Shown: positions 1 through 64,000 of the stretch, one piece after another | How positions within the stretch are numbered: the first letter of the stretch is position 1 | Layout: each line of letters opens with the position of its first letter | Origin: a phage | DNA: 64,000 nt | Strand: one strand, 5' to 3' | Sequence record: PZ179882.1 | Notes under the pieces: generated by a model | What the model saw: only the letters and a program-made list of their open reading frames with translations | What the model was told of the DNA's origin: nothing | Databases searched by the model: none | Program-made: the position numbers and the translations under genes

Positions 1-410
1 CCACGCTCAATAGCTTCAAGCTGATTCACCATATCAATTTTTAGCTGTTCAACTGACTGAATTGGCGTATGAATTACTCGTTCCGGGTCAACTCCCATGG
101 ATCGCAAATAAGCTGGAGTAATACCAAATTCGCTATCATAGAATAGACAAACCGCGTCAGGATATTTGTTCAAATATGCCGCAACCATAGTCAAAGACAT
201 ATTTGATTTAAAGTGTTTAGAAGGCCCTGCGAAAATAGTTAAACCAGACTGCATACCGCCATCAATCGCACCAGAAATAGCAATATTAAGCATTGGAATT
301 TTTGTACGAATTACATCCTTTTCATTAAAGAATTTAGATGTAGTCAGTTCAGCAGTCATTTTAGAAGTGGAAGCTTTAATCAAACGGGATTTTAAATCTG
401 CAATAGACAT
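1..410 (-). CDS. uvsX: UvsX RecA-like recombinase, N-terminal part (gene runs off the window start)
   Basis: Minus-strand translation from ATG at 410 gives MSIADLKSRLIKASTSKMTAELT..., matching my recollection of the T4 UvsX N-terminus; no stop before position 1. Not in the ORF track because it is truncated. Confidence 0.8.
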   Translation of the reverse strand, partial: MSIADLKSRLIKASTSKMTAELTTSKFFNEKDVIRTKIPMLNIAISGAIDGGMQSGLTIFAGPSKHFKSNMSLTMVAAYLNKYPDAVCLFYDSEFGITPAYLRSMGVDPERVIHTPIQSVEQLKIDMVNQLEAIER

Positions 411-487
411 TCATTTTTTCCATAGGCATCATTATATTTTCCTCACTGGTTAAAGATAGAGTAATTATAACACAATAAATTTAGGCA

Positions 488-1336
488 TTAATCAACTGCT
501 ATTGGATGAATAGCATTAAACTTATGAAATGCTTCTGATTTTTCTTTACGCGAAACACACATGCGAAGAACCTTTAATGGCTCGTCTTCTTCACCCAACG
601 ATTTTCGTTTTTCAATATTCGATGTTTTCCAACGAGCTTGCTCTGGAAACTCTCTATTGATTTGCTCAAGCGCTCTATTATGTTTAGAATTACTACGAAT
701 TGAACTACACCCGCCAGGAGCTTGTGCTTTTCCAGATACAACTAGATATTTGAACAAGGCCAAATGCGGATAACCTTGATTAATTAAATTGAGAAATGCA
801 TACATATCTTCGCATAAATCAATTTTTCCATACCCAATTTGTTCTGTCGTAAGTTTTCCGAGGTCATACCATGTATTCGTGAATCCATATGAATTTTCAC
901 GATAATTACCCCAAGATGAAGTAATTTTAAAAATTGGTAGACGAGCATGACCGTGATAATACCCGCAATCCATGGCATCTTCAACATATTGAATCAATTC
1001 ATAGAACTGTTCACGAGTTAATTGATTAATTTTATCTACGCGCCGTTTATCGTCTCTCTTTCGTATTGAACTCATACGGATAGTAGTATCATCGTCAATC
1101 ATCCAGATTCGTTGACCTGCATACATATCAGTAATTGCTTTACGAGTACCGGCAATTCCGTTTACATCATCAGGAATAGTTATAATTTTAGCTCTAGACC
1201 CATAGGCATCATAATAAGCTTTTTCTTCATGTTCACGCACTACAATATGGGGTTCATAATCAGTCGGAAACATATCAAGGGCAGAAACTGCCCCGACACG
1301 CTGATAACTTGGAATTACGAATTGAATCATTTCCAC
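488..1336 (-). CDS. DNA glycosyltransferase at the position T4 uses for beta-gt (possibly beta-alpha-gt type as in T2/T6)
   Basis: 282 aa ORF between uvsX and gene 42; contains a DDD motif (IWMIDDDTTI); size does not match the 351-aa T4 beta-gt. Function is inferred from position and motif only. Confidence 0.45.
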   Translation of the reverse strand: MEMIQFVIPSYQRVGAVSALDMFPTDYEPHIVVREHEEKAYYDAYGSRAKIITIPDDVNGIAGTRKAITDMYAGQRIWMIDDDTTIRMSSIRKRDDKRRVDKINQLTREQFYELIQYVEDAMDCGYYHGHARLPIFKITSSWGNYRENSYGFTNTWYDLGKLTTEQIGYGKIDLCEDMYAFLNLINQGYPHLALFKYLVVSGKAQAPGGCSSIRSNSKHNRALEQINREFPEQARWKTSNIEKRKSLGEEDEPLKVLRMCVSRKEKSEAFHKFNAIHPIAVD

Positions 1337-2067
1337 TCACCTTTATAGTCTTTTTTCACAATATGAGTTTCGCCAGTATTCCACCAATGATCAACCAAGT
1401 AAAAATGACGAGAATATACATGAAGACTTCCGACATTCCATATAATAGAACCTGCTTTATACTGACGAGTTGAATCGCCTGCATTCAAATCAGATACTAA
1501 TTTATCTAATACGTATTTTTGCCATGCATAATCATTACGGAATCCGAAGACCACGTCATTTGAGCGCATGCTTACTACTGCATTGACTTTCTTATCACGA
1601 ATCAGGTACTGTACTGTATTAGTACACATGAAATCTGACATACCATCTTTATTGTAATCAAATTGCATGGATGGACGAGTATAAATCATGATACCACGTC
1701 GAGAATCAGGATTTTGACCAAGTTCAGCTAAACACATATCATACTGGGCATAGTTATCTTCTGACCAGATGGCCCAACCATAATTCGAGTTAATTTCGCC
1801 TTTAGAAGATGCTACCTGCTGCCAAATCTTTGGTGTTTCACCTGGAATATCTTTAACAAACAAACTCTTAGATTTATACCATTCAAGTTCACGCTGAATG
1901 TATTCATCATTAAGAGCGCCAAAAATAAACGGTTCATCTGCTACAAATGATGCGCCAATAATTTCAATAGTTTTAACACCAGTTTTATCAATTACGAAAT
2001 CTTTTTCCTTTAATGCAGTTCCCAAATAAAAACGGATTTCTTCAACTGTCATAGAGTCACTAATCAT
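1327..2067 (-). CDS. 42: dCMP hydroxymethylase
   Basis: 246 aa starting MISDSMTVEEIRFYLG, recalled T4 gp42 sequence and length. Confidence 0.93.
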   Translation of the reverse strand: MISDSMTVEEIRFYLGTALKEKDFVIDKTGVKTIEIIGASFVADEPFIFGALNDEYIQRELEWYKSKSLFVKDIPGETPKIWQQVASSKGEINSNYGWAIWSEDNYAQYDMCLAELGQNPDSRRGIMIYTRPSMQFDYNKDGMSDFMCTNTVQYLIRDKKVNAVVSMRSNDVVFGFRNDYAWQKYVLDKLVSDLNAGDSTRQYKAGSIIWNVGSLHVYSRHFYLVDHWWNTGETHIVKKDYKGEWK

Positions 2068-2220
2068 TTAAACCTCAATTGATACATTCATATTTAACTT
2101 GTAACAGTAATAAACCCCAACCTAAAATAATAGTTGGAATCATAAGAGGAACCGTTACACTATAGTATATACTTATTATAATCATCAAGATTAAAAGCAA
2201 TGCTGTTATAATTTTGCTTT

Positions 2221-2472
2221 TCATTCCTTCTCTCTGATGATAATTACCTGATTTGGCTGCGCAGACTTTTTAGTTTCACCTGCAATTGACCAAATAAATG
2301 TAATAAACCAACCAATAATTGACCAGTTAAACAGCAAAGATGTGAAAAAGATTCCTACTGTCGATTTTGACCCACGCATCAAAGCAATAAACCATGGAAG
2401 CATGTATATAATAATAGCCAACACACCTGAAACTAAAACCATAAAAATTGAACCTGCTACTAAAGTTTCCAT
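2221..2472 (-). CDS. imm: superinfection immunity membrane protein Imm
   Basis: 83 aa, two hydrophobic segments, located between 42 and 43 as in T4. Confidence 0.8.
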   Translation of the reverse strand: METLVAGSIFMVLVSGVLAIIIYMLPWFIALMRGSKSTVGIFFTSLLFNWSIIGWFITFIWSIAGETKKSAQPNQVIIIREKE

Positions 2473-2479
2473 ATTTTCC

Positions 2480-2860
2480 TCACTTAGTCAAATTTTTTAC
2501 ACATGAATTATAAGAATTCACTACATACTCCATCGGAGCATTTTTACCAGTACGCCATTGGTAATTATTGGCCCAATTAGCCCAAAGCTCGGCGCAGTAG
2601 TTTTCAATTTTTTCTTCGCGTGTAATTACATCCGAATTACGATATGCTTGAGCAGATTCATCTGGACGAATAGCTTCGTCAAAATTCGCCTGCATTTGTT
2701 CGACTGTTTGCTTTGGAGCTTCTTTATAACACTTGACATTAGGATTATAAAATTTGCTTGAACAGTTTACAATTTTTCCTGCATCAGACTGATTTACTAC
2801 CGGTCCTTGAGCTACACAACCAGTAAGACCTAATGCAATAACCAAAATAGCGATTTTCAT
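2480..2860 (-). CDS. putative lipoprotein
   Basis: 126 aa, N-terminus MKIAILVIALGLTGC resembles a lipoprotein signal peptide with lipobox Cys. Confidence 0.5.
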   Translation of the reverse strand: MKIAILVIALGLTGCVAQGPVVNQSDAGKIVNCSSKFYNPNVKCYKEAPKQTVEQMQANFDEAIRPDESAQAYRNSDVITREEKIENYCAELWANWANNYQWRTGKNAPMEYVVNSYNSCVKNLTK

Positions 2861-2870
2861 AATAATTTCC

Positions 2871-3119
2871 TCAAATGCAAGTAGTAATTACTCCAGTAGT
2901 GCTTATGCAGGTATTACCCATTTGCACACCTAAAGATCCATTTGTATTCACATGAAGATTATCATCAATTTTAACTGATATTTTACCATTAGTGTGAATA
3001 ATAGTATTAGATTCAATCACAGGTTGAGTATCATTTTCAACACTAACAAATGGAACTGCTGCTAATGCAACTAAACAAACTGCTAAGCAACCCATAACAA
3101 TTTTCATTTTATTCTCCAA
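2871..3119 (-). CDS. small secreted or membrane protein
   Basis: 82 aa with hydrophobic N-terminal signal-like segment; directly downstream of an early promoter. Confidence 0.45.
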   Translation of the reverse strand: MENKMKIVMGCLAVCLVALAAVPFVSVENDTQPVIESNTIIHTNGKISVKIDDNLHVNTNGSLGVQMGNTCISTTGVITTCI

Positions 3120-3139
3120 ATCCGTATTAGTTGATAGTT

Positions 3140-3171
3140 GTATAGTACCATGGAAGAACAGTCTTGTAAAC
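3140..3171 (-). promoter_or_regulatory. T4-type early promoter
   Basis: Minus strand reads GTTTACA, 17-nt spacer, TACTAT; same architecture recurs upstream of many minus-strand genes. Confidence 0.55.
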
Positions 3172-3287
3172 AGTTTTGTGAAAATTTTTTAGGGAATTCT
3201 AAAGGTCCAGAATCATCTGTTTTTCATAAGTATAGATTTATATTACTTGTATGAAAAAGGGACCCGGAGGTCCCTAGATTTATTCTA

Positions 3288-5984
3288 TCAGCCAAACAGG
3301 AAGTCTAACGAAGCTTTTTCTTCATAGTCCATGCCAGCCGATTCACACATACCCGCAAGCGGTTTAACAAACGATTTTTGGAACAAAGTTGAGTGGTCAA
3401 TCCAAGATAGCACATCAGAACGAATTTCTTTTGGAAGTTCTGTACCCGATGGCCAAGCAATGCACTTGTCACCAAATGGATTTCCTTCACGTAATGGAAG
3501 AACCATTACTTTATTTCCATCCAAAATTGGAGCTACACCCAGACCACTAACAGCTCGACGATAAGTTAGCACACCGCGAATATGGAACGGGCATTTAAAT
3601 CCTGGCCAACCTTTATCATCATATTTAGCTATATCGTTCGCAGTTTTTACTTCAGCAATAACTTTATAGTCAAGTTGACGATATTCTTTCTCGAAGTTCT
3701 TGTAATATTCTTGGACAGACTCTTCACCTTCCTGAAGAATACGACGAATACTTTCTTCGAGAGCTTCTTGCACTGCTTTTGGTGTTGAACTCTGCTGAGT
3801 TTCCATACCCATGATTTTTAGATGCGGTTCAGCAAATCGTTTATCTTCCATATCATAAACGTTCAGAGCATAACGCTTTTTCGCTTTCCAAAATCCACCA
3901 ACACCCTTTGAACCAAGTGGAGGGCAAGAAATAGCTTCACGGTCCATATGCATCAGATGCTCGCGGTTATTCATATAATCACATAACTCACGATATGCAA
4001 CATCAATCATAGGTTCCATCTTTTTCTTACCGAACTGATTCATGAATTCAACTAAATCGTTCTGCTCTTTGAATCGGTCAAGACCAACTTTTTCAATAAC
4101 TTTATCTACACAAACATATACCGAATCAGTATCACCTGCTGCAATGAAATCTTCGCCATTAGTTCCGCATACTTTATTCAGATATTCATTAATTTTACGA
4201 GCAATCCACTGAATACCAACTTGGCCGAAAATTGTGATAGCAGTAGCATTTCGCAAATCATAGTAACGGAAATGAATATTACCAAGAGCACCATAAAGAC
4301 TGTTAATAAGAATTTTACGGTTCAGCTGATTTGTATTAGCAAGTGTAGCTGCTTTTTCACATTCTTCAATCAAACTATTGAGAACAGATTCAGTATAATT
4401 CGATAGTTCATTTAAGAAATCATCACTGAACTTAACATATCGTTCAACTTCAGGTTTAGTTGAACAAGACCCTGCGCCTTTCATAATAATCTTTTTAATA
4501 GCTTCGGCATTCATTTCTTCAGCGAACATTTTCTTTTTCCAGTCTTTACGCTGGAAAAATACTTTAGCGATTTCCTTTGGAATGATACCTTCTTGATGCT
4601 TATCATACATCCATCCATTCGGAGAACAAGAATATTCATCACTCGGTTTAGGAGCTGTTCCTGCGATATATTCATGAATTGGATGAACTTTAAACTGACC
4701 ACGAATAGTCTCAGGACTAATGTTAACCTGACGAATAATGCTCGGATACAGAGACGTCAAGTCAAAACTCATAATATATCGACGAGCAATTGGTTTAGGT
4801 TCAAATACAAATGCACCTGGAAAACTCTGTTTAACGTGCGAACCTTGTTGAGGAATAACCTTATGTTCACCTTTCAATGAGTTAAAAATAATAGCATCCC
4901 AAGTTTTAATAGGACTCATTACACCGGAAAAAGGCATTTTAGCATAATAAGACATACTTAAAACTAGATCGATAAACCCGCGAATTTTATCAATTGCTTG
5001 AACTGATTCTACGTCAATGATGTTATAACTAATGTATCGTTGATGATTAGTCTCACGAAGTTTATTAATAGGACCGTCGTATGGTAATTTACCTTTTTTG
5101 GTTTCATGTTGAGCAACTGATTCCAAAGAGAATGATGGCAAATTAGTAAATGCGAATTTTTTGTACAAATCTAAATAATCAAGAATAGATACGCCATCAA
5201 TAGAATAAATTTCTTTGCTACCGTACATATTTTGAATTAGTTTAGATTTTACTCGACCGATTGGGGAGAAGCGTTTCATACTACGTTCACCGAGAACCAT
5301 TTTAACACGATTCATGATATACGGAACGTCAAATCCCTCAATATTCCAACCGGTAAAAATAGCAGGTCGTTTCTGTTCCCAGAGATTAATATATTCCATG
5401 AGCATATCACGCTCATTATCAAATGGCATATAAATTACTCGGTCAAGAATTTCTTGAGGAACTTCATCACCACCTTCACAGTCAAGCTTAGCAGCTAACT
5501 TTGCATCCCATTTTGATACTGAACCGTACATTGAATTCAAAAGGTCGAAAACATAAAAACGATCATCAATTGAATCGTAATGAGTGATAGCATCAATTTC
5601 ATATTCAGCTTTCATTGGGTCAGGAAATTTATCACCAGTAACCTCAATGTCACAGTTAGCTACACGAACAAATTTTCGGTCATAAACAATTTCTGAACCA
5701 TACGTATCACTGATATAAGCGAGTTTAAAATCGTTCATACCGAGAGCTTCGAGACCGATGTCTTCCATTCGCTTCATCCAATCTCGAGCATCTTTCATTG
5801 ATGGAAATTTTTGAGGAGCGCAGTTTTTACCGTAGATGTCTTTGTATTTTGACTCTTCCTTACAATGCCTAAACATAGTTGGAAGATATTCTACTTCACG
5901 AGTACGTTCCTTTCCGTTTTCATCAATATAACGTTCAACAATATTATTTCCGACTGTTTCGATAGAGATATAAAATTCTTTCAT
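3288..5984 (-). CDS. 43: DNA polymerase gp43 (family B)
   Basis: 898 aa, begins MKEFYISIETVGNNIVERYIDENGKERTREVEYLPTMFRH, recalled T4 gp43 sequence and length. Confidence 0.97.
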   Translation of the reverse strand: MKEFYISIETVGNNIVERYIDENGKERTREVEYLPTMFRHCKEESKYKDIYGKNCAPQKFPSMKDARDWMKRMEDIGLEALGMNDFKLAYISDTYGSEIVYDRKFVRVANCDIEVTGDKFPDPMKAEYEIDAITHYDSIDDRFYVFDLLNSMYGSVSKWDAKLAAKLDCEGGDEVPQEILDRVIYMPFDNERDMLMEYINLWEQKRPAIFTGWNIEGFDVPYIMNRVKMVLGERSMKRFSPIGRVKSKLIQNMYGSKEIYSIDGVSILDYLDLYKKFAFTNLPSFSLESVAQHETKKGKLPYDGPINKLRETNHQRYISYNIIDVESVQAIDKIRGFIDLVLSMSYYAKMPFSGVMSPIKTWDAIIFNSLKGEHKVIPQQGSHVKQSFPGAFVFEPKPIARRYIMSFDLTSLYPSIIRQVNISPETIRGQFKVHPIHEYIAGTAPKPSDEYSCSPNGWMYDKHQEGIIPKEIAKVFFQRKDWKKKMFAEEMNAEAIKKIIMKGAGSCSTKPEVERYVKFSDDFLNELSNYTESVLNSLIEECEKAATLANTNQLNRKILINSLYGALGNIHFRYYDLRNATAITIFGQVGIQWIARKINEYLNKVCGTNGEDFIAAGDTDSVYVCVDKVIEKVGLDRFKEQNDLVEFMNQFGKKKMEPMIDVAYRELCDYMNNREHLMHMDREAISCPPLGSKGVGGFWKAKKRYALNVYDMEDKRFAEPHLKIMGMETQQSSTPKAVQEALEESIRRILQEGEESVQEYYKNFEKEYRQLDYKVIAEVKTANDIAKYDDKGWPGFKCPFHIRGVLTYRRAVSGLGVAPILDGNKVMVLPLREGNPFGDKCIAWPSGTELPKEIRSDVLSWIDHSTLFQKSFVKPLAGMCESAGMDYEEKASLDFLFG

Positions 5985-6043
5985 AGATATTCCTTAGTTT
6001 ATAGCCCGAGTTATTAGGCTCTTGATATATTATACTCCAAATA

Positions 6044-6059
6044 AGGGGCCGAAGCCCCT
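6044..6059 (-). terminator. CUUCGG tetraloop hairpin downstream of regA
   Basis: Plus strand aggggccgaagcccct; the minus-strand transcript forms a GC stem closing a UUCG loop. Confidence 0.4.
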
Positions 6060-6062
6060 TGC

Positions 6063-6431
6063 TTAATTACCAATCGTATATTTGGGAACGAGTTTCCATT
6101 CATGTTTTTGTTTAAAAGAAATAACTCGGAAGTTATTAGTTAAATCTTTCATAAAAGTTCTTTGACCAGGAACGATTTCAATCAGTCCCCAATCTTCTAA
6201 CAGCCATGCAATCGAATCACGACGAACTTCATCTTCTTCTGTCATTTCAACTTGACGGCCATCCATACGAAGCATTTCTTTAAAATGAACGATATAGTAT
6301 AGTCCTTTTTTCTGGAGAATATGACAGGATTGATACAGAACTTTATCTTTATTATTAGCAATTCCCATGCGAGTCAAGGTTTCTTTAACTTTCAGAAAAT
6401 CTTCAGGTTTTTTAAGAGTAATTTCAATCAT
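6063..6431 (-). CDS. regA: translational repressor RegA
   Basis: 122 aa, position between 43 and 62 and size as in T4. Confidence 0.85.
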   Translation of the reverse strand: MIEITLKKPEDFLKVKETLTRMGIANNKDKVLYQSCHILQKKGLYYIVHFKEMLRMDGRQVEMTEEDEVRRDSIAWLLEDWGLIEIVPGQRTFMKDLTNNFRVISFKQKHEWKLVPKYTIGN

Positions 6432-6432
6432 T

Positions 6433-6996
6433 TTACCATTCCAATGCTAGTTTTTTGAGTTGTTTCTGTTCTTTTACGTTCTTAGTCACTTCTTTCAAAA
6501 AATCATCCGTGACTAAACCTTTTAGTTCTTTTAATACTAAAGGAAGTTTTCCATTTTTAGTAAGAATTGATTTATAGTTAATTGCATCATTTGTATTAAC
6601 TTGATACCGCTTAGCAAGTAACTTAATAATCAATACTTCAGTAGAATCTTCAACCAGTTTTGCCCATTTACCATATCTTTTACCCCGAGGAACAGCAGCC
6701 ATCAGATAATTAAAATGGGCTTCATCGCTTAAACCTGATCCAATTAAATTCATAGCATATACAGCTGGCATGCACTCAGGAAATTGTGATAATGCATTCT
6801 CAACCATGTATTTTGAATAATCTTTTTGAGCAATAGAGCATTTAGTTTTATTATTAATAGCTCCAATTATTTCAAAAAACTCATTTTCAGCTTTTTCTTT
6901 AAAAGAATCAGCAGCGGATTGGACAGCTGTCCAATCTTTTGAATACCAAGCAACTTGATGCTCGTTTAATTGAATATCATCTTCAAATAAGCTCAT
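6433..6996 (-). CDS. 62: clamp loader small subunit gp62
   Basis: ORF track gives 194 aa; internal Met [18 protein letters not shown] matches the recalled T4 gp62 start, giving 187 aa. Confidence 0.88.
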
Positions 6997-6997
6997 A

Positions 6998-7957
6998 TCA
7001 CTTCCACTGCATTTCACATGCCAATTGAATGAAAAGATATGCTAAATGTAATTCAGTATTAGCCGCAATTCCATGATACTGGTTATTTTCACCAACAATT
7101 TCATACATACGAATAATACTTTGCGGAGTTACGCGTGTATAGATTTCTTCGGCAAGTTTACCTACGAACCACGAATAATCAGCTGCATATTTTGGTGCTA
7201 AAGCTCTGAGCTGTTTAACATCTTTATTTTTGAGAGACTCAAGAACATCATCAATAGCACCACGATCGTTAGTAACCAGTGATAAAATACCAGCATCCAA
7301 AACACCTTTAGATGAATAACTATCGAGCTCGCCAATAGTTTTACGAAAATCAGGAAAATTCTTTTTAACCAAAGCTGCTACAACTTTCATATCAGCTATA
7401 GCAATTCCTTCACGCTTGCAGATTTCAGTCAATCGACGAATCATCTGCTTCATCATTTCAATTTTATCTTCATCGGTCGGTTGACCGAACGTAATAACTC
7501 GGCAGCGTGACTGAAGCGGTTTAATAATACCATCAATATTGTTAGCAGTAATAATAATACTACAGTTTGAACTATAAGCTTCCATAAAGGAACGAAGATG
7601 TCGCTGAGACTCTGCTAATCCTGAACGGTCAAATTCATCAATGACGATTACTTTTTGACGACCATCAAATGAAGCGGCGCTGGCAAAATTAGTCAAAGGA
7701 CCGCGAACGAAATCAATTTTACAATCTGATCCATTCACAAACATCATATCAGCATTTACATCATGACACAATGCTTTTGCTACAGTTGTTTTACCTGTTC
7801 CTGGAGAAGGAGAATGAAGAATAATATGTGGAATCTTACCTTTACTTGTAATAGATTTAAAGGTTTCTTTATCAAAGGCGGGAAGAATACATTCATCGAT
7901 AGTAGATGGACGATATTTCTGTTCAAGAATGTGTTCTTTTTCATTTACAGTAATCAT
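6998..7957 (-). CDS. 44: clamp loader ATPase gp44
   Basis: Starts [27 protein letters not shown] at the internal Met, Walker [11 protein letters not shown]; about 319 aa. Confidence 0.93.
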
Positions 7958-7991
7958 AATTTCCTCATTCAAGTTTTAGTGTAAATTATAA

Positions 7992-8005
7992 AGGGCCGAA
8001 GCCCT
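7992..8005 (-). terminator. CUUCGG hairpin downstream of gene 45
   Basis: Plus strand agggccgaagccct; followed on the minus strand by a U-rich run. Confidence 0.45.
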
Positions 8006-8008
8006 CTA

Positions 8009-8695
8009 TTAAAAGTCGTGGGTAGAATCGGCTTCAAGAGCTACTACATAATTCGCGTGTTCACCTTCAAATTTAGCAGCACCTTGTTTACCTTTTGCCC
8101 AGAGCAGAAGTTTATAATTTCCTGGTTGCATTTTCATATTTGCCATATTGATAATGAAATTAAATGTATTTTCACCATCATAATCACCAAGAGTCAAAGA
8201 ATATTTAACACGGGTCAAAGCAGAATCTTCTACTTTATTAAAACCGTTAATTACGATTTTACCTTCTTTTACTGTGATAGCAATTGTATCAATCTGCAGA
8301 CCACGAGATACACGCAACAGTTGTTGAAGGTCTTCAGCTTTAATTTCAGTAACAACAGATGCTACCGGGAATGGAATTGGTTTATTAGGAGCAACTACTG
8401 TACTCGGATCGGCTGCTGGCCAAAAAATTGTTGAGCGGGCATCAGCAATTTTAATATTTCCATCTTCTGACTGGGAAATTTCTGCATCATCATTAACTAG
8501 AGACAGAATACCGAGAAAACCGTTCAAATCGTAAATTGCTACATCAAAATCAATAACGTCAGAAATATTTGCTTCCGCATAAGTTGTACCATTAACTGCG
8601 CGAGTCATAATAAATTGACCGGATTTAAGCATAATACCAGAGTTAATAGTAGCGAAATTTTTAAGCAGAGCAGTAGTATCTTTAGACAGTTTCAT
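8009..8695 (-). CDS. 45: sliding clamp gp45
   Basis: 228 aa starting MKLSKDTTALLKNFATINSGIMLKSGQFIMTRAVNGTTYAEANISD, recalled T4 gp45. Confidence 0.93.
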   Translation of the reverse strand: MKLSKDTTALLKNFATINSGIMLKSGQFIMTRAVNGTTYAEANISDVIDFDVAIYDLNGFLGILSLVNDDAEISQSEDGNIKIADARSTIFWPAADPSTVVAPNKPIPFPVASVVTEIKAEDLQQLLRVSRGLQIDTIAITVKEGKIVINGFNKVEDSALTRVKYSLTLGDYDGENTFNFIINMANMKMQPGNYKLLLWAKGKQGAAKFEGEHANYVVALEADSTHDF

Positions 8696-8750
8696 GTAAT
8701 TTCCTTCAATTCAAATGAGATTTAATTTTATAACTAATTTAATAAAGCAA

Positions 8751-9140
8751 TTAACGATTAAAATCAGCTGCGATTGTTTCGGCAACAATTTGAGCGGCAA
8801 CAATCAGACGTTCATCTGCATTGCCACAATATTCATCTTCAAGGCGTTCACCACATGAAGTCATAATAAATTTAGCACCAGCGTTTAGGGATTCTGTAGT
8901 ATGTTTGCGCATTAGTTCAATCCATTTATTACTTACTTCACGATCGATAGCTTCATAATACGCATGACGAGCAGGTGCAGATTTAATTTTATTCTGAATA
9001 ACTTCCATCGCGTTATCAGAAAGAGACAAAACCCATGCTCGACGAATTTTATTTTGGTTTTGCGGATTTGATTCAGAACGCACGTGTTTTGGCTGAATAT
9101 CTTTTACATCAACAGTATAATTCACAGTAATTTTAGTCAT
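8751..9140 (-). CDS. rpbA: RNA polymerase binding protein RpbA
   Basis: 129 aa at the T4 rpbA position between 45 and 46; assignment mainly positional. Confidence 0.6.
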
Positions 9141-9149
9141 AATACACCT

Positions 9150-9338
9150 TTAGTCATAATAATCAGTAACAGTCCAAGCTTCATTCCTGTTGGACATTAT
9201 TTTCGTATATTCTGATTTAAATGCATTCTTAAGCATAGATTCAGTAACTATATGCTCTTCATTAGAAAAATTATTTCTCAGAATATATCGTTTTATTTCA
9301 GGAATAGTTAATAGATGCTGTCCAGTTGAATATTCCAT
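9150..9338 (-). CDS. hypothetical protein (45.2-like)
   Basis: 62 aa ORF between rpbA and gene 46. Confidence 0.45.
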   Translation of the reverse strand: MEYSTGQHLLTIPEIKRYILRNNFSNEEHIVTESMLKNAFKSEYTKIMSNRNEAWTVTDYYD

Positions 9339-9393
9339 GTTTTTCCTCCATAGAGATTATACTCTAATAAATTAAAGCATAATCTCTTATAAA

Positions 9394-11076
9394 TTAAACC
9401 ATTACAGTAAATCGACCGACTTTCTTCATTTGAAGATGCTGACCATATTCTTGCGGGTCATGGTCTTTATGCGAAATTATAAAAACATTAGTATTTTTCA
9501 TTGAATTTATAATATTAGCTACGCCTTTAATACCTTCGGCATCAAATGACCCATCAAATACTTCATCAAGAATTAATGTACTAATACTAACACCAGATAC
9601 GATAGAAGCAATATCACGCCAAGTAAATAAAAGAGCAATATCGATTCGTGCTTTTTCACCTTCACTAAATGAAGCATAACTAAAATCTTCACGACCACGG
9701 GATTTAATCGTCTCATTAAATTCTTCATCTAATGTAAACACATAATCCGCTTCCATTATTTTAAGATAATGGTTAATCTGCTTATTAAATAATGGAATGT
9801 ACTTTTTAATAATAGCGCCTTTAATACCAGAATCTTTGAGCATATCAGTCAAAATTCCTCTATGGTATTTTTCCATTACTAAATTAGTTTTTGTCTTAAC
9901 AATTTTATCAAGTTCTTCTTGAAGCAGTGCTATTTCATCAGCATGGTCAATAAACTCGGATGATGCTTTTTCTATAGCCGCTTTAACTTTTTTAGCTTTA
10001 TCTACCGTCGTAATTAAGGATTGCTTTTTATTGCGAATATCATTTGCTAACGTCTGCTGGGTTTTAATATTATCTCGGTATTCATCAACAAGAACTTTTA
10101 AATTATCACGATGTGTTGAAAGCTGTTCAAACGAATGTGTACATTCAGAAACTTTATCTTTAATTTTAGAAACAACTTTATCACCGGAACTTAATTGTGA
10201 CAAACAGGTTGGACATAATCCACCTTCGTGATACATATTAATGACTTTATTATACGAGTCAATTTTTGATTTAATTAAAAATGCTTCTTGACCGATTTTA
10301 TTAAATGCATCAGTCGGGTCTTCATCCAAAACAATATTAACTAATCTTTCATTAGCTTCTTCTATTTCCGATTTTAGCGTTCTAGCTTCTTTTGCCAAAT
10401 CGTCATACATATTCTGCAGACGAGTAAGGTTTTCACCAGACAATTTTTTCTGGCGTTCAACGTTATCATTATATATTTTAATTTGTTGGATAATACTATC
10501 TTTTTTAACATCAAGCACTTGGTTTTGTGAATTTAATTCACGTATTAGTGCTTTATTAAGCTTATCCATTTCAGCTAATGTTCCTACTTCGAGCAGGTCT
10601 TCGACAAGTTTTCTTCTTGCAGGAGTGGATAGGCCCATAAAAGGGGTATATCCAGCCGTGCCGAGTACGACGATCTGTTTGAAACTGGCGTATGACATTC
10701 CGATAAGCTGTTCAAATTCTGCTTGGAAATCTTTACTGCTGGCAGATTCATTAAGACGTGTACCGTTAACGGTGATTTCGAAAACATTTGGTTTTTGTCC
10801 TCTTTTGATATAGTACTTTTTCTCATCATATTCCATCCACAGTTCAACTAAAAGTTCTTTCTTATTTGTGCTGTTTATTAATTGACCTTTCTTTACATCA
10901 CGAAATGGCTTGCCAAAAAGCCCAAATGTGATGGCTTCTAACATAGTAGACTTACCACCACCATTTCGCCCAGTAATAAGAGTTTTTTGAACCTTATCTA
11001 ATTGAATGTCAATAGGATTTCCACCTACTGACATTATATTTTGATACCTAACTCGGTTTAGTTTAAAATTCTTCAC
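9394..11076 (-). CDS. 46: recombination nuclease subunit gp46 (Rad50/SbcC-like ATPase)
   Basis: 560 aa, Walker A TGRNGGGKST near the N-terminus, long coiled-coil middle, C-terminal signature and Walker B (LILDEVFDG). Confidence 0.93.
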   Translation of the reverse strand: MKNFKLNRVRYQNIMSVGGNPIDIQLDKVQKTLITGRNGGGKSTMLEAITFGLFGKPFRDVKKGQLINSTNKKELLVELWMEYDEKKYYIKRGQKPNVFEITVNGTRLNESASSKDFQAEFEQLIGMSYASFKQIVVLGTAGYTPFMGLSTPARRKLVEDLLEVGTLAEMDKLNKALIRELNSQNQVLDVKKDSIIQQIKIYNDNVERQKKLSGENLTRLQNMYDDLAKEARTLKSEIEEANERLVNIVLDEDPTDAFNKIGQEAFLIKSKIDSYNKVINMYHEGGLCPTCLSQLSSGDKVVSKIKDKVSECTHSFEQLSTHRDNLKVLVDEYRDNIKTQQTLANDIRNKKQSLITTVDKAKKVKAAIEKASSEFIDHADEIALLQEELDKIVKTKTNLVMEKYHRGILTDMLKDSGIKGAIIKKYIPLFNKQINHYLKIMEADYVFTLDEEFNETIKSRGREDFSYASFSEGEKARIDIALLFTWRDIASIVSGVSISTLILDEVFDGSFDAEGIKGVANIINSMKNTNVFIISHKDHDPQEYGQHLQMKKVGRFTVMV

Positions 11077-11336
11077 AAAAGATTCCTTTTAATGTATCTT
11101 TTAGACCATTCTATCATATCATCATAATCTAAAAAGTATTCATCAAATTCAGCCATGCAAACAACACCTTGCGCTGCTTTTGATGTGATATAAATTATTC
11201 CAACATATCTAGAATCTTCTTCGGTGTAATCAATATTTGCTATGAATTCATCGTTAATGTCAAATGTCGAAAACTTCACAGTATGCATCCTTAATACAAG
11301 ATACAGCCATATCTTGTAATGATTTAGGTGTGTCAT
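11073..11336 (-). CDS. hypothetical protein (46.1-like)
   Basis: 87 aa ORF; true start may be an internal Met because the ORF overlaps the next gene. Confidence 0.4.
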   Translation of the reverse strand: MTHLNHYKIWLYLVLRMHTVKFSTFDINDEFIANIDYTEEDSRYVGIIYITSKAAQGVVCMAEFDEYFLDYDDMIEWSKRYIKRNLL

Positions 11337-11523
11337 TATCTAAAATGTTGAAGTTAAAAGATACAGCCCAGTCAGTGCAGACTGTAACCTTTTTAATACA
11401 ATTATCTTCAACCTCTAGCGGTTCAAACCAATATTCAATAATTTCTTTATGCCCAATATCATCTTTTACTTCGCATTCAAAATGCTGACTCATCATAACA
11501 TTTTTAAATTCATCAAAAGTCAT
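11260..11523 (-). CDS. hypothetical protein (46.2-like)
   Basis: 87 aa ORF between 46 and 47. Confidence 0.4.
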   Translation of the reverse strand: MTFDEFKNVMMSQHFECEVKDDIGHKEIIEYWFEPLEVEDNCIKKVTVCTDWAVSFNFNILDNDTPKSLQDMAVSCIKDAYCEVFDI

Positions 11524-12539
11524 TGTGTTGCCTCTACATATAACTGATTTGCATATTGAATAAGTGCTTCACGGTCAGAATCAGTGATGTCTGGAATTGC
11601 ATTAATGTATTCTTCCATCAACGTCTGAAGAGATTGAACTTCAACTTCTTCACTGTCATCTGACTCGACAGAGTTATCAATCTTTGACACAACTCGTAAT
11701 GAATGCACAACTTTTTCTAGTTCAGATTCGAACTTCGTTAGATTTTTGTCTACTTCAGTTACTATAACACGTACTGATAGATTTGTAAAATCTTTATAGT
11801 CAATTTTTCCTTTAAATGGATAATGAATTCTACGATGCCAGGTAGTGTTGTTTGGAATAAATTCCATTCGTTCTGTTTCTGTATCAAACATCCAGAACCC
11901 ACGAGGGTCATTCTCGTCACCTGCAGTTAGTGTCCATGGTGTCCCAATATATCTGACGTTAGCAGCCTCAGAGATAGTATGGAAGTGACCAGACCACACC
12001 TCTTTATAAGTCTTAAGGAAATCAGGTTCAAGACCGTGAGATTTCATTCCTTTATAAAAATAAAATCCATTCAGCTCCCAGTGACCGACACAAAAAGAAG
12101 CAGATGAAGTTTTGATGTGTTCAAGAATTTCACCAGTATTTTCTTCACACATCCAAGGAATTAAATCAATCAAACATCCGTCAAAATCTACTGTAGTAGG
12201 CTTATCATATACTTTAACATTAGGATATTTAGCCAAAAGTTCAGTAGAAGCATTTGGAGTTAAAGTATTTTTAAAGTGCATATCATGGTTTCCTACAACA
12301 GTATGTAGGGTAATACCAGCATCATCAAGCATTTGAACTATTTCACGAGCGAACTCCATAGTTTTATGTGTGATTGCTTTTCGCACATCAAAAATATCGC
12401 CATATTGAATCCATGTAGTAATTCCATTTTTCTTAGAATATTCTATTGCTTGTTTAATTCCATCCAACTGAATGGATTGAACCCACTCATCATCGGCTTT
12501 AACACCTAAATGCCAATCACCTAAATTTAAAATTTTCAT
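11520..12539 (-). CDS. 47: recombination nuclease subunit gp47 (Mre11/SbcD-like phosphoesterase)
   Basis: 339 aa; N-terminal MKILNLGDWHLG metallophosphatase motif, GNHD motif. Confidence 0.93.
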   Translation of the reverse strand: MKILNLGDWHLGVKADDEWVQSIQLDGIKQAIEYSKKNGITTWIQYGDIFDVRKAITHKTMEFAREIVQMLDDAGITLHTVVGNHDMHFKNTLTPNASTELLAKYPNVKVYDKPTTVDFDGCLIDLIPWMCEENTGEILEHIKTSSASFCVGHWELNGFYFYKGMKSHGLEPDFLKTYKEVWSGHFHTISEAANVRYIGTPWTLTAGDENDPRGFWMFDTETERMEFIPNNTTWHRRIHYPFKGKIDYKDFTNLSVRVIVTEVDKNLTKFESELEKVVHSLRVVSKIDNSVESDDSEEVEVQSLQTLMEEYINAIPDITDSDREALIQYANQLYVEATQ

Positions 12540-12699
12540 ATATCAAGAACCGTCATTGAAATGCAAAATAAAATTATTGAAATAAATCCATCTGGAGTAC
12601 TAAAGAATCCAATCCAACATGCTCTAGTGAATAGATAAAACGCTAGAAAAAGTATCACATATCCAAGAAATATCATTATATCAAACTCCGTATAAAGCT

Positions 12700-12716
12700 A
12701 AAGGGCCGAAGCCCTT
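12700..12716 (-). terminator. CUUCGG hairpin at the a-gt stop codon
   Basis: Plus strand aaagggccgaagcccttt. Confidence 0.4.
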
Positions 12717-13918
12717 TATTTTGTAATAATGTCAAACTGTTCTTTAAAGCAGAAGCTTGAATCTTGATGCTGATACAAAAATTCATAAGCTTTTTCGCGT
12801 TCGCGATCATAAAGAGCTCGGTCAGATGACAGTTCTTTAATACGTTCAAATGTTGATTCCATGTCATTTTCATCAAACCAAACGATACCGCTATCGTGTG
12901 AAATTAATGGAGTATTATCAACACGGAATTTTAAATTTTCGCCAGTAGATTTCCAAAATACTGGAATTGTTCCACATGCACCAAGCTCGAGATGAGTGTA
13001 TTCTAAAGAACGCTGTAGATATTTTTTGTCCAACTTACTCAGCTGATAACCAAATCCGGATTTACTCATGCGTTCAAGCATTTCGCTATTTACATAACGG
13101 TCGAGAATTTGCGTTGGCAAATTAGGAGCAATTTTAATTTGGTCTACTTGATGAAGACGATAATACTCGTATGGAATTCCTTTTTCTTTAATAGGAATGA
13201 ATGCTGGAGAACGTTCCAGACCTTCCATAATAGTACTTAGTCCTGCAGGTTTAAGATGTTTTTCATGAAAATCAAACATCTGATAAAAGCCTTTCCATGT
13301 AGTAGTACGACCAATCCAACGGTTGATATTCATGTTAATTTCAGAAACATCTTTCCAGTAGGTTGATCGAACCTTCGCAATATCCATAGGAGGCTGAAAG
13401 TTATATACGGTCGGTGCTTCTTCAATATCATCAAACAGAGAAACAGTTTCCGGATACCATTCTTTCATCAAAACTTTATTAAAGTCACCATTATCAGAAT
13501 GGCTAAAAATAACATCAGCTCGACGAACAGTTTCTTCTAATCCCAAATTTCGACGCAAAGAAAGAGAAGAATGGTCATGCTGATAAACTACAACACGAAC
13601 CGAAGGTTTAATGTTATCAATAATTTTTTTATAGTTATTAATGGTGTCTTCTTCTACTGAAGTAGCAGGAACTGAATTGATAATTAAAATATCGCAATCA
13701 TTTACCAGTTTAAGTGTTTTATCGTATTCTTTTGCCAATAAAACCGGAATTGAAAATGACTTATAATCATGTGCGCAATTACGAGTAAATGATTTATCTT
13801 TAGCATAAACCAAAGTTACTTCATGACCATTTTTAATAAACCAATCACGTTGCTCAAGAGAAAATTTAGTTACACCGCAACCTTCAAGACCTCGAGCCAT
13901 AAAAATACATACTTTCAT
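12716..13918 (-). CDS. a-gt: DNA alpha-glucosyltransferase
   Basis: 400 aa starting MKVCIFMARGLEGCGVTKFSLEQRDWFIKNGHEVT (Rossmann-like GT-B start); size and position match T4 a-gt. Confidence 0.85.
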   Translation of the reverse strand: MKVCIFMARGLEGCGVTKFSLEQRDWFIKNGHEVTLVYAKDKSFTRNCAHDYKSFSIPVLLAKEYDKTLKLVNDCDILIINSVPATSVEEDTINNYKKIIDNIKPSVRVVVYQHDHSSLSLRRNLGLEETVRRADVIFSHSDNGDFNKVLMKEWYPETVSLFDDIEEAPTVYNFQPPMDIAKVRSTYWKDVSEINMNINRWIGRTTTWKGFYQMFDFHEKHLKPAGLSTIMEGLERSPAFIPIKEKGIPYEYYRLHQVDQIKIAPNLPTQILDRYVNSEMLERMSKSGFGYQLSKLDKKYLQRSLEYTHLELGACGTIPVFWKSTGENLKFRVDNTPLISHDSGIVWFDENDMESTFERIKELSSDRALYDREREKAYEFLYQHQDSSFCFKEQFDIITK

Positions 13919-13969
13919 TTAATATCCTCATTGTTTTGGTTTATTTTACCAAAAATTTATAAAGCAATA

Positions 13970-13988
13970 TAGGAGCCGAAGCTCCTAT
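13970..13988 (-). terminator. CUUCGG hairpin upstream of a-gt
   Basis: Plus strand taggagccgaagctccta, U-rich tract follows on the minus strand. Confidence 0.4.
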
Positions 13989-14161
13989 CCGCATAATACG
14001 CCATACAGAGGCTCATTAGAGCTTCTAAATTTTATACGCTTATATGTTATAGTTCCTTCTGCTTTAGCTTTATCATGAGACTCTTTAAAGTGTCTCATCA
14101 TTTCTACTTTAGAGGAACGAATTTTATTATAATCTATTTCAGAAGTCTGGGTGTTCATCTT

Positions 14162-14368
14162 TCACAGTTGCCACCATTTTTTGACTTGATAAGAATCAAC
14201 CCACACTTTCATATTAGGGTCTGCTCTTACAATAGGAGGATTAACTTCTTTGATTGAACTATCATGGTATTCTTTTTCAGAAATTTTCACGCAAAGATGA
14301 CCATTCAAAGATTCAGTAAATCCTGCATTAATTTTAAGACGCTTGAATTTTACGTGTGTAAGCATCAA
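14162..14368 (-). CDS. hypothetical protein
   Basis: 68 aa ORF; its start overlaps the end of the next ORF by about 30 nt, so the true start may be internal. Confidence 0.3.
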   Translation of the reverse strand: MMLTHVKFKRLKINAGFTESLNGHLCVKISEKEYHDSSIKEVNPPIVRADPNMKVWVDSYQVKKWWQL

Positions 14369-14651
14369 TCATATCCTCAATCTGCGATCTAGTAGTCTTC
14401 CAAAGAATACTAATGAGTTCATCGTTATATGGCTGTTTTAGAATATCCCGACTTTTCTTGATAGCATATTCGTATTGAGCAAAATTATTGTTTTCAGCTG
14501 CAATCTGAGCGTGTTTATAAAGACGGTTCAGTTCGCGTTTATTTTTAGACAATAACTTATTTGCTTTTCTTTCTGCTTCAAGACGGTTCTTTTCTTCAAT
14601 AGAAGAAATAAGCTTTTCCACTTCATCATTAATTTCGGGTTTATCAGTCAT
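14334..14651 (-). CDS. hypothetical coiled-coil protein
   Basis: 105 aa, charged helical sequence. Confidence 0.45.
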   Translation of the reverse strand: MTDKPEINDEVEKLISSIEEKNRLEAERKANKLLSKNKRELNRLYKHAQIAAENNNFAQYEYAIKKSRDILKQPYNDELISILWKTTRSQIEDMIDAYTRKIQAS

Positions 14652-14652
14652 A

Positions 14653-14871
14653 TTATTTCTCTAATATAAAATAAAAATCATCATCTGTTAAATGATACCG
14701 ATAGTTTAATTCTACACCATTAGATTTAAAAGCGGTATCATACGGATTTTCTGGATCAATATCAATGTCAAGAGCTAAAACTTCCCTGAGATACATTTTA
14801 AGTAAATAGGGAATAGCTTCAACTTCAGGTATTTCTTCCAAGAATCCGGAGAGGTTAATCGTTAGCCTCAT
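14653..14871 (-). CDS. hypothetical protein
   Basis: 72 aa ORF immediately downstream of gene 55. Confidence 0.45.
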
Positions 14872-15412
14872 ATAAAAAATCCAAACTAGGAGAATCGTCT
14901 ACAACACTTTTCTTTTCAGCCCCCGGTGTTCTATAGGTTGATTCTTCGTAATGCGTCATTTTATCGTAGATGTCTTGAATAAAAGTTTCATCTACTAACG
15001 CAACCATATCGTCGTCACGACTGTCATAGACATTGTGAACGAAGTAACTGTATTTCTTTGCAACTTCCTTACGTTCTTTTTTAATACGTTGGACGAATGC
15101 ATTAAAACAAGCTTGAGTTATATATGCATGCGGGTTTTTATATTTCGTTTCATCAAAATTATGAAGCCCCTTAATAGAAGCTTCTATACCATCTGCAATC
15201 ATTTCTTGTTTCCAAGACTGGGTGTATCCTGAAAAGTTGAAACGTTTAGATAAGCCTTCTGCAATAAGCATAATGGCTAATCCGATGGTATCATTCTGAC
15301 GAACTACTTTATTTGGGTCTTTATTATTTGCTAATTCTGTTTTCCAATCAATAATAGCTTGTAAAAGCTCTTTATTGTTTACGTAATTATATTTAGGCTT
15401 AGTTTCTGACAT
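14855..15412 (-). CDS. 55: late-transcription sigma factor gp55
   Basis: Internal start [33 protein letters not shown] matches recalled T4 gp55; 185 aa. Confidence 0.92.
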
Positions 15413-15490
15413 TTTCACCTCTTAGCTCAATTCATAGATCTATTATATCATAATATTTGAAGATCTATCTTAAAGCATAGAGGATATCAG

Positions 15491-15760
15491 TTATCTAAGT
15501 AAACAGTATGCTTGGAACACTTTCTCCATCATCTTTTTAAATTCATGAATATCTATGTAATGACTAGTTAAATCAGCATGATATAAAAAGTCTAAAAACT
15601 TTTCATGTGTGCTAACATATTCACTTTCATTTAATTCAGAAACATGGCTTTCCCAATATCCAACACCAGTCTTATTTGGGAAAAATGAAATTTTCATATA
15701 TTGGTCAACATAGAAAATTCCATAATTTTCAATAGTAATAGAAATATTAATAAATTTCAT
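15491..15760 (-). CDS. hypothetical protein
   Basis: 89 aa ORF in the 55 to nrdH interval. Confidence 0.4.
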   Translation of the reverse strand: MKFINISITIENYGIFYVDQYMKISFFPNKTGVGYWESHVSELNESEYVSTHEKFLDFLYHADLTSHYIDIHEFKKMMEKVFQAYCLLR

Positions 15761-15972
15761 ACATTCATCAACTTAGCCGCTTCAAGAGCTGCATCTAGTG
15801 AATCAAATTGGTCAACGTATTCAATCAATTCGCCATAATTAGCGTATAACCACCATTGGCTAAATTCATACTCAAGGATGAATCCATTTCCTTCAATTTG
15901 AGTTAAACCAATGCCATTTGTATTTACTTCATATCCAGCAAGACGCAAATCGTTAATAAGAGCTTCGTTCAT
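15757..15972 (-). CDS. hypothetical protein
   Basis: 71 aa ORF, tight 4-nt overlap with neighbours. Confidence 0.4.
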   Translation of the reverse strand: MNEALINDLRLAGYEVNTNGIGLTQIEGNGFILEYEFSQWWLYANYGELIEYVDQFDSLDAALEAAKLMNV

Positions 15973-15974
15973 AA

Positions 15975-16301
15975 TTATACCTTAGTAATTTTCAGGTCTG
16001 CAAATTTTTTCTTACGTTGATTTTTCATGCGACGAATAGTTTTATCGGAAATTTCATGCTTTTGATAAGCTTTAGATTCTACACCAAAAGCTTTAACATC
16101 AAATTCTGACAAGATATATTGAACCAACAATTCACGGACAGTATTGCGTCCAATCTTCTGATCATTCTGTTTCATCATCTGATGAAGCTCTTTTTCCCAT
16201 TTATCCAAAATTTGAGGAGTTACAATATCGCCTTTTTCTAGCAAAGAAACTACTTTATCATATGCGTAAGAATTGATGGCGTTTTTAATTTGAATAGTCA
16301 T
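15975..16301 (-). CDS. hypothetical protein
   Basis: 108 aa basic protein. Confidence 0.45.
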   Translation of the reverse strand: MTIQIKNAINSYAYDKVVSLLEKGDIVTPQILDKWEKELHQMMKQNDQKIGRNTVRELLVQYILSEFDVKAFGVESKAYQKHEISDKTIRRMKNQRKKKFADLKITKV

Positions 16302-16340
16302 ACATTATCCTCAATTACGTTAAAATTTTATTATCCAAAA

Positions 16341-16355
16341 AGGGCCGAAGCCCTT
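16341..16355 (-). terminator. CUUCGG hairpin with U-tract
   Basis: Plus strand agggccgaagccct preceded by aaaaa; minus strand gives hairpin then UUUUU. Confidence 0.5.
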
Positions 16356-16554
16356 AGCTAAACTTTTTGGCACCCTTCCAGCCTTCGTACATCATTGCGG
16401 CTGATATTAATATTGCCCCTGAACAGCTTGAATATTTGTGATTCCAAAACCAGTTCAGAAAAACTTCGTCATCAATACCTTGGGCTATCATATTTTCAAA
16501 GAACTGACGACGAGCTTCGGCAATTCGTTGTGATAATTTAGATTCAGGATTCAT
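16354..16554 (-). CDS. hypothetical protein
   Basis: 66 aa ORF. Confidence 0.4.
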   Translation of the reverse strand: MNPESKLSQRIAEARRQFFENMIAQGIDDEVFLNWFWNHKYSSCSGAILISAAMMYEGWKGAKKFS

Positions 16555-16770
16555 TTAAATTTTCCAGTTACCATTTTCATCAATGAATTTAATCCAGTCA
16601 TTTACTGACCACTTGGTCGTATCGCCTTTTGGAGCAACATTTAAAGTGTATAATCCTTGTTTAAAAAGCATTCGTTTGATATTCATATTTTCCTCAGCTG
16701 TAACGATAGCACTCGTTTGATTTACGCTTAGCAACTCGTTGAGAAGTATTGTAATCAAAATCATCGTCAA
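16555..16770 (-). CDS. hypothetical protein
   Basis: 71 aa ORF. Confidence 0.4.
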   Translation of the reverse strand: MTMILITILLNELLSVNQTSAIVTAEENMNIKRMLFKQGLYTLNVAPKGDTTKWSVNDWIKFIDENGNWKI

Positions 16771-16979
16771 TGTAAACTGATTTTTTCAACTTTCTTACTT
16801 CACCACGTAATTGACGATTTAACTCATCTTTAACTTCTGAATCAATGCCTTTCATTCTACGCCATTTATCAGAGCGAAAAATGTTTTCAACCATATCTTT
16901 ATGACTTACACCATCAGGAGCTTTACGCTTTCCGAAATAGTCATAATCACGTACTTTTAAATCTTTACGACGATACGTT

Positions 16980-17162
16980 TTACCCATGGAGTTTAATTTC
17001 CTTAGCAACTGAACTAAATACAGCACGGTCACAAATCATCTGTTTATGTAACTTAAGTATAAGATAATAAACTTCAAAACCGTTTACATAAGTAACACGA
17101 ACAACATTACCATTAATAAAATAATATTGTCCCTTTTTAATTTCTTTATCAACCACAACCAT
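16980..17162 (-). CDS. hypothetical protein
   Basis: 60 aa ORF directly downstream of an early promoter. Confidence 0.4.
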   Translation of the reverse strand: MVVVDKEIKKGQYYFINGNVVRVTYVNGFEVYYLILKLHKQMICDRAVFSSVAKEIKLHG

Positions 17163-17191
17163 ATCAAATCCTCAAAGGCAATTCATATGTT

Positions 17192-17221
17192 AATAATACC
17201 ACAGTTTGAACTTCTTGTAAA
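17192..17221 (-). promoter_or_regulatory. T4-type early promoter
   Basis: Minus strand GTTTACA, 17 nt, TATTAT. Confidence 0.5.
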
Positions 17222-17320
17222 CAACTTTGTGAAAATTATTTTAGGGAATGATAAGAAGGGAACGATAGCTTAGAATGGTAATATACAGAATGTGAGAAAG
17301 AAGGACCCAGAGGGCCCGTC

Positions 17321-17629
17321 TTAGTCTTCTATGATATCTCTATCATATCCAAGTGAAATGAGAGTTTCTTTGAAATGTTTAATGTTCTTTTGTCTAGAAT
17401 CATTAATGAAAATGACTGGATAACGAATGTTAAGAGATGTGAATCCAGCGCGTTTAGCAAGAGATACAATCAGTGGACGATCATACTCAATCTTACCGTT
17501 ATTTGTAAGAACTTTATAGAAAGTAAAAGGAGCATTGAGCTCCTTTAGAAGTTTTGTAACTGATTGACATCCAGGACAACGACCTACTTCATCTGGAATT
17601 CCATAGACTTCAATCTTATTTTGTTTCAC
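17321..17629 (-). CDS. nrdH: glutaredoxin-like protein NrdH
   Basis: 102 aa with CPGC redox motif near the N-terminus. Confidence 0.8.
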   Translation of the reverse strand: MKQNKIEVYGIPDEVGRCPGCQSVTKLLKELNAPFTFYKVLTNNGKIEYDRPLIVSLAKRAGFTSLNIRYPVIFINDSRQKNIKHFKETLISLGYDRDIIED

Positions 17630-17631
17630 AA

Positions 17632-17844
17632 CTATTCCTTACTGAGAGCAGCATTCAGCTTATTAGTAATTTTATCCAGACGCTCATTGAACTCACTAGA
17701 AGATAGTCCTTTTTCTGGAGAAATCAAACTAATCACGAAAAATATAGCAATAAAAGGAATAAGGAAAATAGCTCCAACTGCCATAAACAAAAAGAATGTT
17801 ACGGTTGTAAGAAAATCAGCTAAACCTTTACGAAATTTATACAT
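17632..17844 (-). CDS. small membrane protein
   Basis: 70 aa with one long hydrophobic segment. Confidence 0.45.
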   Translation of the reverse strand: MYKFRKGLADFLTTVTFFLFMAVGAIFLIPFIAIFFVISLISPEKGLSSSEFNERLDKITNKLNAALSKE

Positions 17845-17958
17845 ATTTACCCTTAATTGATTAACAAAGCATTGATAAGCACTAAACTATATTGCGAATA
17901 AAATTCTGGACCAAAATGAAAAATCATATCATTTATAGTGTCCATAATATAATTCAAT

Positions 17959-18429
17959 TTAATCATGTTTCCACACCCCATCGGTATTTGACCAAAGTCG
18001 CTGATTATCTGATCCTCGCCACAGCTTTTTGGTCGGAAGATTTTTCTCATACTTCCCATCAATAATAACATCAACATATTTAAGCATTTCTAGTTGTTTA
18101 ATATCTTCAAATTTATATCCTGTCCACAACCAAATGCTTTTATTGGGATAAAGATTTTTTACTGTTTGAACAATGCAATGAACAACATCTCGGTTATCAG
18201 GATAGAGAGGGTCTCCTCCAGTTATAGTTAATCCTTCTATATAATCATTATTCAAACATTCAATTAATTGTTCTAGTGTTTCACCAGTGAATGGAACGCC
18301 ATTTCTAGCGTTCCATGTTGATTTATTATAACACCCTTCACATTTATGCAAACAACCTGTAACGAAAAGAACGACCCTGCATCCAGGGCCATTCACAAAA
18401 TCGCAAGGATAAAATCTATCATAATTCAT
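17959..18429 (-). CDS. nrdG: anaerobic ribonucleotide reductase activating protein (radical SAM)
   Basis: 156 aa; GCLHKCEGCYN radical-SAM cysteine motif. Confidence 0.9.
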   Translation of the reverse strand: MNYDRFYPCDFVNGPGCRVVLFVTGCLHKCEGCYNKSTWNARNGVPFTGETLEQLIECLNNDYIEGLTITGGDPLYPDNRDVVHCIVQTVKNLYPNKSIWLWTGYKFEDIKQLEMLKYVDVIIDGKYEKNLPTKKLWRGSDNQRLWSNTDGVWKHD

Positions 18430-20243
18430 TGGTGTTTAACCCTATGCATGATTTCTTTATTTTTTCCAAGATTAAATCCGCGCTCGTTCGGATTTCCCAA
18501 ATAGCCACATGTTCTTCTTATTGTGTTCATCTTTTTAGGATCAGTTTCTCCACAAATAGAACAAACAAATCCGTTTTCAGTAGGAGTCATTTCATGGGTA
18601 CTTCCACACGTAAAACATTTATCTACTGGCATATTAACACCAAAATAATCTAAATGTTGTGCAGCATAATCCCATACAGCCTCAAGACCTTTTAGATTAT
18701 TTTTCATATCAGGAAGTTCAACATAAGAAATGTGACCGCCTGTCGCGATGAAATGATATGGGGCTTCGCGAGAAATCTTTTCAAACGGAGTAATATTTTC
18801 TTCTACTGAAACATGGAAACTGTTAGTGTACCAGCCTTTATCGGTAACATCTTTTACACTTCCATATTTTTCGGTATCAAGTTTACAGAAGCGATAGCAC
18901 AGGTTTTCAGCAGGAGTAGAATACAAGCTAAAAGCAAAACCAGTTCTTTCAGTCCACTGCTTAAGATGAGCATTCATTTTAGTTAAAATTTCTTGTCCAA
19001 TATCACGACCGACAAGAATATTCAATTCGTGAATACCAATGTATCCTAAGGACACTGAACTTCTACCGTTTTTAAATAACTCAATTATATCGTCATCGGG
19101 TTTAAGACGAACCCCGAATGCACCTTCTTGATAAAGAATAGGAGCAACAGTAGCTTTAACTCCTTTTAAGGAACTAATTCTACACATCAATGCTTCAAAA
19201 CATAAATTCATTCGCTCATTGAACAATTCAGTAAATTTCTGTTCATTGAACTGTGTTCCAATATAAGAATCTAACGCAATACGAGGAAGATTCAGTGTTA
19301 CAACACCAAGATTATTACGTCCATCAAGAATTTCATTACCAGTCGAATCTTTCCATACGCCCAAGAAACTACGGCAACCCATTGGAGAAACAGGAATAGA
19401 TGAACCAGTGATAGCTTTATTGTTCTTAGCTGAAATAATATCAGGATACATTCTTTTGCTTGCACACTCTAGAGCAAGCTGCTTAATATCATAGTTCGGA
19501 TCGTCTTTATAAAGATTAACACCCTCTTCAACGAACATAACAAGTTTAGGGAAAATAGGAGTTATCCCATCACGACCGAGACCTTTAATACGATTTTTCA
19601 GAATTGCTTTCTGAATCATTCGTTCAGTCCAGTCAGTTCCAGTACCAAATGTAATTGTTACAAAAGGCGTTTGTCCATTTGAACTAAAGAGAGTATTTAC
19701 TTCATATTCATAAGCTTGGAACGCATCGTATACGTCTTTTTCTGTTTTAGATTGGGCATAATTCAATGCATCAGCGATTTGCCATTTTTCTGCGTCCTCA
19801 ATATGTTTTGCATAGGTGCGTTTAACATAAGGAGAAAGTACTTTGTCTACATTCGCAAAAGTCGTTCCGCCGTATTGATGGGAAGCAACTTGCGCAGTAA
19901 TTTGCGCCATAATTGCAGTAGCAACGCCAATTGATTTAGGAGTTTCAATCTGTGCATTACCAAGCTTAAATCCGTTTTCAAGCATTCCTTTTAAATCTAC
20001 TAAACAGCAATTAGTAAATGGAAGAGCAGGGGAATAATCAATATCGTGGAAATGGATAATTCCGCTTTCATGCGCTTTCATAATAAAAGACGGGACCATA
20101 TTTTTGGCAATGTGTTTAGACACAATACCAGCCATAAGGTCCCGTTGAGTTGGAAAAACACGAGAATCTTTATTAGCATTCTCGTTTAAAAGGTCTTTAT
20201 TAGTTTTATGAATCAATCCTTCAATTTCTTTTTCAATTGTCAT
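18426..20243 (-). CDS. nrdD: anaerobic ribonucleoside-triphosphate reductase, uninterrupted
   Basis: 605 aa continuous ORF; C-terminal glycyl-radical motif RRTCGYLG and Zn-ribbon cysteines. No intron present. Confidence 0.93.
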   Translation of the reverse strand: MTIEKEIEGLIHKTNKDLLNENANKDSRVFPTQRDLMAGIVSKHIAKNMVPSFIMKAHESGIIHFHDIDYSPALPFTNCCLVDLKGMLENGFKLGNAQIETPKSIGVATAIMAQITAQVASHQYGGTTFANVDKVLSPYVKRTYAKHIEDAEKWQIADALNYAQSKTEKDVYDAFQAYEYEVNTLFSSNGQTPFVTITFGTGTDWTERMIQKAILKNRIKGLGRDGITPIFPKLVMFVEEGVNLYKDDPNYDIKQLALECASKRMYPDIISAKNNKAITGSSIPVSPMGCRSFLGVWKDSTGNEILDGRNNLGVVTLNLPRIALDSYIGTQFNEQKFTELFNERMNLCFEALMCRISSLKGVKATVAPILYQEGAFGVRLKPDDDIIELFKNGRSSVSLGYIGIHELNILVGRDIGQEILTKMNAHLKQWTERTGFAFSLYSTPAENLCYRFCKLDTEKYGSVKDVTDKGWYTNSFHVSVEENITPFEKISREAPYHFIATGGHISYVELPDMKNNLKGLEAVWDYAAQHLDYFGVNMPVDKCFTCGSTHEMTPTENGFVCSICGETDPKKMNTIRRTCGYLGNPNERGFNLGKNKEIMHRVKHQ

Positions 20244-20713
20244 TTTAAACTCTTTCTAAGCTGCTTCTTAAATGAAGCTATTAACTGTGTTTTAGTATCA
20301 GATTCATTATATTCAAATCCTCTTTGAAGCATCTCGGCCATCATTTCCTCTTTTCCTAAACGAGAAAATTCCTTTGATTTATCTCCAACAAAGTTAGGGT
20401 GAATATTATTTTGGGTGTAATCGGATTTTAAATAAGTAAGTAAATTTTCTAACCATTCAAGATAATCAACACCTTGTCCCTTTAAGCCAGAACGATTAAA
20501 TTTATGCTTCATTTGACCTTCTGCGGCATTGCAGAGATTACAAAGCAATCCACGTATCTTTCCTGCTTTTGGTCCATTTAATTCATGGTCATGATCAAGA
20601 TGATTAGCTTGAACATCAGGATTTAGTTCTCGTTGGCAAATTAAGCATTTACCGTTTTGTGCATTATAAAATTTTTGTTTTTCTTCTTTGTATAATTTGC
20701 CAGTCAATAACAT
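20240..20713 (-). CDS. 49: endonuclease VII (Holliday junction resolvase)
   Basis: 157 aa with CLICQ and HxH plus CNLCN zinc-binding motifs; size matches T4 gp49. Confidence 0.9.
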   Translation of the reverse strand: MLLTGKLYKEEKQKFYNAQNGKCLICQRELNPDVQANHLDHDHELNGPKAGKIRGLLCNLCNAAEGQMKHKFNRSGLKGQGVDYLEWLENLLTYLKSDYTQNNIHPNFVGDKSKEFSRLGKEEMMAEMLQRGFEYNESDTKTQLIASFKKQLRKSLK

Positions 20714-20720
20714 AATAAAA

Positions 20721-20745
20721 CCCTTACCTTAAATAGATAAGGGTA
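20721..20745 (-). promoter_or_regulatory. hairpin immediately upstream of the gene 49 start
   Basis: acccttaccttaaatagataagggt forms a 7-bp stem. A structure sequestering the gene 49 initiation region in long transcripts is known in T4. Confidence 0.4.
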
Positions 20746-20755
20746 TTTATTATTT

Positions 20756-20932
20756 TTAAGTATTGTAAAACATTCGATGCAATCGTTTATACTGTCGAAT
20801 CATCTTTTTAGTAGGACGAGAATAGGTTCCTACGCAAGTGGTCATATGAGGGTCCGTAGAATGTCCTTTAATAAAAAGTTTCCAAACCTTACCGCCATTT
20901 AACTTTTCAGTATAAACCAATTCGGTTTTCAT
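20756..20932 (-). CDS. small ORF (58 aa) with a pin-like C-terminus
   Basis: Hand translation: MKTELVYTEKLNGGKVWKLFIKGHSTDPHMTTCVGTYSRPTKKMIRQYKRLHRMFYNT. The last 14 aa nearly repeat the Pin C-terminus. Below the 60-aa ORF-track cutoff. Confidence 0.35.
   Translation of the reverse strand: MKTELVYTEKLNGGKVWKLFIKGHSTDPHMTTCVGTYSRPTKKMIRQYKRLHRMFYNT
20759..20812. repeat. direct repeat copy A (about 52 bp; partner at 20974-21027)
   Basis: tattgtaaaacattcgatgcaatcgtttatactgtcgaat... versus tattataaaacatttgatgcaatcgcttatattgccgaat..., roughly 85 percent identical. Confidence 0.6.
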
Positions 20933-20969
20933 TAAAATGTCCTGTCAGAAAAAGAATTTTGAGTTTTTT

Positions 20970-21455
20970 TCAAGTATTATAAAACATTTGATGCAATCGC
21001 TTATATTGCCGAATCTTTTGGTCAGAAAAAGAAATTTGAGTTTCAAGCCATTCAATGTACTCTGCGGCAGCTTGCATCAGGTTACCTTCATAGCCATCGT
21101 TATTTTCTTGCGCAGCTAATTTAGCTAATGCGTATGAAATACGTTCACCTTGAAAAGAGGCTTCAGGCTTCTGAACATCTTGGCTAGTTCTCTCTACAAC
21201 TTCTTCAATTTCGCCATTTTCGACTGATTCAGTATTCCACAAGCACCAATACGTAATTGGCTTATCGTAGATGTTAATAATCTTTCCGTCGGAAAGTTCA
21301 ATTTCAATAATTCCAGTATCAGGTTCTATATCATCTTCACATTCTTTTGCAAGTTCACGAACTTTAAAGACAGTACCTGCACTAAGTTCCGGCCAGTAAT
21401 TACACAGCCCTATATCAACACGATTAATTCTAAACCACTTATCTACTGTAATCAT
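20970..21455 (-). CDS. pin: protease inhibitor Pin
   Basis: 161 aa from the ATG giving MITVDKWFRINRV; the ORF track extends it to a TTG. Size and position after gene 49 as in T4. Confidence 0.7.
   Translation of the reverse strand: MITVDKWFRINRVDIGLCNYWPELSAGTVFKVRELAKECEDDIEPDTGIIEIELSDGKIINIYDKPITYWCLWNTESVENGEIEEVVERTSQDVQKPEASFQGERISYALAKLAAQENNDGYEGNLMQAAAEYIEWLETQISFSDQKIRQYKRLHQMFYNT
20974..21027. repeat. direct repeat copy B (inside the pin 3' end)
   Basis: Partner of 20759-20812; a second short repeat gtcagaaaaagaa(a/t)tttgagttt occurs at 20943-20966 and 21021-21044. Confidence 0.6.
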
Positions 21456-21750
21456 GTCCCATCTCCATATCAATTAAGTCATTTATCGTTGGTTCATTAT
21501 ATACTGTTTCTTCATCAGTGTAAACCGGTTCTTCCGGCTCTGGCTCTACAGTTTCCCATCTAGCCGCCCACCAAGGTTTAACCCCGAAGCTTATTAAGTT
21601 CTTCATAATCAATCCAGGATTCTAATCCTGATGGCAAATCAGATTCAATTTCCCAAAGAAGCTCTTCAATTTTCTGAAGACGATCTAGTTCTTCGGCTGG
21701 AATAGTAACCATTGACGGAGCTCGTGATACATTAATATCGTAAATCATAT

Positions 21751-21966
21751 TTACCCCAATTTAACCATACAATCGCCGTATTTCCACTTAGAAATAGACT
21801 TTTCACCATTAGAATAATAAACTTCGAGTTTAGCACGATTATTTTTAATTTGAATAACCTTGGCTGTCATCAAAGTTCCATACCCATAATAAACTGCAAC
21901 TTCATCACCTACATATACCGCGCTTCCGCGGTAATCATGAATATAGTCAGTTCCTTCGAGCATCAT
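21751..21966 (-). CDS. hypothetical protein
   Basis: 71 aa ORF just downstream of nrdC. Confidence 0.45.
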   Translation of the reverse strand: MMLEGTDYIHDYRGSAVYVGDEVAVYYGYGTLMTAKVIQIKNNRAKLEVYYSNGEKSISKWKYGDCMVKLG

Positions 21967-22226
21967 TTAAAATATTCTCGCAGTTGGTCAAATCCACCAA
22001 TATGACTTCCATCAGGAGCAAATACCTGGGGCATTGTCAAGCCGATTTGAGTATCACGACCTAGTTTAGTCAGAAGCTCAGCAATTTTCTCATCATCAAA
22101 AACACCTTTTTCCGGCATAATGTTGATAAATTCAAACGGCTGTTTCTTCACGGTCAAAAGACGTTTTGCATTATCGCAATACACACATTTATGAATGTTG
22201 CTATCATAACCATATACTTTAAACAT
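21963..22226 (-). CDS. nrdC: thioredoxin/glutaredoxin NrdC
   Basis: 87 aa with CVYC redox motif. Confidence 0.88.
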   Translation of the reverse strand: MFKVYGYDSNIHKCVYCDNAKRLLTVKKQPFEFINIMPEKGVFDDEKIAELLTKLGRDTQIGLTMPQVFAPDGSHIGGFDQLREYFK

Positions 22227-22227
22227 A

Positions 22228-22470
22228 TTATTCCTTAATTCCTAGTACTTGTTTAAAAGTCTCGTCGTAATCAAGACTTTGGCCCGTTTGTTCTTTATGT
22301 TTGTATATAATATCACTTACTTCTGATAGCATATTTTTATATGAACGAGTTAAAGCAGATTTAAGCACGCTGTATCTATCAGGAAATTTACCATGTTCAT
22401 TATAATAAGCTATTGCTAATTCACGGACTGCCTTTTCAGCAGCCTCCATATATTCTTTACGCTTGGTCAT
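22228..22470 (-). CDS. hypothetical protein (nrdC.1 position)
   Basis: 80 aa ORF. Confidence 0.45.
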
Positions 22471-22472
22471 TT

Positions 22473-22862
22473 TTAATCCAAAATATTATTAGGCATTGGT
22501 TGAACACTCACAAGTTCTTTAAAGAACTCAGTAGAGTCAGGCAATTTAACCATTTCCGGAGCATGCTTACTGAATTTATGTTTACATTGACGGCATTTAT
22601 ATTCAAGCTCTGGTTTACGCCAGTTAATCAATTGAACTTGTTCAGTACCGCATTCAGGGCAATTAGGAACGTTTTTAGAAGCTCTTTCACGTCGTTCAAC
22701 CATAGCCATAATAGCATCCCATGCTGGAGGTTTAAAATCTAAATCGTCGCAGCCGTGAATCTTTCCACGCATTTCTAGATCGTCTTCTTCACCAGCCATA
22801 ATAATTTTAATTAAACTGGAATTACTTGAAGCTGCAATGTCTTCTAATAAACGCTTTTTCAT
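22473..22862 (-). CDS. zinc-ribbon protein
   Basis: 129 aa; CPECG ... CRQCKH cysteine pairs. Confidence 0.5.
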
Positions 22863-23788
22863 TTCAATACCTCAATAGCATTACGTAAACCATTTGCTTT
22901 GGCGGTTAAAGCCTTAAGAACTTTAGTATGATCTTCAATCTGTTTTTCAACTTCAATTAAGCGTGTATTAAGATATTCGCGTTCTTCGCTCAGATTATCA
23001 GCCTTTTCTGCTTTAGGTTCTTTTACAACTGGCTTATACGTATTAGGGTTCTTCAATTTAATTAGAATGCGTGAACTGTATAACATTGAACCATTATCTT
23101 CGGTTTCATCATACATTTCCACTACGTCCATCATCTCCACCATCGTGCAGAGTTTATAAGACAACGAACGAATAGTTTTGTTGTGCTTATTAATTTCTCT
23201 AGCTGTCATGGTGCCGAGATTACGTGAGTAATAATAAGGAACCTGGATATTAATTAATACTGATGAACCACCTGGCTTGTGTGTTACTTCATCAGCAATA
23301 ACCCAGTCCTTAACATGAACTGTATTTGTACGGTCATCGCCCGCGGTAAATAGTTTACGAGCATGCTTAAAAAGCATATTCACTTGGTCATTGAATTGAC
23401 AGGCGAATTTATCAGCAAATTTAGTTTCAGGAATGGTAGATAACCAATCAGCCAAATGGGTCTTTTTAACATCGTTAACAATAGTAAATTCAACCAAATC
23501 GGTTATAGATGTCGCAGATTTAATGAAGCTCGGCTTCATAAAGTTTTTAATGTTATCACTAGCTACAGTAGAAGATAACAGACGAGAACGTTTAAACCAT
23601 TGAAGCAAATTGCCTAACGAATGAGAATAAGCGTTTTGAGTATCTTTACAGATATGATTTTCCTGGCCAACATATTGAAGGAAATCACGAAGAATATTAT
23701 TGATTACTGCTCTGTGCCCGATCTGATAATTACGATGTTTAGTAATAAGACTGTCAAAATAATCAATATAATGTTTACGAGTTTTCAT
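22859..23788 (-). CDS. hypothetical protein with C-terminal coiled coil
   Basis: 309 aa; N-terminus MKTRKHYIDYF; C-terminal heptad-like helix. Confidence 0.5.
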   Translation of the reverse strand: MKTRKHYIDYFDSLITKHRNYQIGHRAVINNILRDFLQYVGQENHICKDTQNAYSHSLGNLLQWFKRSRLLSSTVASDNIKNFMKPSFIKSATSITDLVEFTIVNDVKKTHLADWLSTIPETKFADKFACQFNDQVNMLFKHARKLFTAGDDRTNTVHVKDWVIADEVTHKPGGSSVLINIQVPYYYSRNLGTMTAREINKHNKTIRSLSYKLCTMVEMMDVVEMYDETEDNGSMLYSSRILIKLKNPNTYKPVVKEPKAEKADNLSEEREYLNTRLIEVEKQIEDHTKVLKALTAKANGLRNAIEVLK

Positions 23789-23840
23789 GTTCTTCTCACT
23801 TGGTTAATGATTTATACTCCGAGCCATCCTTGGCTTTAAA

Positions 23841-24843
23841 TTACTTAATTAACTGTAAAGCTTGTTCAAGACGATCCAGGCGATTAACAGATTCTTCCCA
23901 AATCCTTTTAGCCTGCTCATATTCTTTCTGCGCTTTATTAGAAATTTCTAGAGCTTCTTTATAAGCTTTTTCTAGTGCAATAACTTCTGGACGAATTTCT
24001 ACCGGTTCAGGCGAATCATCAAGACATTCCATTAGTTCCTCAAGGGTAGTTTCTTCTTTAGGAGTATTCACAATTTCATCACATTTTTGTTGGTAAATTT
24101 CTTTATCAGTCGGTAAATAAGCACATTTCACTTCACGAAGACTAACTACAATTTTATATCCTTCCCAACCGCATATACTCTTAAAAGGATACGTATGAAT
24201 ATTTTCTACTGTTTCCATACAAAGTAATGCAGTCTCTAATTGACGAGTTATATCACTAGCAATTGAGAAAAATTTATTAATGTTCTTTTGATTAGCTTCT
24301 GGCGTAAAAAATCCATAATTCACAAAAATAGCTGCTTTATTTTTATCAAGTTCATATTCTTTTATGATAATCATATCAGAAGCCCAAGGATGAATTTGAC
24401 GATAATCACCATAGCATAATTTAGAAGCTGATTTTAGAATTTGCTTTTTGAAAAGTCTGAAATTACTAATCCAACGACGAGTAAAAATATTCTCAGGGTC
24501 TTCTTTAATATTAAGATGATAAGAATTAACATCACCGAACCAATTATATCCTACTACATCTTTAGTTCGTTTAATTTCTTTCCCAAATTTACCAAGAATA
24601 TCCTGATTAACTAAATATGAAAGAAGACGAGAACCTTTAAAGGTTTCCTTAATATCACTTTTATCTTCGCGACTAGAAATTTTATGAACTTCATGAATAA
24701 ATTTGCTGGAAGAAACAATGCTTACATCAATATTATTGAGCCATTGATTGATAATGGAAATAACGTTATTCTGACTAGACATAGGTTTAACTTTATCATC
24801 AATAACACTATTGAATGATTTGATATATTCGTTACGAGTCATA
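23841..24843 (-). CDS. hypothetical protein with C-terminal coiled coil
   Basis: Start moved to the internal Met (MTRNEYIKSF) because the ORF-track start lies inside the promoter -10 element; GAGGAG ribosome-binding site precedes it. Confidence 0.5.
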
Positions 24844-24871
24844 TTAATCTCCTCAGTAGAAAGTAAGAACA

Positions 24872-24901
24872 TTATACCACATCCTTGTGGTAAAGTAAAC
24901 T
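24872..24901 (-). promoter_or_regulatory. T4-type early promoter
   Basis: Minus strand GTTTAC, spacer, TATAAT. Confidence 0.5.
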
Positions 24902-25922
24902 AGTTCAGTGCATTTAGTGCATTGTTCAGTTTAGAACGTTGCTTCGTGAGATTTTTGACTTTTTCTTGAGCTTTTTCTAGCGTCTTTTCAGCTTCTAGCA
25001 CTTCATTAGTTGCTTTAACGAGTTCATCATCTACTGCCTTGATAGACTTCTCAATCGCATCTGCATGCCATTTTTCAACAGGTTTAAGACTCGGATTTTC
25101 AATAGGAAGAAAATTCACTTTATTGAATTTCCATGCATCTTTATTACCTGAACTATACATCCAAAATTTAGGATCGTTTGATGAGTAATTGGATAAATTT
25201 AAGTTATCTTGCACTTCCTGCTTTTTCTCTTGTGTGACTTCGTCCTTTCTCAAAAAATCGTATTTAAATGAAACGATCATATCAAGTTCATATGTTGTTG
25301 TATGTTCCCAATTTCGCTCAAAATGAGGTAAAATCTTAGACTGAACAGCGGCAACAACATCCATATACTTAAATGCTTCTGTCAACTGTGATTTAAGGCA
25401 TTCACAAATTGAAAGAGAATTTTTTGTATTAGGTTTAAAGCTAATTCGTGCAGTTCTATTATTTTCTTTTAATGGTCTTACTTCCATCTGAAGAGTATAA
25501 CCATCAAATTTCAGGTTCTTTAAGTTAATGTCAGAACCTTTTAATCGACTAGCCGTCGACAAAATTTGCTTTAATTGTCTACGGAACAGAGCAATAAATC
25601 TCCATTCAATACGATAATGATTTGGATTGAAAAATCCAGATGATAAATCGACCTTACTTTGACCAACGCCTTGAACAAATAGAGGATTTTTATAATCAAT
25701 AGTTTTACAGAAATCGGTGAGCAGCTCACGAGCCGTCATTTGTGTAATATACCCTGCTTTACTAAAATTACGCACCCATTCACTGCTATTCGTATACTTA
25801 AAGTGATGAATAACACGATTAACTTTATCAGGGTCTAAATTATTTTCACACAAAAATGTCATAACATCACGAGTATAACTGGCATTACGAACTATATCTT
25901 CAATTTGAGAACGAGTTTTCAT
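24900..25922 (-). CDS. hypothetical protein with C-terminal coiled coil
   Basis: 340 aa; N-terminus MKTRSQIEDIV. Confidence 0.5.
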   Translation of the reverse strand: MKTRSQIEDIVRNASYTRDVMTFLCENNLDPDKVNRVIHHFKYTNSSEWVRNFSKAGYITQMTARELLTDFCKTIDYKNPLFVQGVGQSKVDLSSGFFNPNHYRIEWRFIALFRRQLKQILSTASRLKGSDINLKNLKFDGYTLQMEVRPLKENNRTARISFKPNTKNSLSICECLKSQLTEAFKYMDVVAAVQSKILPHFERNWEHTTTYELDMIVSFKYDFLRKDEVTQEKKQEVQDNLNLSNYSSNDPKFWMYSSGNKDAWKFNKVNFLPIENPSLKPVEKWHADAIEKSIKAVDDELVKATNEVLEAEKTLEKAQEKVKNLTKQRSKLNNALNALN

Positions 25923-25930
25923 GGTATTCC

Positions 25931-26833
25931 TTAAGATTTAAGTAAATCAACAATTTTAATTAACTTTTCACGCTCAGATTTAGCTTTACTACTCAATCCA
26001 GATAGTCTGAAAATTTCATCATCATATTGCTGAATAGAAATATTTAGCTCTTCAATCTGCTTATTAAAATAAGCAATTTGTTCAGAATGTTTTTCATTAC
26101 TGCGAACTGGTACAGGTTTTGTAGGTAATTTAGTTGAACTGGATTCATCTGGGCGATAAATTAAAATGCAATTTGAACCAATCGGACATTTAGCACCAGA
26201 CACATATTCTAATGTTCCGGCTTCTTTTAAAACTTCAAAAGCTAAACAGAGATGATGCCCCATATTAACATAATCTGTAGAGCGAGCTCTGATGTAATAA
26301 TCATCTCCACGAGTACTAAATTTAAAGCATTTAAGGTCTTCTGTATTATTGGTCTTAAAAATCATTTGTTTATCTAGACCTTTAGCTAATCGAGCGCCTA
26401 ATGCTAATAATCGTCGTTGATTTTCCCACAAATCCGCAATCATTTGGTCAAATGATAATTTCGGCATTAGTCGACCATAAAGGTCATATCCTTTATTATA
26501 ATTGCGAAGGATTTCACTCGCATTAATACGAGACAACGCTCCAATTTTATTAAGGGCTTTCATGATGCGATTAGATAAACCCATTCCAGATCCGTTTGTT
26601 CGTTGCAAATGTTTATCTAATCCAAACCCAATATCAACTTTAAATTTATCTAAAATTTCAGCATGAACATCTCTGTCAATAACATTCAAATCCAAAGTTG
26701 GGTTAAATCTATGAAAAAATTTATCTGGCTCTCCACGACGAAGTACAGTCCATTCATTTAATTTTTTATTAACTAAAGATTTAATTACTGCATTGACATT
26801 ATTAATTACTACTGACATATTTTCCTCACTCAA
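25931..26833 (-). CDS. hypothetical protein with C-terminal coiled coil
   Basis: 300 aa. Confidence 0.5.
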   Translation of the reverse strand: MSEENMSVVINNVNAVIKSLVNKKLNEWTVLRRGEPDKFFHRFNPTLDLNVIDRDVHAEILDKFKVDIGFGLDKHLQRTNGSGMGLSNRIMKALNKIGALSRINASEILRNYNKGYDLYGRLMPKLSFDQMIADLWENQRRLLALGARLAKGLDKQMIFKTNNTEDLKCFKFSTRGDDYYIRARSTDYVNMGHHLCLAFEVLKEAGTLEYVSGAKCPIGSNCILIYRPDESSSTKLPTKPVPVRSNEKHSEQIAYFNKQIEELNISIQQYDDEIFRLSGLSSKAKSEREKLIKIVDLLKS

Positions 26834-27234
26834 TTTTCAATTTTACTAAATATACAGAATAAGATGGAACAGACTATATAAGCACCACACACAGATTGAA
26901 CTAATACCATTCCAAAGAACCAAACAATATTATCAAACAATGTCTGTTTTACGTCGAAAGGACGTAAACTTACAGTAATATTATCACCTTTTTCTATTGA
27001 AGAATACATCTCTGGGGAAATATATTCACTAAATCTATAACCGTCTTTGAGTTCATATACGGCAATAAACGATAAACTAGACCCTTTTCCTTGTGTTCCT
27101 GTAATGGTATTAACTACAGTAACATCATAATCTTTATAATGCATATAATCATTAATTGCGTAATAACCATATGCAACTACTATACATAAACAACATATCA
27201 ATAAATTCAATCTTTTAATTATCAACCGTTTCAT
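26830..27234 (-). CDS. membrane protein
   Basis: 134 aa with N- and C-terminal hydrophobic segments. Confidence 0.5.
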   Translation of the reverse strand: MKRLIIKRLNLLICCLCIVVAYGYYAINDYMHYKDYDVTVVNTITGTQGKGSSLSFIAVYELKDGYRFSEYISPEMYSSIEKGDNITVSLRPFDVKQTLFDNIVWFFGMVLVQSVCGAYIVCSILFCIFSKIEN

Positions 27235-27289
27235 AATAATCTCAATTAAAAGGGCTTAGAACCATTATACCATCCTTGGTATAAAGCGG

Positions 27290-27817
27290 TTATGCGAGTA
27301 CCGTCTTTAACCGTTCTTCAAACTTCCGAAGAGTATTTTGGCGTTCAGCTCTTTGCTTTTTGTAAGTTTCAATACGCTCTGAAATGAGAGAGTATCGTTC
27401 ATTTACTGATTCTTTCATAAAATCAGGAATTTCACGAGAAGCTTTAATCTCGTCAAATTTATCAATAACAGCTTGCTCTTCAGCAATTAAGTTATCATAC
27501 ATTAAAATATCTTTCTTGATGAACTCAATATCTTCTTGAGTTACACGAGACATTTTAGATGCTTTATCCTTTTTGTACTGTTCGTTAGTATCACGAGACC
27601 AGTGTAATGTACGATTTTTATTCGTATTCTTGTAAATTTCTACAATACCGATCTCATCAATAATAACGATCCAATTCCAACGGGATTTGTAAATTTGTCC
27701 TCCATCAACAGTGATTTCACCTCCGATTGAGATGTCGTTAAAGAACTTGCTTTGCGCTTCAGATTTAAATTTGCCATCGTTGTAATTTACTAAGTTGAAA
27801 ATATCTTTAGCGTTCAT
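27290..27817 (-). CDS. hypothetical protein
   Basis: 175 aa charged protein directly downstream of an early promoter and GGAGG ribosome-binding site. Confidence 0.5.
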   Translation of the reverse strand: MNAKDIFNLVNYNDGKFKSEAQSKFFNDISIGGEITVDGGQIYKSRWNWIVIIDEIGIVEIYKNTNKNRTLHWSRDTNEQYKKDKASKMSRVTQEDIEFIKKDILMYDNLIAEEQAVIDKFDEIKASREIPDFMKESVNERYSLISERIETYKKQRAERQNTLRKFEERLKTVLA

Positions 27818-27842
27818 TTTCTGTTCCTCCGTAGTTGATAGG

Positions 27843-27875
27843 GTAATAATACCACAGAGGAACAGTCTTGTAAAC
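27843..27875 (-). promoter_or_regulatory. T4-type early promoter
   Basis: Minus strand GTTTACA, 17 nt, TATTAT, then GGAGG and ATG. Confidence 0.55.
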
Positions 27876-27877
27876 CA

Positions 27878-28192
27878 CTAAAAGAAACTTCTTTCACAAT
27901 TTTTTCCACTGAACCATGCACTTACCGCTTTCTTGGTCTCAGGAGCAGTGTTATCCATAAACCATTCAAAGGCAGCCTTTTTATGATTCTGGAGGGCTTC
28001 TCGGGCTTTAATCTGCTCACGGTCTATTAACACTAACATATGAGCCTTTCTTGTCACCATGGACTTCTTATGATTTTTTGAATACTCCCAGTCATTTGTC
28101 CATCGCATTGTCGTTGCGAATTGAAATACTGCTTCTTTAATTTTAGTTTCGTAAATTTCACGAGCCTTTGAGTATAACATCACTACCTCCAT
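27878..28192 (-). CDS. hypothetical protein
   Basis: 104 aa ORF. Confidence 0.45.
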   Translation of the reverse strand: MEVVMLYSKAREIYETKIKEAVFQFATTMRWTNDWEYSKNHKKSMVTRKAHMLVLIDREQIKAREALQNHKKAAFEWFMDNTAPETKKAVSAWFSGKNCERSFF

Positions 28193-28262
28193 TCACCAGT
28201 TTAATTCTAGTCATCTTTTTAATGGCAGTCCATATAATCTATTTCTGAACTGTCTTTTTGTC

Positions 28263-28982
28263 TTAGGATTCTTCTAAATGTCTTTTCTGAAAAGTTGATA
28301 CCATACTACGATACGGTTCATTTGGATACCCGTGTTTTATAGCTTCCTTTGTAAATTTTCTCCATCCATATTTAGTTTCTTTCCAAAGCTCGAATAATTC
28401 ATCTTCATATTGCCATATAGTTAAATGAGAACGCTTTGCAGCTTTAATTCCATTAATATGCTTTTCTTTTACTACAGGATTACTTAGTTTCTTTTTAATA
28501 ATATTACTAACTTTTCTAACAAAAACTGGGTCCTTATATCGTTGCGAAGTTTTTATTGAAGTGTTTAATTTAGCTTCCGGTGTGGATGTGACCTCTTTCA
28601 TCTTTTTCTTCATATGCTGTATATGATTAGGATTTTTCCATAAATTTATAGAATGCTTTTTGCATTTTATCCTAGTTTCATCTGCAACCTTTCCTCCTTC
28701 ACCTCCGTATGACAGGTTAACACAGTTTTTTCCATATTTCAATTTACCTGCCATGATATATAATATTTCAGCTTGTACCATTTTATCATAATTATCAAAA
28801 ACTTCTAAAACCGTTTTTGTTAATATGTGGTCATTTGACACTTTTACACGTTCTATATAATTTCCACTACCAACATACGAATCATTGATGTTATTAGTTA
28901 TATGTCGACCATAATAGTATTTCTTAATACCTGTCTTTAAATTTAATATTTCAGTTTTATAGATAGTAAAATATTTTTTCAT
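28263..28982 (-). CDS. GIY-YIG family endonuclease (Seg-like, free-standing)
   Basis: 239 aa; N-terminal IYKT...YYYGRH...YVGSGNY GIY-YIG-like module; lysine-rich C-terminal repeats (WKNPNH, YKDPVF, LSNPVV). Confidence 0.6.
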   Translation of the reverse strand: MKKYFTIYKTEILNLKTGIKKYYYGRHITNNINDSYVGSGNYIERVKVSNDHILTKTVLEVFDNYDKMVQAEILYIMAGKLKYGKNCVNLSYGGEGGKVADETRIKCKKHSINLWKNPNHIQHMKKKMKEVTSTPEAKLNTSIKTSQRYKDPVFVRKVSNIIKKKLSNPVVKEKHINGIKAAKRSHLTIWQYEDELFELWKETKYGWRKFTKEAIKHGYPNEPYRSMVSTFQKRHLEES

Positions 28983-29965
28983 TTTAATAATACCGTTTCA
29001 GCAATTTCTTCCCAACCGTTTTTGTCGGTCATAATAAAGTCAGCAAGATAAAGAGCAGTACGCAGTGAAACATTGCGTAAACGATTAACATTAACTTTCA
29101 TCCATGATAATGCTTTATAAGTTTCTTCATCAGAAAGACCGCGCTTTTGCATCATGTCGGTTGAAAGAATAACATCTTCAACCCTGACCATAATTTCTTC
29201 ATTAGTGTGAACACCCAAATCTAAATAAACTGAGCGGGACACTAATGCTTGTAAATGTGGAGCAAGTTTAGTACCACGGTCTAATTCGCGGTCAATATCA
29301 ACGTTTGTGATAAAAACAATCGTTCCTTTAAATTCAAACTCACGCTCAATGCCTTTTTCTTCTAAGTAAGAAGATGCAGTGCTCCAGCAGACTTTACGGG
29401 TCTCTCCAGTGTCCAGAGCAGCTTTTAGAAGATTAAGAATGTCCATATCAGAGAAAACATCCACATCATCAATCAAAAGGACAGAATTCTCTTCACGATT
29501 ATTCCAAAGCTGCTCATAAAGACCAATACCAGAGATTTTACCATTAATGCTTTTATATTCAATGTATCCATTATCATTTGCTTTATTTAAAGCTTTATCT
29601 AAAGAATACGTTTTACCAATACCTGCTGCGCCAGAGATAATTAATGAACGAATATTTCCATTAATAATACCATTCGTCATCATTCCCATAACATTAAATC
29701 TTTTATTAATGCGGGTTTTCATATCTTCATATGATTCTTTAACTTCTTCAACTTTTACACCATCATATGAAATATCTGATTTGTAAACCCAAACACCGCG
29801 ACGTTTACCGTCAATTTCAACAAAAACTTTACCATCTCCTTGTGCATCTACCGGAGCATTATCTGGGAACCATTCGCCTAAGAGCTCAAAAGTTCCAGAG
29901 ATTTCTTTACCGAAGTAGATACCCTTATTGATAGTTACAGTTTTCATTTTATTCTCCAATTTCAC
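28979..29965 (-). CDS. P-loop NTPase
   Basis: 328 aa; Walker A ISGAAGIGKT and Walker B-like VLLIDDVD. Confidence 0.55.
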   Translation of the reverse strand: MKLENKMKTVTINKGIYFGKEISGTFELLGEWFPDNAPVDAQGDGKVFVEIDGKRRGVWVYKSDISYDGVKVEEVKESYEDMKTRINKRFNVMGMMTNGIINGNIRSLIISGAAGIGKTYSLDKALNKANDNGYIEYKSINGKISGIGLYEQLWNNREENSVLLIDDVDVFSDMDILNLLKAALDTGETRKVCWSTASSYLEEKGIEREFEFKGTIVFITNVDIDRELDRGTKLAPHLQALVSRSVYLDLGVHTNEEIMVRVEDVILSTDMMQKRGLSDEETYKALSWMKVNVNRLRNVSLRTALYLADFIMTDKNGWEEIAETVLLK

Positions 29966-29979
29966 ATTTGTTTTGATAG

Positions 29980-30014
29980 GGTAATAGTATCACACTACTA
30001 CCCTGCTGTAAACA
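29980..30014 (-). promoter_or_regulatory. T4-type early promoter
   Basis: Minus strand GTTTACA, 17 nt, TACTAT. Confidence 0.5.
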
Positions 30015-30016
30015 AT

Positions 30017-30280
30017 TTATTTTAATGTTTGCCAAATTTTTACTGCTTCGCGACGAGATACTTCTACAGCTCCAAGTTCTACAGCTTTTTGGCGTCGCCG
30101 AGCGTGTAAGTCATAATGTTTAATGCGTTTATCTTGAAACCAAGAACGTTTCATTCCTATTGCTTCTGCCATTTCGTGAAGCTCTTCAATATCTCCATCA
30201 GTGAACATATGACAATTTTTAGTTGGATGACCGCGAAGTTTCCATCCATGATTCATTAAAACATCTACGTAAACTGTCAT
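30017..30280 (-). CDS. small conserved protein (DUF4031-like by recollection)
   Basis: 87 aa; motifs GHPTKNCHMFTD and HYDL. Confidence 0.35.
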   Translation of the reverse strand: MTVYVDVLMNHGWKLRGHPTKNCHMFTDGDIEELHEMAEAIGMKRSWFQDKRIKHYDLHARRRQKAVELGAVEVSRREAVKIWQTLK

Positions 30281-30495
30281 TGATTCTTCTCCAAATAAGT
30301 TTCGATAATTTTCTGGGCAAGATAAACCGCGTTATCTTCAGTTGCGTCTTCTAAGAAACTTTCAAAACACTCTGAAATTTCTTCTGTATCAATCAACTTT
30401 TTTACTTCAATTGGTGTAATTTTCATTTTGTTTTTCCGTTTAAGTGTTTGTTTTGATAGTTGTATAGTACCATAAAGCTTTATGCTTGTAAACAA
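30277..30495 (-). CDS. hypothetical protein
   Basis: 72 aa acidic protein. Confidence 0.4.
   Translation of the reverse strand: MFTSIKLYGTIQLSKQTLKRKNKMKITPIEVKKLIDTEEISECFESFLEDATEDNAVYLAQKIIETYLEKNQ
30460..30493 (-). promoter_or_regulatory. T4-type early promoter
   Basis: Minus strand GTTTACA, 17 nt, TACTAT. Confidence 0.5.
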
Positions 30496-30510
30496 TTTTG
30501 TGAAAAATTT

Positions 30511-30540
30511 TTGAAATAAAAAAGGGAGCCCGAAGGCTCC
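30511..30540 (-). terminator. intrinsic terminator (CUUCGG hairpin plus U-tract)
   Basis: Plus strand aaaaaagggagcccgaaggctccc; minus strand gives a GC stem, UUCG loop and U-run. Sits after the 337-aa gene. Confidence 0.6.
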
Positions 30541-30543
30541 CTA

Positions 30544-31557
30544 TCATTTATAATAACTTCGGTGGTTTTCAAGATAAACCCTCTCAAGGAAGTCATCCCA
30601 AAAACCCATGTCTACTTTTTGCTGCATACCGTTCTTAGAAGCTTCAGTAGATGCTGCTTCTACTTGATCGACCACATCTTCCAAAAACTCTTGAACCGTT
30701 TTAAATGGATGTTTACCCAACTTCACGTCGAGAATAAATGGAGCATCTTGGAGTGGATAAACCAAGTCACCAGTTTTGTAAATTTCCAATAGTTGGAGTC
30801 CACCACGGCAAGCATGACTCAGAGCTTTCCAGTCAATACCTTCATTGGCTTCGGCCTTACGAGCACGTTCACCGTATTCAGCATCTAATTTGTTCAGTGA
30901 CTGCTTAAGCTCAATAAGAGAAAGCGTTGTCTGATATTTACGACCCAACACTGTGTAGAACGTCTGTGGGCCTGTTTTCTCATGATTATGGAACACCCAT
31001 TCACAGAATTCGTTTTCTGGAAGACGATGCTTAATATCTTCAACTTTAGTACGACGCTGCTTAATAGAACCATCTTCTTGGTAATCAACCCATTTCTCAG
31101 GGATTTGATTAACTACTTTCAATACATCACGTAATGCAGCCAAACGAGAACCCTTAACGCCGTATTTAGAAGCTTGCTTACGGACATATCCTAAATAGGA
31201 TTTCATGTTAGTCGTATAAAAACGAGAACGGTTGTCTTGAATAAACTTCCACACATCAGGCAAATCAGATTTAACCACTAACTCAGGTGGAGTGTGAAGC
31301 ATATCTAACGCTACAGTTTCACCATCTGCTGCTAATTTAAAGAAATATTTAAGACTATACAATTCGTGGTCAATATCATCTTTAGTGTTTTTAGATGATG
31401 TGTTGTTAGTGTTTTTACTCATATGCTCTTTAACATTTCCGATAAGAATATCACGAGCAGGAGGAACAAAGATTTCTTTAAAATCTACATCAGATTCTGG
31501 GGTAGAAGTTCCATAAAGATGACTACCAAAATAGCTTTTCATTACTGTTTTCATCAT
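30544..31557 (-). CDS. predicted nucleotidyltransferase-fold protein
   Basis: 337 aa; N-terminal YFGSHLYGTSTPESDVDF fits the hG[GS]...D.D minimal nucleotidyltransferase motif. Confidence 0.45.
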   Translation of the reverse strand: MMKTVMKSYFGSHLYGTSTPESDVDFKEIFVPPARDILIGNVKEHMSKNTNNTSSKNTKDDIDHELYSLKYFFKLAADGETVALDMLHTPPELVVKSDLPDVWKFIQDNRSRFYTTNMKSYLGYVRKQASKYGVKGSRLAALRDVLKVVNQIPEKWVDYQEDGSIKQRRTKVEDIKHRLPENEFCEWVFHNHEKTGPQTFYTVLGRKYQTTLSLIELKQSLNKLDAEYGERARKAEANEGIDWKALSHACRGGLQLLEIYKTGDLVYPLQDAPFILDVKLGKHPFKTVQEFLEDVVDQVEAASTEASKNGMQQKVDMGFWDDFLERVYLENHRSYYK

Positions 31558-32015
31558 TCAGCCTTATATTCAATAACAGGACATACTTTAGCTTTACGAG
31601 CTTTTAAAAATTCAACGATAACCGATTTCTTGGGTTGAATAGGAGGTAAACCTTTATACGCCCTATCAATATTTTCTACGTGTAAAGCATAATCCTTTTT
31701 CCATTTATAATCTTTATATTTTTCACGCAGTTGTGCAGGAATAACAAATGAACCGATAATAAGTAAAACAACCAAAAGTGCAAGTATAAATGCCGATGGA
31801 AGAAGAGTCCATAAACTACCAAAAATAAGCCATTTCTGTATGATTTCTGCACAGATAATAGTTAGACCTGCGAGTATAGTACATCCGAAAAAAGAAACGA
31901 AAAATGTAGGGATAACAATAGACCAAAAGTATGCACACAGTGTCTTAGGTCGTTTCCATTCGTCGTTAAACAGTTTGAATAATTTATAGTGCCAAGAGTT
32001 TTCATTAATAATCAT
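31554..32015 (-). CDS. membrane protein
   Basis: 153 aa with several hydrophobic helices; 4-nt overlap with the upstream gene. Confidence 0.5.
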   Translation of the reverse strand: MIINENSWHYKLFKLFNDEWKRPKTLCAYFWSIVIPTFFVSFFGCTILAGLTIICAEIIQKWLIFGSLWTLLPSAFILALLVVLLIIGSFVIPAQLREKYKDYKWKKDYALHVENIDRAYKGLPPIQPKKSVIVEFLKARKAKVCPVIEYKAE

Positions 32016-32017
32016 AA

Positions 32018-32539
32018 TTATCCTTTCATTGAAGGTGTAACAGTTGTTAAATACTTAATCATAGCTTCAGCTTCTGATTTTGATAATGAAATTTCTTCAT
32101 TGTTTTGACGAATAGAAATAAAATCCGGATGACGGTCACCACCAGCTTTTAAAACACACATATAAGTATCAGTTTCATCTTCAATATCTGAAATGATTGA
32201 AGCAGTTCCACATGAATGTGGTTTTTGATAAATCAATACAGCTTTTCTTCCACCGTTTGACTGTTCATAAACTTTTAACACATCAAACAAATCGCTTCTT
32301 TTATCAATAGCTAAGATGTTGTTTTCATCTTCAATATTAAATCCTTCGGATACTTCATAAAGTGTCACCCATAAATCACCAATATCAATAACAGCGTTCA
32401 CTTTTCCATGACTTTCAAGAGCATTACAAATTTTCTTAATTTCATCATAACTCATTTTAATAATATCATCTCCTTGAATAAGGAAGATGTCATTTTTAAA
32501 TTCAACACGAATTAAACCACTTCCACTTGAAATAAACAT
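32018..32539 (-). CDS. hypothetical protein (paralog A)
   Basis: 173 aa; C-terminus SKSEAEAMIKYLTTVTPSMKG. Confidence 0.45.
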   Translation of the reverse strand: MFISSGSGLIRVEFKNDIFLIQGDDIIKMSYDEIKKICNALESHGKVNAVIDIGDLWVTLYEVSEGFNIEDENNILAIDKRSDLFDVLKVYEQSNGGRKAVLIYQKPHSCGTASIISDIEDETDTYMCVLKAGGDRHPDFISIRQNNEEISLSKSEAEAMIKYLTTVTPSMKG

Positions 32540-32545
32540 ATTTCC

Positions 32546-33103
32546 TCACTTTGAAATCATAGTTGGAATGACAGAATCGAGATAAGTCTTTAGCGCAATA
32601 GCTTCGTCTTTGGTAAATGTGACAATATACGATCGAAAATCATCAATTTGACGAATAGTTAAGACATCACCATCTTCATAGCATTTTGATACGTTTAAAA
32701 CAGTTTCATCATTCTGATTGCAAGCGTTAGTAATAATAGCATTGCAATTTTTGAGCCATTTTAAACTATGTTTTCTTTCATTAGAATAATAAAAATATTT
32801 AATCTTATCTATAAAACTATCCCAATGGATAACTGATAAACACATTGACTCACTTTTAATATTAAATCCTGGGCATGAAGAATAAAAATGAATTTTGTGC
32901 TCATCATTGATGCTTACTATTTTATCAGTATAAGGATATTCAATTTGGGTTAAATGAATGATTTCACTAGGCGTAAAATATAGCATATCGTCTTCTTGTG
33001 TCAAACGATACATATTATTTACTTTTTCTATAGCTAATTCACCAAAAAGCGGACTAACTTCTAATACTAATCGTTTCATATTGATTCTCTTCGACTCACC
33101 CAC
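32546..33103 (-). CDS. hypothetical protein (paralog B)
   Basis: 185 aa; C-terminus TKDEAIALKTYLDSVIPTMISK resembles the neighbouring gene. Confidence 0.45.
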   Translation of the reverse strand: MGESKRINMKRLVLEVSPLFGELAIEKVNNMYRLTQEDDMLYFTPSEIIHLTQIEYPYTDKIVSINDEHKIHFYSSCPGFNIKSESMCLSVIHWDSFIDKIKYFYYSNERKHSLKWLKNCNAIITNACNQNDETVLNVSKCYEDGDVLTIRQIDDFRSYIVTFTKDEAIALKTYLDSVIPTMISK

Positions 33104-33433
33104 AATTACATACTCCTTTGAATAATATCAATAATGTTGTTCACCAGATTATAAGTAAACATTGGATAATTATATTGAATCATCACATACACAACAAACA
33201 AAACTTTCATTCTCTTCTCCTTGGCAGTTGGCAAGATTACTATATCATAATCTTGCCAACTTGTAAACCATTAAATGACGTTTTCAATAAAATTCTGAAG
33301 CTTTGTGTGAGCATCAACCATGATTTTCAATTCTTCTTTAGCGAAAGCTGTACCTCTTTCCCGAGCAGAATACTCATAGTCAGAAACTGCATTAGCATAT
33401 TCTTCAATTAGCTTCATTAAAAACATCTGCTTT

Positions 33434-33628
33434 TCAGTTTTCATTATTCCACCTAATCATTTCAAGATATTGAACTAACTTAGCTTTGGATTTATCCAAA
33501 TCCTTTTTAGCTGCTTCTATACCGTCGTATGAATATCCTTCACAATGCTCAACTGCTAATTGGTATGAATCTATTTCAATATCACGTGCTAATTTAATAA
33601 TTTTTTCAAACTGTTCACGTGTTAGCAT
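33434..33628 (-). CDS. hypothetical protein
   Basis: 64 aa ORF. Confidence 0.4.
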   Translation of the reverse strand: MLTREQFEKIIKLARDIEIDSYQLAVEHCEGYSYDGIEAAKKDLDKSKAKLVQYLEMIRWNNEN

Positions 33629-33630
33629 AA

Positions 33631-33849
33631 TTAAACTCTCGTATTATGATCGATAATTTCATCAAGAAACATATCTAACGCTTCTAAAGCATTATCAACT
33701 TTAGCTTCAAATTCTTCAATACCTGATAAGGCAAAGTTAATGCGTTCCTCATCTGCTTTGCGAATTAAAGCTACCAATTCTTTAATTTTATCTGCTTGTT
33801 CAATGCTAGTCATTATTCCACCACATATGAAAGAGAGAATATTGCACAC
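33631..33849 (-). CDS. hypothetical protein
   Basis: 72 aa ORF. Confidence 0.4.
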
Positions 33850-34001
33850 GCCATATGAGTTGCAGCTTCATCACACATATCATAACGTTTCTTAAGAAGT
33901 TCTACAAGTTCTTCACTAGTAACTTCATCCATGTCGACGAAAAAATCACCATTAATGATGACGTAGATATTTCCTTCTTGATTGAGTGCTTCAATTTTCA
34001 T
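33813..34001 (-). CDS. hypothetical protein
   Basis: Start moved to the internal Met ([10 protein letters not shown]) preceded by GAGGAG; the ORF-track start lies upstream of the promoter. Confidence 0.4.
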
Positions 34002-34029
34002 GATGTTCTCCTCTTTATCCGATGGTTGT

Positions 34030-34060
34030 ATAGTATCACAGCTCAAATTGAAAGTAAACT
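34030..34060 (-). promoter_or_regulatory. T4-type early promoter
   Basis: Minus strand GTTTACT, spacer, TACTAT. Confidence 0.5.
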
Positions 34061-34070
34061 GGTAAAATGA

Positions 34071-34092
34071 AAAAAGTCTCCCGAAGGAGACT
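34071..34092 (-). terminator. intrinsic terminator (CUUCGG hairpin plus U-tract)
   Basis: Plus strand aaaaaagtctcccgaaggagact. Confidence 0.6.
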
Positions 34093-34096
34093 AATG

Positions 34097-34483
34097 TTAT
34101 TCGAGGGAAAGAAGATATTTGCTCTGGTAAAACATCCCAGTAATATCATCTATCGTGCTTTGAATGGCTGGAGGCATTTCTTTATAAATGCTGTTAGATT
34201 GGTCTAGTATGCGATCAATCATTTTAATTGTGTCGGTAGGAAGTTTACTGGCATCCGGAATTGACGGCGTGTATTTTCTACCAGAATACCCCAAATATTG
34301 CTCACCAAATTTATCAATCAAATCTGGCAACTCAGAGAAAATAAAATCGTATGCTTTGTGTCTAGCATAACTTTTAGTTTCAAAATGCGCAGAATGAAAA
34401 TAAGCTTGTGCAGCCATTAATAAACCTAAGTATTCATCTGCCTTTGAAGGTTTTCCACTTTGTGAAAAGTCGCTGAATTTCAT
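34097..34483 (-). CDS. hypothetical protein
   Basis: 128 aa ORF upstream of rI. Confidence 0.45.
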
Positions 34484-34773
34484 TCAGTCTCCAATTTAAT
34501 GTTCATAATTCTAGCGTATGATTGTGCCATCTCCGCGCCTCGCTCTATACATTCAAAATCGGAAGAGCACGGGTCATTTTTATAAGTCGTTCGCATAAAA
34601 CTATAGAACTGTTCAGATGATTCTACGCTTTTATTTTCAAAAAGCATATAAACGTGTCTAATACCAGATTCCATAAATTTATCAAAATGAGGATCGACAT
34701 TCGCTTCAATCGGTGGAGATAAAGCAAACGCTAATCCTAGCATGGCAAATAGTGCCGTTGCTTTTAAGGCCAT
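34480..34773 (-). CDS. rI: lysis inhibition regulator rI
   Basis: 97 aa with N-terminal signal-anchor MALKATALFAMLGLAFALSP; size and position match T4 rI. Confidence 0.8.
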   Translation of the reverse strand: MALKATALFAMLGLAFALSPPIEANVDPHFDKFMESGIRHVYMLFENKSVESSEQFYSFMRTTYKNDPCSSDFECIERGAEMAQSYARIMNIKLETE

Positions 34774-34785
34774 AAAGGCCTCCTA

Positions 34786-34998
34786 TCATTTTTGTCCTGT
34801 ATTTACTTTATGCCGATGCACGGCCTTAACTTTATCAAGGTATTTTTCAAAATTTCGCAATCTAGTATAGTCTGCCGGAGATTGGTTGAGTGATACTTCT
34901 CGACGCAAAGCTGAAATGATATTTCCAACTTCCCTACGAATTTCATCTAATTGAAGAACAGTAAGATTGCGAAGTTGCTTTTCAGTTAATTGTAGCAT
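34786..34998 (-). CDS. hypothetical protein (rI.1 position)
   Basis: 70 aa ORF. Confidence 0.45.
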
Positions 34999-35040
34999 AT
35001 ATACCCCTTTAGTTAGATAAACCTATTTATAACTTTTGCA

Positions 35041-35622
35041 CTAACCGAGCTTTTTAGTTAATTCATTCCAATGTTTTCTACACAAAGAAACATAAATTTC
35101 ATCACCAATACAGATTTGATTACCTTCTTTAACTGGTGTTCCATCTTCCATTAATCGAGCTGTCATAATAGCTTTTTTACCACAATGACAAACTGCCTTT
35201 AGTTCAATAAGTTTATCTGCAATCGCCAAAAGTTCTTTAGAACCTTCAAATAATTTTCCAGCGAAATCAGTCCTTAGCCCATAAGCCATAACAGGAACAT
35301 TATATGTATCGACAATTCGGCTTAATTGATGCACCTGTTCAGTTTTTAAAAACTGGGCTTCATCTACAAATACACAATGAATATCTTTTTGTGCTTCAGC
35401 CCATTTATAGAACTCAAAAATATCCATATCATCCGTAATAATATTCGCTTCCTGTTTAATTCCAATGCGAGAAACGACTTCACAGACAGAATCACGAGTA
35501 TCAATAGCAGGCTTAAGAACTAATACACCCATTCCGCGTTCTTTGTAATTATGTGCAGCAGTCAAAAGAGAAGCAGATTTTCCAGCATTCATTGCTGCGT
35601 AAGTAAAAATTAAACTCGCCAT
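35041..35622 (-). CDS. tk: thymidine kinase
   Basis: 193 aa; Walker A AAMNAGKSASLL and C-terminal zinc-ribbon cysteines. Confidence 0.92.
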   Translation of the reverse strand: MASLIFTYAAMNAGKSASLLTAAHNYKERGMGVLVLKPAIDTRDSVCEVVSRIGIKQEANIITDDMDIFEFYKWAEAQKDIHCVFVDEAQFLKTEQVHQLSRIVDTYNVPVMAYGLRTDFAGKLFEGSKELLAIADKLIELKAVCHCGKKAIMTARLMEDGTPVKEGNQICIGDEIYVSLCRKHWNELTKKLG

Positions 35623-35631
35623 ATCACCTTC

Positions 35632-35817
35632 TTAAAGCGTATTCACATAAGCTATTAATTCGTTTTCTTTCTTATCAAACCGATCAGCAAATTCTTCTTG
35701 CTGATCGGGAGATAGCGGGCCGTATTCATCATAAAAGGTGTTTGCTTCTGTATGCTCATCTAGAAGTTCATGGATAAGCTCAAACAATTTATCTTTTTGT
35801 TCTTTACTCAGACTCAT
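35632..35817 (-). CDS. hypothetical protein
   Basis: 61 aa acidic protein. Confidence 0.4.
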   Translation of the reverse strand: MSLSKEQKDKLFELIHELLDEHTEANTFYDEYGPLSPDQQEEFADRFDKKENELIAYVNTL

Positions 35818-35983
35818 ATATTAATTTCCAGGAGTTTTAAAATAATTCGCTTTTGCTTAAATATTTCCATAGTTAAATGACCAGTATCTTTTTGACCGAT
35901 TCCAATGGCAAAACCTTTATTGACAGCGAGTTCAATTAAATTATCAAGCTCACATAACACTTCATATTGTAACTCAAAACTAT

Positions 35984-36211
35984 TCATTTTGGTTTACCTT
36001 CTTTAACGAAATCAGGATAAGGATAAAATCCTGAATAAAATCCTTCGCCTTTATGATTGACGCATCCTTTATTAGAGCAATAGCACCAATAATCGAAATC
36101 ACAAGCCATTTCATCATTACATAAAGCAAAAACAACTGGCCATTCACACTTTTCGCAGTGGGCATTTTTAAGAATACTAGTTTGGCTCATAACCATGTAA
36201 CCTTTAAACAA
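35984..36211 (-). CDS. cysteine-rich small protein
   Basis: 75 aa with at least 9 Cys (CEKCEW, CNDEMAC, CYC, KGC). Confidence 0.45.
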   Translation of the reverse strand: MFKGYMVMSQTSILKNAHCEKCEWPVVFALCNDEMACDFDYWCYCSNKGCVNHKGEGFYSGFYPYPDFVKEGKPK

Positions 36212-36399
36212 TATTCTTCTACATGTTGTTTACGACCTTTCCTATCAATAAAGGTATATTCAACGAATGTTCCAATATAGTCTTTATCTACATCATGTGG
36301 ACTATTAATTGGGCATTTAGTACGGCAAATGCGTTCCCATTGACGAATAATTTCCACTTTGTTTTTAGGATCAAACGGATGCGGGTAATGTACTTTCAT
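36187..36399 (-). CDS. hypothetical protein
   Basis: 70 aa ORF. Confidence 0.4.
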   Translation of the reverse strand: MKVHYPHPFDPKNKVEIIRQWERICRTKCPINSPHDVDKDYIGTFVEYTFIDRKGRKQHVEEYCLKVTWL

Positions 36400-36850
36400 A
36401 ATCCACCACTATTAAATCAATATCAGGAGTAAACATGTCGATTAATTTAGAAACCTTATCCCAATCGCCGCCAGCAATACCGCAACCTATGCGTGGAATG
36501 TAAATTACTGGTTTAAACAAAAGGGTTTCTGCCTGTAGATTTAATTCTATCATGCAGTTTACTAAAGCACCATAATCAAGATTAGGACCCGGTTCGTATT
36601 GCGTATACAGGTTATAGCATATACCAAATCCTGTAGGATTATGTTTAAAAACAATAGACATATCACCTAATTTATCACGAGAACCGTACTCGGTAGTGGT
36701 TTTATCTATTTCTAAAATTTTGGGATAGGCTCTTGCTAATTGACCTGCTACGCCAGAGCCCATTGTGTGGAAGCAATTACACCCGTGCGCAATAATATTA
36801 CCTTGAAGAAATAGGGCGACAATATCGCCCTTGATATATTTTACAATCAT
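36371..36850 (-). CDS. macro-domain protein
   Basis: 159 aa; HGCNCFHTMGSGVAGQLARAYP resembles the macro-domain ADP-ribose-binding core. Confidence 0.55.
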   Translation of the reverse strand: MIVKYIKGDIVALFLQGNIIAHGCNCFHTMGSGVAGQLARAYPKILEIDKTTTEYGSRDKLGDMSIVFKHNPTGFGICYNLYTQYEPGPNLDYGALVNCMIELNLQAETLLFKPVIYIPRIGCGIAGGDWDKVSKLIDMFTPDIDLIVVDYESTLPASV

Positions 36851-37194
36851 CTAGTACTCAATCCTCGATTATAAGAATCTACTAAACGGTCAACCATTGA
36901 ATGACAAGCGGCTTTATCTTTCTCCTCCGCAACTGAACATTCTAAGGTATTCCACTTTTTAGCATATCGTTTTAACAATGTATCATTTTTGTATCTGCTT
37001 GATTTATCTCTTTCTCCGTCTTTATATGCATATATTAATTTCTGCGCAAATTCAGCTTGGCATGCTTTATTTTTCCCACAATAATCCGCGGCAGTACGGT
37101 TTACATACTCTCTAATTTCAGTATATGATGTATCTGCTAACGCAGAAGCAGAAAATGAAATTAATCCTATACATAAAACCAAAATTTTAGTCAT
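36847..37194 (-). CDS. vs: secreted protein at the T4 vs position
   Basis: 115 aa with signal peptide MTKILVLCIGLISFSASALA; assignment is positional. Confidence 0.4.
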   Translation of the reverse strand: MTKILVLCIGLISFSASALADTSYTEIREYVNRTAADYCGKNKACQAEFAQKLIYAYKDGERDKSSRYKNDTLLKRYAKKWNTLECSVAEEKDKAACHSMVDRLVDSYNRGLSTR

Positions 37195-37732
37195 TTACTA
37201 TTTCCAAAAGTTTATTATTTTTAAGGTAATTAGCCTTTTCTAGGACTTCAGAAGCATATTTAGAACCTGCTTTAACATTCCATCCCGAATTATAAGAGGA
37301 TATTGCTTTTCTTATATCGCCCTTATGTATATTTAACCAATAAGAAAGTTCAATGTACGCCCAGGAAGCTGAATTGGACCGTTTATTCAACATTCTTTTT
37401 ATTTCAGCATCGGTCATATTATAACCAAGTTCCTTAACTCTTGCTCGCATAGTAGGCAAATAATTTTGGAACATTCCATAAGCGTGATGCTTTGGTTTAG
37501 ATTTTAAATTAACTCCGCCAGAGCTTTCTTGCCATAAAATAGCAGCCATTATATGACCTAATCCGCTCTTGTGGATATTTTTGTGTGTTTTATATTTTCC
37601 ATCCTTAGAAAATTGTTCCCCGAATTGATACGCGTAACGCATGTTATCGAGTTGGACATTACTGAAAGTATGCTCGGAGCTATGTGCCATCATTGAAATG
37701 GCCAATAGACCAGCGAGTAGTGCTTTTCTCAT
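37187..37732 (-). CDS. secreted lytic-transglycosylase-like protein
   Basis: 181 aa; signal peptide; QESSGG and YGMFQ motifs typical of SLT-domain enzymes. Confidence 0.55.
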   Translation of the reverse strand: MRKALLAGLLAISMMAHSSEHTFSNVQLDNMRYAYQFGEQFSKDGKYKTHKNIHKSGLGHIMAAILWQESSGGVNLKSKPKHHAYGMFQNYLPTMRARVKELGYNMTDAEIKRMLNKRSNSASWAYIELSYWLNIHKGDIRKAISSYNSGWNVKAGSKYASEVLEKANYLKNNKLLEIVND

Positions 37733-37739
37733 GCTTACC

Positions 37740-38201
37740 TCATTGAGTTTTAATTACTGCTTTAGAAGCCTTTCCTGGTAAACGACGACTGTTAATAATT
37801 GCCATCCTACATTGAAGTGACGGGTCTTTGAACTTCGCATTAGGTTTACAAACTGTAAATCCAAGCCAAAGATTTCCATCTGTGATTTCTAAACGTCCAG
37901 GACGGTATTCAACCCCATCAATAAAATCCTCATCAATGTCAGGACGCGGAGGCATACTCAGGAATTCATTAACTTCTAAAACATGGTCTTTTATTTTATG
38001 GAATAATTCAAAAACATATGTCTCATCAATCTCCCGTTGAATTGCACGATCAAGAAGATGTTGAGAATATTTTAGATGAAACGATGAGACTCCTGCTGCT
38101 TTTGATGCCTCACGAATCTCATTGTTAATTTGACGAAACTCCGACTCAAAGTGACGACGAAGCTTATTTCGACGGATAAAAACTTCTGTATTGATAGTCA
38201 T
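37740..38201 (-). CDS. regB: site-specific RNA endonuclease RegB
   Basis: 153 aa; size and position as in T4; preceded by an early promoter and GAGGAG. Confidence 0.75.
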   Translation of the reverse strand: MTINTEVFIRRNKLRRHFESEFRQINNEIREASKAAGVSSFHLKYSQHLLDRAIQREIDETYVFELFHKIKDHVLEVNEFLSMPPRPDIDEDFIDGVEYRPGRLEITDGNLWLGFTVCKPNAKFKDPSLQCRMAIINSRRLPGKASKAVIKTQ

Positions 38202-38228
38202 GTTATTCTCCTCTTAACTGATAGAAAA

Positions 38229-38257
38229 ATTATACCACAGTCAAGAGGAAAAGTAAA
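38229..38257 (-). promoter_or_regulatory. T4-type early promoter
   Basis: Minus strand GTTTAC, spacer, TATAAT. Confidence 0.55.
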
Positions 38258-38260
38258 CAG

Positions 38261-38581
38261 TTATTCTTTAAATCTAATCAATTTATTCATAGACTTTGAA
38301 ACTTCTGCACGAACCTCATGTAGATTTTTGAGCTGTTCAAGACGCTGCTCATAGTAAGCAATTTCATCTTCTTCGAGACAGTCCTGTGAATCTTCTTTAA
38401 GATAACGTGCATAGTCCTGGAAAGCGTTACGAACTACTTCCTGGAAGTCATCAAGACTTTGAATTTTCTTAGGAGCAACAGATACACGACGAGGGGCAGT
38501 ATAATACTCATAACCAAACCCTGCGCTTAATTGAGCCATTAATATTTTTCCTCTGGTTGGAACACTGCGCGACAAGCCCAC
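38261..38581 (-). CDS. hypothetical protein
   Basis: 106 aa ORF. Confidence 0.45.
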
Positions 38582-38805
38582 ATACTGGCTTCTTTGAGTT
38601 TCATTTTAGCAATAGTTAACTGATCGAGGCTTTCGGCGTAATTCTTCGCGAGTTCATCATCTTCACAGCTATCAAATGCTTCCCAGAATTCATCATATAA
38701 AGCATCAAAGATAAGCCCTAAACGAACTTCAGCATCTTTGATAGCATTCACTTTACTGATTTTATCGTCAGTATGTGGTTTATAACCTTTAATGTCTTCA
38801 ATCAT
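38539..38805 (-). CDS. hypothetical protein
   Basis: 88 aa acidic ORF. Confidence 0.4.
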
Positions 38806-39019
38806 ATTTTACTTCCTCACCTGTTCCCAAATCATATTCAACTAAACGAATAGGTTCATGAATGCCATATCCTTGAACAGAAATTTCTGTCGTAGGATAA
38901 ATTCCATTAATATCACCCATGTTCCATGCTTCGTTAAATTGCTGTTCGCCTGAATTACTAAACCACTCGGCGAAAGCATTTAGCACATCTTCAGAACCTT
39001 CAATAATTATCTTTGCCAT
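38798..39019 (-). CDS. hypothetical protein
   Basis: 73 aa ORF. Confidence 0.4.
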   Translation of the reverse strand: MAKIIIEGSEDVLNAFAEWFSNSGEQQFNEAWNMGDINGIYPTTEISVQGYGIHEPIRLVEYDLGTGEEVKYD

Positions 39020-39381
39020 TACAAACTCTCGGTGAAGGTACGAGCGATAACGTCGCGCTGCTGTTCCGGAGTCAGAGAGTTAAAGCGAACTGCATAACCG
39101 GATACACGGATGGTCAGCTGCGGATATTTTTCCGGATGCTTAACTGCATCTTCCAGAGTTTCACGACGCAGAACGTTAACGTTCAGGTGTTGACCACCTT
39201 CAATTTTAACTGTAGGCTGTTGCTCAATTTCAATTTCACGGGCATGCAAACCATAGAAAATTTCTGGGTCTACAAAAGAGTCCTCTTTAAAGGTTTTAGA
39301 GACAATAATTCGTGCTTGAATACCATCTTCAAAATAAATAGTACCTTTATGTGTGCCTTCAAGAATTTGATATGCTTTCAT
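39019..39381 (-). CDS. hypothetical protein
   Basis: 120 aa ORF. Confidence 0.45.
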
Positions 39382-39387
39382 ATAACC

Positions 39388-39714
39388 TCAATTAGAAAAT
39401 AAATTTATCCAAGATTGTTCTTTAATTAAAAATGGCTCAGAATCATATGCCATTAAACTCTGTGTGATTAGTCCTTTAAAAGGCCCATCAATAAATTCCA
39501 TGGTAAAATATGGAATTTTATTCATTAGCCGTGCATTAGGAGCCGTGCACAAAACTCTGCATCCTTTGAATACGCCTTTTTGTAATTTGTATTGCTTGGG
39601 ATAAAATTCGCTCAAAATGTTATTTTTTGCCAAAATTTCAAAATGATTCACCAATTTATTTTTAATAGTTTTTGGCGAAAAATAAAGATATTCGAAAAGC
39701 TGAGTGTCTGTCAT
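39388..39714 (-). CDS. hypothetical protein
   Basis: Start set to the ATG giving MTDTQLFEY, which overlaps the upstream stop by 1 nt (TGATG). Confidence 0.45.
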   Translation of the reverse strand: MTDTQLFEYLYFSPKTIKNKLVNHFEILAKNNILSEFYPKQYKLQKGVFKGCRVLCTAPNARLMNKIPYFTMEFIDGPFKGLITQSLMAYDSEPFLIKEQSWINLFSN

Positions 39715-40301
39715 CATTGCATTCCGATTACGAAAAACTGTGGACGAGTAATACCACCAATGCAACATTTAATATTACAGCAGCAGTGTACAGTGTCAAT
39801 ATGGACACTATAAATCTTATCCATATCAGGAGATTTGACAGGCTCATCAATTATATACAAAATTCGCGAAAGCGATAAACCTCTGAACTTGCTTCCTTTA
39901 TTACCAATAAAACTGCGCACAGAATCAGTAAATAAACGAAAACGTATATCATCATTAGAATAACGCGAAAATTCCTTTTTAATATTATCTGCGGAAATTT
40001 TAGCGTAAGCTGAAGTATTAGAAAGAACAATAACTGTTCCACCGTCATACAACCAATTAGCGGCAAAATTAGTTACTGCAGTTGATTTACCAGATTGACG
40101 CCCACCATCTAGTCGAAGTGTACAATACTGTTTAAGTAAGTCTTCAAATGGCGGGATATATTCGTTTTTACAAATTTCTTCTACTCTAGCATCAGAATGG
40201 TGTGTAAAAGCATTCATCAGGGATAGATAAGGACCAGTTAAAAATGTTCTCATTTTGTTCTCTCTAGGTTTGGGCCATTCCATGGCGCATGAATTGTCCA
40301 T
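39714..40301 (-). CDS. P-loop NTPase
   Basis: 195 aa; Walker A GGRQSGKST. Confidence 0.5.
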   Translation of the reverse strand: MDNSCAMEWPKPRENKMRTFLTGPYLSLMNAFTHHSDARVEEICKNEYIPPFEDLLKQYCTLRLDGGRQSGKSTAVTNFAANWLYDGGTVIVLSNTSAYAKISADNIKKEFSRYSNDDIRFRLFTDSVRSFIGNKGSKFRGLSLSRILYIIDEPVKSPDMDKIYSVHIDTVHCCCNIKCCIGGITRPQFFVIGMQ

Positions 40302-40398
40302 TTCTGTATTTACCCATTACGGCACTTGGGCTCGACCTTATTACAGGTTGGCGGGAATCCCTCACAGAATCATGAGGTCCAGGTTATTCCCATGTTAT

Positions 40399-40815
40399 TT
40401 AAATGTAAATATTTTTGCCGTAATACTTATACCAGTGTGGCTTCATTAAAATTTTTTCATCGAGTCGTTGTTGACTCAACTTAATAGCTGATTTGCATGG
40501 ATTATAATCATTTTTCCATTCTACTGGAATATCGCTGATGTCAGGAACTTCAGTATCTTTTATACTAAACCCACGTTTTAAGCATTCCGTTATAATGTCT
40601 GATTGACGCTTTCGCAAAAATTCTAACTTATCGTAAAAGAACGTAACATGACCAGAACCTAAAATAAACTCGGAAGATATTTTAAAATCTTTAACCCGCT
40701 TACCATTTGCCACGTGTTTACGAACTATACCAAAAACACGTGGCAATTCACGATACTCAGCCATAAGATGTTGGTCGGTCAGTTCAGAAACAAGTGTTAA
40801 ATTGATACGAGTCAT
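40399..40815 (-). CDS. denV: endonuclease V (pyrimidine-dimer DNA glycosylase)
   Basis: Starts [12 protein letters not shown]...[15 protein letters not shown]; 138 aa from the internal Met; C-terminal half is diverged from the T4 sequence I recall. Confidence 0.88.
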
Positions 40816-40839
40816 AATTTCCTCCAAGTAGTTGATGAA

Positions 40840-40872
40840 TGTATAGTATCAAAGTCCTTGGAGGAAGTAAAC
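40840..40872 (-). promoter_or_regulatory. T4-type early promoter
   Basis: Minus strand GTTTAC, spacer, TACTAT, GGAGGAAATT, ATG. Confidence 0.5.
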
Positions 40873-40873
40873 A

Positions 40874-41676
<803 letters not shown>

Positions 41677-42132
41677 TTAAAAGAGGCTGTTCATTATTCG
41701 GTAAAGTGAAGGGCCCATCACATATTGCCACTGAGTACGAGGAATAAGGGCAAAAGCATCCATCTCTGGAATCATAACACCATCTTTATTTTCAAAATAA
41801 GACTCGCAATGGCAATTTCTAAACATCTCATGCTCTACTGGAATCGTATAATAAAATAACTGTAAGTCTTTATTACTAGAATATTTAAATACACCTAGGT
41901 CTTCTAGAAGGTCTGGATTATAATTGCTAAAACCAGTCTCTTCTAAACATTCTCTTCGTGCTGCATCTAGTGCGTTTAAATCAGAATTTTCTACACGGCC
42001 TTTTGGAATATCCCAGCGATGTGCCATCATTCCAGGCTTACGAGAACCAGTAACCCGTCCCATGAATAAATCTTTATCTTCTGTCATAAAGATAATACCA
42101 GCTGATAATGTTTTCATTTTAATTTCCTGCAT
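41677..42132 (-). CDS. nudE: Nudix hydrolase
   Basis: 151 aa; Nudix box GRVENSDLNALDAARRECLEETG. Confidence 0.85.
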   Translation of the reverse strand: MQEIKMKTLSAGIIFMTEDKDLFMGRVTGSRKPGMMAHRWDIPKGRVENSDLNALDAARRECLEETGFSNYNPDLLEDLGVFKYSSNKDLQLFYYTIPVEHEMFRNCHCESYFENKDGVMIPEMDAFALIPRTQWQYVMGPSLYRIMNSLF

Positions 42133-42602
42133 TCAATGATAAAGTTATTTAAATTTTGAGTATATTTCTTTTCATCAAAAATCTTTTGTTGTCTGCGTAG
42201 CCGCCATGGCATTTCGATGAACACACACCATATTCCTGATAGTATTGCTGCTGTCAAAATATTAACAAGTATGATTAAAAGAATCCAATCTCCCGTTCTG
42301 CCTACTGGACTTTCTCCAAAGAAGCAAAATACAAATGATGTCACAGGAAAACTAATAATGTACCACAGAATCATAATTTTATCTGTGAACCAATCAGCGT
42401 TCGTTAATTTAGCGCGACCATTATGAATACATACGAATTTATCATCTGTTGCAGTAGATGGCTTAACTGGTTGATATCCCATTCTAAACTCCCTAATCAG
42501 CAAATTTTTCATATCTTCGGAACAGCCATTCCAGTCAACTCTATCAACTGGAATGCCATCATCCCCATCATCTAAATCATACCAGCGAGTTTTTAAAATC
42601 AT
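42114..42602 (-). CDS. membrane protein
   Basis: 162 aa with several hydrophobic helices. Confidence 0.45.
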   Translation of the reverse strand: MILKTRWYDLDDGDDGIPVDRVDWNGCSEDMKNLLIREFRMGYQPVKPSTATDDKFVCIHNGRAKLTNADWFTDKIMILWYIISFPVTSFVFCFFGESPVGRTGDWILLIILVNILTAAILSGIWCVFIEMPWRLRRQQKIFDEKKYTQNLNNFIIECRKLK

Positions 42603-42961
42603 CTGATTTTCCTACAATCACTCACAAACTCTTTCATTGATTCATTTTCAATATAAGACATGTAGTTATTATATTCTTTTAATTGTATTTTGTAATCCTT
42701 TTTTCTTTGCCAATTTATTTTAAAATTATCATAATGAAAATATAGAATGATACAAAAGAATGAAAATAATGAAATAATTTTAGTATAGCGAAGTTCACTC
42801 CAAACTTCTATTATATTTACTGTGCCATCGATGTTTAAAATAAGACAGTCAATTAACAATCCAAAAAGACTACCCGCAAGAGCTGCAGCCAACGCCACAG
42901 CAAAAATTAAAAATGACTCAGGAAGCGAATATTTGACTTTATTTAGTTTTGGCTTTTGCAT
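42599..42961 (-). CDS. membrane protein
   Basis: 120 aa with two hydrophobic helices. Confidence 0.45.
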   Translation of the reverse strand: MQKPKLNKVKYSLPESFLIFAVALAAALAGSLFGLLIDCLILNIDGTVNIIEVWSELRYTKIISLFSFFCIILYFHYDNFKINWQRKKDYKIQLKEYNNYMSYIENESMKEFVSDCRKIR

Positions 42962-43356
42962 CGTGATTCCTTAACAAATTTCATAATTTCATCAAATTCA
43001 TACGCAGCAAGTTTAAGCTGATATTCCTTTTTAATCTTTTTACACTGTGCTTTCCAATCACGTACGCGTTTACGATAATGCCTTCCTTGATACCAGTATC
43101 CTACCCAATTTACAGGTACTAATAAAAATGGAACTATTAATGGAAGAATTAGCATTAATACAAGTATTTCGCCAGAATCAATATCAGTCATAACATCTAA
43201 AACACCTCCAATAATCAATAGAATTACAAATGATATGAGTATAACAGGACCCATTAATACATCGGTAGAAATTATCTGGCGCTTTAGTTCATACTTCAAA
43301 GGTTTACTTGGAAGGTATAGTGATGGCTTTGACATATTCTCTGCATTCCTTAACAA
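42943..43356 (-). CDS. membrane protein
   Basis: 137 aa with hydrophobic segments. Confidence 0.45.
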   Translation of the reverse strand: MLRNAENMSKPSLYLPSKPLKYELKRQIISTDVLMGPVILISFVILLIIGGVLDVMTDIDSGEILVLMLILPLIVPFLLVPVNWVGYWYQGRHYRKRVRDWKAQCKKIKKEYQLKLAAYEFDEIMKFVKESRCKSQN

Positions 43357-43912
43357 ATTTTTCTAGTAATAAATCGCTTTCAAAATTAGGATTTTCTACG
43401 AATTTATCAAAAAGATCATCAACAATAGTAAAGATATTCTTTTTACTAAGAATACGCTTATTTTCATATTTTGTTTCAGAGTCAACTATAAGAGTAAAGA
43501 AATATTTCTTTCCCTGAAATTTTACTGTAGTATCAATATAAAATAAATTTGACTTTTGTAAATTACGTCTAAAACACGCGTCACTTAAACTATAAATGCC
43601 AAGATAATCATAATCGTCGTTTAAATAACAAACTGTCCATTCAGGAGAAATGAAATCAGTAAATTCAACATCAAAATCACATGTCAATGAATGAATTGAT
43701 TCAATACTGTTAATAAGTATTCCAGGACGTATTAAGGACTTTTTACCTCTATAAAATCTTCCAGAAAGACTTTCGTCAGTTTCATACGAAGACCCCCAAT
43801 AGTAATTACGCCCTTCTGCCATACGTTTAAGAGCATTTAGTAATTGGTCTGGAACATCAACATGTCTTTGGAACTCTTCAAACATTGAATTGAAATCATT
43901 TTGCATTCTCAT
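43304..43912 (-). CDS. hypothetical protein
   Basis: 202 aa ORF. Confidence 0.45.
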   Translation of the reverse strand: MRMQNDFNSMFEEFQRHVDVPDQLLNALKRMAEGRNYYWGSSYETDESLSGRFYRGKKSLIRPGILINSIESIHSLTCDFDVEFTDFISPEWTVCYLNDDYDYLGIYSLSDACFRRNLQKSNLFYIDTTVKFQGKKYFFTLIVDSETKYENKRILSKKNIFTIVDDLFDKFVENPNFESDLLLEKFVKECREYVKAITIPSK

Positions 43913-43924
43913 TCCTATTTACTC

Positions 43925-43948
43925 CAAGTATAAGGGGCCGAAGCCCCT
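43925..43948 (-). terminator. CUUCGG hairpin
   Basis: Plus strand aaggggccgaagcccctt. Confidence 0.4.
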
Positions 43949-43953
43949 TATCA

Positions 43954-44547
43954 TTATTTCAGAGAATTAATGTATTCCTGAACATCAGCAGAGGTAGTTT
44001 CAACCCCAGAAATATTACCGTTAAAGGTTTCAACTCGAGCAAGGGTATCTTCAATATCAACCTTAGTCAGTGCTGCAATTTCAACTACATCATCGGCAGT
44101 ACTAATTCCAAGGGCATTTGCTGCACGAGTTTCACGGATATATTCCAATTTAACCGCAAGTTCTTGACGAGCATCATCTAACTCAACTACTTTCTTGGCG
44201 ATTTCAATTCGCATTTCAGCATAACCGTCAGCCTTAGTAGTCAACTGCTCAGCTGTTCGACGATATAGTAAACCGAGTTTAGCATGCATTGTTACATCTT
44301 GGCCTTCGGAAAGAAGTTTACGAATTTCACGCTCTTTTGATTCGGCCTGTCGATTCTTTTCGATAACAAGTTCACGAATACGTTTTTCTTCGTTAATAGA
44401 TTTAACAGAAGCAGTTTTTAGATCTTTAATTTTATCAAGTAGTTTTGCTGCTGCAGCAGTATACTGTTCTTCGACAGATAGATTTTTAGCCATAGCAGAA
44501 CCAAGTTTAGTGCGAATAAACTCAACAATTTTCTTCAATGTGTTCAT
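43954..44547 (-). CDS. coiled-coil protein (PspA-like?)
   Basis: 197 aa, almost entirely charged helical heptads. Confidence 0.4.
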
Positions 44548-44618
44548 AGTATTTCCTTAGGTTAATTGAGATTTAAAATCCGTAGGAGTATAATACTCTA
44601 TCGTCAAATTATAGGCTC

Positions 44619-44648
44619 ATAATATCTCAATCATGAGCCTGCGTAAAC
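44619..44648 (-). promoter_or_regulatory. candidate early promoter
   Basis: Minus strand GTTTAC, 18 nt, TATTAT, overlapping an inverted repeat (aggctcat ... atgagcct). Confidence 0.35.
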
Positions 44649-44912
44649 TTATTTCATATTATTGAAATATTCTTCTGCGATTTCGTCGTTATCATGGTAA
44701 ACTTTAGAAGACAGTTTAACATAACCTTCTGCTGTGAACATATTAATCACAACTTTTACAGTATACCACTGACCGTCTTCATTACCCATTACTGCGTAAG
44801 TTTCAAACATCGGATGATCAGGACCGATAACTTTAATATCATTCACTGTACGACCGAAATCTTCTGAAACGCATTTCATAAAGAAGTTGAACAGTTCGCC
44901 GTAATTATCCAT
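44649..44912 (-). CDS. hypothetical protein
   Basis: Start set to the internal Met (MDNYGELF) preceded by GGAGAA, because the upstream part of the ORF overlaps the promoter. Confidence 0.4.
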   Translation of the reverse strand: MDNYGELFNFFMKCVSEDFGRTVNDIKVIGPDHPMFETYAVMGNEDGQWYTVKVVINMFTAEGYVKLSSKVYHDNDEIAEEYFNNMK

Positions 44913-44953
44913 TTCATTCTCCAAGTTGTTTTCTGTATCAGTAGTTGATAGTT

Positions 44954-44984
44954 GTATAGTACCATGGAAGAACAGAGATGTAAA
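44954..44984 (-). promoter_or_regulatory. T4-type early promoter (near-identical copy of the one at 3140-3171)
   Basis: Minus strand GTTTACA, 17 nt, TACTAT; the surrounding 60 bp nearly repeat 3128-3196. Confidence 0.55.
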
Positions 44985-45107
44985 CAGTTTTGTGAAAAAA
45001 TTTTTAGGGAATTCTAGGGCAGGGATGGGCAATTAAAGGATAGGATAATATATTATAAAGGGTATAAACTAAATGATGCCTAGAGAGGTCCAGAAAGGCC
45101 TAGATAC

Positions 45108-45133
45108 CAAAAAGCCCTATCATTTAGATAGGG
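45108..45133 (-). terminator. intrinsic terminator
   Basis: Plus strand ccaaaaagccctatcatttagataggg; minus strand gives hairpin plus CUUUUUGG. Confidence 0.55.
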
Positions 45134-45141
45134 ATTTAAAA

Positions 45142-45705
45142 TTATTTACCTAGTTTACTTATTATAGCTTCTGCAGCAGCTTTTAGCTTAGATGCAGTGT
45201 TAATACGATTTTTAATTTCAGTATACGCATCGCCAAGAACATCAAGGCTATCAGAATAAACACTTACACTATTGCGTTCGCTATTTGAAATAGAACCTTT
45301 AGTTTTGCGGTCAAAATCGGTGTACACGTCTTGAAGATCGCGGGCTGCCTTCTTTGCATCATCCAATGCATCAAGAGCTTTATTCAAAGCATTAACGTAT
45401 TTTTTAGTGTCGAACATATTCTTAGAAATTTTAACAGGTGCGCGTTCAGGAGTAGCTAACACAGATTTAGGAACCTGAGCGCCAGATGCCAATTTCTTAG
45501 AAATTTTGAAAAATGCTTTATTGAATTTATTTTCTTGACTCATTGTAAAAGAACTATTATCGATGTTGTACATTTCAATAGCTTTAGCTTTCCACTTAAG
45601 AAAATCGCCGCGGTCTTTTGGGTCCAATTGGAAGAATACTTTAGTAAGATCTGCTTCAGATGGTAATTTTGCTGCTTCGGTTAAAAATTCGGCATAGGTT
45701 TTCAT
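45142..45705 (-). CDS. internal protein (ipIII-like)
   Basis: 187 aa starting MKTYAEFLTE, the internal-protein capsid-targeting leader; size near T4 ipIII. Confidence 0.6.
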   Translation of the reverse strand: MKTYAEFLTEAAKLPSEADLTKVFFQLDPKDRGDFLKWKAKAIEMYNIDNSSFTMSQENKFNKAFFKISKKLASGAQVPKSVLATPERAPVKISKNMFDTKKYVNALNKALDALDDAKKAARDLQDVYTDFDRKTKGSISNSERNSVSVYSDSLDVLGDAYTEIKNRINTASKLKAAAEAIISKLGK

Positions 45706-45797
45706 TTAAAATCCTTGAAATAATTTATCGGTTGGTTATTAATTATTTATTACTTTGTTACTATCCGTAACAGCGTTATCCGAGTGATTCAAACTAA

Positions 45798-45827
45798 AAA
45801 GCCCCAACCTTTCGGTCGGGGCTAAGA
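45798..45827 (-). terminator. intrinsic terminator (GAAA-loop hairpin plus U-tract), copy 1
   Basis: Plus strand aaaaagccccaacctttcggtcggggct; the minus-strand RNA forms a 10-bp stem with GAAA loop followed by UUUUU. Identical 33-bp element at 46349-46381. Confidence 0.65.
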
Positions 45828-45830
45828 ATG

Positions 45831-46304
45831 TCATTTGATTTGTTTAGCAGACCAAATGCGGTCTTTAATAATTTTTTGGATGTCTTCAACATACTCAAGA
45901 GAGTGAACATGTGGATTATCTTTGAAACTATAAGCACGGGCTAACTTTTGGCCTTCGGTTTTGATTACTAAAAGCTCTTTAAGGATAGCTTCATATTTAG
46001 CGATAATTCCTTTAACGATATTTTTTTCTTGTGCCGCTTTAGGATCTGCTTTAGGAGCAGGTTTACCCGAAGCCTTTGCAAAAGCAGCGCCAGTAGCAAC
46101 TAAACTTTTCCAGGCCATACTAACTGCATTTCCCGTAAATCCTTCCGCTTTCATGTCGCGTGCAAACTGGAATCGCGATTCATCAGAAGCATCTTTATAG
46201 GAATATTTACCCGCGGCAATGGCAGCTTTTGCAACAGCTTGAATTTCGGTGCTAGATGCTTCATTTAACACCGCTTCATTTAAAAATTGAGTATATGATT
46301 TCAT
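45831..46304 (-). CDS. internal-protein-like gene
   Basis: Start set to ATG at 46304 (MKSYTQFLNEAVLNE) preceded by AGGAAA. The ORF-track 216-aa version reads through a terminator and late promoter. Confidence 0.55.
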   Translation of the reverse strand: MKSYTQFLNEAVLNEASSTEIQAVAKAAIAAGKYSYKDASDESRFQFARDMKAEGFTGNAVSMAWKSLVATGAAFAKASGKPAPKADPKAAQEKNIVKGIIAKYEAILKELLVIKTEGQKLARAYSFKDNPHVHSLEYVEDIQKIIKDRIWSAKQIK

Positions 46305-46342
46305 CTTATTTCCTGTTTTAATTTGTAGATTTAATATACTAA

Positions 46343-46350
46343 TATTTATA
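46343..46350 (-). promoter_or_regulatory. late promoter (TATAAATA)
   Basis: Plus strand tatttata about 40 nt upstream of the ip-like gene start. Confidence 0.5.
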
Positions 46351-46351
46351 C

Positions 46352-46381
46352 CAAAAAGCCCCAACCTTTCGGTCGGGGCTA
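46352..46381 (-). terminator. intrinsic terminator, copy 2 (identical to 45798-45827)
   Basis: Same 33-bp hairpin plus U-tract element. Confidence 0.65.
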
Positions 46382-46687
46382 AGCCTTGCGGCAACCTTGT
46401 CGGGGTTCCACCTGCTAAGGCAAGTGTTTGTACGAAACGCCGGGATTCGAACCCGGTTATTAAGTAGTTGACGCTACTCAATATTTTTAAAAGGCCATAT
46501 CTCGACCATATCCGAACGTTCCGTCAAAAACGCTACTCGGCTTACGGCAAAGATATTTCCTCGAATCGATAATTCGGTGCGCCGTTTCTGCTGTGATAGT
46601 AAAGAGCCAGAACACAGTAAAACTGTGGGAGGAAACTATACTCCAGGGAACATCAGTCCGACGACTTACCGGTAGCGACCCGGTTTC
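46381..46687 (-). ncRNA. candidate structured non-coding RNA region (tRNA-like T-arm; possible stable RNA)
   Basis: About 300 nt with no ORF of 60 aa or more on the minus strand. Contains CCGGGTTCGAATCCCGG (T-arm-like), a possible acceptor pairing CGGAACG/CGTTTCG, several hairpins, and ends at a strong terminator. Confidence 0.35.
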
Positions 46688-47038
46688 TTAATATTCTTTT
46701 AAAGAATCAATATATTCACGGCGTTTACGCCACAAATCAATTGCTTCATACGCGGATTCAGCATTTCGAATTAGCCGGCATTTATGTAAAGACTTATGAT
46801 TTTGATATTGTGTAGATAACGGAATTGTATCTAAAAGGTCTTTACGATCAAAATATTCGTAACCATCTAAACCAAATGAACGATTTTTGAGAAATTGCCA
46901 ATGACCATATTCGTTTTCGACATAAACATAATCTGCATGCTGATAAAGCAAATTAATTACACGTTCAGAAATAACAGTATCATTATGATTAAAATAGAAT
47001 GTTAAATCATGAACTACTAAATAAACATTACCTTTCAT
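46688..47038 (-). CDS. hypothetical protein
   Basis: 116 aa; strong ribosome-binding site GAGGAAA; immediately downstream of tRNA-Arg. Confidence 0.5.
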   Translation of the reverse strand: MKGNVYLVVHDLTFYFNHNDTVISERVINLLYQHADYVYVENEYGHWQFLKNRSFGLDGYEYFDRKDLLDTIPLSTQYQNHKSLHKCRLIRNAESAYEAIDLWRKRREYIDSLKEY

Positions 47039-47056
47039 ATTTTCCTCACTTATAAT

Positions 47057-47132
47057 TGGTCGAGGCAGTAGGGATCGAACCTACGACCTAGGACTTAGAA
47101 GGTCCTTGCTCTTCCTTCTGAGCTATGCCCCG
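47057..47132 (-). tRNA. tRNA-Arg (anticodon UCU)
   Basis: Hand-folded cloverleaf: acceptor CGGGGCA/TGCCTCG, anticodon loop CTTCTAA, T-loop TTCGATC, CCA encoded. Confidence 0.8.
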
Positions 47133-47138
47133 TAATTG

Positions 47139-47211
47139 GGTGACCGATGGGAGTCGAACCCATGACTACGAGAATCACAATCTCGAGTTCTACCAACTGA
47201 ACTACGGCCAC
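47139..47211 (-). tRNA. tRNA-His candidate (anticodon GUG), CCA not encoded
   Basis: Acceptor GTGGCCG/CGGTCAC, anticodon stem CGAGA/TCTCG with loop TTGTGAT, T-loop TTCGACT, discriminator C; the 3' flank is CAA rather than CCA and position -1 is U. Confidence 0.6.
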
Positions 47212-47325
47212 ATTAATACCTACTCCAACAATCAAGATGTCTTCACACGAAATTAAGAGAAGAGTGATCAGTTCAACCCCTATAATCGCGTCAAGTAGAT
47301 ATTAATGTGACAGTTGTCACAAATT

Positions 47326-47400
47326 TGGCGGACGTGATAGGATTCGAACCTATAACCAATCGCTTAACAGGCGATCGCTCTGCCATTGAGCTACACATCC
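47326..47400 (-). tRNA. tRNA-Asn (anticodon GUU)
   Basis: Acceptor GGATGTG/CACGTCC, anticodon loop CTGTTAA, T-loop TTCGAAT, CCA encoded. Confidence 0.7.
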
Positions 47401-47404
47401 AAAT

Positions 47405-47491
47405 TGGTGGGGAGTGATGGAGTCGAACCACCCGAGTCGCAATGACAATGGATTTACAGTCCACACCGCTACCTCTACGGGATAACTCCCC
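47405..47491 (-). tRNA. tRNA-Tyr (anticodon GUA), long variable arm
   Basis: Acceptor GGGGAGT/ACTCCCC, anticodon loop CTGTAAA as in bacterial tRNA-Tyr, 87 nt, CCA encoded. Confidence 0.7.
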
Positions 47492-47503
47492 TAATTCGTA
47501 ATT

Positions 47504-47578
47504 TGGTGGCCCTGGGTGGAATTGAACCACCATCTGGCGATTATGAGTCGCTTGCTTGAACCTTCCAGCTACAGGGCC
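47504..47578 (-). tRNA. tRNA with CAU anticodon (Ile2-type or Met)
   Basis: Acceptor GGCCCTG/CAGGGCC, anticodon stem-loop GCGA-CTCATAA-TCGC resembling lysidine-type tRNA-Ile2; CCA encoded. Confidence 0.7.
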
Positions 47579-47579
47579 T

Positions 47580-47655
47580 TGGTGCTGATTGACGGAATCG
47601 AACCGCCGACCTTCTCATTACAAGTGAGTTGCTCTACCTACTGAGCTAAATCAGC
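47580..47655 (-). tRNA. tRNA-Thr (anticodon UGU)
   Basis: Acceptor GCTGATT/AATCAGC, anticodon loop CTTGTAA, T-loop TTCGATT, CCA encoded. Confidence 0.75.
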
Positions 47656-47660
47656 AAAAC

Positions 47661-47750
47661 TGGCGGAGGCGATAGGATTTGAACCTATGAGTCGCCGGAG
47701 CGACTGCCGGTTTTCAAGACCGGTGCATTAAACCACTCTGCCACGCCTCC
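47661..47750 (-). tRNA. tRNA-Ser (anticodon UGA), long variable arm
   Basis: Acceptor GGAGGCG/CGCCTCC, anticodon stem CCGGT/ACCGG with loop CTTGAAA, 90 nt. Confidence 0.8.
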
Positions 47751-47752
47751 AG

Positions 47753-47826
47753 TCTCCGTGGCAGGATTTGAACCTACGACATTCTGCTCCCAAAGCAGAC
47801 GCTCTACCAAACTGAGCTACACGAAG
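47753..47826 (-). tRNA. tRNA-Pro (anticodon UGG), CCA not encoded
   Basis: Acceptor CTTCGTG/CACGGAG, anticodon loop TTTGGGA; abuts tRNA-Ser, like the classic T4 Pro-Ser dimeric precursor. Confidence 0.75.
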
Positions 47827-47836
47827 TAAATTAAAT

Positions 47837-47910
<74 letters not shown>

Positions 47911-47915
47911 AAATT

Positions 47916-48002
47916 TGGTGCGAGAAGTGGGACTCGAACCCACAAGGAAATCATTCCGCAGCATTTTAAGTGCTGTGCCTTTACCAATTTGACCATTCTC
48001 GC
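47916..48002 (-). tRNA. tRNA-Leu (anticodon UAA), long variable arm
   Basis: Acceptor GCGAGAA/TTCTCGC, anticodon stem CAGCA/TGCTG with loop CTTAAAA, 87 nt. Confidence 0.75.
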
Positions 48003-48008
48003 TCTATA

Positions 48009-48641
48009 TTATTTATTACGTGAAAAAGATTGTTCTATCAATTCTGGACACTTTCGTTCTATCCATTTTCTAGCTTTTTGTGGGCTTATACCTATTATTT
48101 TAGCAGCTTTACTAACCCATCCAAATTTAGAATAATCGATTTTAACTAATTCTTCGTAAATTTCATCAGTTAAAATCTTTTCATTAATATTTACCAGTAA
48201 ATGATATAATTTATTATCATTAGCAATTTTAATGAATCTTTTATAGTTTCCGCCTTTACTTAAACCTAATGAAGTAATTGCAGATGATATAGTAGCTGAA
48301 TTTAATAGTGCGTTTAAAATTTCTTCATCACTAACATTATAACGCTTTTTATTATTTTTAATATTTTTACCGGCAAAAGTATCAGTTTGCGAATGGCAAT
48401 TTGGACATAATAATCTTAAATTTGATTTAAGATGATTTTTGTTATTTCCATCAATATGGTCTAATTGCAGAACAATATGCTTATTTTGCCATTTTGAAAT
48501 TTTACAAATTGCACACTCATATGGAAAAATATTTTCTTTTATTATTTTGTCTTTCAGCTTTCCTGTACTAAAATTTGGATGTTTTCCTTCAAAAATTTCA
48601 GCTAATTTAGTATCCATAATATAATTCCCAATTATTAACAA
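48009..48641 (-). CDS. HNH family endonuclease (free-standing, homing-endonuclease-like)
   Basis: HNH core CAICKISKWQNKHIVLQLDHIDGNNKNHLKSNLRLLCPNCHSQTD; probable real start at internal Met MDTKLAEIF; the stop codon lies 6 nt from the tRNA-Leu 5' end. Confidence 0.7.
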   Translation of the reverse strand: MLIIGNYIMDTKLAEIFEGKHPNFSTGKLKDKIIKENIFPYECAICKISKWQNKHIVLQLDHIDGNNKNHLKSNLRLLCPNCHSQTDTFAGKNIKNNKKRYNVSDEEILNALLNSATISSAITSLGLSKGGNYKRFIKIANDNKLYHLLVNINEKILTDEIYEELVKIDYSKFGWVSKAAKIIGISPQKARKWIERKCPELIEQSFSRNK

Positions 48642-48727
48642 AGGCTCTCAAACAAGAACCCTTGATGATAGAGGGTATTAATCAGTGCGATATGAGTTAA
48701 TAATAACAAATAATTCTTAAAGCATAT

Positions 48728-49015
48728 TTACCATTTATAATAATACATATTTACGATGCATTCAAGACCCAAAGGATTCTTGAAAATATCATATTCAAGA
48801 GGACCTTTTTCTGTTTCAATAAAGAAATCAAAATTTACTGTATTAAATTTACGTTCTTCCTTCACTAATTTAACTTGAGAAGATGAACGGTCAATGTAAA
48901 CCTTTTCAACTTCAAAACATGTTAAAATGCCATAATCATCAATCAAAGCTTTAGCCGCGTCTTGATCATATTTATATCCATTTTCAATGGATGATACTTT
49001 TGCATAAAGAATCAT
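48728..49015 (-). CDS. hypothetical protein
   Basis: 95 aa ORF. Confidence 0.45.
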   Translation of the reverse strand: MILYAKVSSIENGYKYDQDAAKALIDDYGILTCFEVEKVYIDRSSSQVKLVKEERKFNTVNFDFFIETEKGPLEYDIFKNPLGLECIVNMYYYKW

Positions 49016-49017
49016 TA

Positions 49018-49416
49018 TCAGCCTTCATCAACAATAGTGTGAGTATTAGCATTTACGATTTGCCACCAATCAAAGCGATTAGAATCCATCGGTTTGTTTT
49101 CATTTTCTTTGATAATGTCACGGAGTTCATCTTCAGAGAATGCTTTAGCAATTAAATCGGTATACCCACCACGGGGATAATAATTATCACCTGCAAACAA
49201 AAGGAAATTTACCTTCCCGGAAGCAACATATGCTTCCTTAGGATACTTGTTTCCTGCGTGGTCAACCACTTCAATATAACGGTAAGGAATATCGGTTCTT
49301 TCAACCCATTGCCATGCCGCCGCAGGGGAATCGAAAGCATCTACACCTAAACGATTATCTTCATCTTTAGACGGATTATTTTCGTAATCCGCATATACAT
49401 AATATTCAACGTTCAT
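49018..49416 (-). CDS. hypothetical protein
   Basis: 132 aa ORF. Confidence 0.45.
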   Translation of the reverse strand: MNVEYYVYADYENNPSKDEDNRLGVDAFDSPAAAWQWVERTDIPYRYIEVVDHAGNKYPKEAYVASGKVNFLLFAGDNYYPRGGYTDLIAKAFSEDELRDIIKENENKPMDSNRFDWWQIVNANTHTIVDEG

Positions 49417-49601
49417 TATTCACCTTTAGAAATTTTATCCATAACAATAGCAATTAAACCAATTAAAAATGCTACTACAAGTGAAAAAACATTTTCTGCC
49501 GTAGTCAATAATCCGCATATAAATCCAACAATCATTGAAAAACTGAAAGCGGAAGCAGAAATTGCAATAGCAACATTTCGAATTAATTCACAACGTTTCA
49601 T
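49416..49601 (-). CDS. small membrane protein
   Basis: 61 aa, two hydrophobic helices; preceded by an early promoter and GAGGAG. Confidence 0.45.
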   Translation of the reverse strand: MKRCELIRNVAIAISASAFSFSMIVGFICGLLTTAENVFSLVVAFLIGLIAIVMDKISKGE

Positions 49602-49628
49602 TTTATTCTCCTCAGTAGTAGATAGGGT

Positions 49629-49659
49629 AATAGTATCACTACCCTATCTAAAAGTAAAC
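49629..49659 (-). promoter_or_regulatory. T4-type early promoter
   Basis: Minus strand GTTTAC, spacer, TACTAT. Confidence 0.5.
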
Positions 49660-49893
49660 TTATTTTTTACGAAAAATTGATTTATTTTCTGCTGCCCATT
49701 TTTCAATAACTGCAGCAGGACCAGTAACAACAATTTTATCACCGTAATCTTCTGCGGCGAGTTGACCGAAATTATCTAATGCATCACGAAGAACTCCATG
49801 AGGCATTTCACCCATTTTATCTTTCTTGCCGGTGTAAATAAACTCAACTTTTACATCAGCAGTTTCAGCAATAAATTCTTGGTAAGTTTTCAT
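49660..49893 (-). CDS. internal protein (ipI-like)
   Basis: Begins MKTYQEFIAE at the internal Met, the canonical internal-protein leader; located next to 57B where T4 carries ipI. Confidence 0.6.
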   Translation of the reverse strand: MKTYQEFIAETADVKVEFIYTGKKDKMGEMPHGVLRDALDNFGQLAAEDYGDKIVVTGPAAVIEKWAAENKSIFRKK

Positions 49894-49925
49894 TTTGATT
49901 TCCATTTGGTTTTGTTTTGATAGGG

Positions 49926-49956
49926 TAATAGTATCACAACTAAAACCCTATGTAAA
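49926..49956 (-). promoter_or_regulatory. T4-type early promoter
   Basis: Minus strand GTTTACA, spacer, TACTAT. Confidence 0.5.
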
Positions 49957-49969
49957 CAACTTTGTGAAA

Positions 49970-50654
<685 letters not shown>

Positions 50655-50655
<1 letters not shown>

Positions 50656-51380
50656 TATAGTACCTTTAGTGTATTTTTAATTTTAGAAAAAAGTTCTTCA
50701 AGAGAACCATCGTTTGTAATTACTAAATCGCCATCACGAATTGGCAATCCAGCTTCTGTAATATGTGTATCATTGGATTTTTGACCAGGACGAACTACAT
50801 GAATTACTGTAGCACCCATCGCCCTAGCCGCATCCATTTCATGATCTTGACGGGTATCAGGAACGATATAATAATCATAACCTGAGTTAAATTTATCAAG
50901 ATAATCTAAAGCAAATAATTTTACCCAGTACATGCGGTCGAAGTTATTAACAATCAAATCCGTACCTAGGGCTTGCATCAGACGACGGACTGACCATTGA
51001 TCTTCAATATTATTTATAACGTCAGTAATTTTGTTAAATGCTACGAAATTAACTGATTCTTTTCCTTCGTCATCAAAAACAAACACACCTTTAATTGGGC
51101 TTTTACCATTAAGATAGCAAAATGCTTGTTCCATAATCGTGATTACTTCTAATTTAGTCAGATTTAAATTAGTCTCACGATCATAGTCAATTCCTTCAAA
51201 CTCTTTACGAGTTAAGCAAGGATAGTCGGTGTTTGCTGCAAATACACCCCATGCATAAGCCAATGCATCCTTAATAGGACCAGCAAGTTGATATTTAACT
51301 GCAGAATAATTATTCATGATAAAATCTGCAGTAGTATCTTTTCCACTACGCTTTACACCACTTAAAAAGATTAGTTTCAT
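50655..51380 (-). CDS. 1: deoxynucleoside monophosphate kinase
   Basis: 241 aa; P-loop GVKRSGKDT; size matches T4 gp1. Confidence 0.9.
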
Positions 51381-51429
51381 GTGTTTCTCCTCAAATTTAG
51401 TTAAGATTATAACACATGAAACTTAAGCA

Positions 51430-51960
51430 TTAAACTTCTGCTATAATTTTGCCATCTTTTTCTACTTGAAAATACGTATAAGGAATCGTTGCTGTGCATA
51501 CTAAAGCTGGGTCTGAATCTTCTGTGTAGCTAAATTCTACTTCAGACAGGTCAGAAACCCAAGGCTTATAAAAATTTATTGACATCACGATTTCAGTTTT
51601 ACTATTATCTAAAATGTAAAGCGTAATGTACTCAGGACCTGTTTTTTGGGCAGTATTTTCGCCTGTAAGATAGTTACTAGTTCCTAGCATCCATTCATAC
51701 ATTCCTATCCACGACTTAAGCTCTTCATCAACTATAAATCTCACGATGAGTGGATCGTACTCAAATGTAACACCTGGACGTTGTGCTCGGCCTAGTCCAA
51801 ACGGCCCAGTCACGGTATCAGTAACAGGTATCCTAATTCCTGGAATAGGAACTGACTGAGCATTTAAAGTAAAAGCAGATGTAGTATTACTATGCGGTAT
51901 TGATACTACAAAGTTAGTTGTATTTGCTTGGTTAAAAATTTGTTGCAGAGCTTGCGACAT
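51430..51960 (-). CDS. 3: tail completion and sheath stabiliser gp3
   Basis: 176 aa from the internal Met (MSQALQQIF); position between genes 1 and 2. Confidence 0.7.
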   Translation of the reverse strand: MSQALQQIFNQANTTNFVVSIPHSNTTSAFTLNAQSVPIPGIRIPVTDTVTGPFGLGRAQRPGVTFEYDPLIVRFIVDEELKSWIGMYEWMLGTSNYLTGENTAQKTGPEYITLYILDNSKTEIVMSINFYKPWVSDLSEVEFSYTEDSDPALVCTATIPYTYFQVEKDGKIIAEV

Positions 51961-52066
51961 ATATTCCTCATAATGCTTTATAAATGTTGGTGGTATAATG
52001 GGTCTAAGTCCCTTCCATTCAATTCCAATTAGAACAAACAATAGAAAAGAATGGAAGATAATAGAA

Positions 52067-52891
52067 TTAGATATTTGACCAGACTTTGTTTGCAGAGAAA
52101 CGTTTTCCTTTTGAAACGAACTGCTGAAGTGGCATTAACACAACGTTCGCCCAGTCTTTCGGGGCGATTTCAACAAGGCTACCCATAATATTACCAGGTA
52201 TATATGCCTTAATCATTTGGTCTGCACCCCTAAATCCTTTCACTTGACTCCAATCAATTTTTAATTTCGTTTTATTAGTAATAGTAGGTGTATTTGAATA
52301 TTGCTTTAAAAGCTCTTCTAGAAACTGTTGACGAGCTTTAGGTGGAATATAGTGCAAGTTCAATCCATACATTAAATTATGTTTACCTAAACCGAGGTAA
52401 ATTATCAAAGGAAATTTATCCCAATAAGGAAGAGTTTCCTTGTGTTTAGCATCATAAGCAAAAGCATATATTCGTCCCGGCTGCGGGCGAACAACCTTAT
52501 GTCCTTTTACTTGCTTAATAGTTTCAGCAAACCACTTTCTGGTTTTATTATTAATTGCTGCACCTTCATTACGAATTTTATCACGCAATGTTTGTCTGAA
52601 TGAATTTATCATAAGCAGTTGTCTTTCTTGCTTATTGAGTTTATTCATTGGTTTTGATTCAAGATTTTGAATCTTTTCAGCCGTTTTAATTCCTGAAGCA
52701 TATTTTGACATTGCCGAAGTAAACGTAGAGTATTTGATTCCTCTTTCTTCAGCAAATTGCTTTCCTGTCATTCCTTTTGCTTTGGCCTTTTTATATTCAA
52801 GACCTATCTGAATCCATTTCTTTTCGTTTAATGATTGCTTAACCTTTGGAACTTGGGGAGTGCTTTCATTAATTATTTGAAAAATAGCCAT
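52067..52891 (-). CDS. 2: DNA end protector gp2
   Basis: 274 aa basic protein; size and position as in T4. Confidence 0.8.
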
Positions 52892-53343
52892 TATGCCCCC
52901 TTAAAGCCAAGAGCTCGTAATCCATCTTCTGTTAGAATTCTAAATTTTATTCCACGCTTTTCAGCTAAAGATTGTGCTGCTTTCCATTTGTCGGTATTAA
53001 CAGAATATGTATAAATTTCATTCATAAATCTTTTCTTCGCTGCGGTTGTTAGATGTGCTGGTTTAACTGGTGGTTGTGTTTCTTTTTTAGGTTTTATTTC
53101 AATAAAAAATTCTTGTCCAGAAGAATCTTTCATCCAAATATCCATGAAGTATCTACGTTTTTTCCCTTCTGCATTACAAAAATAAGGAATTACTGCTGTT
53201 TCACTACCCCATGCAATAATTTCTGGATTTTTATCTAACCATTCAAAAAAGAATTTTTCCCAATTTGATCTATACGTAATTTTTTTAGGGTCACCTCTAT
53301 ATTTTGATATATTTTTAGGAACCCATTTTCCAGAATATGCCAT
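52891..53343 (-). CDS. 4: head completion protein gp4
   Basis: 150 aa; position adjacent to the divergent gene 53. Confidence 0.8.
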
Positions 53344-53354
53344 TGGATTCTCCT

Positions 53355-53362
53355 TATAAATA
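53355..53362 (+). promoter_or_regulatory. late promoter (TATAAATA) for gene 53
   Basis: Exact TATAAATA about 30 nt upstream of the gene 53 start, followed by GGAGGG. Confidence 0.65.
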
Positions 53363-53390
53363 GATAATATATTTATAAACAGGAGGGCCC

Positions 53391-53981
53391 ATGCTCTTTA
53401 CATTTTTTGATCCGATTGAATATGCGGCCAAAACGGTGAATAAAAACGCGCCGACTATTCCTATGACAGATATTTTTAGAAACTATAAAGACTATTTTAA
53501 ACGCGCTCTTGCGGGATACCGCTTACGTACTTATTATATCAAAGGTTCACCACGCCCGGAAGAATTAGCAAATACTATATATGGAAATCCGCAGTTGTAT
53601 TGGGTTTTATTGATGTGTAATGATAATTATGATCCGTATTATGGATGGATTACTTCGCAAGAAGCTGCTTATCAAGCATCTATACAAAAATACAAAAACG
53701 TAGGTGGAGACCAAATAGTATATCATGTGAATGAGAACGGTGAAAAATTTTATAATTTAATATCATACGATGATAATCCATATGTTTGGTATGACAAAGG
53801 CGATAAAGCTAGAAAATATCCTCAATATGAAGGAGCACTTGCTGCGGTCGATACGTATGAAGCTGCTGTTCTTGAAAATGAAAAACTTCGTCAAATAAAA
53901 ATAATAGCAAAATCAGACATCAATTCATTTATGAACGACCTTATACGTATAATGGAGAAATCTTATGGAAATGATAAGTAA
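53391..53981 (+). CDS. 53: baseplate wedge protein gp53
   Basis: 196 aa; size and position as in T4. Confidence 0.85.
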   Translation: MLFTFFDPIEYAAKTVNKNAPTIPMTDIFRNYKDYFKRALAGYRLRTYYIKGSPRPEELANTIYGNPQLYWVLLMCNDNYDPYYGWITSQEAAYQASIQKYKNVGGDQIVYHVNENGEKFYNLISYDDNPYVWYDKGDKARKYPQYEGALAAVDTYEAAVLENEKLRQIKIIAKSDINSFMNDLIRIMEKSYGNDK

Positions 53982-55695
53982 TAACCTTAATTGGTTTGTT
54001 GGTGTTGTTGAAGATAGAATGGACCCATTAAAATTAGGTCGTGTTCGTGTTCGTGTAGTTGGTCTGCATCCACCTCAAAGAGCACAAGGCGATGTAATGG
54101 GTATTCCAACTGAAAAATTACCATGGATGTCAGTTATTCAACCTATAACTTCTGCAGCAATGTCTGGAATTGGAGGTTCTGTTACTGGACCGGTAGAAGG
54201 AACTAGAGTTTATGGTCATTTTTTAGACAAATGGAAAACTAACGGAATTGTCCTTGGCACGTATGGTGGAATAGTTCGCGAAAAACCGAATAGACTTGAA
54301 GGATTTTCTGACCCAACTGGACAGTATCCTAGACGTCTAGGAAATGATACTAACGTATTAAACCAAGGCGGAGAAGTAGGATATGATTCGTCTTCTAATA
54401 TTATCCAAGATAGCAATCTAGACACTGCGATAAATCCTGATGATAGACCGCTATCAGAGATTCCAACTGATGATAATCCAAATATGTCAATGGCTGAAAT
54501 GCTTCGCCGTGATGAAGGATTAAGACTAAAAGTTTATTGGGATACAGAAGGATATCCGACAATTGGTATTGGTCATCTTATCATGAAGCAGCCAGTTCGT
54601 GATATGGCCCAAATTAATAAAGTTTTATCAAAACAAGTTGGTCGTGAAATTACCGGAAATCCAGGTTCTATTACAATGGAAGAAGCGGTAACTTTATTTG
54701 AACGCGATTTGGCTGATATGCAACGTGACATTAAATCACATTCTAAAGTTGGCCCAGTTTGGCAAGCAGTTAATCGTTCTCGTCAAATGGCGTTAGAAAA
54801 TATGGCATTCCAAATGGGCGTTGGTGGCGTAGCTAAATTTAACACAATGTTAACTGCTATGTTAGCCGGAGATTGGGAAAAAGCATATAAAGCCGGTCGT
54901 GATTCATTGTGGTATCAACAAACAAAAGGCCGTGCATCGCGTGTTACCATGATTATTCTTACAGGGAATTTGGAATCATACGGTATTGAAGTTAAAACAC
55001 CAGCTAGGTCTTTGTCAGCAATGGCTGCTACTGTAGCAAAGTCTTCTGACCCGGCCGATCCTCCTATTCCGAATGATTCAAGAATTTTATTCAAAGAACC
55101 TGTTTCTTCATATAAAGGTGAGTATCCGTATGTTCATACAATGGAAACTGAAAGCGGTCATATTCAGGAATTTGATGATACCCCTGGGCAAGAGCGATAC
55201 AGATTAGTTCATCCGACTGGAACGTATGAGGAAGTATCACCGTCAGGAAGAAGAACAAGAAAAACTGTTGATAATTTGTATGATATAACAAATGCTGACG
55301 GTAATTTTTTGGTAGCCGGCGATAAAAAGACTAACGTCGGTGGATCAGAAATTTACTACAACATGGATAATCGTCTTCACCAAATAGATGGAAGCAACAC
55401 AATATTTGTCCGTGGCGATGAAACTAAGACAGTTGAAGGTAATGGAACTATCCTAGTTAAAGGTAATGTTACTATTGTAGTTGAAGGTAATGCTGATATT
55501 ACAGTTAAAGGGGATGCTACTACTTTAGTTGAAGGAAATCAAACTAATACAGTAAATGGAAATCTTTCTTGGAAAGTTGCTGGGACAGTTGATTGGGACG
55601 TTGGTGGTGATTGGACAGAAAAAATGGCATCTATGAGTTCTATTTCATCTGGTCAATACACAATTGATGGTAGCCGTATAGACGTAGGTTTATAA
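53965..55695 (+). CDS. 5: baseplate hub and tail lysozyme gp5
   Basis: 576 aa; lysozyme domain MAEMLRRDEGLRLKVYWDTEGYPTIGIGHL homologous to gene e; C-terminal VxGxxTxxVEGN beta-helix repeats. Confidence 0.95.
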   Translation: MEMISNNLNWFVGVVEDRMDPLKLGRVRVRVVGLHPPQRAQGDVMGIPTEKLPWMSVIQPITSAAMSGIGGSVTGPVEGTRVYGHFLDKWKTNGIVLGTYGGIVREKPNRLEGFSDPTGQYPRRLGNDTNVLNQGGEVGYDSSSNIIQDSNLDTAINPDDRPLSEIPTDDNPNMSMAEMLRRDEGLRLKVYWDTEGYPTIGIGHLIMKQPVRDMAQINKVLSKQVGREITGNPGSITMEEAVTLFERDLADMQRDIKSHSKVGPVWQAVNRSRQMALENMAFQMGVGGVAKFNTMLTAMLAGDWEKAYKAGRDSLWYQQTKGRASRVTMIILTGNLESYGIEVKTPARSLSAMAATVAKSSDPADPPIPNDSRILFKEPVSSYKGEYPYVHTMETESGHIQEFDDTPGQERYRLVHPTGTYEEVSPSGRRTRKTVDNLYDITNADGNFLVAGDKKTNVGGSEIYYNMDNRLHQIDGSNTIFVRGDETKTVEGNGTILVKGNVTIVVEGNADITVKGDATTLVEGNQTNTVNGNLSWKVAGTVDWDVGGDWTEKMASMSSISSGQYTIDGSRIDVGL

Positions 55696-55713
55696 ATAAT
55701 TCAGAGGTGAATT

Positions 55714-56580
55714 ATGAAAAAATCTAACACTGTTCAATTTAGATACATATATAAAACAACCGTTACTAATCCGAAAGGATTAGTACGTGTTTATATTGGT
55801 AAACATGAATCTAGATATTTTGATTTAGAAAATGACAAGTATATAGGTTCCGGTGATTATATTAAAAAGATACGCAATAAACCTGGTTATAAAATAGATT
55901 TTGAAATAATTGAATTTGTTTCTACTTATGAAATTCTTAATTTAAGAGAAAGGTATTGGATTTCGAAATATAAATCATCTGACATTCTATGTACCAATAT
56001 AAAATCCGGCGGTGATGGTTTTTCATCCGAAGATTTGAAGAGAATGTGGTCTAATCCTGAATATAGGAAAGCTCAATTGAAGGCATTAGCTAAATCAACG
56101 TCAACTAAAGAATTTTCAGAGAAAATATCTAAAATAAACAAAGAAAGATGCGCATCACCAGAATATCGAAAGAAAATGAGTAATGCGATGAAAACTGCTT
56201 TTGAAAATGACCCGACATTAAAAATTCGTATTTCTAATACTGTTAAATCTTTATGGAAATCCGATGAATACAGAAATAAATTAATCAATCATCCAGGAAA
56301 AATAGAAGGAACGAAACAATCATGGAATGATCCTTTGATAAGAAAATCGAGATTAGATGCTAGAAATAAAAAACTAAGATCAGTTGAACCTTGGATTAGT
56401 ATAGAAAAAGTCAAAAAACTTTGGGAGGATTTGGGAAAACCGCATCCGCAGAAATACAAATGGTTTAGAGAAAAAGCAATTGAACATGACCTTCCGGATG
56501 TAAGTTATAACGCAATTTTAAAAGCTTTGAAAAAATGTGATTATAAATTTACATCATTAGAGAATTCAACAATTGGCTAA
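55714..56580 (+). CDS. GIY-YIG family endonuclease (Seg-like) inserted in the baseplate cluster
   Basis: 288 aa; N-terminal YIYKTT...VYIGKH...YIGSGDY; C-terminal repeated W.NPEYRK and SDEYRNK motifs. Confidence 0.65.
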   Translation: MKKSNTVQFRYIYKTTVTNPKGLVRVYIGKHESRYFDLENDKYIGSGDYIKKIRNKPGYKIDFEIIEFVSTYEILNLRERYWISKYKSSDILCTNIKSGGDGFSSEDLKRMWSNPEYRKAQLKALAKSTSTKEFSEKISKINKERCASPEYRKKMSNAMKTAFENDPTLKIRISNTVKSLWKSDEYRNKLINHPGKIEGTKQSWNDPLIRKSRLDARNKKLRSVEPWISIEKVKKLWEDLGKPHPQKYKWFREKAIEHDLPDVSYNAILKALKKCDYKFTSLENSTIG

Positions 56581-57109
56581 TATACTTCCAATGAGCGCTG
56601 ATTTAGGAGAATCCATGGAAGGTTCTTCTATCGACGTCACCTTTACCGCTCAATTAGAAACAGGTGAAACGTTAGTATCTATAAATATAACTAGTTACGA
56701 AGAAACTCCTGGGGTTTTAGTAGAAGAAAATCGTTTATATGGAACGTATGAATCTGTATTTGGATTTGGAAATGACGCATTGAAATATCGTTTAGATGAT
56801 GAATTTAAAACTGCTGCTTCATGGGAAGACCTTCCAACTGATTCTAATACTCAGTTATATCTATGGAAAGCTCCTCAAAACCTCCAGAAGACATTCACTT
56901 ATGAAGTAACATTAATATATGACTACCAAGAACAAAGTGAATCTGGAGGTTCTGGCAGTAATTCTAGGTCATCTTCTGATACTACTGAACCAACGGATCC
57001 TCCTGCTCCAATAAGAAAAACTCTTGTTAAAAATTACACAAAAACTATAGTTGGAAATTGGAGCCGTTGGGCTAATAAATTGAGAAGCTACGTATATGAG
57101 AGGCAATAA
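56573..57109 (+). CDS. gp5.1-like protein
   Basis: 178 aa ORF between the Seg-like gene and 5.4; assignment positional. Confidence 0.5.
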
Positions 57110-57402
57110 TGTCAGGATTAAGTTATGATAAGTGTGTTACTGCTGGCCATGAAGCATGGCCTCCAACAGTTGTGAATGCTACACAAAGTAAAGTATTCAC
57201 CGGAGGAATTGCTGTTCTCGTAGCAGGTGATCCAATTACAGAACATACAGAAATTAAAAAGCCATATGAAACACATGGCGGAGTGACACAACCTAGAACT
57301 TCTAAGGTATATGTCACTGGAAAGAAAGCTGTTCAAATGGCTGATCCAATATCATGCGGTGATACTGTGGCTCAGGCATCATCTAAAGTATTCATTAAAT
57401 AG
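57109..57402 (+). CDS. 5.4: PAAR-like spike tip protein gp5.4
   Basis: 97 aa, matching the T4 gp5.4 length, immediately upstream of gene 6. Confidence 0.7.
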
Positions 57403-57410
57403 GATTTAAA

Positions 57411-59393
57411 ATGGCAAATACCCCTGTAAATTATCAATTAACAAGAACAGCAAATGCTATTCCCGAGATATTCGTCGGGGGTACATTTGCTGAAATAAAA
57501 CAAAACCTCATTGAATGGCTTAATGGTCAAAATGAATTTTTGGATTATGATTTTGAAGGCTCAAGATTAAACGTTCTGTGCGACCTTTTGGCTTATAATA
57601 CATTGTACATTCAACAGTTTGGTAATGCTGCCGTGTATGAAAGCTTTATGCGTACTGCTAACTTACGTAGTTCAGTAGTTCAAGCGGCACAAGATAATGG
57701 ATATTTACCTACTTCAAAATCAGCTGCTCAAACTGAAATTATGCTAACTTGTATAGATGCATTGAATAGAAATTACATTACTATTCCTCGCGGTACTCGC
57801 TTTTTAGCATATGCAAAGGATACTTCTGTTAATCCTTATAACTTTGTCTCTACTGAAGATGTTATTGCTATTCGTGATAAAAATAACCAGTATTTTCCAC
57901 GTTTAAAATTAGCTCAAGGACGTATAGTAAGAACTGAAATCATTTACGATAAATTAACACCTATTATCATTTATGACAAAAATATAGATAGAAACCAAGT
58001 TAAACTATACGTTGATGGAGCAGAATGGATTAACTGGACAAGAAAGTCAATGGTTCATGCTGGTTCTACATCAACAATTTACTACATGCGTGAAACTATT
58101 GATGGAAATACTGAATTTTATTTTGGTGAAGGTGAGATTTCTGTTAACGCGGCAGAAGGAGCATTGACCGCTAATTATATTGGAGGTCTTAAACCTACCC
58201 AGAACTCTACGATTGTTATTGAGTACATCAGTACTAACGGTGCAGATGCGAATGGTGCAGTCGGATTTTCATACGCAGATACATTAACAAATATAACTGT
58301 CATCAATATTAATGAAAACCCAAACGATGACCCAGATTTTGTTGGGGCAGATGGCGGCGGTGACCCAGAAGATATTGAACGTATTCGCGAATTGGGTACT
58401 ATTAAACGTGAAACCCAACAACGCTGCGTAACTGCGACTGATTATGATACATTCGTTTCAGAAAGATTCGGTTCTATTATTCAAGCGGTTCAGACTTTCA
58501 CTGATTCTACTAAACCTGGTTATGCATTTATTGCTGCTAAACCTAAATCAGGACTATATTTAACTACTGTACAACGTGAAGATATTAAAAATTATCTAAA
58601 AGATTATAATTTAGCTCCTATTACACCATCAATTATTTCTCCTAATTATCTTTTTGTTAAGACTAATTTAAAAGTCACATATGCTTTAAATAAGCTGCAA
58701 GAATCCGAACAGTGGCTCGAAGGTCAAATAATTGATAAAATTGATCGTTATTATACCGAAGACGTAGAAATTTTTAATTCATCTTTCGCTAAATCTAAGA
58801 TGTTGACATATGTAGATGATGCAGATCATTCTATCATTGGCTCATCCGCGACAATTCAAATGGTACGTGAAGTACAAAACTTCTATAAAACGCCTGAAGC
58901 GGGTATTAAATACAATAATCAAATAAAAGATCGTTCTATGGAATCTAATACGTTTTCATTTAATTCTGGACGAAAAGTTGTAAATCCTGATACTGGTTTA
59001 GAAGAAGATGTATTATATGACGTTCGTATAGTATCAACAGACCGAGATTCTAAAGGAATTGGCAAAGTTATTATTGGTCCATTTGCTTCTGGCGATGTTA
59101 CAGAAAATGAAAACATTCAGCCATATACAGGCAATGATTTTAATAAATTAGCAAGTTCCGATGGACGTGACAAATACTATGTTATCGGTGAAATAAATTA
59201 CCCAGCTGACATGATTTATTGGAATATCGCTAAAATTAATTTAACATCCGATAAATTTGAGGTTCAGACTATTGAGCTATATTCTGATCCAATAGACGAT
59301 GTTATTTTCACGCGCGATGGTTCACTGATTGTATTTGAAAATGATTTACGTCCACAATACTTAACTATCGATTTGGAGCCTATATCACAATGA
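57411..59393 (+). CDS. 6: baseplate wedge protein gp6
   Basis: 660 aa; size and order as in T4. Confidence 0.9.
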   Translation: MANTPVNYQLTRTANAIPEIFVGGTFAEIKQNLIEWLNGQNEFLDYDFEGSRLNVLCDLLAYNTLYIQQFGNAAVYESFMRTANLRSSVVQAAQDNGYLPTSKSAAQTEIMLTCIDALNRNYITIPRGTRFLAYAKDTSVNPYNFVSTEDVIAIRDKNNQYFPRLKLAQGRIVRTEIIYDKLTPIIIYDKNIDRNQVKLYVDGAEWINWTRKSMVHAGSTSTIYYMRETIDGNTEFYFGEGEISVNAAEGALTANYIGGLKPTQNSTIVIEYISTNGADANGAVGFSYADTLTNITVININENPNDDPDFVGADGGGDPEDIERIRELGTIKRETQQRCVTATDYDTFVSERFGSIIQAVQTFTDSTKPGYAFIAAKPKSGLYLTTVQREDIKNYLKDYNLAPITPSIISPNYLFVKTNLKVTYALNKLQESEQWLEGQIIDKIDRYYTEDVEIFNSSFAKSKMLTYVDDADHSIIGSSATIQMVREVQNFYKTPEAGIKYNNQIKDRSMESNTFSFNSGRKVVNPDTGLEEDVLYDVRIVSTDRDSKGIGKVIIGPFASGDVTENENIQPYTGNDFNKLASSDGRDKYYVIGEINYPADMIYWNIAKINLTSDKFEVQTIELYSDPIDDVIFTRDGSLIVFENDLRPQYLTIDLEPISQ

Positions 59394-62300
59394 CAGTAAA
59401 AGCACCTTCAGTTACTAGTCTCAGAATTTCCAAGTTATCCGCAAATCAGGTGCAAGTACGCTGGGATGACGTTGGTGCTAATTTCTACTATTTTGTAGAA
59501 ATCGCTGAGACAAAAACAAACTCGGGAGAAAATCTCCCGAGCAATCAATACAGATGGATTAACTTAGGATATACTGCAAATAACAGCTTCTTTTTTGATA
59601 ATGCTAATCCATTGACATCGTACATTATTAGAGTAGCTACAGCTGCACAGGATTTTGAGCAGTCTGATTGGATTTATACCGAAGAGTTTGAAACTTTTGC
59701 TACAAACGCTTATACATTTCAAAACATGATTGAAATGCAATTAGCTAATAAATTCATTCAGGAAAAATTTACTCTTAATAATTCTGACTATGTTAATTTT
59801 AATAATGATACTATAATGGCTGCATTGATGAATGAATCATTCCAATTCAGCCCATCATATGCTGATGTTTCATCAATAAGTAATTTTATTATTGGTGAAA
59901 ATGAGTATCATGAAATACAAGGTTCTATTCAGCAAGTATGTAAGGATATTAATCGAGTTTATTTGATGGAATCAGAAGGGATTCTATATCTTTTTGAGCG
60001 TTATCAACCTGTAGTTAAAGTATCTAATGATAAAGGACAAACCTGGAAAGCCGTAAAGCTCTTCAATGATCGTGTAGGATATCCTTTATCTAAGACTGTA
60101 TATTACCAATCTGCAAACACAACATACGTTCTAGGATACGACAAGATTTTCTACGGCCGCAAATCTACTGATGTTAGATGGTCAGCTGATGATGTTAGAT
60201 TTAGTTCGCAGGATATAACATTTGCTAAACTTGGAGATCAACTTCATTTGGGATTTGATGTTGAAATATTTGGTACTTATGCTACATTACCAGCGAATGT
60301 ATACCGCATTGCAGAAGCTATTACTTGCACTGATGATTACATTTACGTTGTCGCCAGAGACAAAGTTAGATACATAAAAACGAGTAATGCGCCCATAGAT
60401 TCTGACCCATTATCTCCAACATATTCGGAAAGACTTTTTGAACCTGATACAATGACTATAACCGGAAATCCTAAAGCAGTATGCTATAAAATGGATTCTA
60501 TCGGTGATAAAGTTTTTGCTCTTATTGTTGGAGAAGTTGAAACATTAAATGCTAATCCTAGAACATCAAAAATAATTGATTCTGCTGATAAAGGAATATA
60601 TGTTTTAAATCATGGCACGAAAACATGGAAAAGAGTTTTTGGCAACACTGAAGAAGAAAGAAGACGTATTCAACCTGGATATGCGAATATGTCAACTGAT
60701 GGTAAATTAGTTTCTCTGTCTTCGAGTAATTTTAAATTTTTAAGTGATAACATTGTTAATGACCCTGAAACTGTGGTGAAATATCAGTTAATCGGTGCTG
60801 TTAAATATGAATTTCCTCGTGAATGGTTAGCTGATAAGCATTATCATATGATGGCATTTATAGCAGATGAAAAGTCTGATTGGGAAACTTTTACGCCTCA
60901 GCCAATGAAATACTATGCAGAACCATTCTTTAACTGGTCTAAAAAGTCTAATACACGGTGCTGGATAAACAACTCTAATAGAGCTGTAGTAGTTTATGCT
61001 GATTTAAAATACACTAAAGTTATAGAAAATATTCCGGAAACATCACCAGATAGATTAGTTCATGAATACTGGGATGATGGTGATTGTACGATAGTAATGC
61101 CAAATGTTAAATTCACGGGATTTAAAAAATATGCGTCTGGGATGCTTTTTTATAAATCTTCTGGTGAAATAATTTCTTATTATGATTTTAACTATCGTGT
61201 GAGAGATACAGTAGAAATTATTTGGAAGCCGACTGGAGTATTTTTAAAAGCATTTTTACAAAACCAAGAGCATGAGACTCCTTGGTCGCCAGAAGAAGAG
61301 CATGGATTAGCTGACCCTGATTTAAGACCATTAATTGGCACAATGATGCCTGATTCTTATTTACTACAAGATTCGAATTTTGAGGCATTTTGCGAAGCAT
61401 ATATTCAATATCTTTCTGATGGATATGGAACTCAGTATAATAATTTACGAAATTTAATTCGTAACCAATATCCGCGAGAAGAGCATGCATGGGAATATTT
61501 GTGGTCAGAGATATATAAAAGAAACATTTATTTAAATGCTGATAAACGTGATGCTGTTGCAAGATTTTTTGAATCACGTAGCTATGATTTTTATTCTACT
61601 AAAGGAATTGAAGCATCATACAAATTTCTTTTTAAAGTTCTTTATAATGAAGAAGTTGAAATTGAAATTGAATCTGGGGCTGGTACTGAATATGATATAA
61701 TCGTTCAATCTGATTCTTTGACTGAAGATTTAGTAGGACAAACGATTTATACTGCTACAGGAAGATGTAATGTTACTTATATAGAAAGAAGCTATTCCAA
61801 TGGCAAATTGCAATGGACCGTAACTATTCATAATCTTTTGGGAAGATTAATTGCCGGTCAAGAAGTTAAAGCAGAAAGACTCCCTAGTTTCGAAGGCGAA
61901 ATTATTCGCGGGGTTAAAGGAAAGGATTTGCTTCAAAATAATATAGACTATATTAATAGAAGTAGATCATATTATGTAATGAAAATTAAATCAAATTTAC
62001 CTTCTTCCCGCTGGAAATCTGACGTTATTCGTTTTGTTCATCCAGTAGGATTTGGATTTATAGCAATTACTCTTTTAACAATGTTTATTAATGTCGGTTT
62101 AACTCTTAAACATACAGAGACTATAATTAATAAATACAAAAACTACAAATGGGATTCTGGATTGCCTACTGAATATGCTGATAGAGTAGCTAAATTAACT
62201 CCAACCGGTGAAATTGAGCATGACTCAGTTACAGGCGAAGCAATTTATGAACCTGGCCCAATGGCTGGTGTAAAATATCCTCTTCCTGATGACTATAATG

Positions 62301-62488
62301 CTGAAAATAGTAATTCAATATTTCAAGGTCAATTGCCTTCTGAACGACGCAAGTTAATGAGTCCTCTATTTGACGCATCTGGAACAACATTTGCACAGTT
62401 TAGGGATTTAGTTAATAAACGTCTAAAAGATAATATAGGAAATCCAAGAGACCCTGAAAATCCAACACAGGTTAAAATAGATGAATGA
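59390..62488 (+). CDS. 7: baseplate wedge protein gp7
   Basis: 1032 aa; size and order as in T4. Confidence 0.9.
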   Translation: MTVKAPSVTSLRISKLSANQVQVRWDDVGANFYYFVEIAETKTNSGENLPSNQYRWINLGYTANNSFFFDNANPLTSYIIRVATAAQDFEQSDWIYTEEFETFATNAYTFQNMIEMQLANKFIQEKFTLNNSDYVNFNNDTIMAALMNESFQFSPSYADVSSISNFIIGENEYHEIQGSIQQVCKDINRVYLMESEGILYLFERYQPVVKVSNDKGQTWKAVKLFNDRVGYPLSKTVYYQSANTTYVLGYDKIFYGRKSTDVRWSADDVRFSSQDITFAKLGDQLHLGFDVEIFGTYATLPANVYRIAEAITCTDDYIYVVARDKVRYIKTSNAPIDSDPLSPTYSERLFEPDTMTITGNPKAVCYKMDSIGDKVFALIVGEVETLNANPRTSKIIDSADKGIYVLNHGTKTWKRVFGNTEEERRRIQPGYANMSTDGKLVSLSSSNFKFLSDNIVNDPETVVKYQLIGAVKYEFPREWLADKHYHMMAFIADEKSDWETFTPQPMKYYAEPFFNWSKKSNTRCWINNSNRAVVVYADLKYTKVIENIPETSPDRLVHEYWDDGDCTIVMPNVKFTGFKKYASGMLFYKSSGEIISYYDFNYRVRDTVEIIWKPTGVFLKAFLQNQEHETPWSPEEEHGLADPDLRPLIGTMMPDSYLLQDSNFEAFCEAYIQYLSDGYGTQYNNLRNLIRNQYPREEHAWEYLWSEIYKRNIYLNADKRDAVARFFESRSYDFYSTKGIEASYKFLFKVLYNEEVEIEIESGAGTEYDIIVQSDSLTEDLVGQTIYTATGRCNVTYIERSYSNGKLQWTVTIHNLLGRLIAGQEVKAERLPSFEGEIIRGVKGKDLLQNNIDYINRSRSYYVMKIKSNLPSSRWKSDVIRFVHPVGFGFIAITLLTMFINVGLTLKHTETIINKYKNYKWDSGLPTEYADRVAKLTPTGEIEHDSVTGEAIYEPGPMAGVKYPLPDDYNAENSNSIFQGQLPSERRKLMSPLFDASGTTFAQFRDLVNKRLKDNIGNPRDPENPTQVKIDE

Positions 62489-63485
62489 TTCAAGTGTTAT
62501 CTATCGTGCGATAGTTACTTCAAAATTTAGAACAGAAAAAATGTTGAATTTTTATAATTCAATTGGGAGTGGTCCGGATAAAAACACTATCTTTATCACA
62601 TTTGGAAGATCAGAACCGTGGTCATCAAATGAAAATGAGGTGGGCTTTGCTCCACCTTATCCAACTGATTCTGTATTGGGTGTAACTGACATGTGGACTC
62701 ATATGATGGGAACCGTAAAGGTTCTTCCATCTATGCTTGATGCGGTTATTCCTCGTAGAGATTGGGGAGATACTAGATATCCGGATCCATACACATTTAG
62801 AATTAACGATATTGTAGTATGTAACTCAGCTCCTTACAATGCTACTGAATCAGGCGCAGGATGGCTAGTATATCGTTGTTTAGATGTTCCTGACACAGGA
62901 ACATGCTCAATAACATCTTTGACTGACAAGGATGAATGTATTAAGTTAGGTGGAAAATGGACTCCTTCTGTTAGGTCAATGACTCCTCCTGAAGGTCGAG
63001 GAGACGCGGAAGGAACAATCGAACCTGGAGACGGATATGTTTGGGAATATCTTTTTGAGATTCCGCCTGATGTATCTATAAATAGATGCACAAATGAATA
63101 TATCGTAGTTCCTTGGCCTGAGGAATTAAAAGAAGACCCAACTAGATGGGGGTATGAAGATAATCTCACTTGGCAACAAGATGATTTTGGATTAATTTAC
63201 CGTGTTAAGGCAAATACTATTCGTTTTAAAGCATACTTAGATTCAGTTTATTTTCCTGAAGCTGCATTGCCAGGAAATAAAGGATTTAGACAAATATCGA
63301 TAATCACGAATCCTCTTGAAGCTAAAGTTCATCCAAATGACCCAAACGTTAAAGCTGAAAAGGATTACTATGATCCGGAAGATTTAATGAGGCATTCGGG
63401 CGAAATGATTTATATGGAAAATAGGCCACCTATTATCATGGCAATGGATCAAACAGAAGAAATCAATATTCTGTTTACATTTTAA
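62481..63485 (+). CDS. 8: baseplate wedge protein gp8
   Basis: 334 aa; size and order as in T4. Confidence 0.9.
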   Translation: MNDSSVIYRAIVTSKFRTEKMLNFYNSIGSGPDKNTIFITFGRSEPWSSNENEVGFAPPYPTDSVLGVTDMWTHMMGTVKVLPSMLDAVIPRRDWGDTRYPDPYTFRINDIVVCNSAPYNATESGAGWLVYRCLDVPDTGTCSITSLTDKDECIKLGGKWTPSVRSMTPPEGRGDAEGTIEPGDGYVWEYLFEIPPDVSINRCTNEYIVVPWPEELKEDPTRWGYEDNLTWQQDDFGLIYRVKANTIRFKAYLDSVYFPEAALPGNKGFRQISIITNPLEAKVHPNDPNVKAEKDYYDPEDLMRHSGEMIYMENRPPIIMAMDQTEEINILFTF

Positions 63486-63488
63486 ATT

Positions 63489-63514
63489 AAGGGAGCCCAT
63501 AGGCTCCCTTTTTT
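63489..63514 (+). terminator. intrinsic terminator after gene 8
   Basis: gggagcccataggctccc followed by TTTTTTC. Confidence 0.6.
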
Positions 63515-63517
63515 CTT

Positions 63518-63525
63518 TATAAATA
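63518..63525 (+). promoter_or_regulatory. late promoter (TATAAATA) for gene 9
   Basis: Exact TATAAATA about 25 nt upstream of the gene 9 ATG. Confidence 0.65.
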
Positions 63526-63549
63526 CTATAAACTCATAAGGAAACCGCT

Positions 63550-64000
63550 ATGTTCATTCAAGAACCAAAGAAATTGATTGATACCGGCGAAATTGGTAAC
63601 GCTTCTACTGGTGATATCTTATTCGACGGTGGTAATAAAATTAATAGTGATTTTAACGCAATTTATAATGCGTTTGGCGATCAGCGCAAAATGGCAGTAG
63701 CAAATGGCACTGGTGCTGACGGCCAAATTATCCATGCTACTGGATATTATCAAAAGCATTCTATCATAGAGTACGCAACTCCGGTGAAAGTTGGTACTAG
63801 ACATGATATTGATACCTCTACTGTAGGTGTTAAAGTTATCATTGAAAGAGGCGAACTTGGCGACTGCGTTGAATTTATTAACTCAAATGGATCAATATCA
63901 GTTACTAATCCTTTAACGATTCAAGCTATTGATTCAATTAAAGGTGTTTCGGGTAATTTGGTAGTAACTAGCCCATATAGTAAAGTTACTTTACGTTGTA
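63550..64000 (+). CDS. 9: baseplate wedge / tail fibre socket gp9, N-terminal part (runs off the window end)
   Basis: Translation MFIQEPKKLIDTGEIGNASTGDILFDGGNKINSDFNAIYNAFGDQR matches recalled T4 gp9. Confidence 0.85.
   Translation, partial: MFIQEPKKLIDTGEIGNASTGDILFDGGNKINSDFNAIYNAFGDQRKMAVANGTGADGQIIHATGYYQKHSIIEYATPVKVGTRHDIDTSTVGVKVIIERGELGDCVEFINSNGSISVTNPLTIQAIDSIKGVSGNLVVTSPYSKVTLRC

Follow-up and report, generated by a model that had tools for sequence, protein, structure and literature searches.

A phage family of tRNA-His genes without the encoded G-1 residue, and a shortened 3' C run in one of its members

Can a phage tRNA-His gene that encodes neither the additional 5' guanosine, G-1, nor a complete CCA end still serve as a tRNA gene, or is it a relic? 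The question is raised by a locus in a phage DNA stretch of 64,000 nucleotides (record PZ179882.1), the whole of which is called the window here. A preliminary description, made from the sequence alone, pointed there to a candidate with a clean cloverleaf, the anticodon loop TTGTGAT and the discriminator C73, in which position -1 is U and the 3' flank reads CAA in place of CCA. It proposed that such a tRNA, if functional, would need unusual maturation, and that otherwise the locus is a decaying or tRNA-like element. The features considered below are collected in Table 1.

Table 1. Positions of the tRNA-His gene and of the associated features in the window
Feature	Position	Strand	Basis
tRNA-His(GUG), G1 to C73, 73 nt	47139..47211	-	ARAGORN, Rfam, 80.3% identity to E. 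coli tRNA-His, covariation (n=16)
Position -1, U (G-1 in canonical bacterial tRNA-His genes)	47212	-	sequence; T at -1 in relatives
tRNA-His positions 74-76, C-A-A	47136..47138	-	1-nt gap relative to UTI-E4
114-nt spacer accompanying tRNA-His	47212..47325	-	spacer alignment across genera; covarying pairs
Module of spacer and tRNA-His, about 190 nt	47136..47325	-	Tequatroviruses have all of it or none
Ten tRNA genes: Leu, Gly, Pro, Ser, Thr, Met(CAU), Tyr, Asn, His, Arg	47057..48002	-	ARAGORN; Rfam; UTI-E4 order
tRNA-Pro, second cluster gene without encoded CCA	47752..47826	-	sequence; ARAGORN and Rfam ends

The locus is a genuine tRNA-His(GUG) gene and its register is correct, not off by one. 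ARAGORN predicted tRNA-His(gtg) at 47138..47211 on the minus strand, and the Rfam tRNA model RF00005 matched 47139..47211 over its full length with 65.1 bits (E = 2.3e-13; gathering score 29), a score in line with those of the neighbouring tRNAs. Both programs agree on the register, in which G1 lies at 47211, C72 at 47140 and C73 at 47139. The acceptor stem has 7 bp (GUGGCCG/CGGUCAC); its 5' strand is followed by UA and the D arm GUUC-AGUUGGUA-GAAC, then by the anticodon arm CGAGA-UUGUGAU-UCUCG with the anticodon G34 U35 G36, the variable loop UAGUC and the T arm AUGGG-UUCGACU-CCCAU. Upstream of G1 there is U at -1 and A at -2, and downstream of C73 the sequence continues C-A-A-U-U-A, tRNA-Arg starting at 47132.

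The register and the fold were evaluated on the tRNA-His genes of 17 additional phages in GenBank and of about ten contigs in IMG/VR, which gave 16 distinct sequences. Cloverleaf pairing holds in 98.8% of cells, against 84.9% in shuffles; changes on both sides were found in 12 of the 21 pairs, covariation is present in all four helices (pair 7:66, for instance, alternates between G:C and U:A), and none of 500 shuffles reached the observed covariation score. When the 3' partners were slid by -1 or +1 column, pairing among the 16 members fell to 51.5% or 40.8%, and slides of one to three columns gave 30-52%. A register in which G47211 serves as G-1 is out, as it produces a U7-U66 mismatch, leaves one base before the D stem and, being a one-column slide, cuts pairing from 98.8% to 41-52%. 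The single-sequence minimum free energy (MFE) fold of tRNA-His is non-cloverleaf and insignificant (z = -1.68), which is usual among tRNAs. Because such single-sequence folds of tRNAs usually fail, the covariance model and covariation were used instead, and both back the GUG cloverleaf. The structural part of the preliminary description was thus borne out by ARAGORN, Rfam and the sequence itself: the cloverleaf, the anticodon loop and C73 are as described, and U at -1 and CAA in place of CCA are both present in the standard register. It had suggested covariance-model scoring and alignment with other T4-like tRNA-His genes as checks, and had named a misplaced acceptor stem or a better fold with another anticodon as what could overturn it. 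Scoring confirmed a full-length tRNA, the alignment has U-1 in all 16 distinct family members, the pairing figures exclude a misregistration by one nucleotide, and no better fold with a different anticodon was found.

The gene itself is known and ordinary, and annotations already routinely call it tRNA-His. Eight tRNA genes precede it and one follows it in a Tequatrovirus (T4-like) cluster of ten, which is matched by 979 phage records and is 99.3% identical to Tequatrovirus genomes, e.g. those of Shigella phage S2_01 and Escherichia phage UTI-E4. The annotation of the latter, to which the window is about 97% identical, lists these ten tRNA genes in this order. Besides the C-run difference in tRNA-His discussed below, the sole indel within the cluster relative to UTI-E4 is a 3-nt insertion (CGT) at about 47497, in the Met-Tyr spacer. 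In tRNA-Pro, the discriminator A is followed by CU and then by tRNA-Ser, so that the gap between the two genes is two bases, and this arrangement resembles the classical Pro-Ser dimeric precursor of T4. Three plus-strand matches to 'Plastid-ycf2 5UTR' (47506-47578, 47582-47655 and 47918-48002) were discarded, as they are sub-threshold Rfam hits antisense to tRNA genes. Relative to the eight tRNAs of T4, the additions of this cluster are Tyr, Asn and His. The added Tyr and Asn (47326-47491) and His, all on the minus strand, are three of the four Q34 (UQU-loop) targets of colicin E5; the phage tRNA-His retains the U33-G34-U35 motif, which may hint at a role against nucleases of Q34 tRNAs.

The absence of G-1 is real, conserved and common to the whole family, and is not specific to this copy. 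T at -1, G1:C72 and C73 occur together in 16 of the 16 distinct family members, which come from Tequatrovirus, Moonvirus (Merlin), Karamvirus, Jiaodavirus (KMI13, Merci, PKO111), Kagamiyamavirus (EcS1), Gelderlandvirus, Kanagawavirus (PEi20), Mosugukvirus (PM2) and Cinqassovirus (Ah1), and also from Erwinia phage COW86c, the Vequintavirinae phage KB57 and mycobacteriophage Bxz1. The family is spread over at least ten Straboviridae genera, a Vequintavirinae phage and Bxz1, whose relatives are the 160 Mycobacterium phage records matching this tRNA-His. When E. coli tRNA-His was used as the query, about 370 phage records, mainly from enterobacterial hosts, matched over most of its length, and in the T4-like matches listed the alignment leaves out G-1, starting at query position 2 or beyond. 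Invariant in the family are G1:C72, U2:A71, G3:C70, C73 and loop positions 32-36 and 38, including the whole anticodon G34 U35 G36; A37 is present in 15 of 16 members. The window carries the family features, namely the 5' half GUGGCCGUAGUUCAGUUGGUAGAAC, U-1, G1:C72, C73, and an upstream spacer (roughly 35-115 nt in the family) with a leader of the GAGUGAAUAUUGAU type, and its tRNA-His body is identical to those of UTI-E4 and L043. The alignment indicates that the family is under selection as tRNA, in a pattern that fits use by the synthetase and the ribosome. The gene is nevertheless accessory, as only about a quarter of Tequatrovirus clusters have it. In one T4-like contig (L123, IMGVR_UViG_2706796299_000001), tRNA-His bears A37G, the T-loop change C56A and two stem mismatches, and this copy is probably decaying.

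The tRNA-His gene of Bxz1 (L142, 202-275), a phage of cluster C1, also lacks G-1, and its 5' half (GTGGCCGTAGTTCAGCCGGTAGAAC) is almost identical to that of the coliphage gene; mycobacterial tRNA-His has G-1 (PMC6582537). Genes without G-1 were also found in eight unrelated phage contigs of IMG/VR (L004, L015, L047, L055, L066, L080, L089 and L114), among them contigs of 106 kb and 314 kb, with T at -1 in all of them and C73 in nearly all. Since these contigs are unrelated, the absence of G-1 is not confined to T4-like phages. In a literature search of limited coverage we found no description of phage tRNA-His without G-1, and its family-wide loss is apparently an undescribed departure from the histidine identity rule.

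The missing CCA has a different distribution. With an 81-nt query over the 3' end of tRNA-His, the best full-length GenBank match was 98.8% over 82 nt with one gap, and no gapless full-length match was found among GenBank phage records. The alignment with UTI-E4 puts the gap in the C run, relatives reading CGGUCAC-C-CCA-AUUA and the window CGGUCAC-C-CA-AUUA. The run at 47138-47140 has three C here, compared with four (C72 C73 C74 C75) in the relatives, which have C73-CCA, and no CCA is encoded after the discriminator in this gene. The exact three-C variant in this sequence context is absent from IMG/VR, metagenome contigs, GTDB genomes and GenBank phages. The three-C state as such is present also in mycobacteriophage Bxz1, in Erwinia phage COW86c, where it is private to one record, and in Aeromonas phages Ah1 and AsFcp_2, which have it in common; neighbouring tRNAs in Ah1 and COW86c all encode N73-CCA. 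As Ah1 and AsFcp_2 share the state at 100% identity, it is real and heritable there, and its presence in COW86c, Ah1/AsFcp_2 and Bxz1 suggests that the change from four C to three is recurrent and evidently tolerated. In the window, the missing CCA reads as a private one-base shortening of the C4 run, by either a sequencing error or a private mutation. The two anomalies, presented together in the preliminary description, are thus both there, but they do not make one syndrome, as the CCA loss is private and the G-1 loss family-wide.

To the possibility that the missing C is a homopolymer error of sequencing or assembly, the true genome reading CAC-C-CCA, we would give slightly less than even weight. 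Such an error would concern only the 3' end, and it is compatible with the explanation of the whole gene that we favour below. It would account for a single-base difference in a run of four C that no other record among GenBank phages, IMG/VR, metagenome contigs and GTDB genomes has in this context, and the three-C variant of COW86c is likewise confined to one record. On the other hand, the window is not generally error-ridden, as a comparison with the 97%-identical UTI-E4 over roughly 40 kb shows no more than about four homopolymer indels of one base, and the case of Ah1 and AsFcp_2 indicates that three C can be a real, inherited state. If the base call is wrong, the G-1 question alone remains. 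As regards annotation, the missing CCA in this genome is trivial and should not be over-read.

If the shortening is real, the host CCA-adding enzyme could repair the CCA-less tRNA-His, by analogy with the T4 tRNAs without encoded CCA (the Pro and Ser precursors), whose maturation involves RNase BN and the CCA-adding enzyme of the host. The cases are alike in that a phage tRNA gene in a similar type of cluster has an incomplete encoded CCA, tRNA-Pro of the window being an example; they differ in that the lack of CCA in tRNA-His is not a family trait but a one-base change private to this genome. The unusual maturation proposed earlier would therefore be dispensable at the 3' end, where trimming and the host CCA-adding enzyme should suffice.

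In every genus examined, tRNA-His is preceded by a spacer, mostly of about 95-115 nt and of about 35 nt in PEi20, and the gene before this spacer is tRNA-Gln, Asn or Thr, depending on the phage, with the leader of the GAGUGAAUAUUGAU type. Comparison of the spacers (loci L126-L141, positions about 110-207) revealed a conserved 5' leader of the GAGURRAUAUURAU type and, about 15-30 nt upstream of G1, a short and weak hairpin of 4 bp with four covarying pairs. The leader variant of the window, GUAGGUAUUAAU, and its 114-nt spacer are common to UTI-E4. Directly after tRNA-Asn, at 47306-47321, there is a near-perfect palindrome, UGUGACAACUGUCACA (TGTGACA-AC-TGTCACA), whose GTCACAT half is kept in the spacers of Karamvirus, Gelderlandvirus and Erwinia phages. 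No promoter- or terminator-like site was found on the minus strand within the 114-nt spacer, and the spacer has no Rfam match to a known RNA family. The spacer may be a processing signal. The module of spacer and tRNA-His is bounded by tRNA 3' flanks of the CCAAAUU type. It is absent in T2, RB14 and many others, in which Asn is directly followed by Arg, and about 184 records align as Asn/Arg only. No protein gene is linked to the module, the indel relative to T2 consisting of the spacer and the tRNA alone.

How the gene without G-1 arose is suggested by a survey of phage tRNA-His in IMG/VR and the fetched loci. Of the 56 genes containing G-1, 46 carry T at -2; all 21 genes without it carry T at -1, and 20 of these 21 carry C73. 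Because T stands at -2 in the former and at -1 in the latter, the G-1-less gene looks like a canonical U-2 G-1 G1 gene from which one G of the G-1/G1 doublet has been lost. Special selection for U at -1 is not demonstrable, as T at -1 is the background in other phage tRNAs (69% of 620) and is also explained as the former U-2.

The same residues bear on 5' processing. U-2 and G-1 favour cleavage by RNase P between -2 and -1, and pairing of G-1 with C73 makes the canonical site less favourable (PMC5499578). The determinant of the -2/-1 cut, U at -2, is lacking in the phage gene, which has A at -2 and U at -1; since no G-1 is encoded, neither this cut nor an 8-bp acceptor stem is expected. Host RNase P would most likely cut at the ordinary site between U-1 and G1, because U-1 provides the usual context and there is no G-1:C73 pair to shift the cut upstream. 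This would give a mature tRNA-His with pG1 as its first residue, a 7-bp acceptor stem and no G-1. A C73/U294 mismatch with RNase P RNA could affect the cut position, and this counts against the explanation that we favour.

A tRNA of this kind poses a problem for charging. The Tequatrovirus tRNA-His is 80.3% identical to E. coli tRNA-His over 76 nt and resembles the hisR type in the cloverleaf, the GUG anticodon, C73, the pairs G1:C72, U2:A71 and G3:C70, and the D loop. The canonical bacterial tRNA has G-1, whereas the phage gene has U at -1 and, in this genome, a CCA one C short. Loss of G-1 reduces charging by E. coli histidyl-tRNA synthetase (HisRS) more than 100-fold in vitro (PMC5499578, PMC3064791), and the earlier premise that bacterial HisRS normally needs G-1 is fair for HisRS of the E. 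coli type (PMC5499578, PMC3064791). The phage tRNA-His is thus predicted to be a poor HisRS substrate, and its sequence offers no obvious compensation. Alpha-proteobacterial tRNA-His (Caulobacter, the SAR11 group) is also of bacterial type and without G-1, and RNase P cleaves its precursor at +1, but it has A73 and U72, in contrast to C73 and C72 of the phage tRNA, and is served by a co-evolved, anticodon-dependent HisRS (PMC3064791). No such synthetase would be expected for the phage tRNA in the hosts named in the records (Enterobacteria, Aeromonas and Mycobacterium); for the phage hosts E. coli, Klebsiella, Aeromonas and Mycobacterium, the tRNA-His described is the canonical one with G-1 (PMC5499578). 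In phages of hosts with canonical HisRS, the missing G-1 is moderately surprising.

The other known solution is completion of the tRNA by Thg1. Eukaryotic and archaeal tRNA-His genes of this kind are likewise without G-1, and C73 of the phage tRNA could template addition of G by an archaeal-type enzyme. The difference from these systems, and from phages that encode Thg1, is that no Thg1-like gene was detectable in T4-like phages by tblastn of phage records with yeast Thg1. E. coli is not known to have Thg1. The search used one eukaryotic query, which still detected phage homologues 22-29% identical to it in a collection with hundreds of T4-like genomes. It matched 131 phage records, from Bacillus phages, some mycobacteriophages of about 110 kb, Caulobacter phages, jumbo Erwinia and Yersinia phages, and others; Escherichia, Klebsiella and Shigella are not among the ten commonest organism names. 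Mycobacterium phages gave 11 Thg1 matches, against the 160 records of the Bxz1 type that match this tRNA-His. Neither known escape route, a co-evolved HisRS or Thg1, is visible for the phage tRNA-His.

The explanation that we consider probable on balance, taken as a whole chain, is that the locus encodes a working accessory tRNA-His that is cut at +1, completed at its 3' end and charged at reduced efficiency. The tRNA would be transcribed within the polycistronic tRNA cluster. Its 3' end would be as encoded if the base call is wrong; otherwise, host exonucleases or RNase BN would trim the trailer back, and the CCA-adding enzyme of the host would restore the end. Host HisRS would then charge the G-1-less tRNA by means of C73, the top of the stem and the anticodon, presumably less efficiently than the host's own tRNA-His. 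The product would supplement the tRNA-His pool of the infected cell, possibly at times when host tRNAs of the Q34 family are depleted or cleaved.

One departure from this chain would be a nucleotide at -1 in the mature tRNA, either U-1 left by RNase P or G-1 added by an unrecognised phage or host activity. With U-1 retained, the 5' phosphate would be in place for HisRS; no exception to U-1 was seen (21 of 21), and the GAGUGAAUAUUGAU-type leader, with the small covarying hairpin before it, is strictly conserved too. The HisRS of Aeropyrum pernix takes A or C besides G at -1 (PMC9976931), and the invariant C73 could template a G, as is outlined for archaeal-type Thg1 (PMC9508852). Nevertheless, we consider such a nucleotide improbable, as U-1 makes the site look like a canonical RNase P site, is background in 69% of phage tRNAs and is unable to pair with C73. 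Moreover, T4-like phages have no detectable Thg1-like gene, and no protein gene accompanies the module.

Another possibility is that efficient charging is not what the tRNA is made for. It would instead be a decoy or sponge that occupies a host nuclease directed against tRNA-His or the Q34-family tRNAs, or a regulatory uncharged tRNA. This would fit the poor charging predicted for a G-1-less tRNA, and also the composition of the cluster, whose extras over T4 are three of the four colicin E5 targets. These targets share the UQU anticodon-loop motif (PMC1635277), and phage tRNAs are known to counter tRNA-cleaving defences (PMC11555353). The invariance of C73 and of the top of the acceptor stem, however, is what recognition by a synthetase would call for and not what an anticodon-loop decoy needs, and the known phage tRNAs that rescue the infection act by restoring translation. 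We therefore give this possibility little credence.

For the three-C variants (the window, COW86c, Ah1 and Bxz1), the 3' sequence can also be parsed as stem-CCA-AUUA, that is, CCA without a preceding discriminator. The CCA after C72 would then be the true end, and G1:C72 would mimic G-1:C73, restoring the acceptor end for HisRS on a helix one base pair shorter. These variants, this window included, may accordingly represent a second step, in which C73 has also been lost and the terminal G:C beside CCA recreated. CCA stands exactly after the stem in all four cases, all neighbours in Ah1 and COW86c are N73-CCA, both members of the extra pair are missing in comparison with the canonical gene, and HisRS charges microhelices with G-1:C73 (PMC9976931). 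Hundreds of relatives, however, have four C and a normal C73-CCA, and a 3' strand one nucleotide shorter than that of any normal tRNA should impair use by EF-Tu and the ribosome. The CCA-adding enzyme takes its measure from the body of the tRNA and should restore C73-C74-C75-A76. In Bxz1, CA after C73 could be due to chance (1 in 16), as the neighbouring tRNA-Glu has no encoded CCA. Taken as an account of these variants, such a shifted end is in our view very unlikely.

Finally, that the gene is a decaying pseudogene or a tRNA-like relic without function, as might be concluded from the missing G-1, the CCA also disrupted in this genome, its dispensability (it is absent from T2, RB14 and others) and the relative L123 mutated in the anticodon loop, T loop and stems, is highly improbable in view of the strong covariation and near-perfect pairing over at least 12 phage genera, the invariant identity positions, a body equal to those of UTI-E4 and L043, and an Rfam score like those of its neighbours. 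With 98.8% pairing in the family and 12 of 21 pairs compensated, the gene is not a decaying element. The suggestion of decay in the preliminary description finds no support in a family conserved across so many phage genera with abundant compensatory changes.

The explanation of a working accessory tRNA-His has a broader form, according to which a big family of G-1-less phage tRNA-His, spanning at least ten Straboviridae genera, Vequintavirinae and cluster C1 mycobacteriophages, takes part in translation in hosts whose HisRS is considered G-1-dependent. In this general form we regard it as rather unlikely. If it is true, the rules derived in vitro would greatly underrate how well HisRS of the E. 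coli type accepts such tRNAs in vivo; alternatively, infection would alter HisRS specificity, or an unknown non-Thg1 activity would supply the nucleotide at -1. G-1 is treated as a near-universal identity mark of tRNA-His, the exceptions depending on a co-evolved synthetase (in some alpha-proteobacteria and some protists) or on Thg1. Here, a tRNA-His that lacks it and is under selection is carried by phages that infect E. coli, Klebsiella, Enterobacter, Aeromonas and Mycobacterium, hundreds of which have been sequenced. If this tRNA is charged and used, the histidine identity rules of E. coli would be looser in vivo than thought, or altered by the phage; if it is uncharged, the phages would keep a tRNA for a non-decoding purpose.

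Follow-up and report, generated by a model that had tools for sequence, protein, structure and literature searches.

An HNH endonuclease gene stands in place of tRNA-Gln at the head of a T4-like phage tRNA cluster: a probable homing endonuclease of the F-TflIV clade

Results

Features of the locus

The window, that is, the whole 64-kb stretch of phage DNA analysed here, is a segment of a Tequatrovirus (T4-like) genome. Over 1,100 T-even-type records match the 4.3 kb around the gene under study, a stretch in which the window and Escherichia phage DCP2 are 99.1% identical. The gene immediately precedes tRNA-Leu(UAA), the first member of a tRNA cluster on the same strand (Table 1). As listed, its open reading frame spans 48009-48641 (-) and yields 210 aa when read from a TTG. 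The full 202-position profile of PHROG 14736 ('HNH endonuclease', E=6e-124) aligns with residues 9-210 of this frame and all annotated orthologues begin with MDTKLAEI, and on these two grounds we set the start at the ATG: judged by profile and orthologues, the true gene is 48009-48617 and encodes 202 aa, 48641 being an upstream TTG. The protein of about 200 aa put forward in an earlier, sequence-only reading of this DNA is thus confirmed with corrected boundaries, and so is its end 6 nt from the 5' end of tRNA-Leu, a tRNA that both ARAGORN and Rfam place at 47916-48002 (-). Many Tequatrovirus records contain an annotated 'HNH endonuclease' gene at 100% identity to it, and the PHROG match together with 5527 homologues speaks against a chance open reading frame.

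No terminator-like site was found between the HNH gene and tRNA-Leu or toward the upstream region, and a sigma-70 promoter scan near the gene gave nothing above shuffle expectation. Inspection by eye pointed to a candidate middle-mode promoter missed by that scan, in which a MotA-box-like TGCTTTA is followed after 12 nt by TATTAT, an arrangement that we take to fit the T4 middle-promoter pattern. This stretch is conserved in HNH-less phages (alignment A1, described below). As a putative promoter of the tRNA cluster, it would in the present phage serve the HNH gene as well as the tRNAs. An RNA fold of the 5' leader that pairs the start region was not better than shuffles (z=-1.24), and on that account we make no claim of translational masking.

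Table 1. Features at the head of the tRNA cluster, in window positions
Feature	Position	Strand	Description and basis
Candidate T4 middle-mode promoter	48700..48724	-	MotA-box-like TGCTTTA (48724-48718), 12 nt, TATTAT (48705-48700); by eye
5' junction, TGGGAATTA	48622..48630	-	9 nt identical to the tRNA-Gln 5' end of HNH-less relatives; alignment A1 with ZN18 and ACG-C40
HNH endonuclease gene	48009..48617	-	202 aa; ATG 48617-48615; stop TAA 48011-48009; ORF list and PHROG 14736
HNH / zinc-finger nuclease core	48363..48527	-	residues 31-85: CxxC ... DH ... N ... CPNCH
Middle helical module	48207..48332	-	residues 96-137; predicted helix-turn-helix-type DNA-binding domain; three helices in the AF2 model
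C-terminal helix-turn-helix module	48027..48167	-	residues 151-197
Spacer, HNH stop codon to tRNA-Leu 5' end	48003..48008	-	6 nt; 3' junction of the replacement; sequence and alignment A1
tRNA-Leu(UAA)	47916..48002	-	first tRNA of the cluster here; ARAGORN; Rfam tRNA 59.3 bits
tRNA cluster	47057..48002	-	10 genes: Leu, Gly, Pro, Ser, Thr, Met, Tyr, Asn, His, Arg; ARAGORN

Nuclease core and predicted fold

Judged by its invariant residues and its fold model, the gene product is a classical HNH (His-Me finger) nuclease of the PF01844 type. Invariant columns in a 40-sequence family alignment (A2) are C35, C38, W43, H54, G57, N66, L67, C71, P72, N73, C74, H75 and T78. They comprise both CxxC pairs of the structural zinc site (C35 and C38, C71 and C74), the catalytic histidine H54, which stands in a D-H dipeptide with D53, and N66, N73 and H75 of the HNH motif. 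The catalytic residues are retained in relatives down to 35-40% identity. The HNH motif that had been called clear from the sequence is accordingly borne out, and no loss of a catalytic His or Asn is seen across the alignment.

Taken alone, the window protein reaches 17.2 bits against the Pfam HNH model (PF01844), under its gathering score of 21.4; since 29 of the 40 family members match PF01844 and 26 match PF13392 (E<=0.01), we read this score as a shortfall in the sensitivity of the model. NCBIfam gives matches to the HNH regions of IscB, ZorE and YajD; PHROG, NCBIfam and Pfam all indicate HNH at the family level. In an AlphaFold2 model (pLDDT 90), which resembles HNH domains, the HNH motif folds into two strands followed by a helix, the beta-beta-alpha-metal arrangement. 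A Foldseek search of the PDB with the whole-chain model gave no significant match, and PDB sequence searches with the single protein and with the family profile found no solved relative. Beyond the nuclease core, the family alignment reveals a conserved block in the middle module, 'SDeeL..A....I.qAL...GL...GgNY.R', and the predicted structure suggests that this module binds DNA. The protein is thus composed of an N-terminal, zinc-stabilised HNH nuclease head and two modules of helix-turn-helix type with a presumed role in DNA binding.

A replacement of tRNA-Gln in Tequatrovirus

The site was compared with that of an HNH-less phage, ZN18, whose flanks are 99.2% identical to those of the window, and with that of ACG-C40, which carries the HNH gene (alignment A1). 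Window and ZN18 have the upstream sequence in common through TGGGAATTA, differ beyond it, and match again from the first base of tRNA-Leu onward; between these points 619 nt of the window (48003-48621) stand for 65 nt, the rest of a tRNA-Gln gene. The HNH gene is a replacement of tRNA-Gln, not a simple insertion. The tRNA-Gln that heads the cluster in most relatives is missing here, and none was found elsewhere in the 64-kb window; the clusters of ZN18 and wV7 hold 11 tRNAs. The shared TGGGAATTA overlaps a weak GGGA Shine-Dalgarno-like element 8 nt ahead of the ATG. It may be a remnant of tRNA-Gln, junction microhomology or part of an incoming cassette; the upstream regions of the window and of two orthologous loci from another genus (L007 and L008, see below) share just a core of about 10 nt, TAATTGG(G)AA.

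In the phage collection, 64 Tequatrovirus records carry the HNH protein at an identity of at least 95%. Exactly 64 records cover the HNH-type junction and 446 the Gln-type junction, counts that, like the proportions drawn from them, are approximate because database records are redundant. The gene always occupies one single site and occurs in about 12% (about one eighth) of Tequatrovirus records; far from being universally present, it is missing from some 446 of them. Within the yueel1 species, EC.W14-2 has the HNH gene and YUEEL01 lacks it. In T4, tRNA-Gln (72458-72530) lies directly upstream of tRNA-Leu, in the slot that corresponds to the HNH gene, and T4 is absent from the tblastn matches listed at 60% identity or more.

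These comparisons bear on two proposals of the sequence-only reading. Its view that the gene sits at the site analogous to that of segB has to be abandoned: segB of T4 (71253-71918) is found some 540 bp deeper in the cluster, flanked by tRNA-Arg and tRNA-Ile, and T4 has tRNA-Gln at the HNH position. Because PD112, JEP6 and BYEP01 carry segB and the HNH gene together, the two are not alternatives at one site. Its proposal of a homing-endonuclease insertion holds as regards a free-standing HNH gene, which fits the sporadic distribution, but has to be amended in that the gene replaces tRNA-Gln rather than simply inserting.

Orthologues in other T4-like genera

The closest homologues outside Tequatrovirus occupy the equivalent syntenic position in other T4-like phages, where the genes run gp2, gp3, gp1, 57A, 57B, small ORFs, HNH gene and tRNAs; their products are 68% (locus L006) and 58% (L007 and L008) identical to the window protein. 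When the Marfavirus-like L006 is set against Klebsiella phage PhiKpNIH-6, the HNH gene is found in place of an 83-nt tRNA-Asn, after an intact tRNA-Gln. Downstream of the gene in L006, the sequence from GCGAGA onward resembles the first 25 nt or so of tRNA-Leu; ARAGORN and Rfam make no tRNA call there. L007 and L008 resemble Erwinia phage Cronus (Roskildevirus), relative to which the HNH gene and about 80 nt stand in place of tRNA-Gln(UUG) and a tRNA-like remnant; the last six HNH codons and the stop codon in these two loci are sequence also present in the HNH-less genome. Presence/absence polymorphism of the same gene lineage therefore extends over three genera, each time at the cost of a tRNA gene.

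tRNA neighbours across the wider family

When IMG/VR was scanned with a pattern from the family alignment, 80 loci were obtained, of which 76 remained after removal of redundancy. A tRNA lies within 5 kb of 72 of these 76 relatives and at least three tRNAs accompany 63, a density of 1.2 tRNAs per kb. In 30 of the 76, a same-strand tRNA overlaps the stop codon or starts no more than 60 nt from it. This downstream neighbour is tRNA-Leu(UAA) in 12 of the 30 cases, against 36 of 821 tRNAs (4.4%) in the background (binomial p=2e-9), and tRNA-Leu of any kind in 17 of the 30 (p=3e-9). On the upstream side, tRNA-Gln(UUG) is the neighbour in 5 of 34 cases against a background of 2.8% (p=0.002). The stop codon placed 6 nt from tRNA-Leu(UAA) in the window is a family signature, and the gene belongs to an ordinary kind of mobile element with an unusually clear preference for tRNA clusters.

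A single cassette of HNH gene and tRNA-Leu travelling as one unit was considered as the sole explanation of this signature and rejected, since no two of the 13 Leu-adjacent proteins exceed 67% identity and the 12 abutting tRNA-Leu(UAA) genes have quite different sequences. Judged by these comparisons, the association of the family with tRNA-Leu is old or has been repeatedly re-established and does not reflect one recent cassette.

Selection and flanking sequences

Nine HNH-positive and eight HNH-negative loci were compared. The HNH genes of the nine phages differ at no more than 13 of 609 nt and all nine open reading frames are intact; 16 variable codons are synonymous only and 4 change the amino acid, a pattern that shows purifying selection. 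The gene has a GC content of 25.8%, whereas that of the window is 34.8%.

The flanks are mixed with respect to the gene. The tRNA-Pro region exists as two haplotypes 11-12 of 79 positions apart, and the place of the upstream gene is taken by trna.2 in some phages and by an unrelated 516-bp ORF in others; in both cases each type occurs with the HNH gene and with tRNA-Gln. Four cluster layouts accompany the HNH gene: one with 10 tRNAs, one of the segB type, one with a SegB-like gene for tRNA-Pro, and one with a 160-aa ORF for tRNA-Thr. The tRNA-Leu genes of HNH-positive and HNH-negative phages are 97.7-100% identical with zero fixed differences, and across tRNA-Leu/Gly and the 100 nt upstream nothing consistently distinguishes carriers from non-carriers. 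Neither HNH-linked flanking SNPs nor a co-conversion tract were found in the nine HNH-positive and eight HNH-negative loci. Alignment columns flagged as 'FIXED' were considered as linked SNPs and rejected, all of them falling within tRNA-Gln force-aligned to the HNH body. Because the flanks show no consistent difference between carriers and non-carriers, nt 10-74 of tRNA-Gln, together with the junction to tRNA-Leu, are the only sequence by which self and target could be told apart. The mixing of haplotypes is what horizontal spread predicts, and general T-even recombination could produce the same. Tandem amplification was seen neither in the window nor in the nine loci examined.

Discussion

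The locus holds an HNH gene with an intact motif that replaces a tRNA gene, is present or absent at this slot in three genera, and belongs to a family whose members abut tRNAs. Our preferred interpretation, to which we assign a probability of roughly 0.75, is that this gene encodes a homing endonuclease of the F-TflIV clade that is active or was so until recently. That its specific target is the tRNA-Gln/tRNA-Leu boundary is a plausible but tentative addition. The target cannot simply be tRNA-Gln, because L006 keeps an intact tRNA-Gln beside its HNH gene; the junction, or a conserved tRNA feature, is more likely than tRNA-Gln as such.

The course of events that we infer is as follows. From the first slot of the tRNA cluster, the HNH gene would be expressed along with the tRNAs under the promoter or promoters of the cluster itself, and its message would terminate where RNase P excises tRNA-Leu, as has been proposed for segB at tRNA-Arg (PMC2330249). 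When an HNH-less relative infects the same cell, the enzyme would nick or cut the DNA of that relative at or near the tRNA-Gln/tRNA-Leu junction. The break would be repaired from the HNH-carrying genome, and the recipient would thereby acquire the HNH gene and lose its tRNA-Gln. The carrier itself would be immune, because the sole sequence that consistently differs, nt 10-74 of tRNA-Gln, is missing from its own genome. That the gene could also mobilise the tRNA island, as the sequence-only reading had suggested, is plausible by analogy with SegB (PMC2330249).

Several observations weigh against this interpretation, among them the sub-threshold Pfam score, the Foldseek search without a significant match and the tRNA-Gln kept by L006. 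A frequency of about 12% in Tequatrovirus is low for an efficient drive, and mosaic T-even recombination could yield the same mixing of haplotypes, no co-conversion tract having been found in the loci compared. Three alternatives were considered.

The first of these, which we consider unlikely, is that the nuclease has been domesticated or put to dual use, and is kept because its breaks stimulate recombination or segmental amplification of tRNA genes and not through homing. There is a precedent in SegB, likewise a nuclease of the T-even tRNA cluster, which drives the amplification of tRNA genes to escape Septu (PMC13096335), and the purifying selection on the HNH gene, its place within a tRNA operon and the near-constant residence of its relatives in tRNA arrays would all agree with such a role. 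The HNH gene, however, removes a tRNA and adds none, no tandem amplification accompanies it in the window or the nine loci, and its absence from about 88% of close relatives is unexpected for a generally useful function.

A quite improbable alternative is that the gene is an immobile relic that entered once, has since been inherited vertically and is reshuffled only by general T-even recombination, its present pattern being one of ancestry and loss. Flanks devoid of a co-conversion signature and the low frequency of the gene are in line with this history, as is the strong mosaicism of T-even genomes, which the variable layouts of the tRNA cluster illustrate. A relic is nevertheless difficult to reconcile with nine intact reading frames out of nine, an excess of synonymous changes and catalytic residues kept down to 35-40% identity, or with presence/absence variation at equivalent slots of three genera, where the tRNAs replaced are not all the same; the precise, family-wide abutment to tRNA 5' ends, moreover, is hard to explain without site-specific insertion. 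Finally, it is most improbable that the nuclease serves another substrate or role (competitor exclusion, host DNA degradation or RNA) with its tRNA adjacency incidental: HNH domains do have many roles (PMC5714182) and the best partial NCBIfam matches are the HNH domains of IscB and ZorE, but the association with tRNA genes is statistically strong, a nuclease head with helix-turn-helix modules and homology to F-TflIV is typical of homing endonucleases, and partner genes of a defence system are absent nearby.

Returning to the homing endonuclease reading, the family data permit a broader proposal, which we offer as a possibility short of an expectation: a widespread and deeply diverged clade of small HNH proteins may use tRNA 5' boundaries as a landing pad across unrelated phages, with a preference for tRNA-Leu(UAA), often beside tRNA-Gln(UUG), each invasion swapping out one tRNA (Gln in Tequatrovirus and the Roskildevirus-like phages, Asn in Marfavirus). 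If this proposal is true, such elements would be a main driver of turnover of the tRNA repertoire in phage arrays and, like SegB, might supply breaks for the amplification or exchange of tRNAs under tRNA-cleaving defences. Phage tRNA genes are in part counter-measures to bacterial defences that cleave tRNAs (PMC13096335), and adding, removing or shuffling them therefore affects host range. Here the insertion of a selfish nuclease would cost the phage a tRNA gene, deleted in the process. As regards annotation, the replacement corrects the idea of a segB analogue and accounts for the presence in some T4-like phages of 10 tRNAs instead of 11. The family data also give a testable prediction of the cut position, the tRNA-Gln/tRNA-Leu(UAA) boundary, and nucleases that read conserved stretches of tRNA genes could become a source of new site-specific nickases or cutters.

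Comparison with known systems

Several elements of this picture are familiar. [quoted passage not shown] HNH genes are also interspersed in the tRNA arrays of mycobacteriophages and other phages, where they have been proposed to create diversity in the tRNA repertoire (PMC6409571); that work gives no account of a precise abutment to tRNA 5' ends, of a preference for Leu(UAA) and Gln, or of one-for-one replacement of a tRNA. No paper on the window gene emerged from our literature search, nor any that describes how it replaces tRNA-Gln or the preference of the clade for tRNA-Leu(UAA) and tRNA-Gln.

MobA-E of T4 resemble the window gene in being free-standing HNH genes of T-even phages, situated between conserved genes and sporadic in distribution (PMC2988022; PMC2790892), and the Mob proteins belong to the same His-Me finger group 1 as F-TflIV (PMC5714182). 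Unlike the window gene, none of the five lies in the tRNA cluster (Table 1 of PMC2988022).

SegB of T4, a GIY-YIG enzyme, is closer in setting. It too is encoded by a free-standing gene in the same tRNA operon, phages that have it likewise tend to lack tRNA genes, and its stop codon, like that of the HNH gene, abuts a downstream tRNA, so that in both cases tRNA processing would trim the message. What SegB recognises is sequence conserved in tRNA genes, and adjacent tRNA genes are carried along with it (PMC2330249). The two differ in nuclease family, which is unrelated, with no detectable similarity between the proteins (best E=2.8) and only HNH families among the family matches of the window protein, and in the slot occupied, Arg/Ile for segB as against Gln/Leu for the HNH gene.

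The closest characterised relative is F-TflIV, the product of T5 hegA, which BLASTP aligns with the window protein at 35% identity over 170 aa (E=2e-22); a tblastn search with the window protein gave matches to hegA of T5 and BF23, and the GenBank annotation of the Tequatrovirus gene already reads 'HNH endonuclease, similar to T5 TflIV'. Papers that cite the original work describe F-TflIV of T5 as an HNH endonuclease with site specificity (Akulenko et al. 2004, cited in PMC2330249 and PMC5714182). As judged by gaps in the alignment, F-TflIV is longer by about 55 residues at the N-terminus and is without the middle module; T5 belongs to the Demerecviridae and not, like the phage studied here, to the Straboviridae, and its upstream tRNAs are Ser/Ile2. 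The two proteins nonetheless have in common the CxxC-DH-N-CPNCH core and a C-terminal helix-turn-helix, and both are encoded by free-standing genes in a phage tRNA region, just after a tRNA, which in the case of T5 hegA lies 23 nt upstream. By sequence similarity and by residence in the tRNA region alike, the window gene is a member of the F-TflIV clade.

Nuclease-type ORFs in the Tequatrovirus tRNA cluster

The tRNA cluster of Tequatroviruses is a hotspot in which nuclease-type ORFs each take the place of particular tRNA genes, as exemplified by phages OE5505 and CM8 and by T4 segB (see table). The HNH protein, the CM8 SegB-like protein and the OE5505 ORF all match PHROG 16521, and near the C-terminus each has the same short helix-turn-helix motif, D[YF]SK.G..SK.AK.IG[IV]S..[QK]A[RK]. 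Over this motif, the HNH protein and the GIY-YIG protein of CM8 are 50% identical (24 aa, E=2e-4). The shared motif and family match suggest that one DNA-binding module is common to different nuclease heads of the tRNA cluster.

Between the head of the cluster and trna.2, phages CM8, phiD1, teqskov and OMNI12 contain an extra 171-aa ORF of unknown function (phrog_2290), the occurrence of which in some Tequatroviruses is independent of the presence of the HNH gene. Within the window, tRNA-His and tRNA-Asn are separated by a 114-nt spacer that is kept in other Tequatroviruses with 10 or 11 tRNAs, and in which neither a tRNA nor an Rfam match was found.

Regions associated with the HNH gene in other phages

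In Roskildevirus-like phages the slot occupied by the HNH gene or tRNA-Gln is directly preceded by a gene for a small membrane protein of the DUF1328 type. Its last few codons are not the same in genomes with and without the HNH gene, because the replacement junction falls inside the 3' end of the gene.

In Marfavirus-like phages, a nearly perfectly conserved non-coding stretch of about 400 nt lies 3' of the HNH gene or of tRNA-Asn. It starts with GCGAGACCAAGCTGGTAA, which resembles the 5' end of tRNA-Leu; ARAGORN and Rfam revealed no tRNA or known RNA in it, and a 50-aa ORF is annotated inside it in one record.

Several IMG/VR phage tRNA arrays that hold relatives of the HNH gene also contain suppressor-type tRNAs with CUA and UUA anticodons, which hint at stop-codon reassignment in those phages.

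Location of features in the window and in the compared loci (L)
Feature	Location	Strand	Remarks
segB	L003:2754-3419	-	T4; Tyr/Asn/His position
SegB-like GIY-YIG gene	L014:1783-2391	-	CM8; tRNA-Pro position
160-aa phrog_16521 ORF	L012:1732-2214	-	OE5505; tRNA-Thr position
Helix-turn-helix motif, HNH protein	window 48066-48137		residues 161-184
Helix-turn-helix motif, SegB-like protein	L014:1783-2391		CM8; residues 171-194
Helix-turn-helix motif, OE5505 ORF	L012:1732-2214		C-terminus
171-aa phrog_2290 ORF	L014:3318-3833, L015:3318-3833, L020:2764-3279, L021:2765-3280	-	between cluster head and trna.2
tRNA-His/tRNA-Asn spacer	window 47212-47325		
DUF1328-type gene	L007:3746-3919, L008:3743-3916, L103:448-618		57 aa; Roskildevirus-like
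Conserved ~400-nt stretch	L006:4606-5009, L102:782-1190		Marfavirus-like
Suppressor-type tRNAs	L040:9879-9954, L055:7889-7964, L060:2983-3056, L074:1398-1468, L093, L098		IMG/VR

Follow-up and report, generated by a model that had tools for sequence, protein, structure and literature searches.

A review lists five of the Seg proteins of phage T4, namely SegA, B, C, E and F, as active (PMC2988022), and phage T6 is listed with six seg-like genes (Petrov et al. 2010). SegF is described as a hybrid and listed among the promoter-less cassettes, and segF contains an intrinsic (internal) terminator in its 5' end (PMC2988022). Sequestration of the ribosome-binding site by a hairpin has been described for segB (PMC2330249), and a design in which such a hairpin is bypassed by transcripts from a late promoter has been described for I-TevI, segB and mobE (PMC2988022, PMC2330249). 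I-TevI shares with the gene described here the catalytic fold and its Tyr, Tyr, Glu and Asn residues, as well as a modular arrangement of catalytic domain, linker and DNA-binding domain, but it is encoded in an intron (td) and carries a zinc finger and a NUMOD1 helix-turn-helix.

We analysed a 64,000-nucleotide stretch of phage DNA (PZ179882.1, hereafter the window) that comes from a T-even phage of the T6 type, a T6-like Tequatrovirus. Over the interval 53900-57500, Yersinia phage ZN18, T6 and some 30 further Tequatrovirus records match it at 96-98.5% identity. A 288-aa ORF in this interval, referred to here as seg, is labelled 'seg-like ... T6ncORF142' in the T6 GenBank record MH550421 and 'Seg-like homing endonuclease, GIY-YIG family' in other records, while most GenBank records of T6-like phages call it a 'hypothetical protein'. 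The gene is therefore already annotated as seg-like and is of a kind ordinary for T-even phages. It is an uncharacterised member of that kind, and our literature search found no experiment or functional study on this seg protein. Our reading is that it encodes a homing endonuclease from the Seg branch of the GIY-YIG nucleases, free-standing and made up of a catalytic domain, about six helical repeats and a DNA-reading C-terminus, and that it would home by the mechanism proposed below. The probability of this reading is, in our estimate, about 0.8.

The seg gene and its protein

The gene order on the + strand is 53, 5, the 288-aa ORF, 5.1, 5.4, 6, 7. The genes considered here are:

53965..55695, + strand: gene 5 (baseplate hub and tail lysozyme), 576 aa with C-terminus ...GSRIDVGL; the T4 protein has 575 aa and ends ...GSRIDIG
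55714..56580, + strand: seg ORF, Seg-type GIY-YIG homing endonuclease, 288 aa, ATG start
56615..57109, + strand: gene 5.1, 164 aa, ATG preceded by GGAG
57109-57402, + strand: gene 5.4
28263..28982, - strand: paralogous Seg-type GIY-YIG gene, 239 aa, with nrdC.2-like and nrdC.4-like neighbours

The ORF lies where the original prediction had placed it, between gene 5 and a homologue of gene 5.1. It is free-standing, with its own start and stop, outside any intron or intein, and a scan of 55500-56800 against the RNA families of Rfam returned nothing credible. Gene 5.1 most likely starts at the ATG at 56615, as annotated in T4 and T6, and therefore does not truly overlap seg. A TTG at 56573 was considered as the start of gene 5.1 and disfavoured, given the T4 and T6 annotation and an upstream frame in phage F2 that has no start codon. 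In T4 the annotated replication origin oriE (L013 10356; equivalent to about 55365 in the window) is roughly 330 bp upstream of the gene 5 stop, near the insertion site, and the T6 record annotates repEA and repEB within gene 5 on the opposite strand.

The YIGKH...YIGSGDY module and the W..PEYR-type repeats from which the gene had been recognised are present in the protein. The 'GIY' equivalent, YIY, is at residue 11, YIGKH at 27 and YIGSGDY at 43, and the repeats are WSNPEYR at 112, ASPEYRKK at 147, WKSDEYR at 181 and WNDPLIR at 204. Three regions can be distinguished:

55714..56028, + strand: catalytic GIY-YIG domain, aa 1-105; Y13, Y27, G29, E79 and N95 invariant
56029..56385, + strand: helical repeat region, aa 106-224; about six 17-aa W-x-x-P-E-Y-R-x-K units
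56386..56577, + strand: C-terminal helical domain, aa 225-288, common to the 28263 paralogue

We presume that residues 106-224 form a NUMOD3-like DNA-binding linker and that residues 225-288, for which the structure model is of low confidence, presumably form the module that reads the DNA sequence.

Similarity to the GIY-YIG nucleases was upheld by profile comparison and by fold. A profile built from 14 relatives matched the catalytic domain of I-TevI (1LN0, E=2.3e-6), and a profile of 88 sequences aligned with I-TevI in hhalign at a probability of 97.2% (E=2.8e-11). This alignment pairs Y13, Y27, G29, E79 and N95 of seg with Y6, Y17, G19, E75 and N90 of I-TevI, respectively. Y13, Y27 and G29 were invariant in the 88 and in 116 relatives; E79 and N95, the counterparts of I-TevI E75 and N90, were invariant in the family, and so was the Y43-x-G-S-G motif. 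The seg protein has the beta-beta-alpha-beta-alpha core fold of the GIY-YIG domain. No conserved Arg could be placed at the equivalent of I-TevI R27, where K/Q30-H31 are found and where two alignments position R27 differently. T4 SegA-F carry a G-x-H motif, as does the seg protein (K-H).

At E<=1e-3 the family profile gave 91,111 cluster representatives. Among the 88 closest relatives, Pfam assigned SegE_GIY-YIG (PF19835) to 44, NUMOD3 (PF07460) to 40 and GIY-YIG (PF01541) to 31. The seg protein itself matched none of these three models, even at E<=1. It differs from most relatives by two insertions specific to its lineage, PKGL at residues 20-23 (absent in 84 of the 88) and LEN at residues 38-40, both in the catalytic domain, and the failure to match coincides with them. 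In PHROGs, phrog_314 ('homing endonuclease') was matched both by seg (1e-25) and by the 28263-28982 protein (2e-30). A scan of NCBIfam gave only a weak match to TIGR01453, 'group I intron endonuclease', at a sub-cut-off E=0.0016, and weak GerD-type matches in the direct family scans (Pfam/NCBIfam) were set aside as spurious. A phmmer search with the single sequence against PDB gave no match, and Foldseek gave no significant match for either structure model.

The suggested paralogy with the 28263-28982 gene was borne out by BLASTP (28% identity over 186 aa, E=4e-16), and these two ORFs were the only ones within the window to match the family profile. Within the region 27878-29965 (- strand) the paralogue lies between the nrdC.2-like and nrdC.4-like genes, a slot that in T4 is held by the unrelated nrdC.3; the idea that T4 nrdC.3 might be a diverged Seg was rejected, as it did not match the Seg profile. 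In Serratia phage 92A1 (L031 ~390-1100) the reading frame of a homologue of the 28263 type is broken by a stop codon (…ENLKT*VIKHYFGKH…). This homologue is annotated in fragments and looks, from its sequence, like a decaying homing endonuclease gene.

Comparison with the T4 Seg proteins also gave matches, which together with PHROG_314 and the I-TevI profile alignment bear out the Seg-like identity. The best pairwise match in T4 was SegF, whose gene lies between soc and 56 (31% identity over 167 aa, E=2e-9, BLASTP). Like seg, SegF has a 'P-K-G' insertion in the first beta-hairpin and ...GKHES...NDKY.GSG motifs, and is encoded by a free-standing gene beside an essential gene. The locus and presumed target differ, being gene 56 for SegF and the gene 5 tail for seg. 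SegB (1.7e-8), SegA (5e-6), SegD (5e-4) and SegE were weaker BLASTP matches, and the family profile run on T4 found SegB (6e-38), SegD (5e-35), SegE (2e-33) and SegA (4e-31). These four proteins share with seg the Y-I-G-x-H ... Y-x-G-S-G signature and have the Pfam SegE_GIY-YIG plus NUMOD3 architecture, for which seg falls below the Pfam thresholds. Their pairwise identity to seg is 23-30%, and seg differs from them by its two catalytic-domain insertions.

SegC is of interest for its position. It is encoded by a different free-standing GIY-YIG gene of T4, located between 5.1 and 5.3/5.4 at the next intergenic position in the same cluster, but its similarity to seg is weak and N-terminal (E=1e-3). 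There is no segC in the window. Five records with seg (LH2, SP21535, CJY920, Manna and T4_ev151) have a segC-type gene between 5.1 and 5.4. Because segC adjoins the seg site and LH2 and other phages carry both genes, the gene 5-5.4 interval is a hot spot for such elements. In LH2 (L003 3697-4287) an intact ORF of 196 aa corresponds to T4 segC (140 aa) plus 5.3 (56 aa) (L013 11197-11792); the T4 reference has one C fewer in the GGGCCTAGAG/GGCCTAGAGG repeat, which is either a frameshift or a sequencing difference.

Selection on the protein was estimated from two diverged alleles, those of phage F2 (86% aa identity) and of a metagenome contig (78%). With synonymous sites near saturation, dN/dS was 0.06-0.12 in each of the three protein regions, catalytic residues included. 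Values of about 0.1 indicate that the seg protein is under constraint. These values and the size of the family found by the profile show that the ORF has not arisen by chance.

Insertion footprint, distribution and scar alleles

The cassette amounts to 901 bp in place of 13 bp and sits within the last codons of gene 5. Homology to the seg-less phages T4 and IME537 ends after 55670 and resumes at 56572, so that the break point is inside gene 5, seven codons ahead of the stop. The features of the footprint are:

55671..55695, + strand: left end of the foreign segment, a differently coded gene 5 tail, GGTAGCCGTATAGACGTAGGTTTATAA against naive GGATCGAGGATTGACATTGGCTAA
55690..55697, + strand: left copy of the 8-bp direct repeat TTATAAAT, an endpoint of the scar deletion
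56541..56548, + strand: right copy of TTATAAAT, the other deletion endpoint; doubles as TATAAATT, a near-consensus late-promoter-like motif ahead of gene 5.1
56572..56580, + strand: ATTGGCTAA, remnant of the original gene 5 end (Ile-Gly-stop), now the last two codons and stop of seg

In naive phages gene 5 ends GGA TCG AGG ATT GAC ATT GGC TAA and the gene 5/5.1 junction is spelled ...ATTGATGG/ATCGAGGATTGACATTGGCTAA. The tail in the window reads GGT AGC CGT ATA GAC GTA GGT TTA TAA. The recoding changes 11 of 24 bases and includes codon-family switches for Ser (TCG to AGC) and Arg (AGG to CGT), and it leaves the peptide unchanged except for an Ile to Val replacement and an added Leu. The naive spelling is conserved even in Gaprivervirus VR20, a phage of another genus, despite the divergence of gene 5 around it. 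In the seg-carrying and scar phages gp5 ends ...IDVGL (window 55693-55695) and has 576 aa, compared with ...IDIG and 575 aa in T4. The C-terminus of gp5 is the spike tip, the seat of the gp5.4 PAAR protein. The recoded tail is predicted to be a cause of self-immunity; alternatively, it could have been carried in with the cassette from a diverged donor without selection for immunity.

A survey of 50,697 phage records was used to follow the locus. Thirty-three records carried seg, 30 of the T6 type and 3 of the F2 type (RefSeq/GenBank duplicates counted), or about 6% of the related records. The original prediction had asked whether genes 5 and 5.1 are neighbours in relatives, and they are: the two genes were directly adjacent, with an uninterrupted junction, in 482 records, and in 462 of these the 77 nt compared were identical at >=99%. 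In the seg-less T-even phages, the gene 5 end and the 5/5.1 junction are almost invariant. F2/ZQ3 and Mosigvirus CEV1 have the cassette at this site too. When IMG/VR and JGI metagenomes were scanned for further close alleles, nothing came up beyond the same phage and relatives as distant as 25-45% identity.

Four further records carried a deletion scar. ESh36, 215Ecol030PP and LF73P3 retain the recoded tail and, immediately after it, the final 38 nt of seg; the deletion joins the two copies of TTATAAAT, at 55690 and 56541. The scar lies at L006 2270-2330 in Shigella phage ESh36 and at L008 1497-1560 in LF73P1. The LF73P1 scar combines an F2-type tail spelling with a T6-type seg remnant and must therefore reflect either a second deletion or later recombination.

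The flanks were compared in four seg-carrying, two naive and two scar genomes. Over the right flank the window differs from seg-less IME537 at 1 of 538 bases and from T6, which carries seg, at 24. No flank SNP tracked with seg in these eight genomes, and no co-conversion tract could be defined. Since the flank haplotypes are not linked to seg, the recoded tail and the insertion are the only consistent difference between carriers and non-carriers within about 700 bp on the left and about 540 bp on the right. When the window is compared with F2, identity is 93-96% in the 3' half of seg (56225-56524), 70-73% in the 5' half and 73-75% in genes 5 and 5.1. This mosaic boundary within the gene suggests that the 3' half, which encodes the presumed DNA-binding part, was exchanged recently. 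Taken together, these patterns are those of a mobile element with gains, exchanges and losses that all occur at a single site.

Candidate expression signals

Three elements at the 5' end of seg could limit its expression:

55691..55698, + strand: TATAAATA, a perfect T4 late-promoter motif; it overlaps the stop codon of gene 5, and 15 nt separate its end from the seg ATG
55696..55715, + strand: RBS hairpin, an 8-bp inverted repeat ATAATTCA-GAGG-TGAATTAT; -5.9 kcal/mol, z=-5.2
55764..55785, + strand: internal hairpin TACTAATCC-GAAA-GGATTAGTA, codons V17-V24; 9 bp, z=-5.1

The TATAAATA motif at 55691-55698 is kept in all four alleles (window, F2, CEV1 and metagenome). Its 12 occurrences in the window are no excess over the 11.4 expected, so that its position and conservation alone count. 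Possession of this motif distinguishes seg from the promoter-less segF cassette. The loop of the RBS hairpin holds the Shine-Dalgarno GAGG, and its stem takes in the AU of the start codon AUG. The evidence for this hairpin is moderate because each of the other two lineages, F2 and L010, has one mismatch in the stem that is not offset by a compensatory change. The pairing of a late promoter with a hairpin that would block translation from upstream transcripts is a likeness to I-TevI.

The internal hairpin encodes the PKGL insertion, and its stem is maintained in three diverged alleles, F2/CEV1 and the metagenome included. Three of the nine pairs are changed on both sides, all at synonymous positions. 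When VTNPKGLV is encoded with synonymous codons drawn at random, the inner eight Watson-Crick pairs survive in only 2.1% of cases. A covariation test on the three distinct sequences, in which 39 of 500 shuffles did equally well, is suggestive only. T4 segF has a GAAA-loop hairpin at the homologous codons, and by this likeness we read the seg hairpin as a probable counterpart of the internal terminator hairpin at the 5' end of segF. The two differ in that segF has a GC-rich stem followed by a T run, whereas the stem in the window is AT-rich with a weak T tract. As the T tract is weak and is absent in F2, termination at this hairpin is only putative. Hairpins also occur in genes of the 28263 type. 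The homologue in Klebsiella phage Wolf_ER13 (L029 395-530) has a 10-bp hairpin, CCGGAGTAGT-TAAAC-ACTACTTCGG, within the codons for the same beta-hairpin insertion, and the 28263-28982 paralogue in the window has a weak 6-bp version (-3 kcal/mol).

Proposed mechanism, rival explanations and significance

We propose that, upon co-infection with a relative that lacks seg, the enzyme would cut the gene 5 end and the 5/5.1 junction of that relative, or a point close by. Repair of the break by phage recombination from the genome that carries seg would then copy in the whole cassette. The model of cutting and of copying-in during repair is taken over from SegA, B, C, E, F and G (PMC2988022). The carrier would be spared on two counts, the site being interrupted by the cassette and the last gene 5 codons being recoded. 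I-TevI achieves immunity through an intron that splits its site; seg would use insertion and synonymous recoding. The carrier and scar alleles should both be resistant, judging by their sequences. Free-standing Seg enzymes can cut hundreds of base pairs away from their own gene. In this case the naive gene 5 end is most probably part of the sequence that is recognised or cleaved, since the tail and the insertion are the sole consistent allele difference nearby, a comparison that covers a handful of genomes over ~700 bp on the left and 540 bp on the right.

Expression would be held low and late by the three elements described above. The cassette would use its own late promoter; the RBS hairpin would hide the ribosome-binding site on transcripts that read through from gene 5, whereas the 5' arm of that hairpin would be missing from transcripts that begin at the late promoter; and the internal hairpin, about 50 nt into the ORF, would act in the manner of an attenuator. 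A more specific form of this proposal is that the cassette is a self-contained homing module that brings a pre-recoded gene 5 tail and keeps an expression-limiting hairpin within the 4-residue insertion of the catalytic beta-hairpin. We put this forward tentatively, with the odds somewhat against it. If the tail is pre-recoded, the cassette can land inside gene 5 without harm to gp5 and destroy its own target at the same time. The hairpin in the insertion is an arrangement common to segF and the Klebsiella phage homologue; on this proposal, selection at the RNA level would have shaped protein sequence across a whole Seg sub-branch.

Three other explanations of the gene were weighed. Seg might be a stranded or domesticated former Seg gene that no longer homes and is kept because its deletion could harm the gene 5 tail or signals for the baseplate genes downstream, or for some other benefit. 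The 5' half has diverged between the window and F2 about as much as the flanks (70-73% nt), which suggests long vertical residence; the gene is present in only about 6% of records and so has not swept; and the TATAAATT motif ahead of gene 5.1 lies within the seg ORF. However, a dN/dS of about 0.1 over all three regions, catalytic residues included, is that of a protein still under constraint, and the viable scar alleles tell us that the ORF can be lost cleanly. The unrelated flank haplotypes, together with a 3' half that is 93-96% identical across phages that are otherwise 73-75% identical, point to recent transfer. We therefore consider a stranded gene unlikely.

Less likely again is an active GIY-YIG nuclease that serves chiefly for some purpose besides spreading itself, such as cutting rival or host DNA or promoting recombination or amplification elsewhere. 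There are precedents in the recent report that T6 SegB, acting both in cis and in trans, promotes the segmental amplification of loci for anti-defence (PMC13096335), and in the relaxed specificity of Seg enzymes (PMC2330249). Yet the precise insertion, conserved site, recoded copy and presence/absence polymorphism are what self-propagation predicts, and within the window no defence or anti-defence locus is tied to seg. That the protein instead belongs to the baseplate, as a structural part or an assembly factor, and owes its place in the late operon to this, is very improbable. Position and strand alone, among 53, 5, 5.1, 5.4, 6 and 7, speak for such a role, while T4, T2 and 482 other records with a complete baseplate cluster lack the gene, its sequence and fold are those of a GIY-YIG nuclease, and it matched no structural family. 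The original prediction had named a structural identity as the outcome that would overturn it, and we reject that identity on these grounds.

Homing by a Seg-type endonuclease is thus the reading we favour, and it leaves the current understanding of Seg enzymes unchanged. Useful but unsurprising details are the recoding of the tail, the existence of scar alleles and the conservation of the internal hairpin. For annotation, the identity of the ORF is settled for the T6-like records and the start of gene 5.1 is corrected. With seg, a second homing gene is found beside segC in the 5-5.4 interval. The original prediction saw in a nuclease gene embedded in this operon the mark of marker exclusion; by analogy, exclusion is a plausible consequence of seg, and the presence of the gene may help to explain marker exclusion and mosaicism in the baseplate cluster. 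The insertion footprint, the deletion scars and the built-in expression controls are unusually readable here. A naive target, an occupied site and an empty, presumably resistant scar form a natural series at one site in an essential gene, and together they represent three states of the homing endonuclease life cycle in phages that can be crossed in the laboratory.
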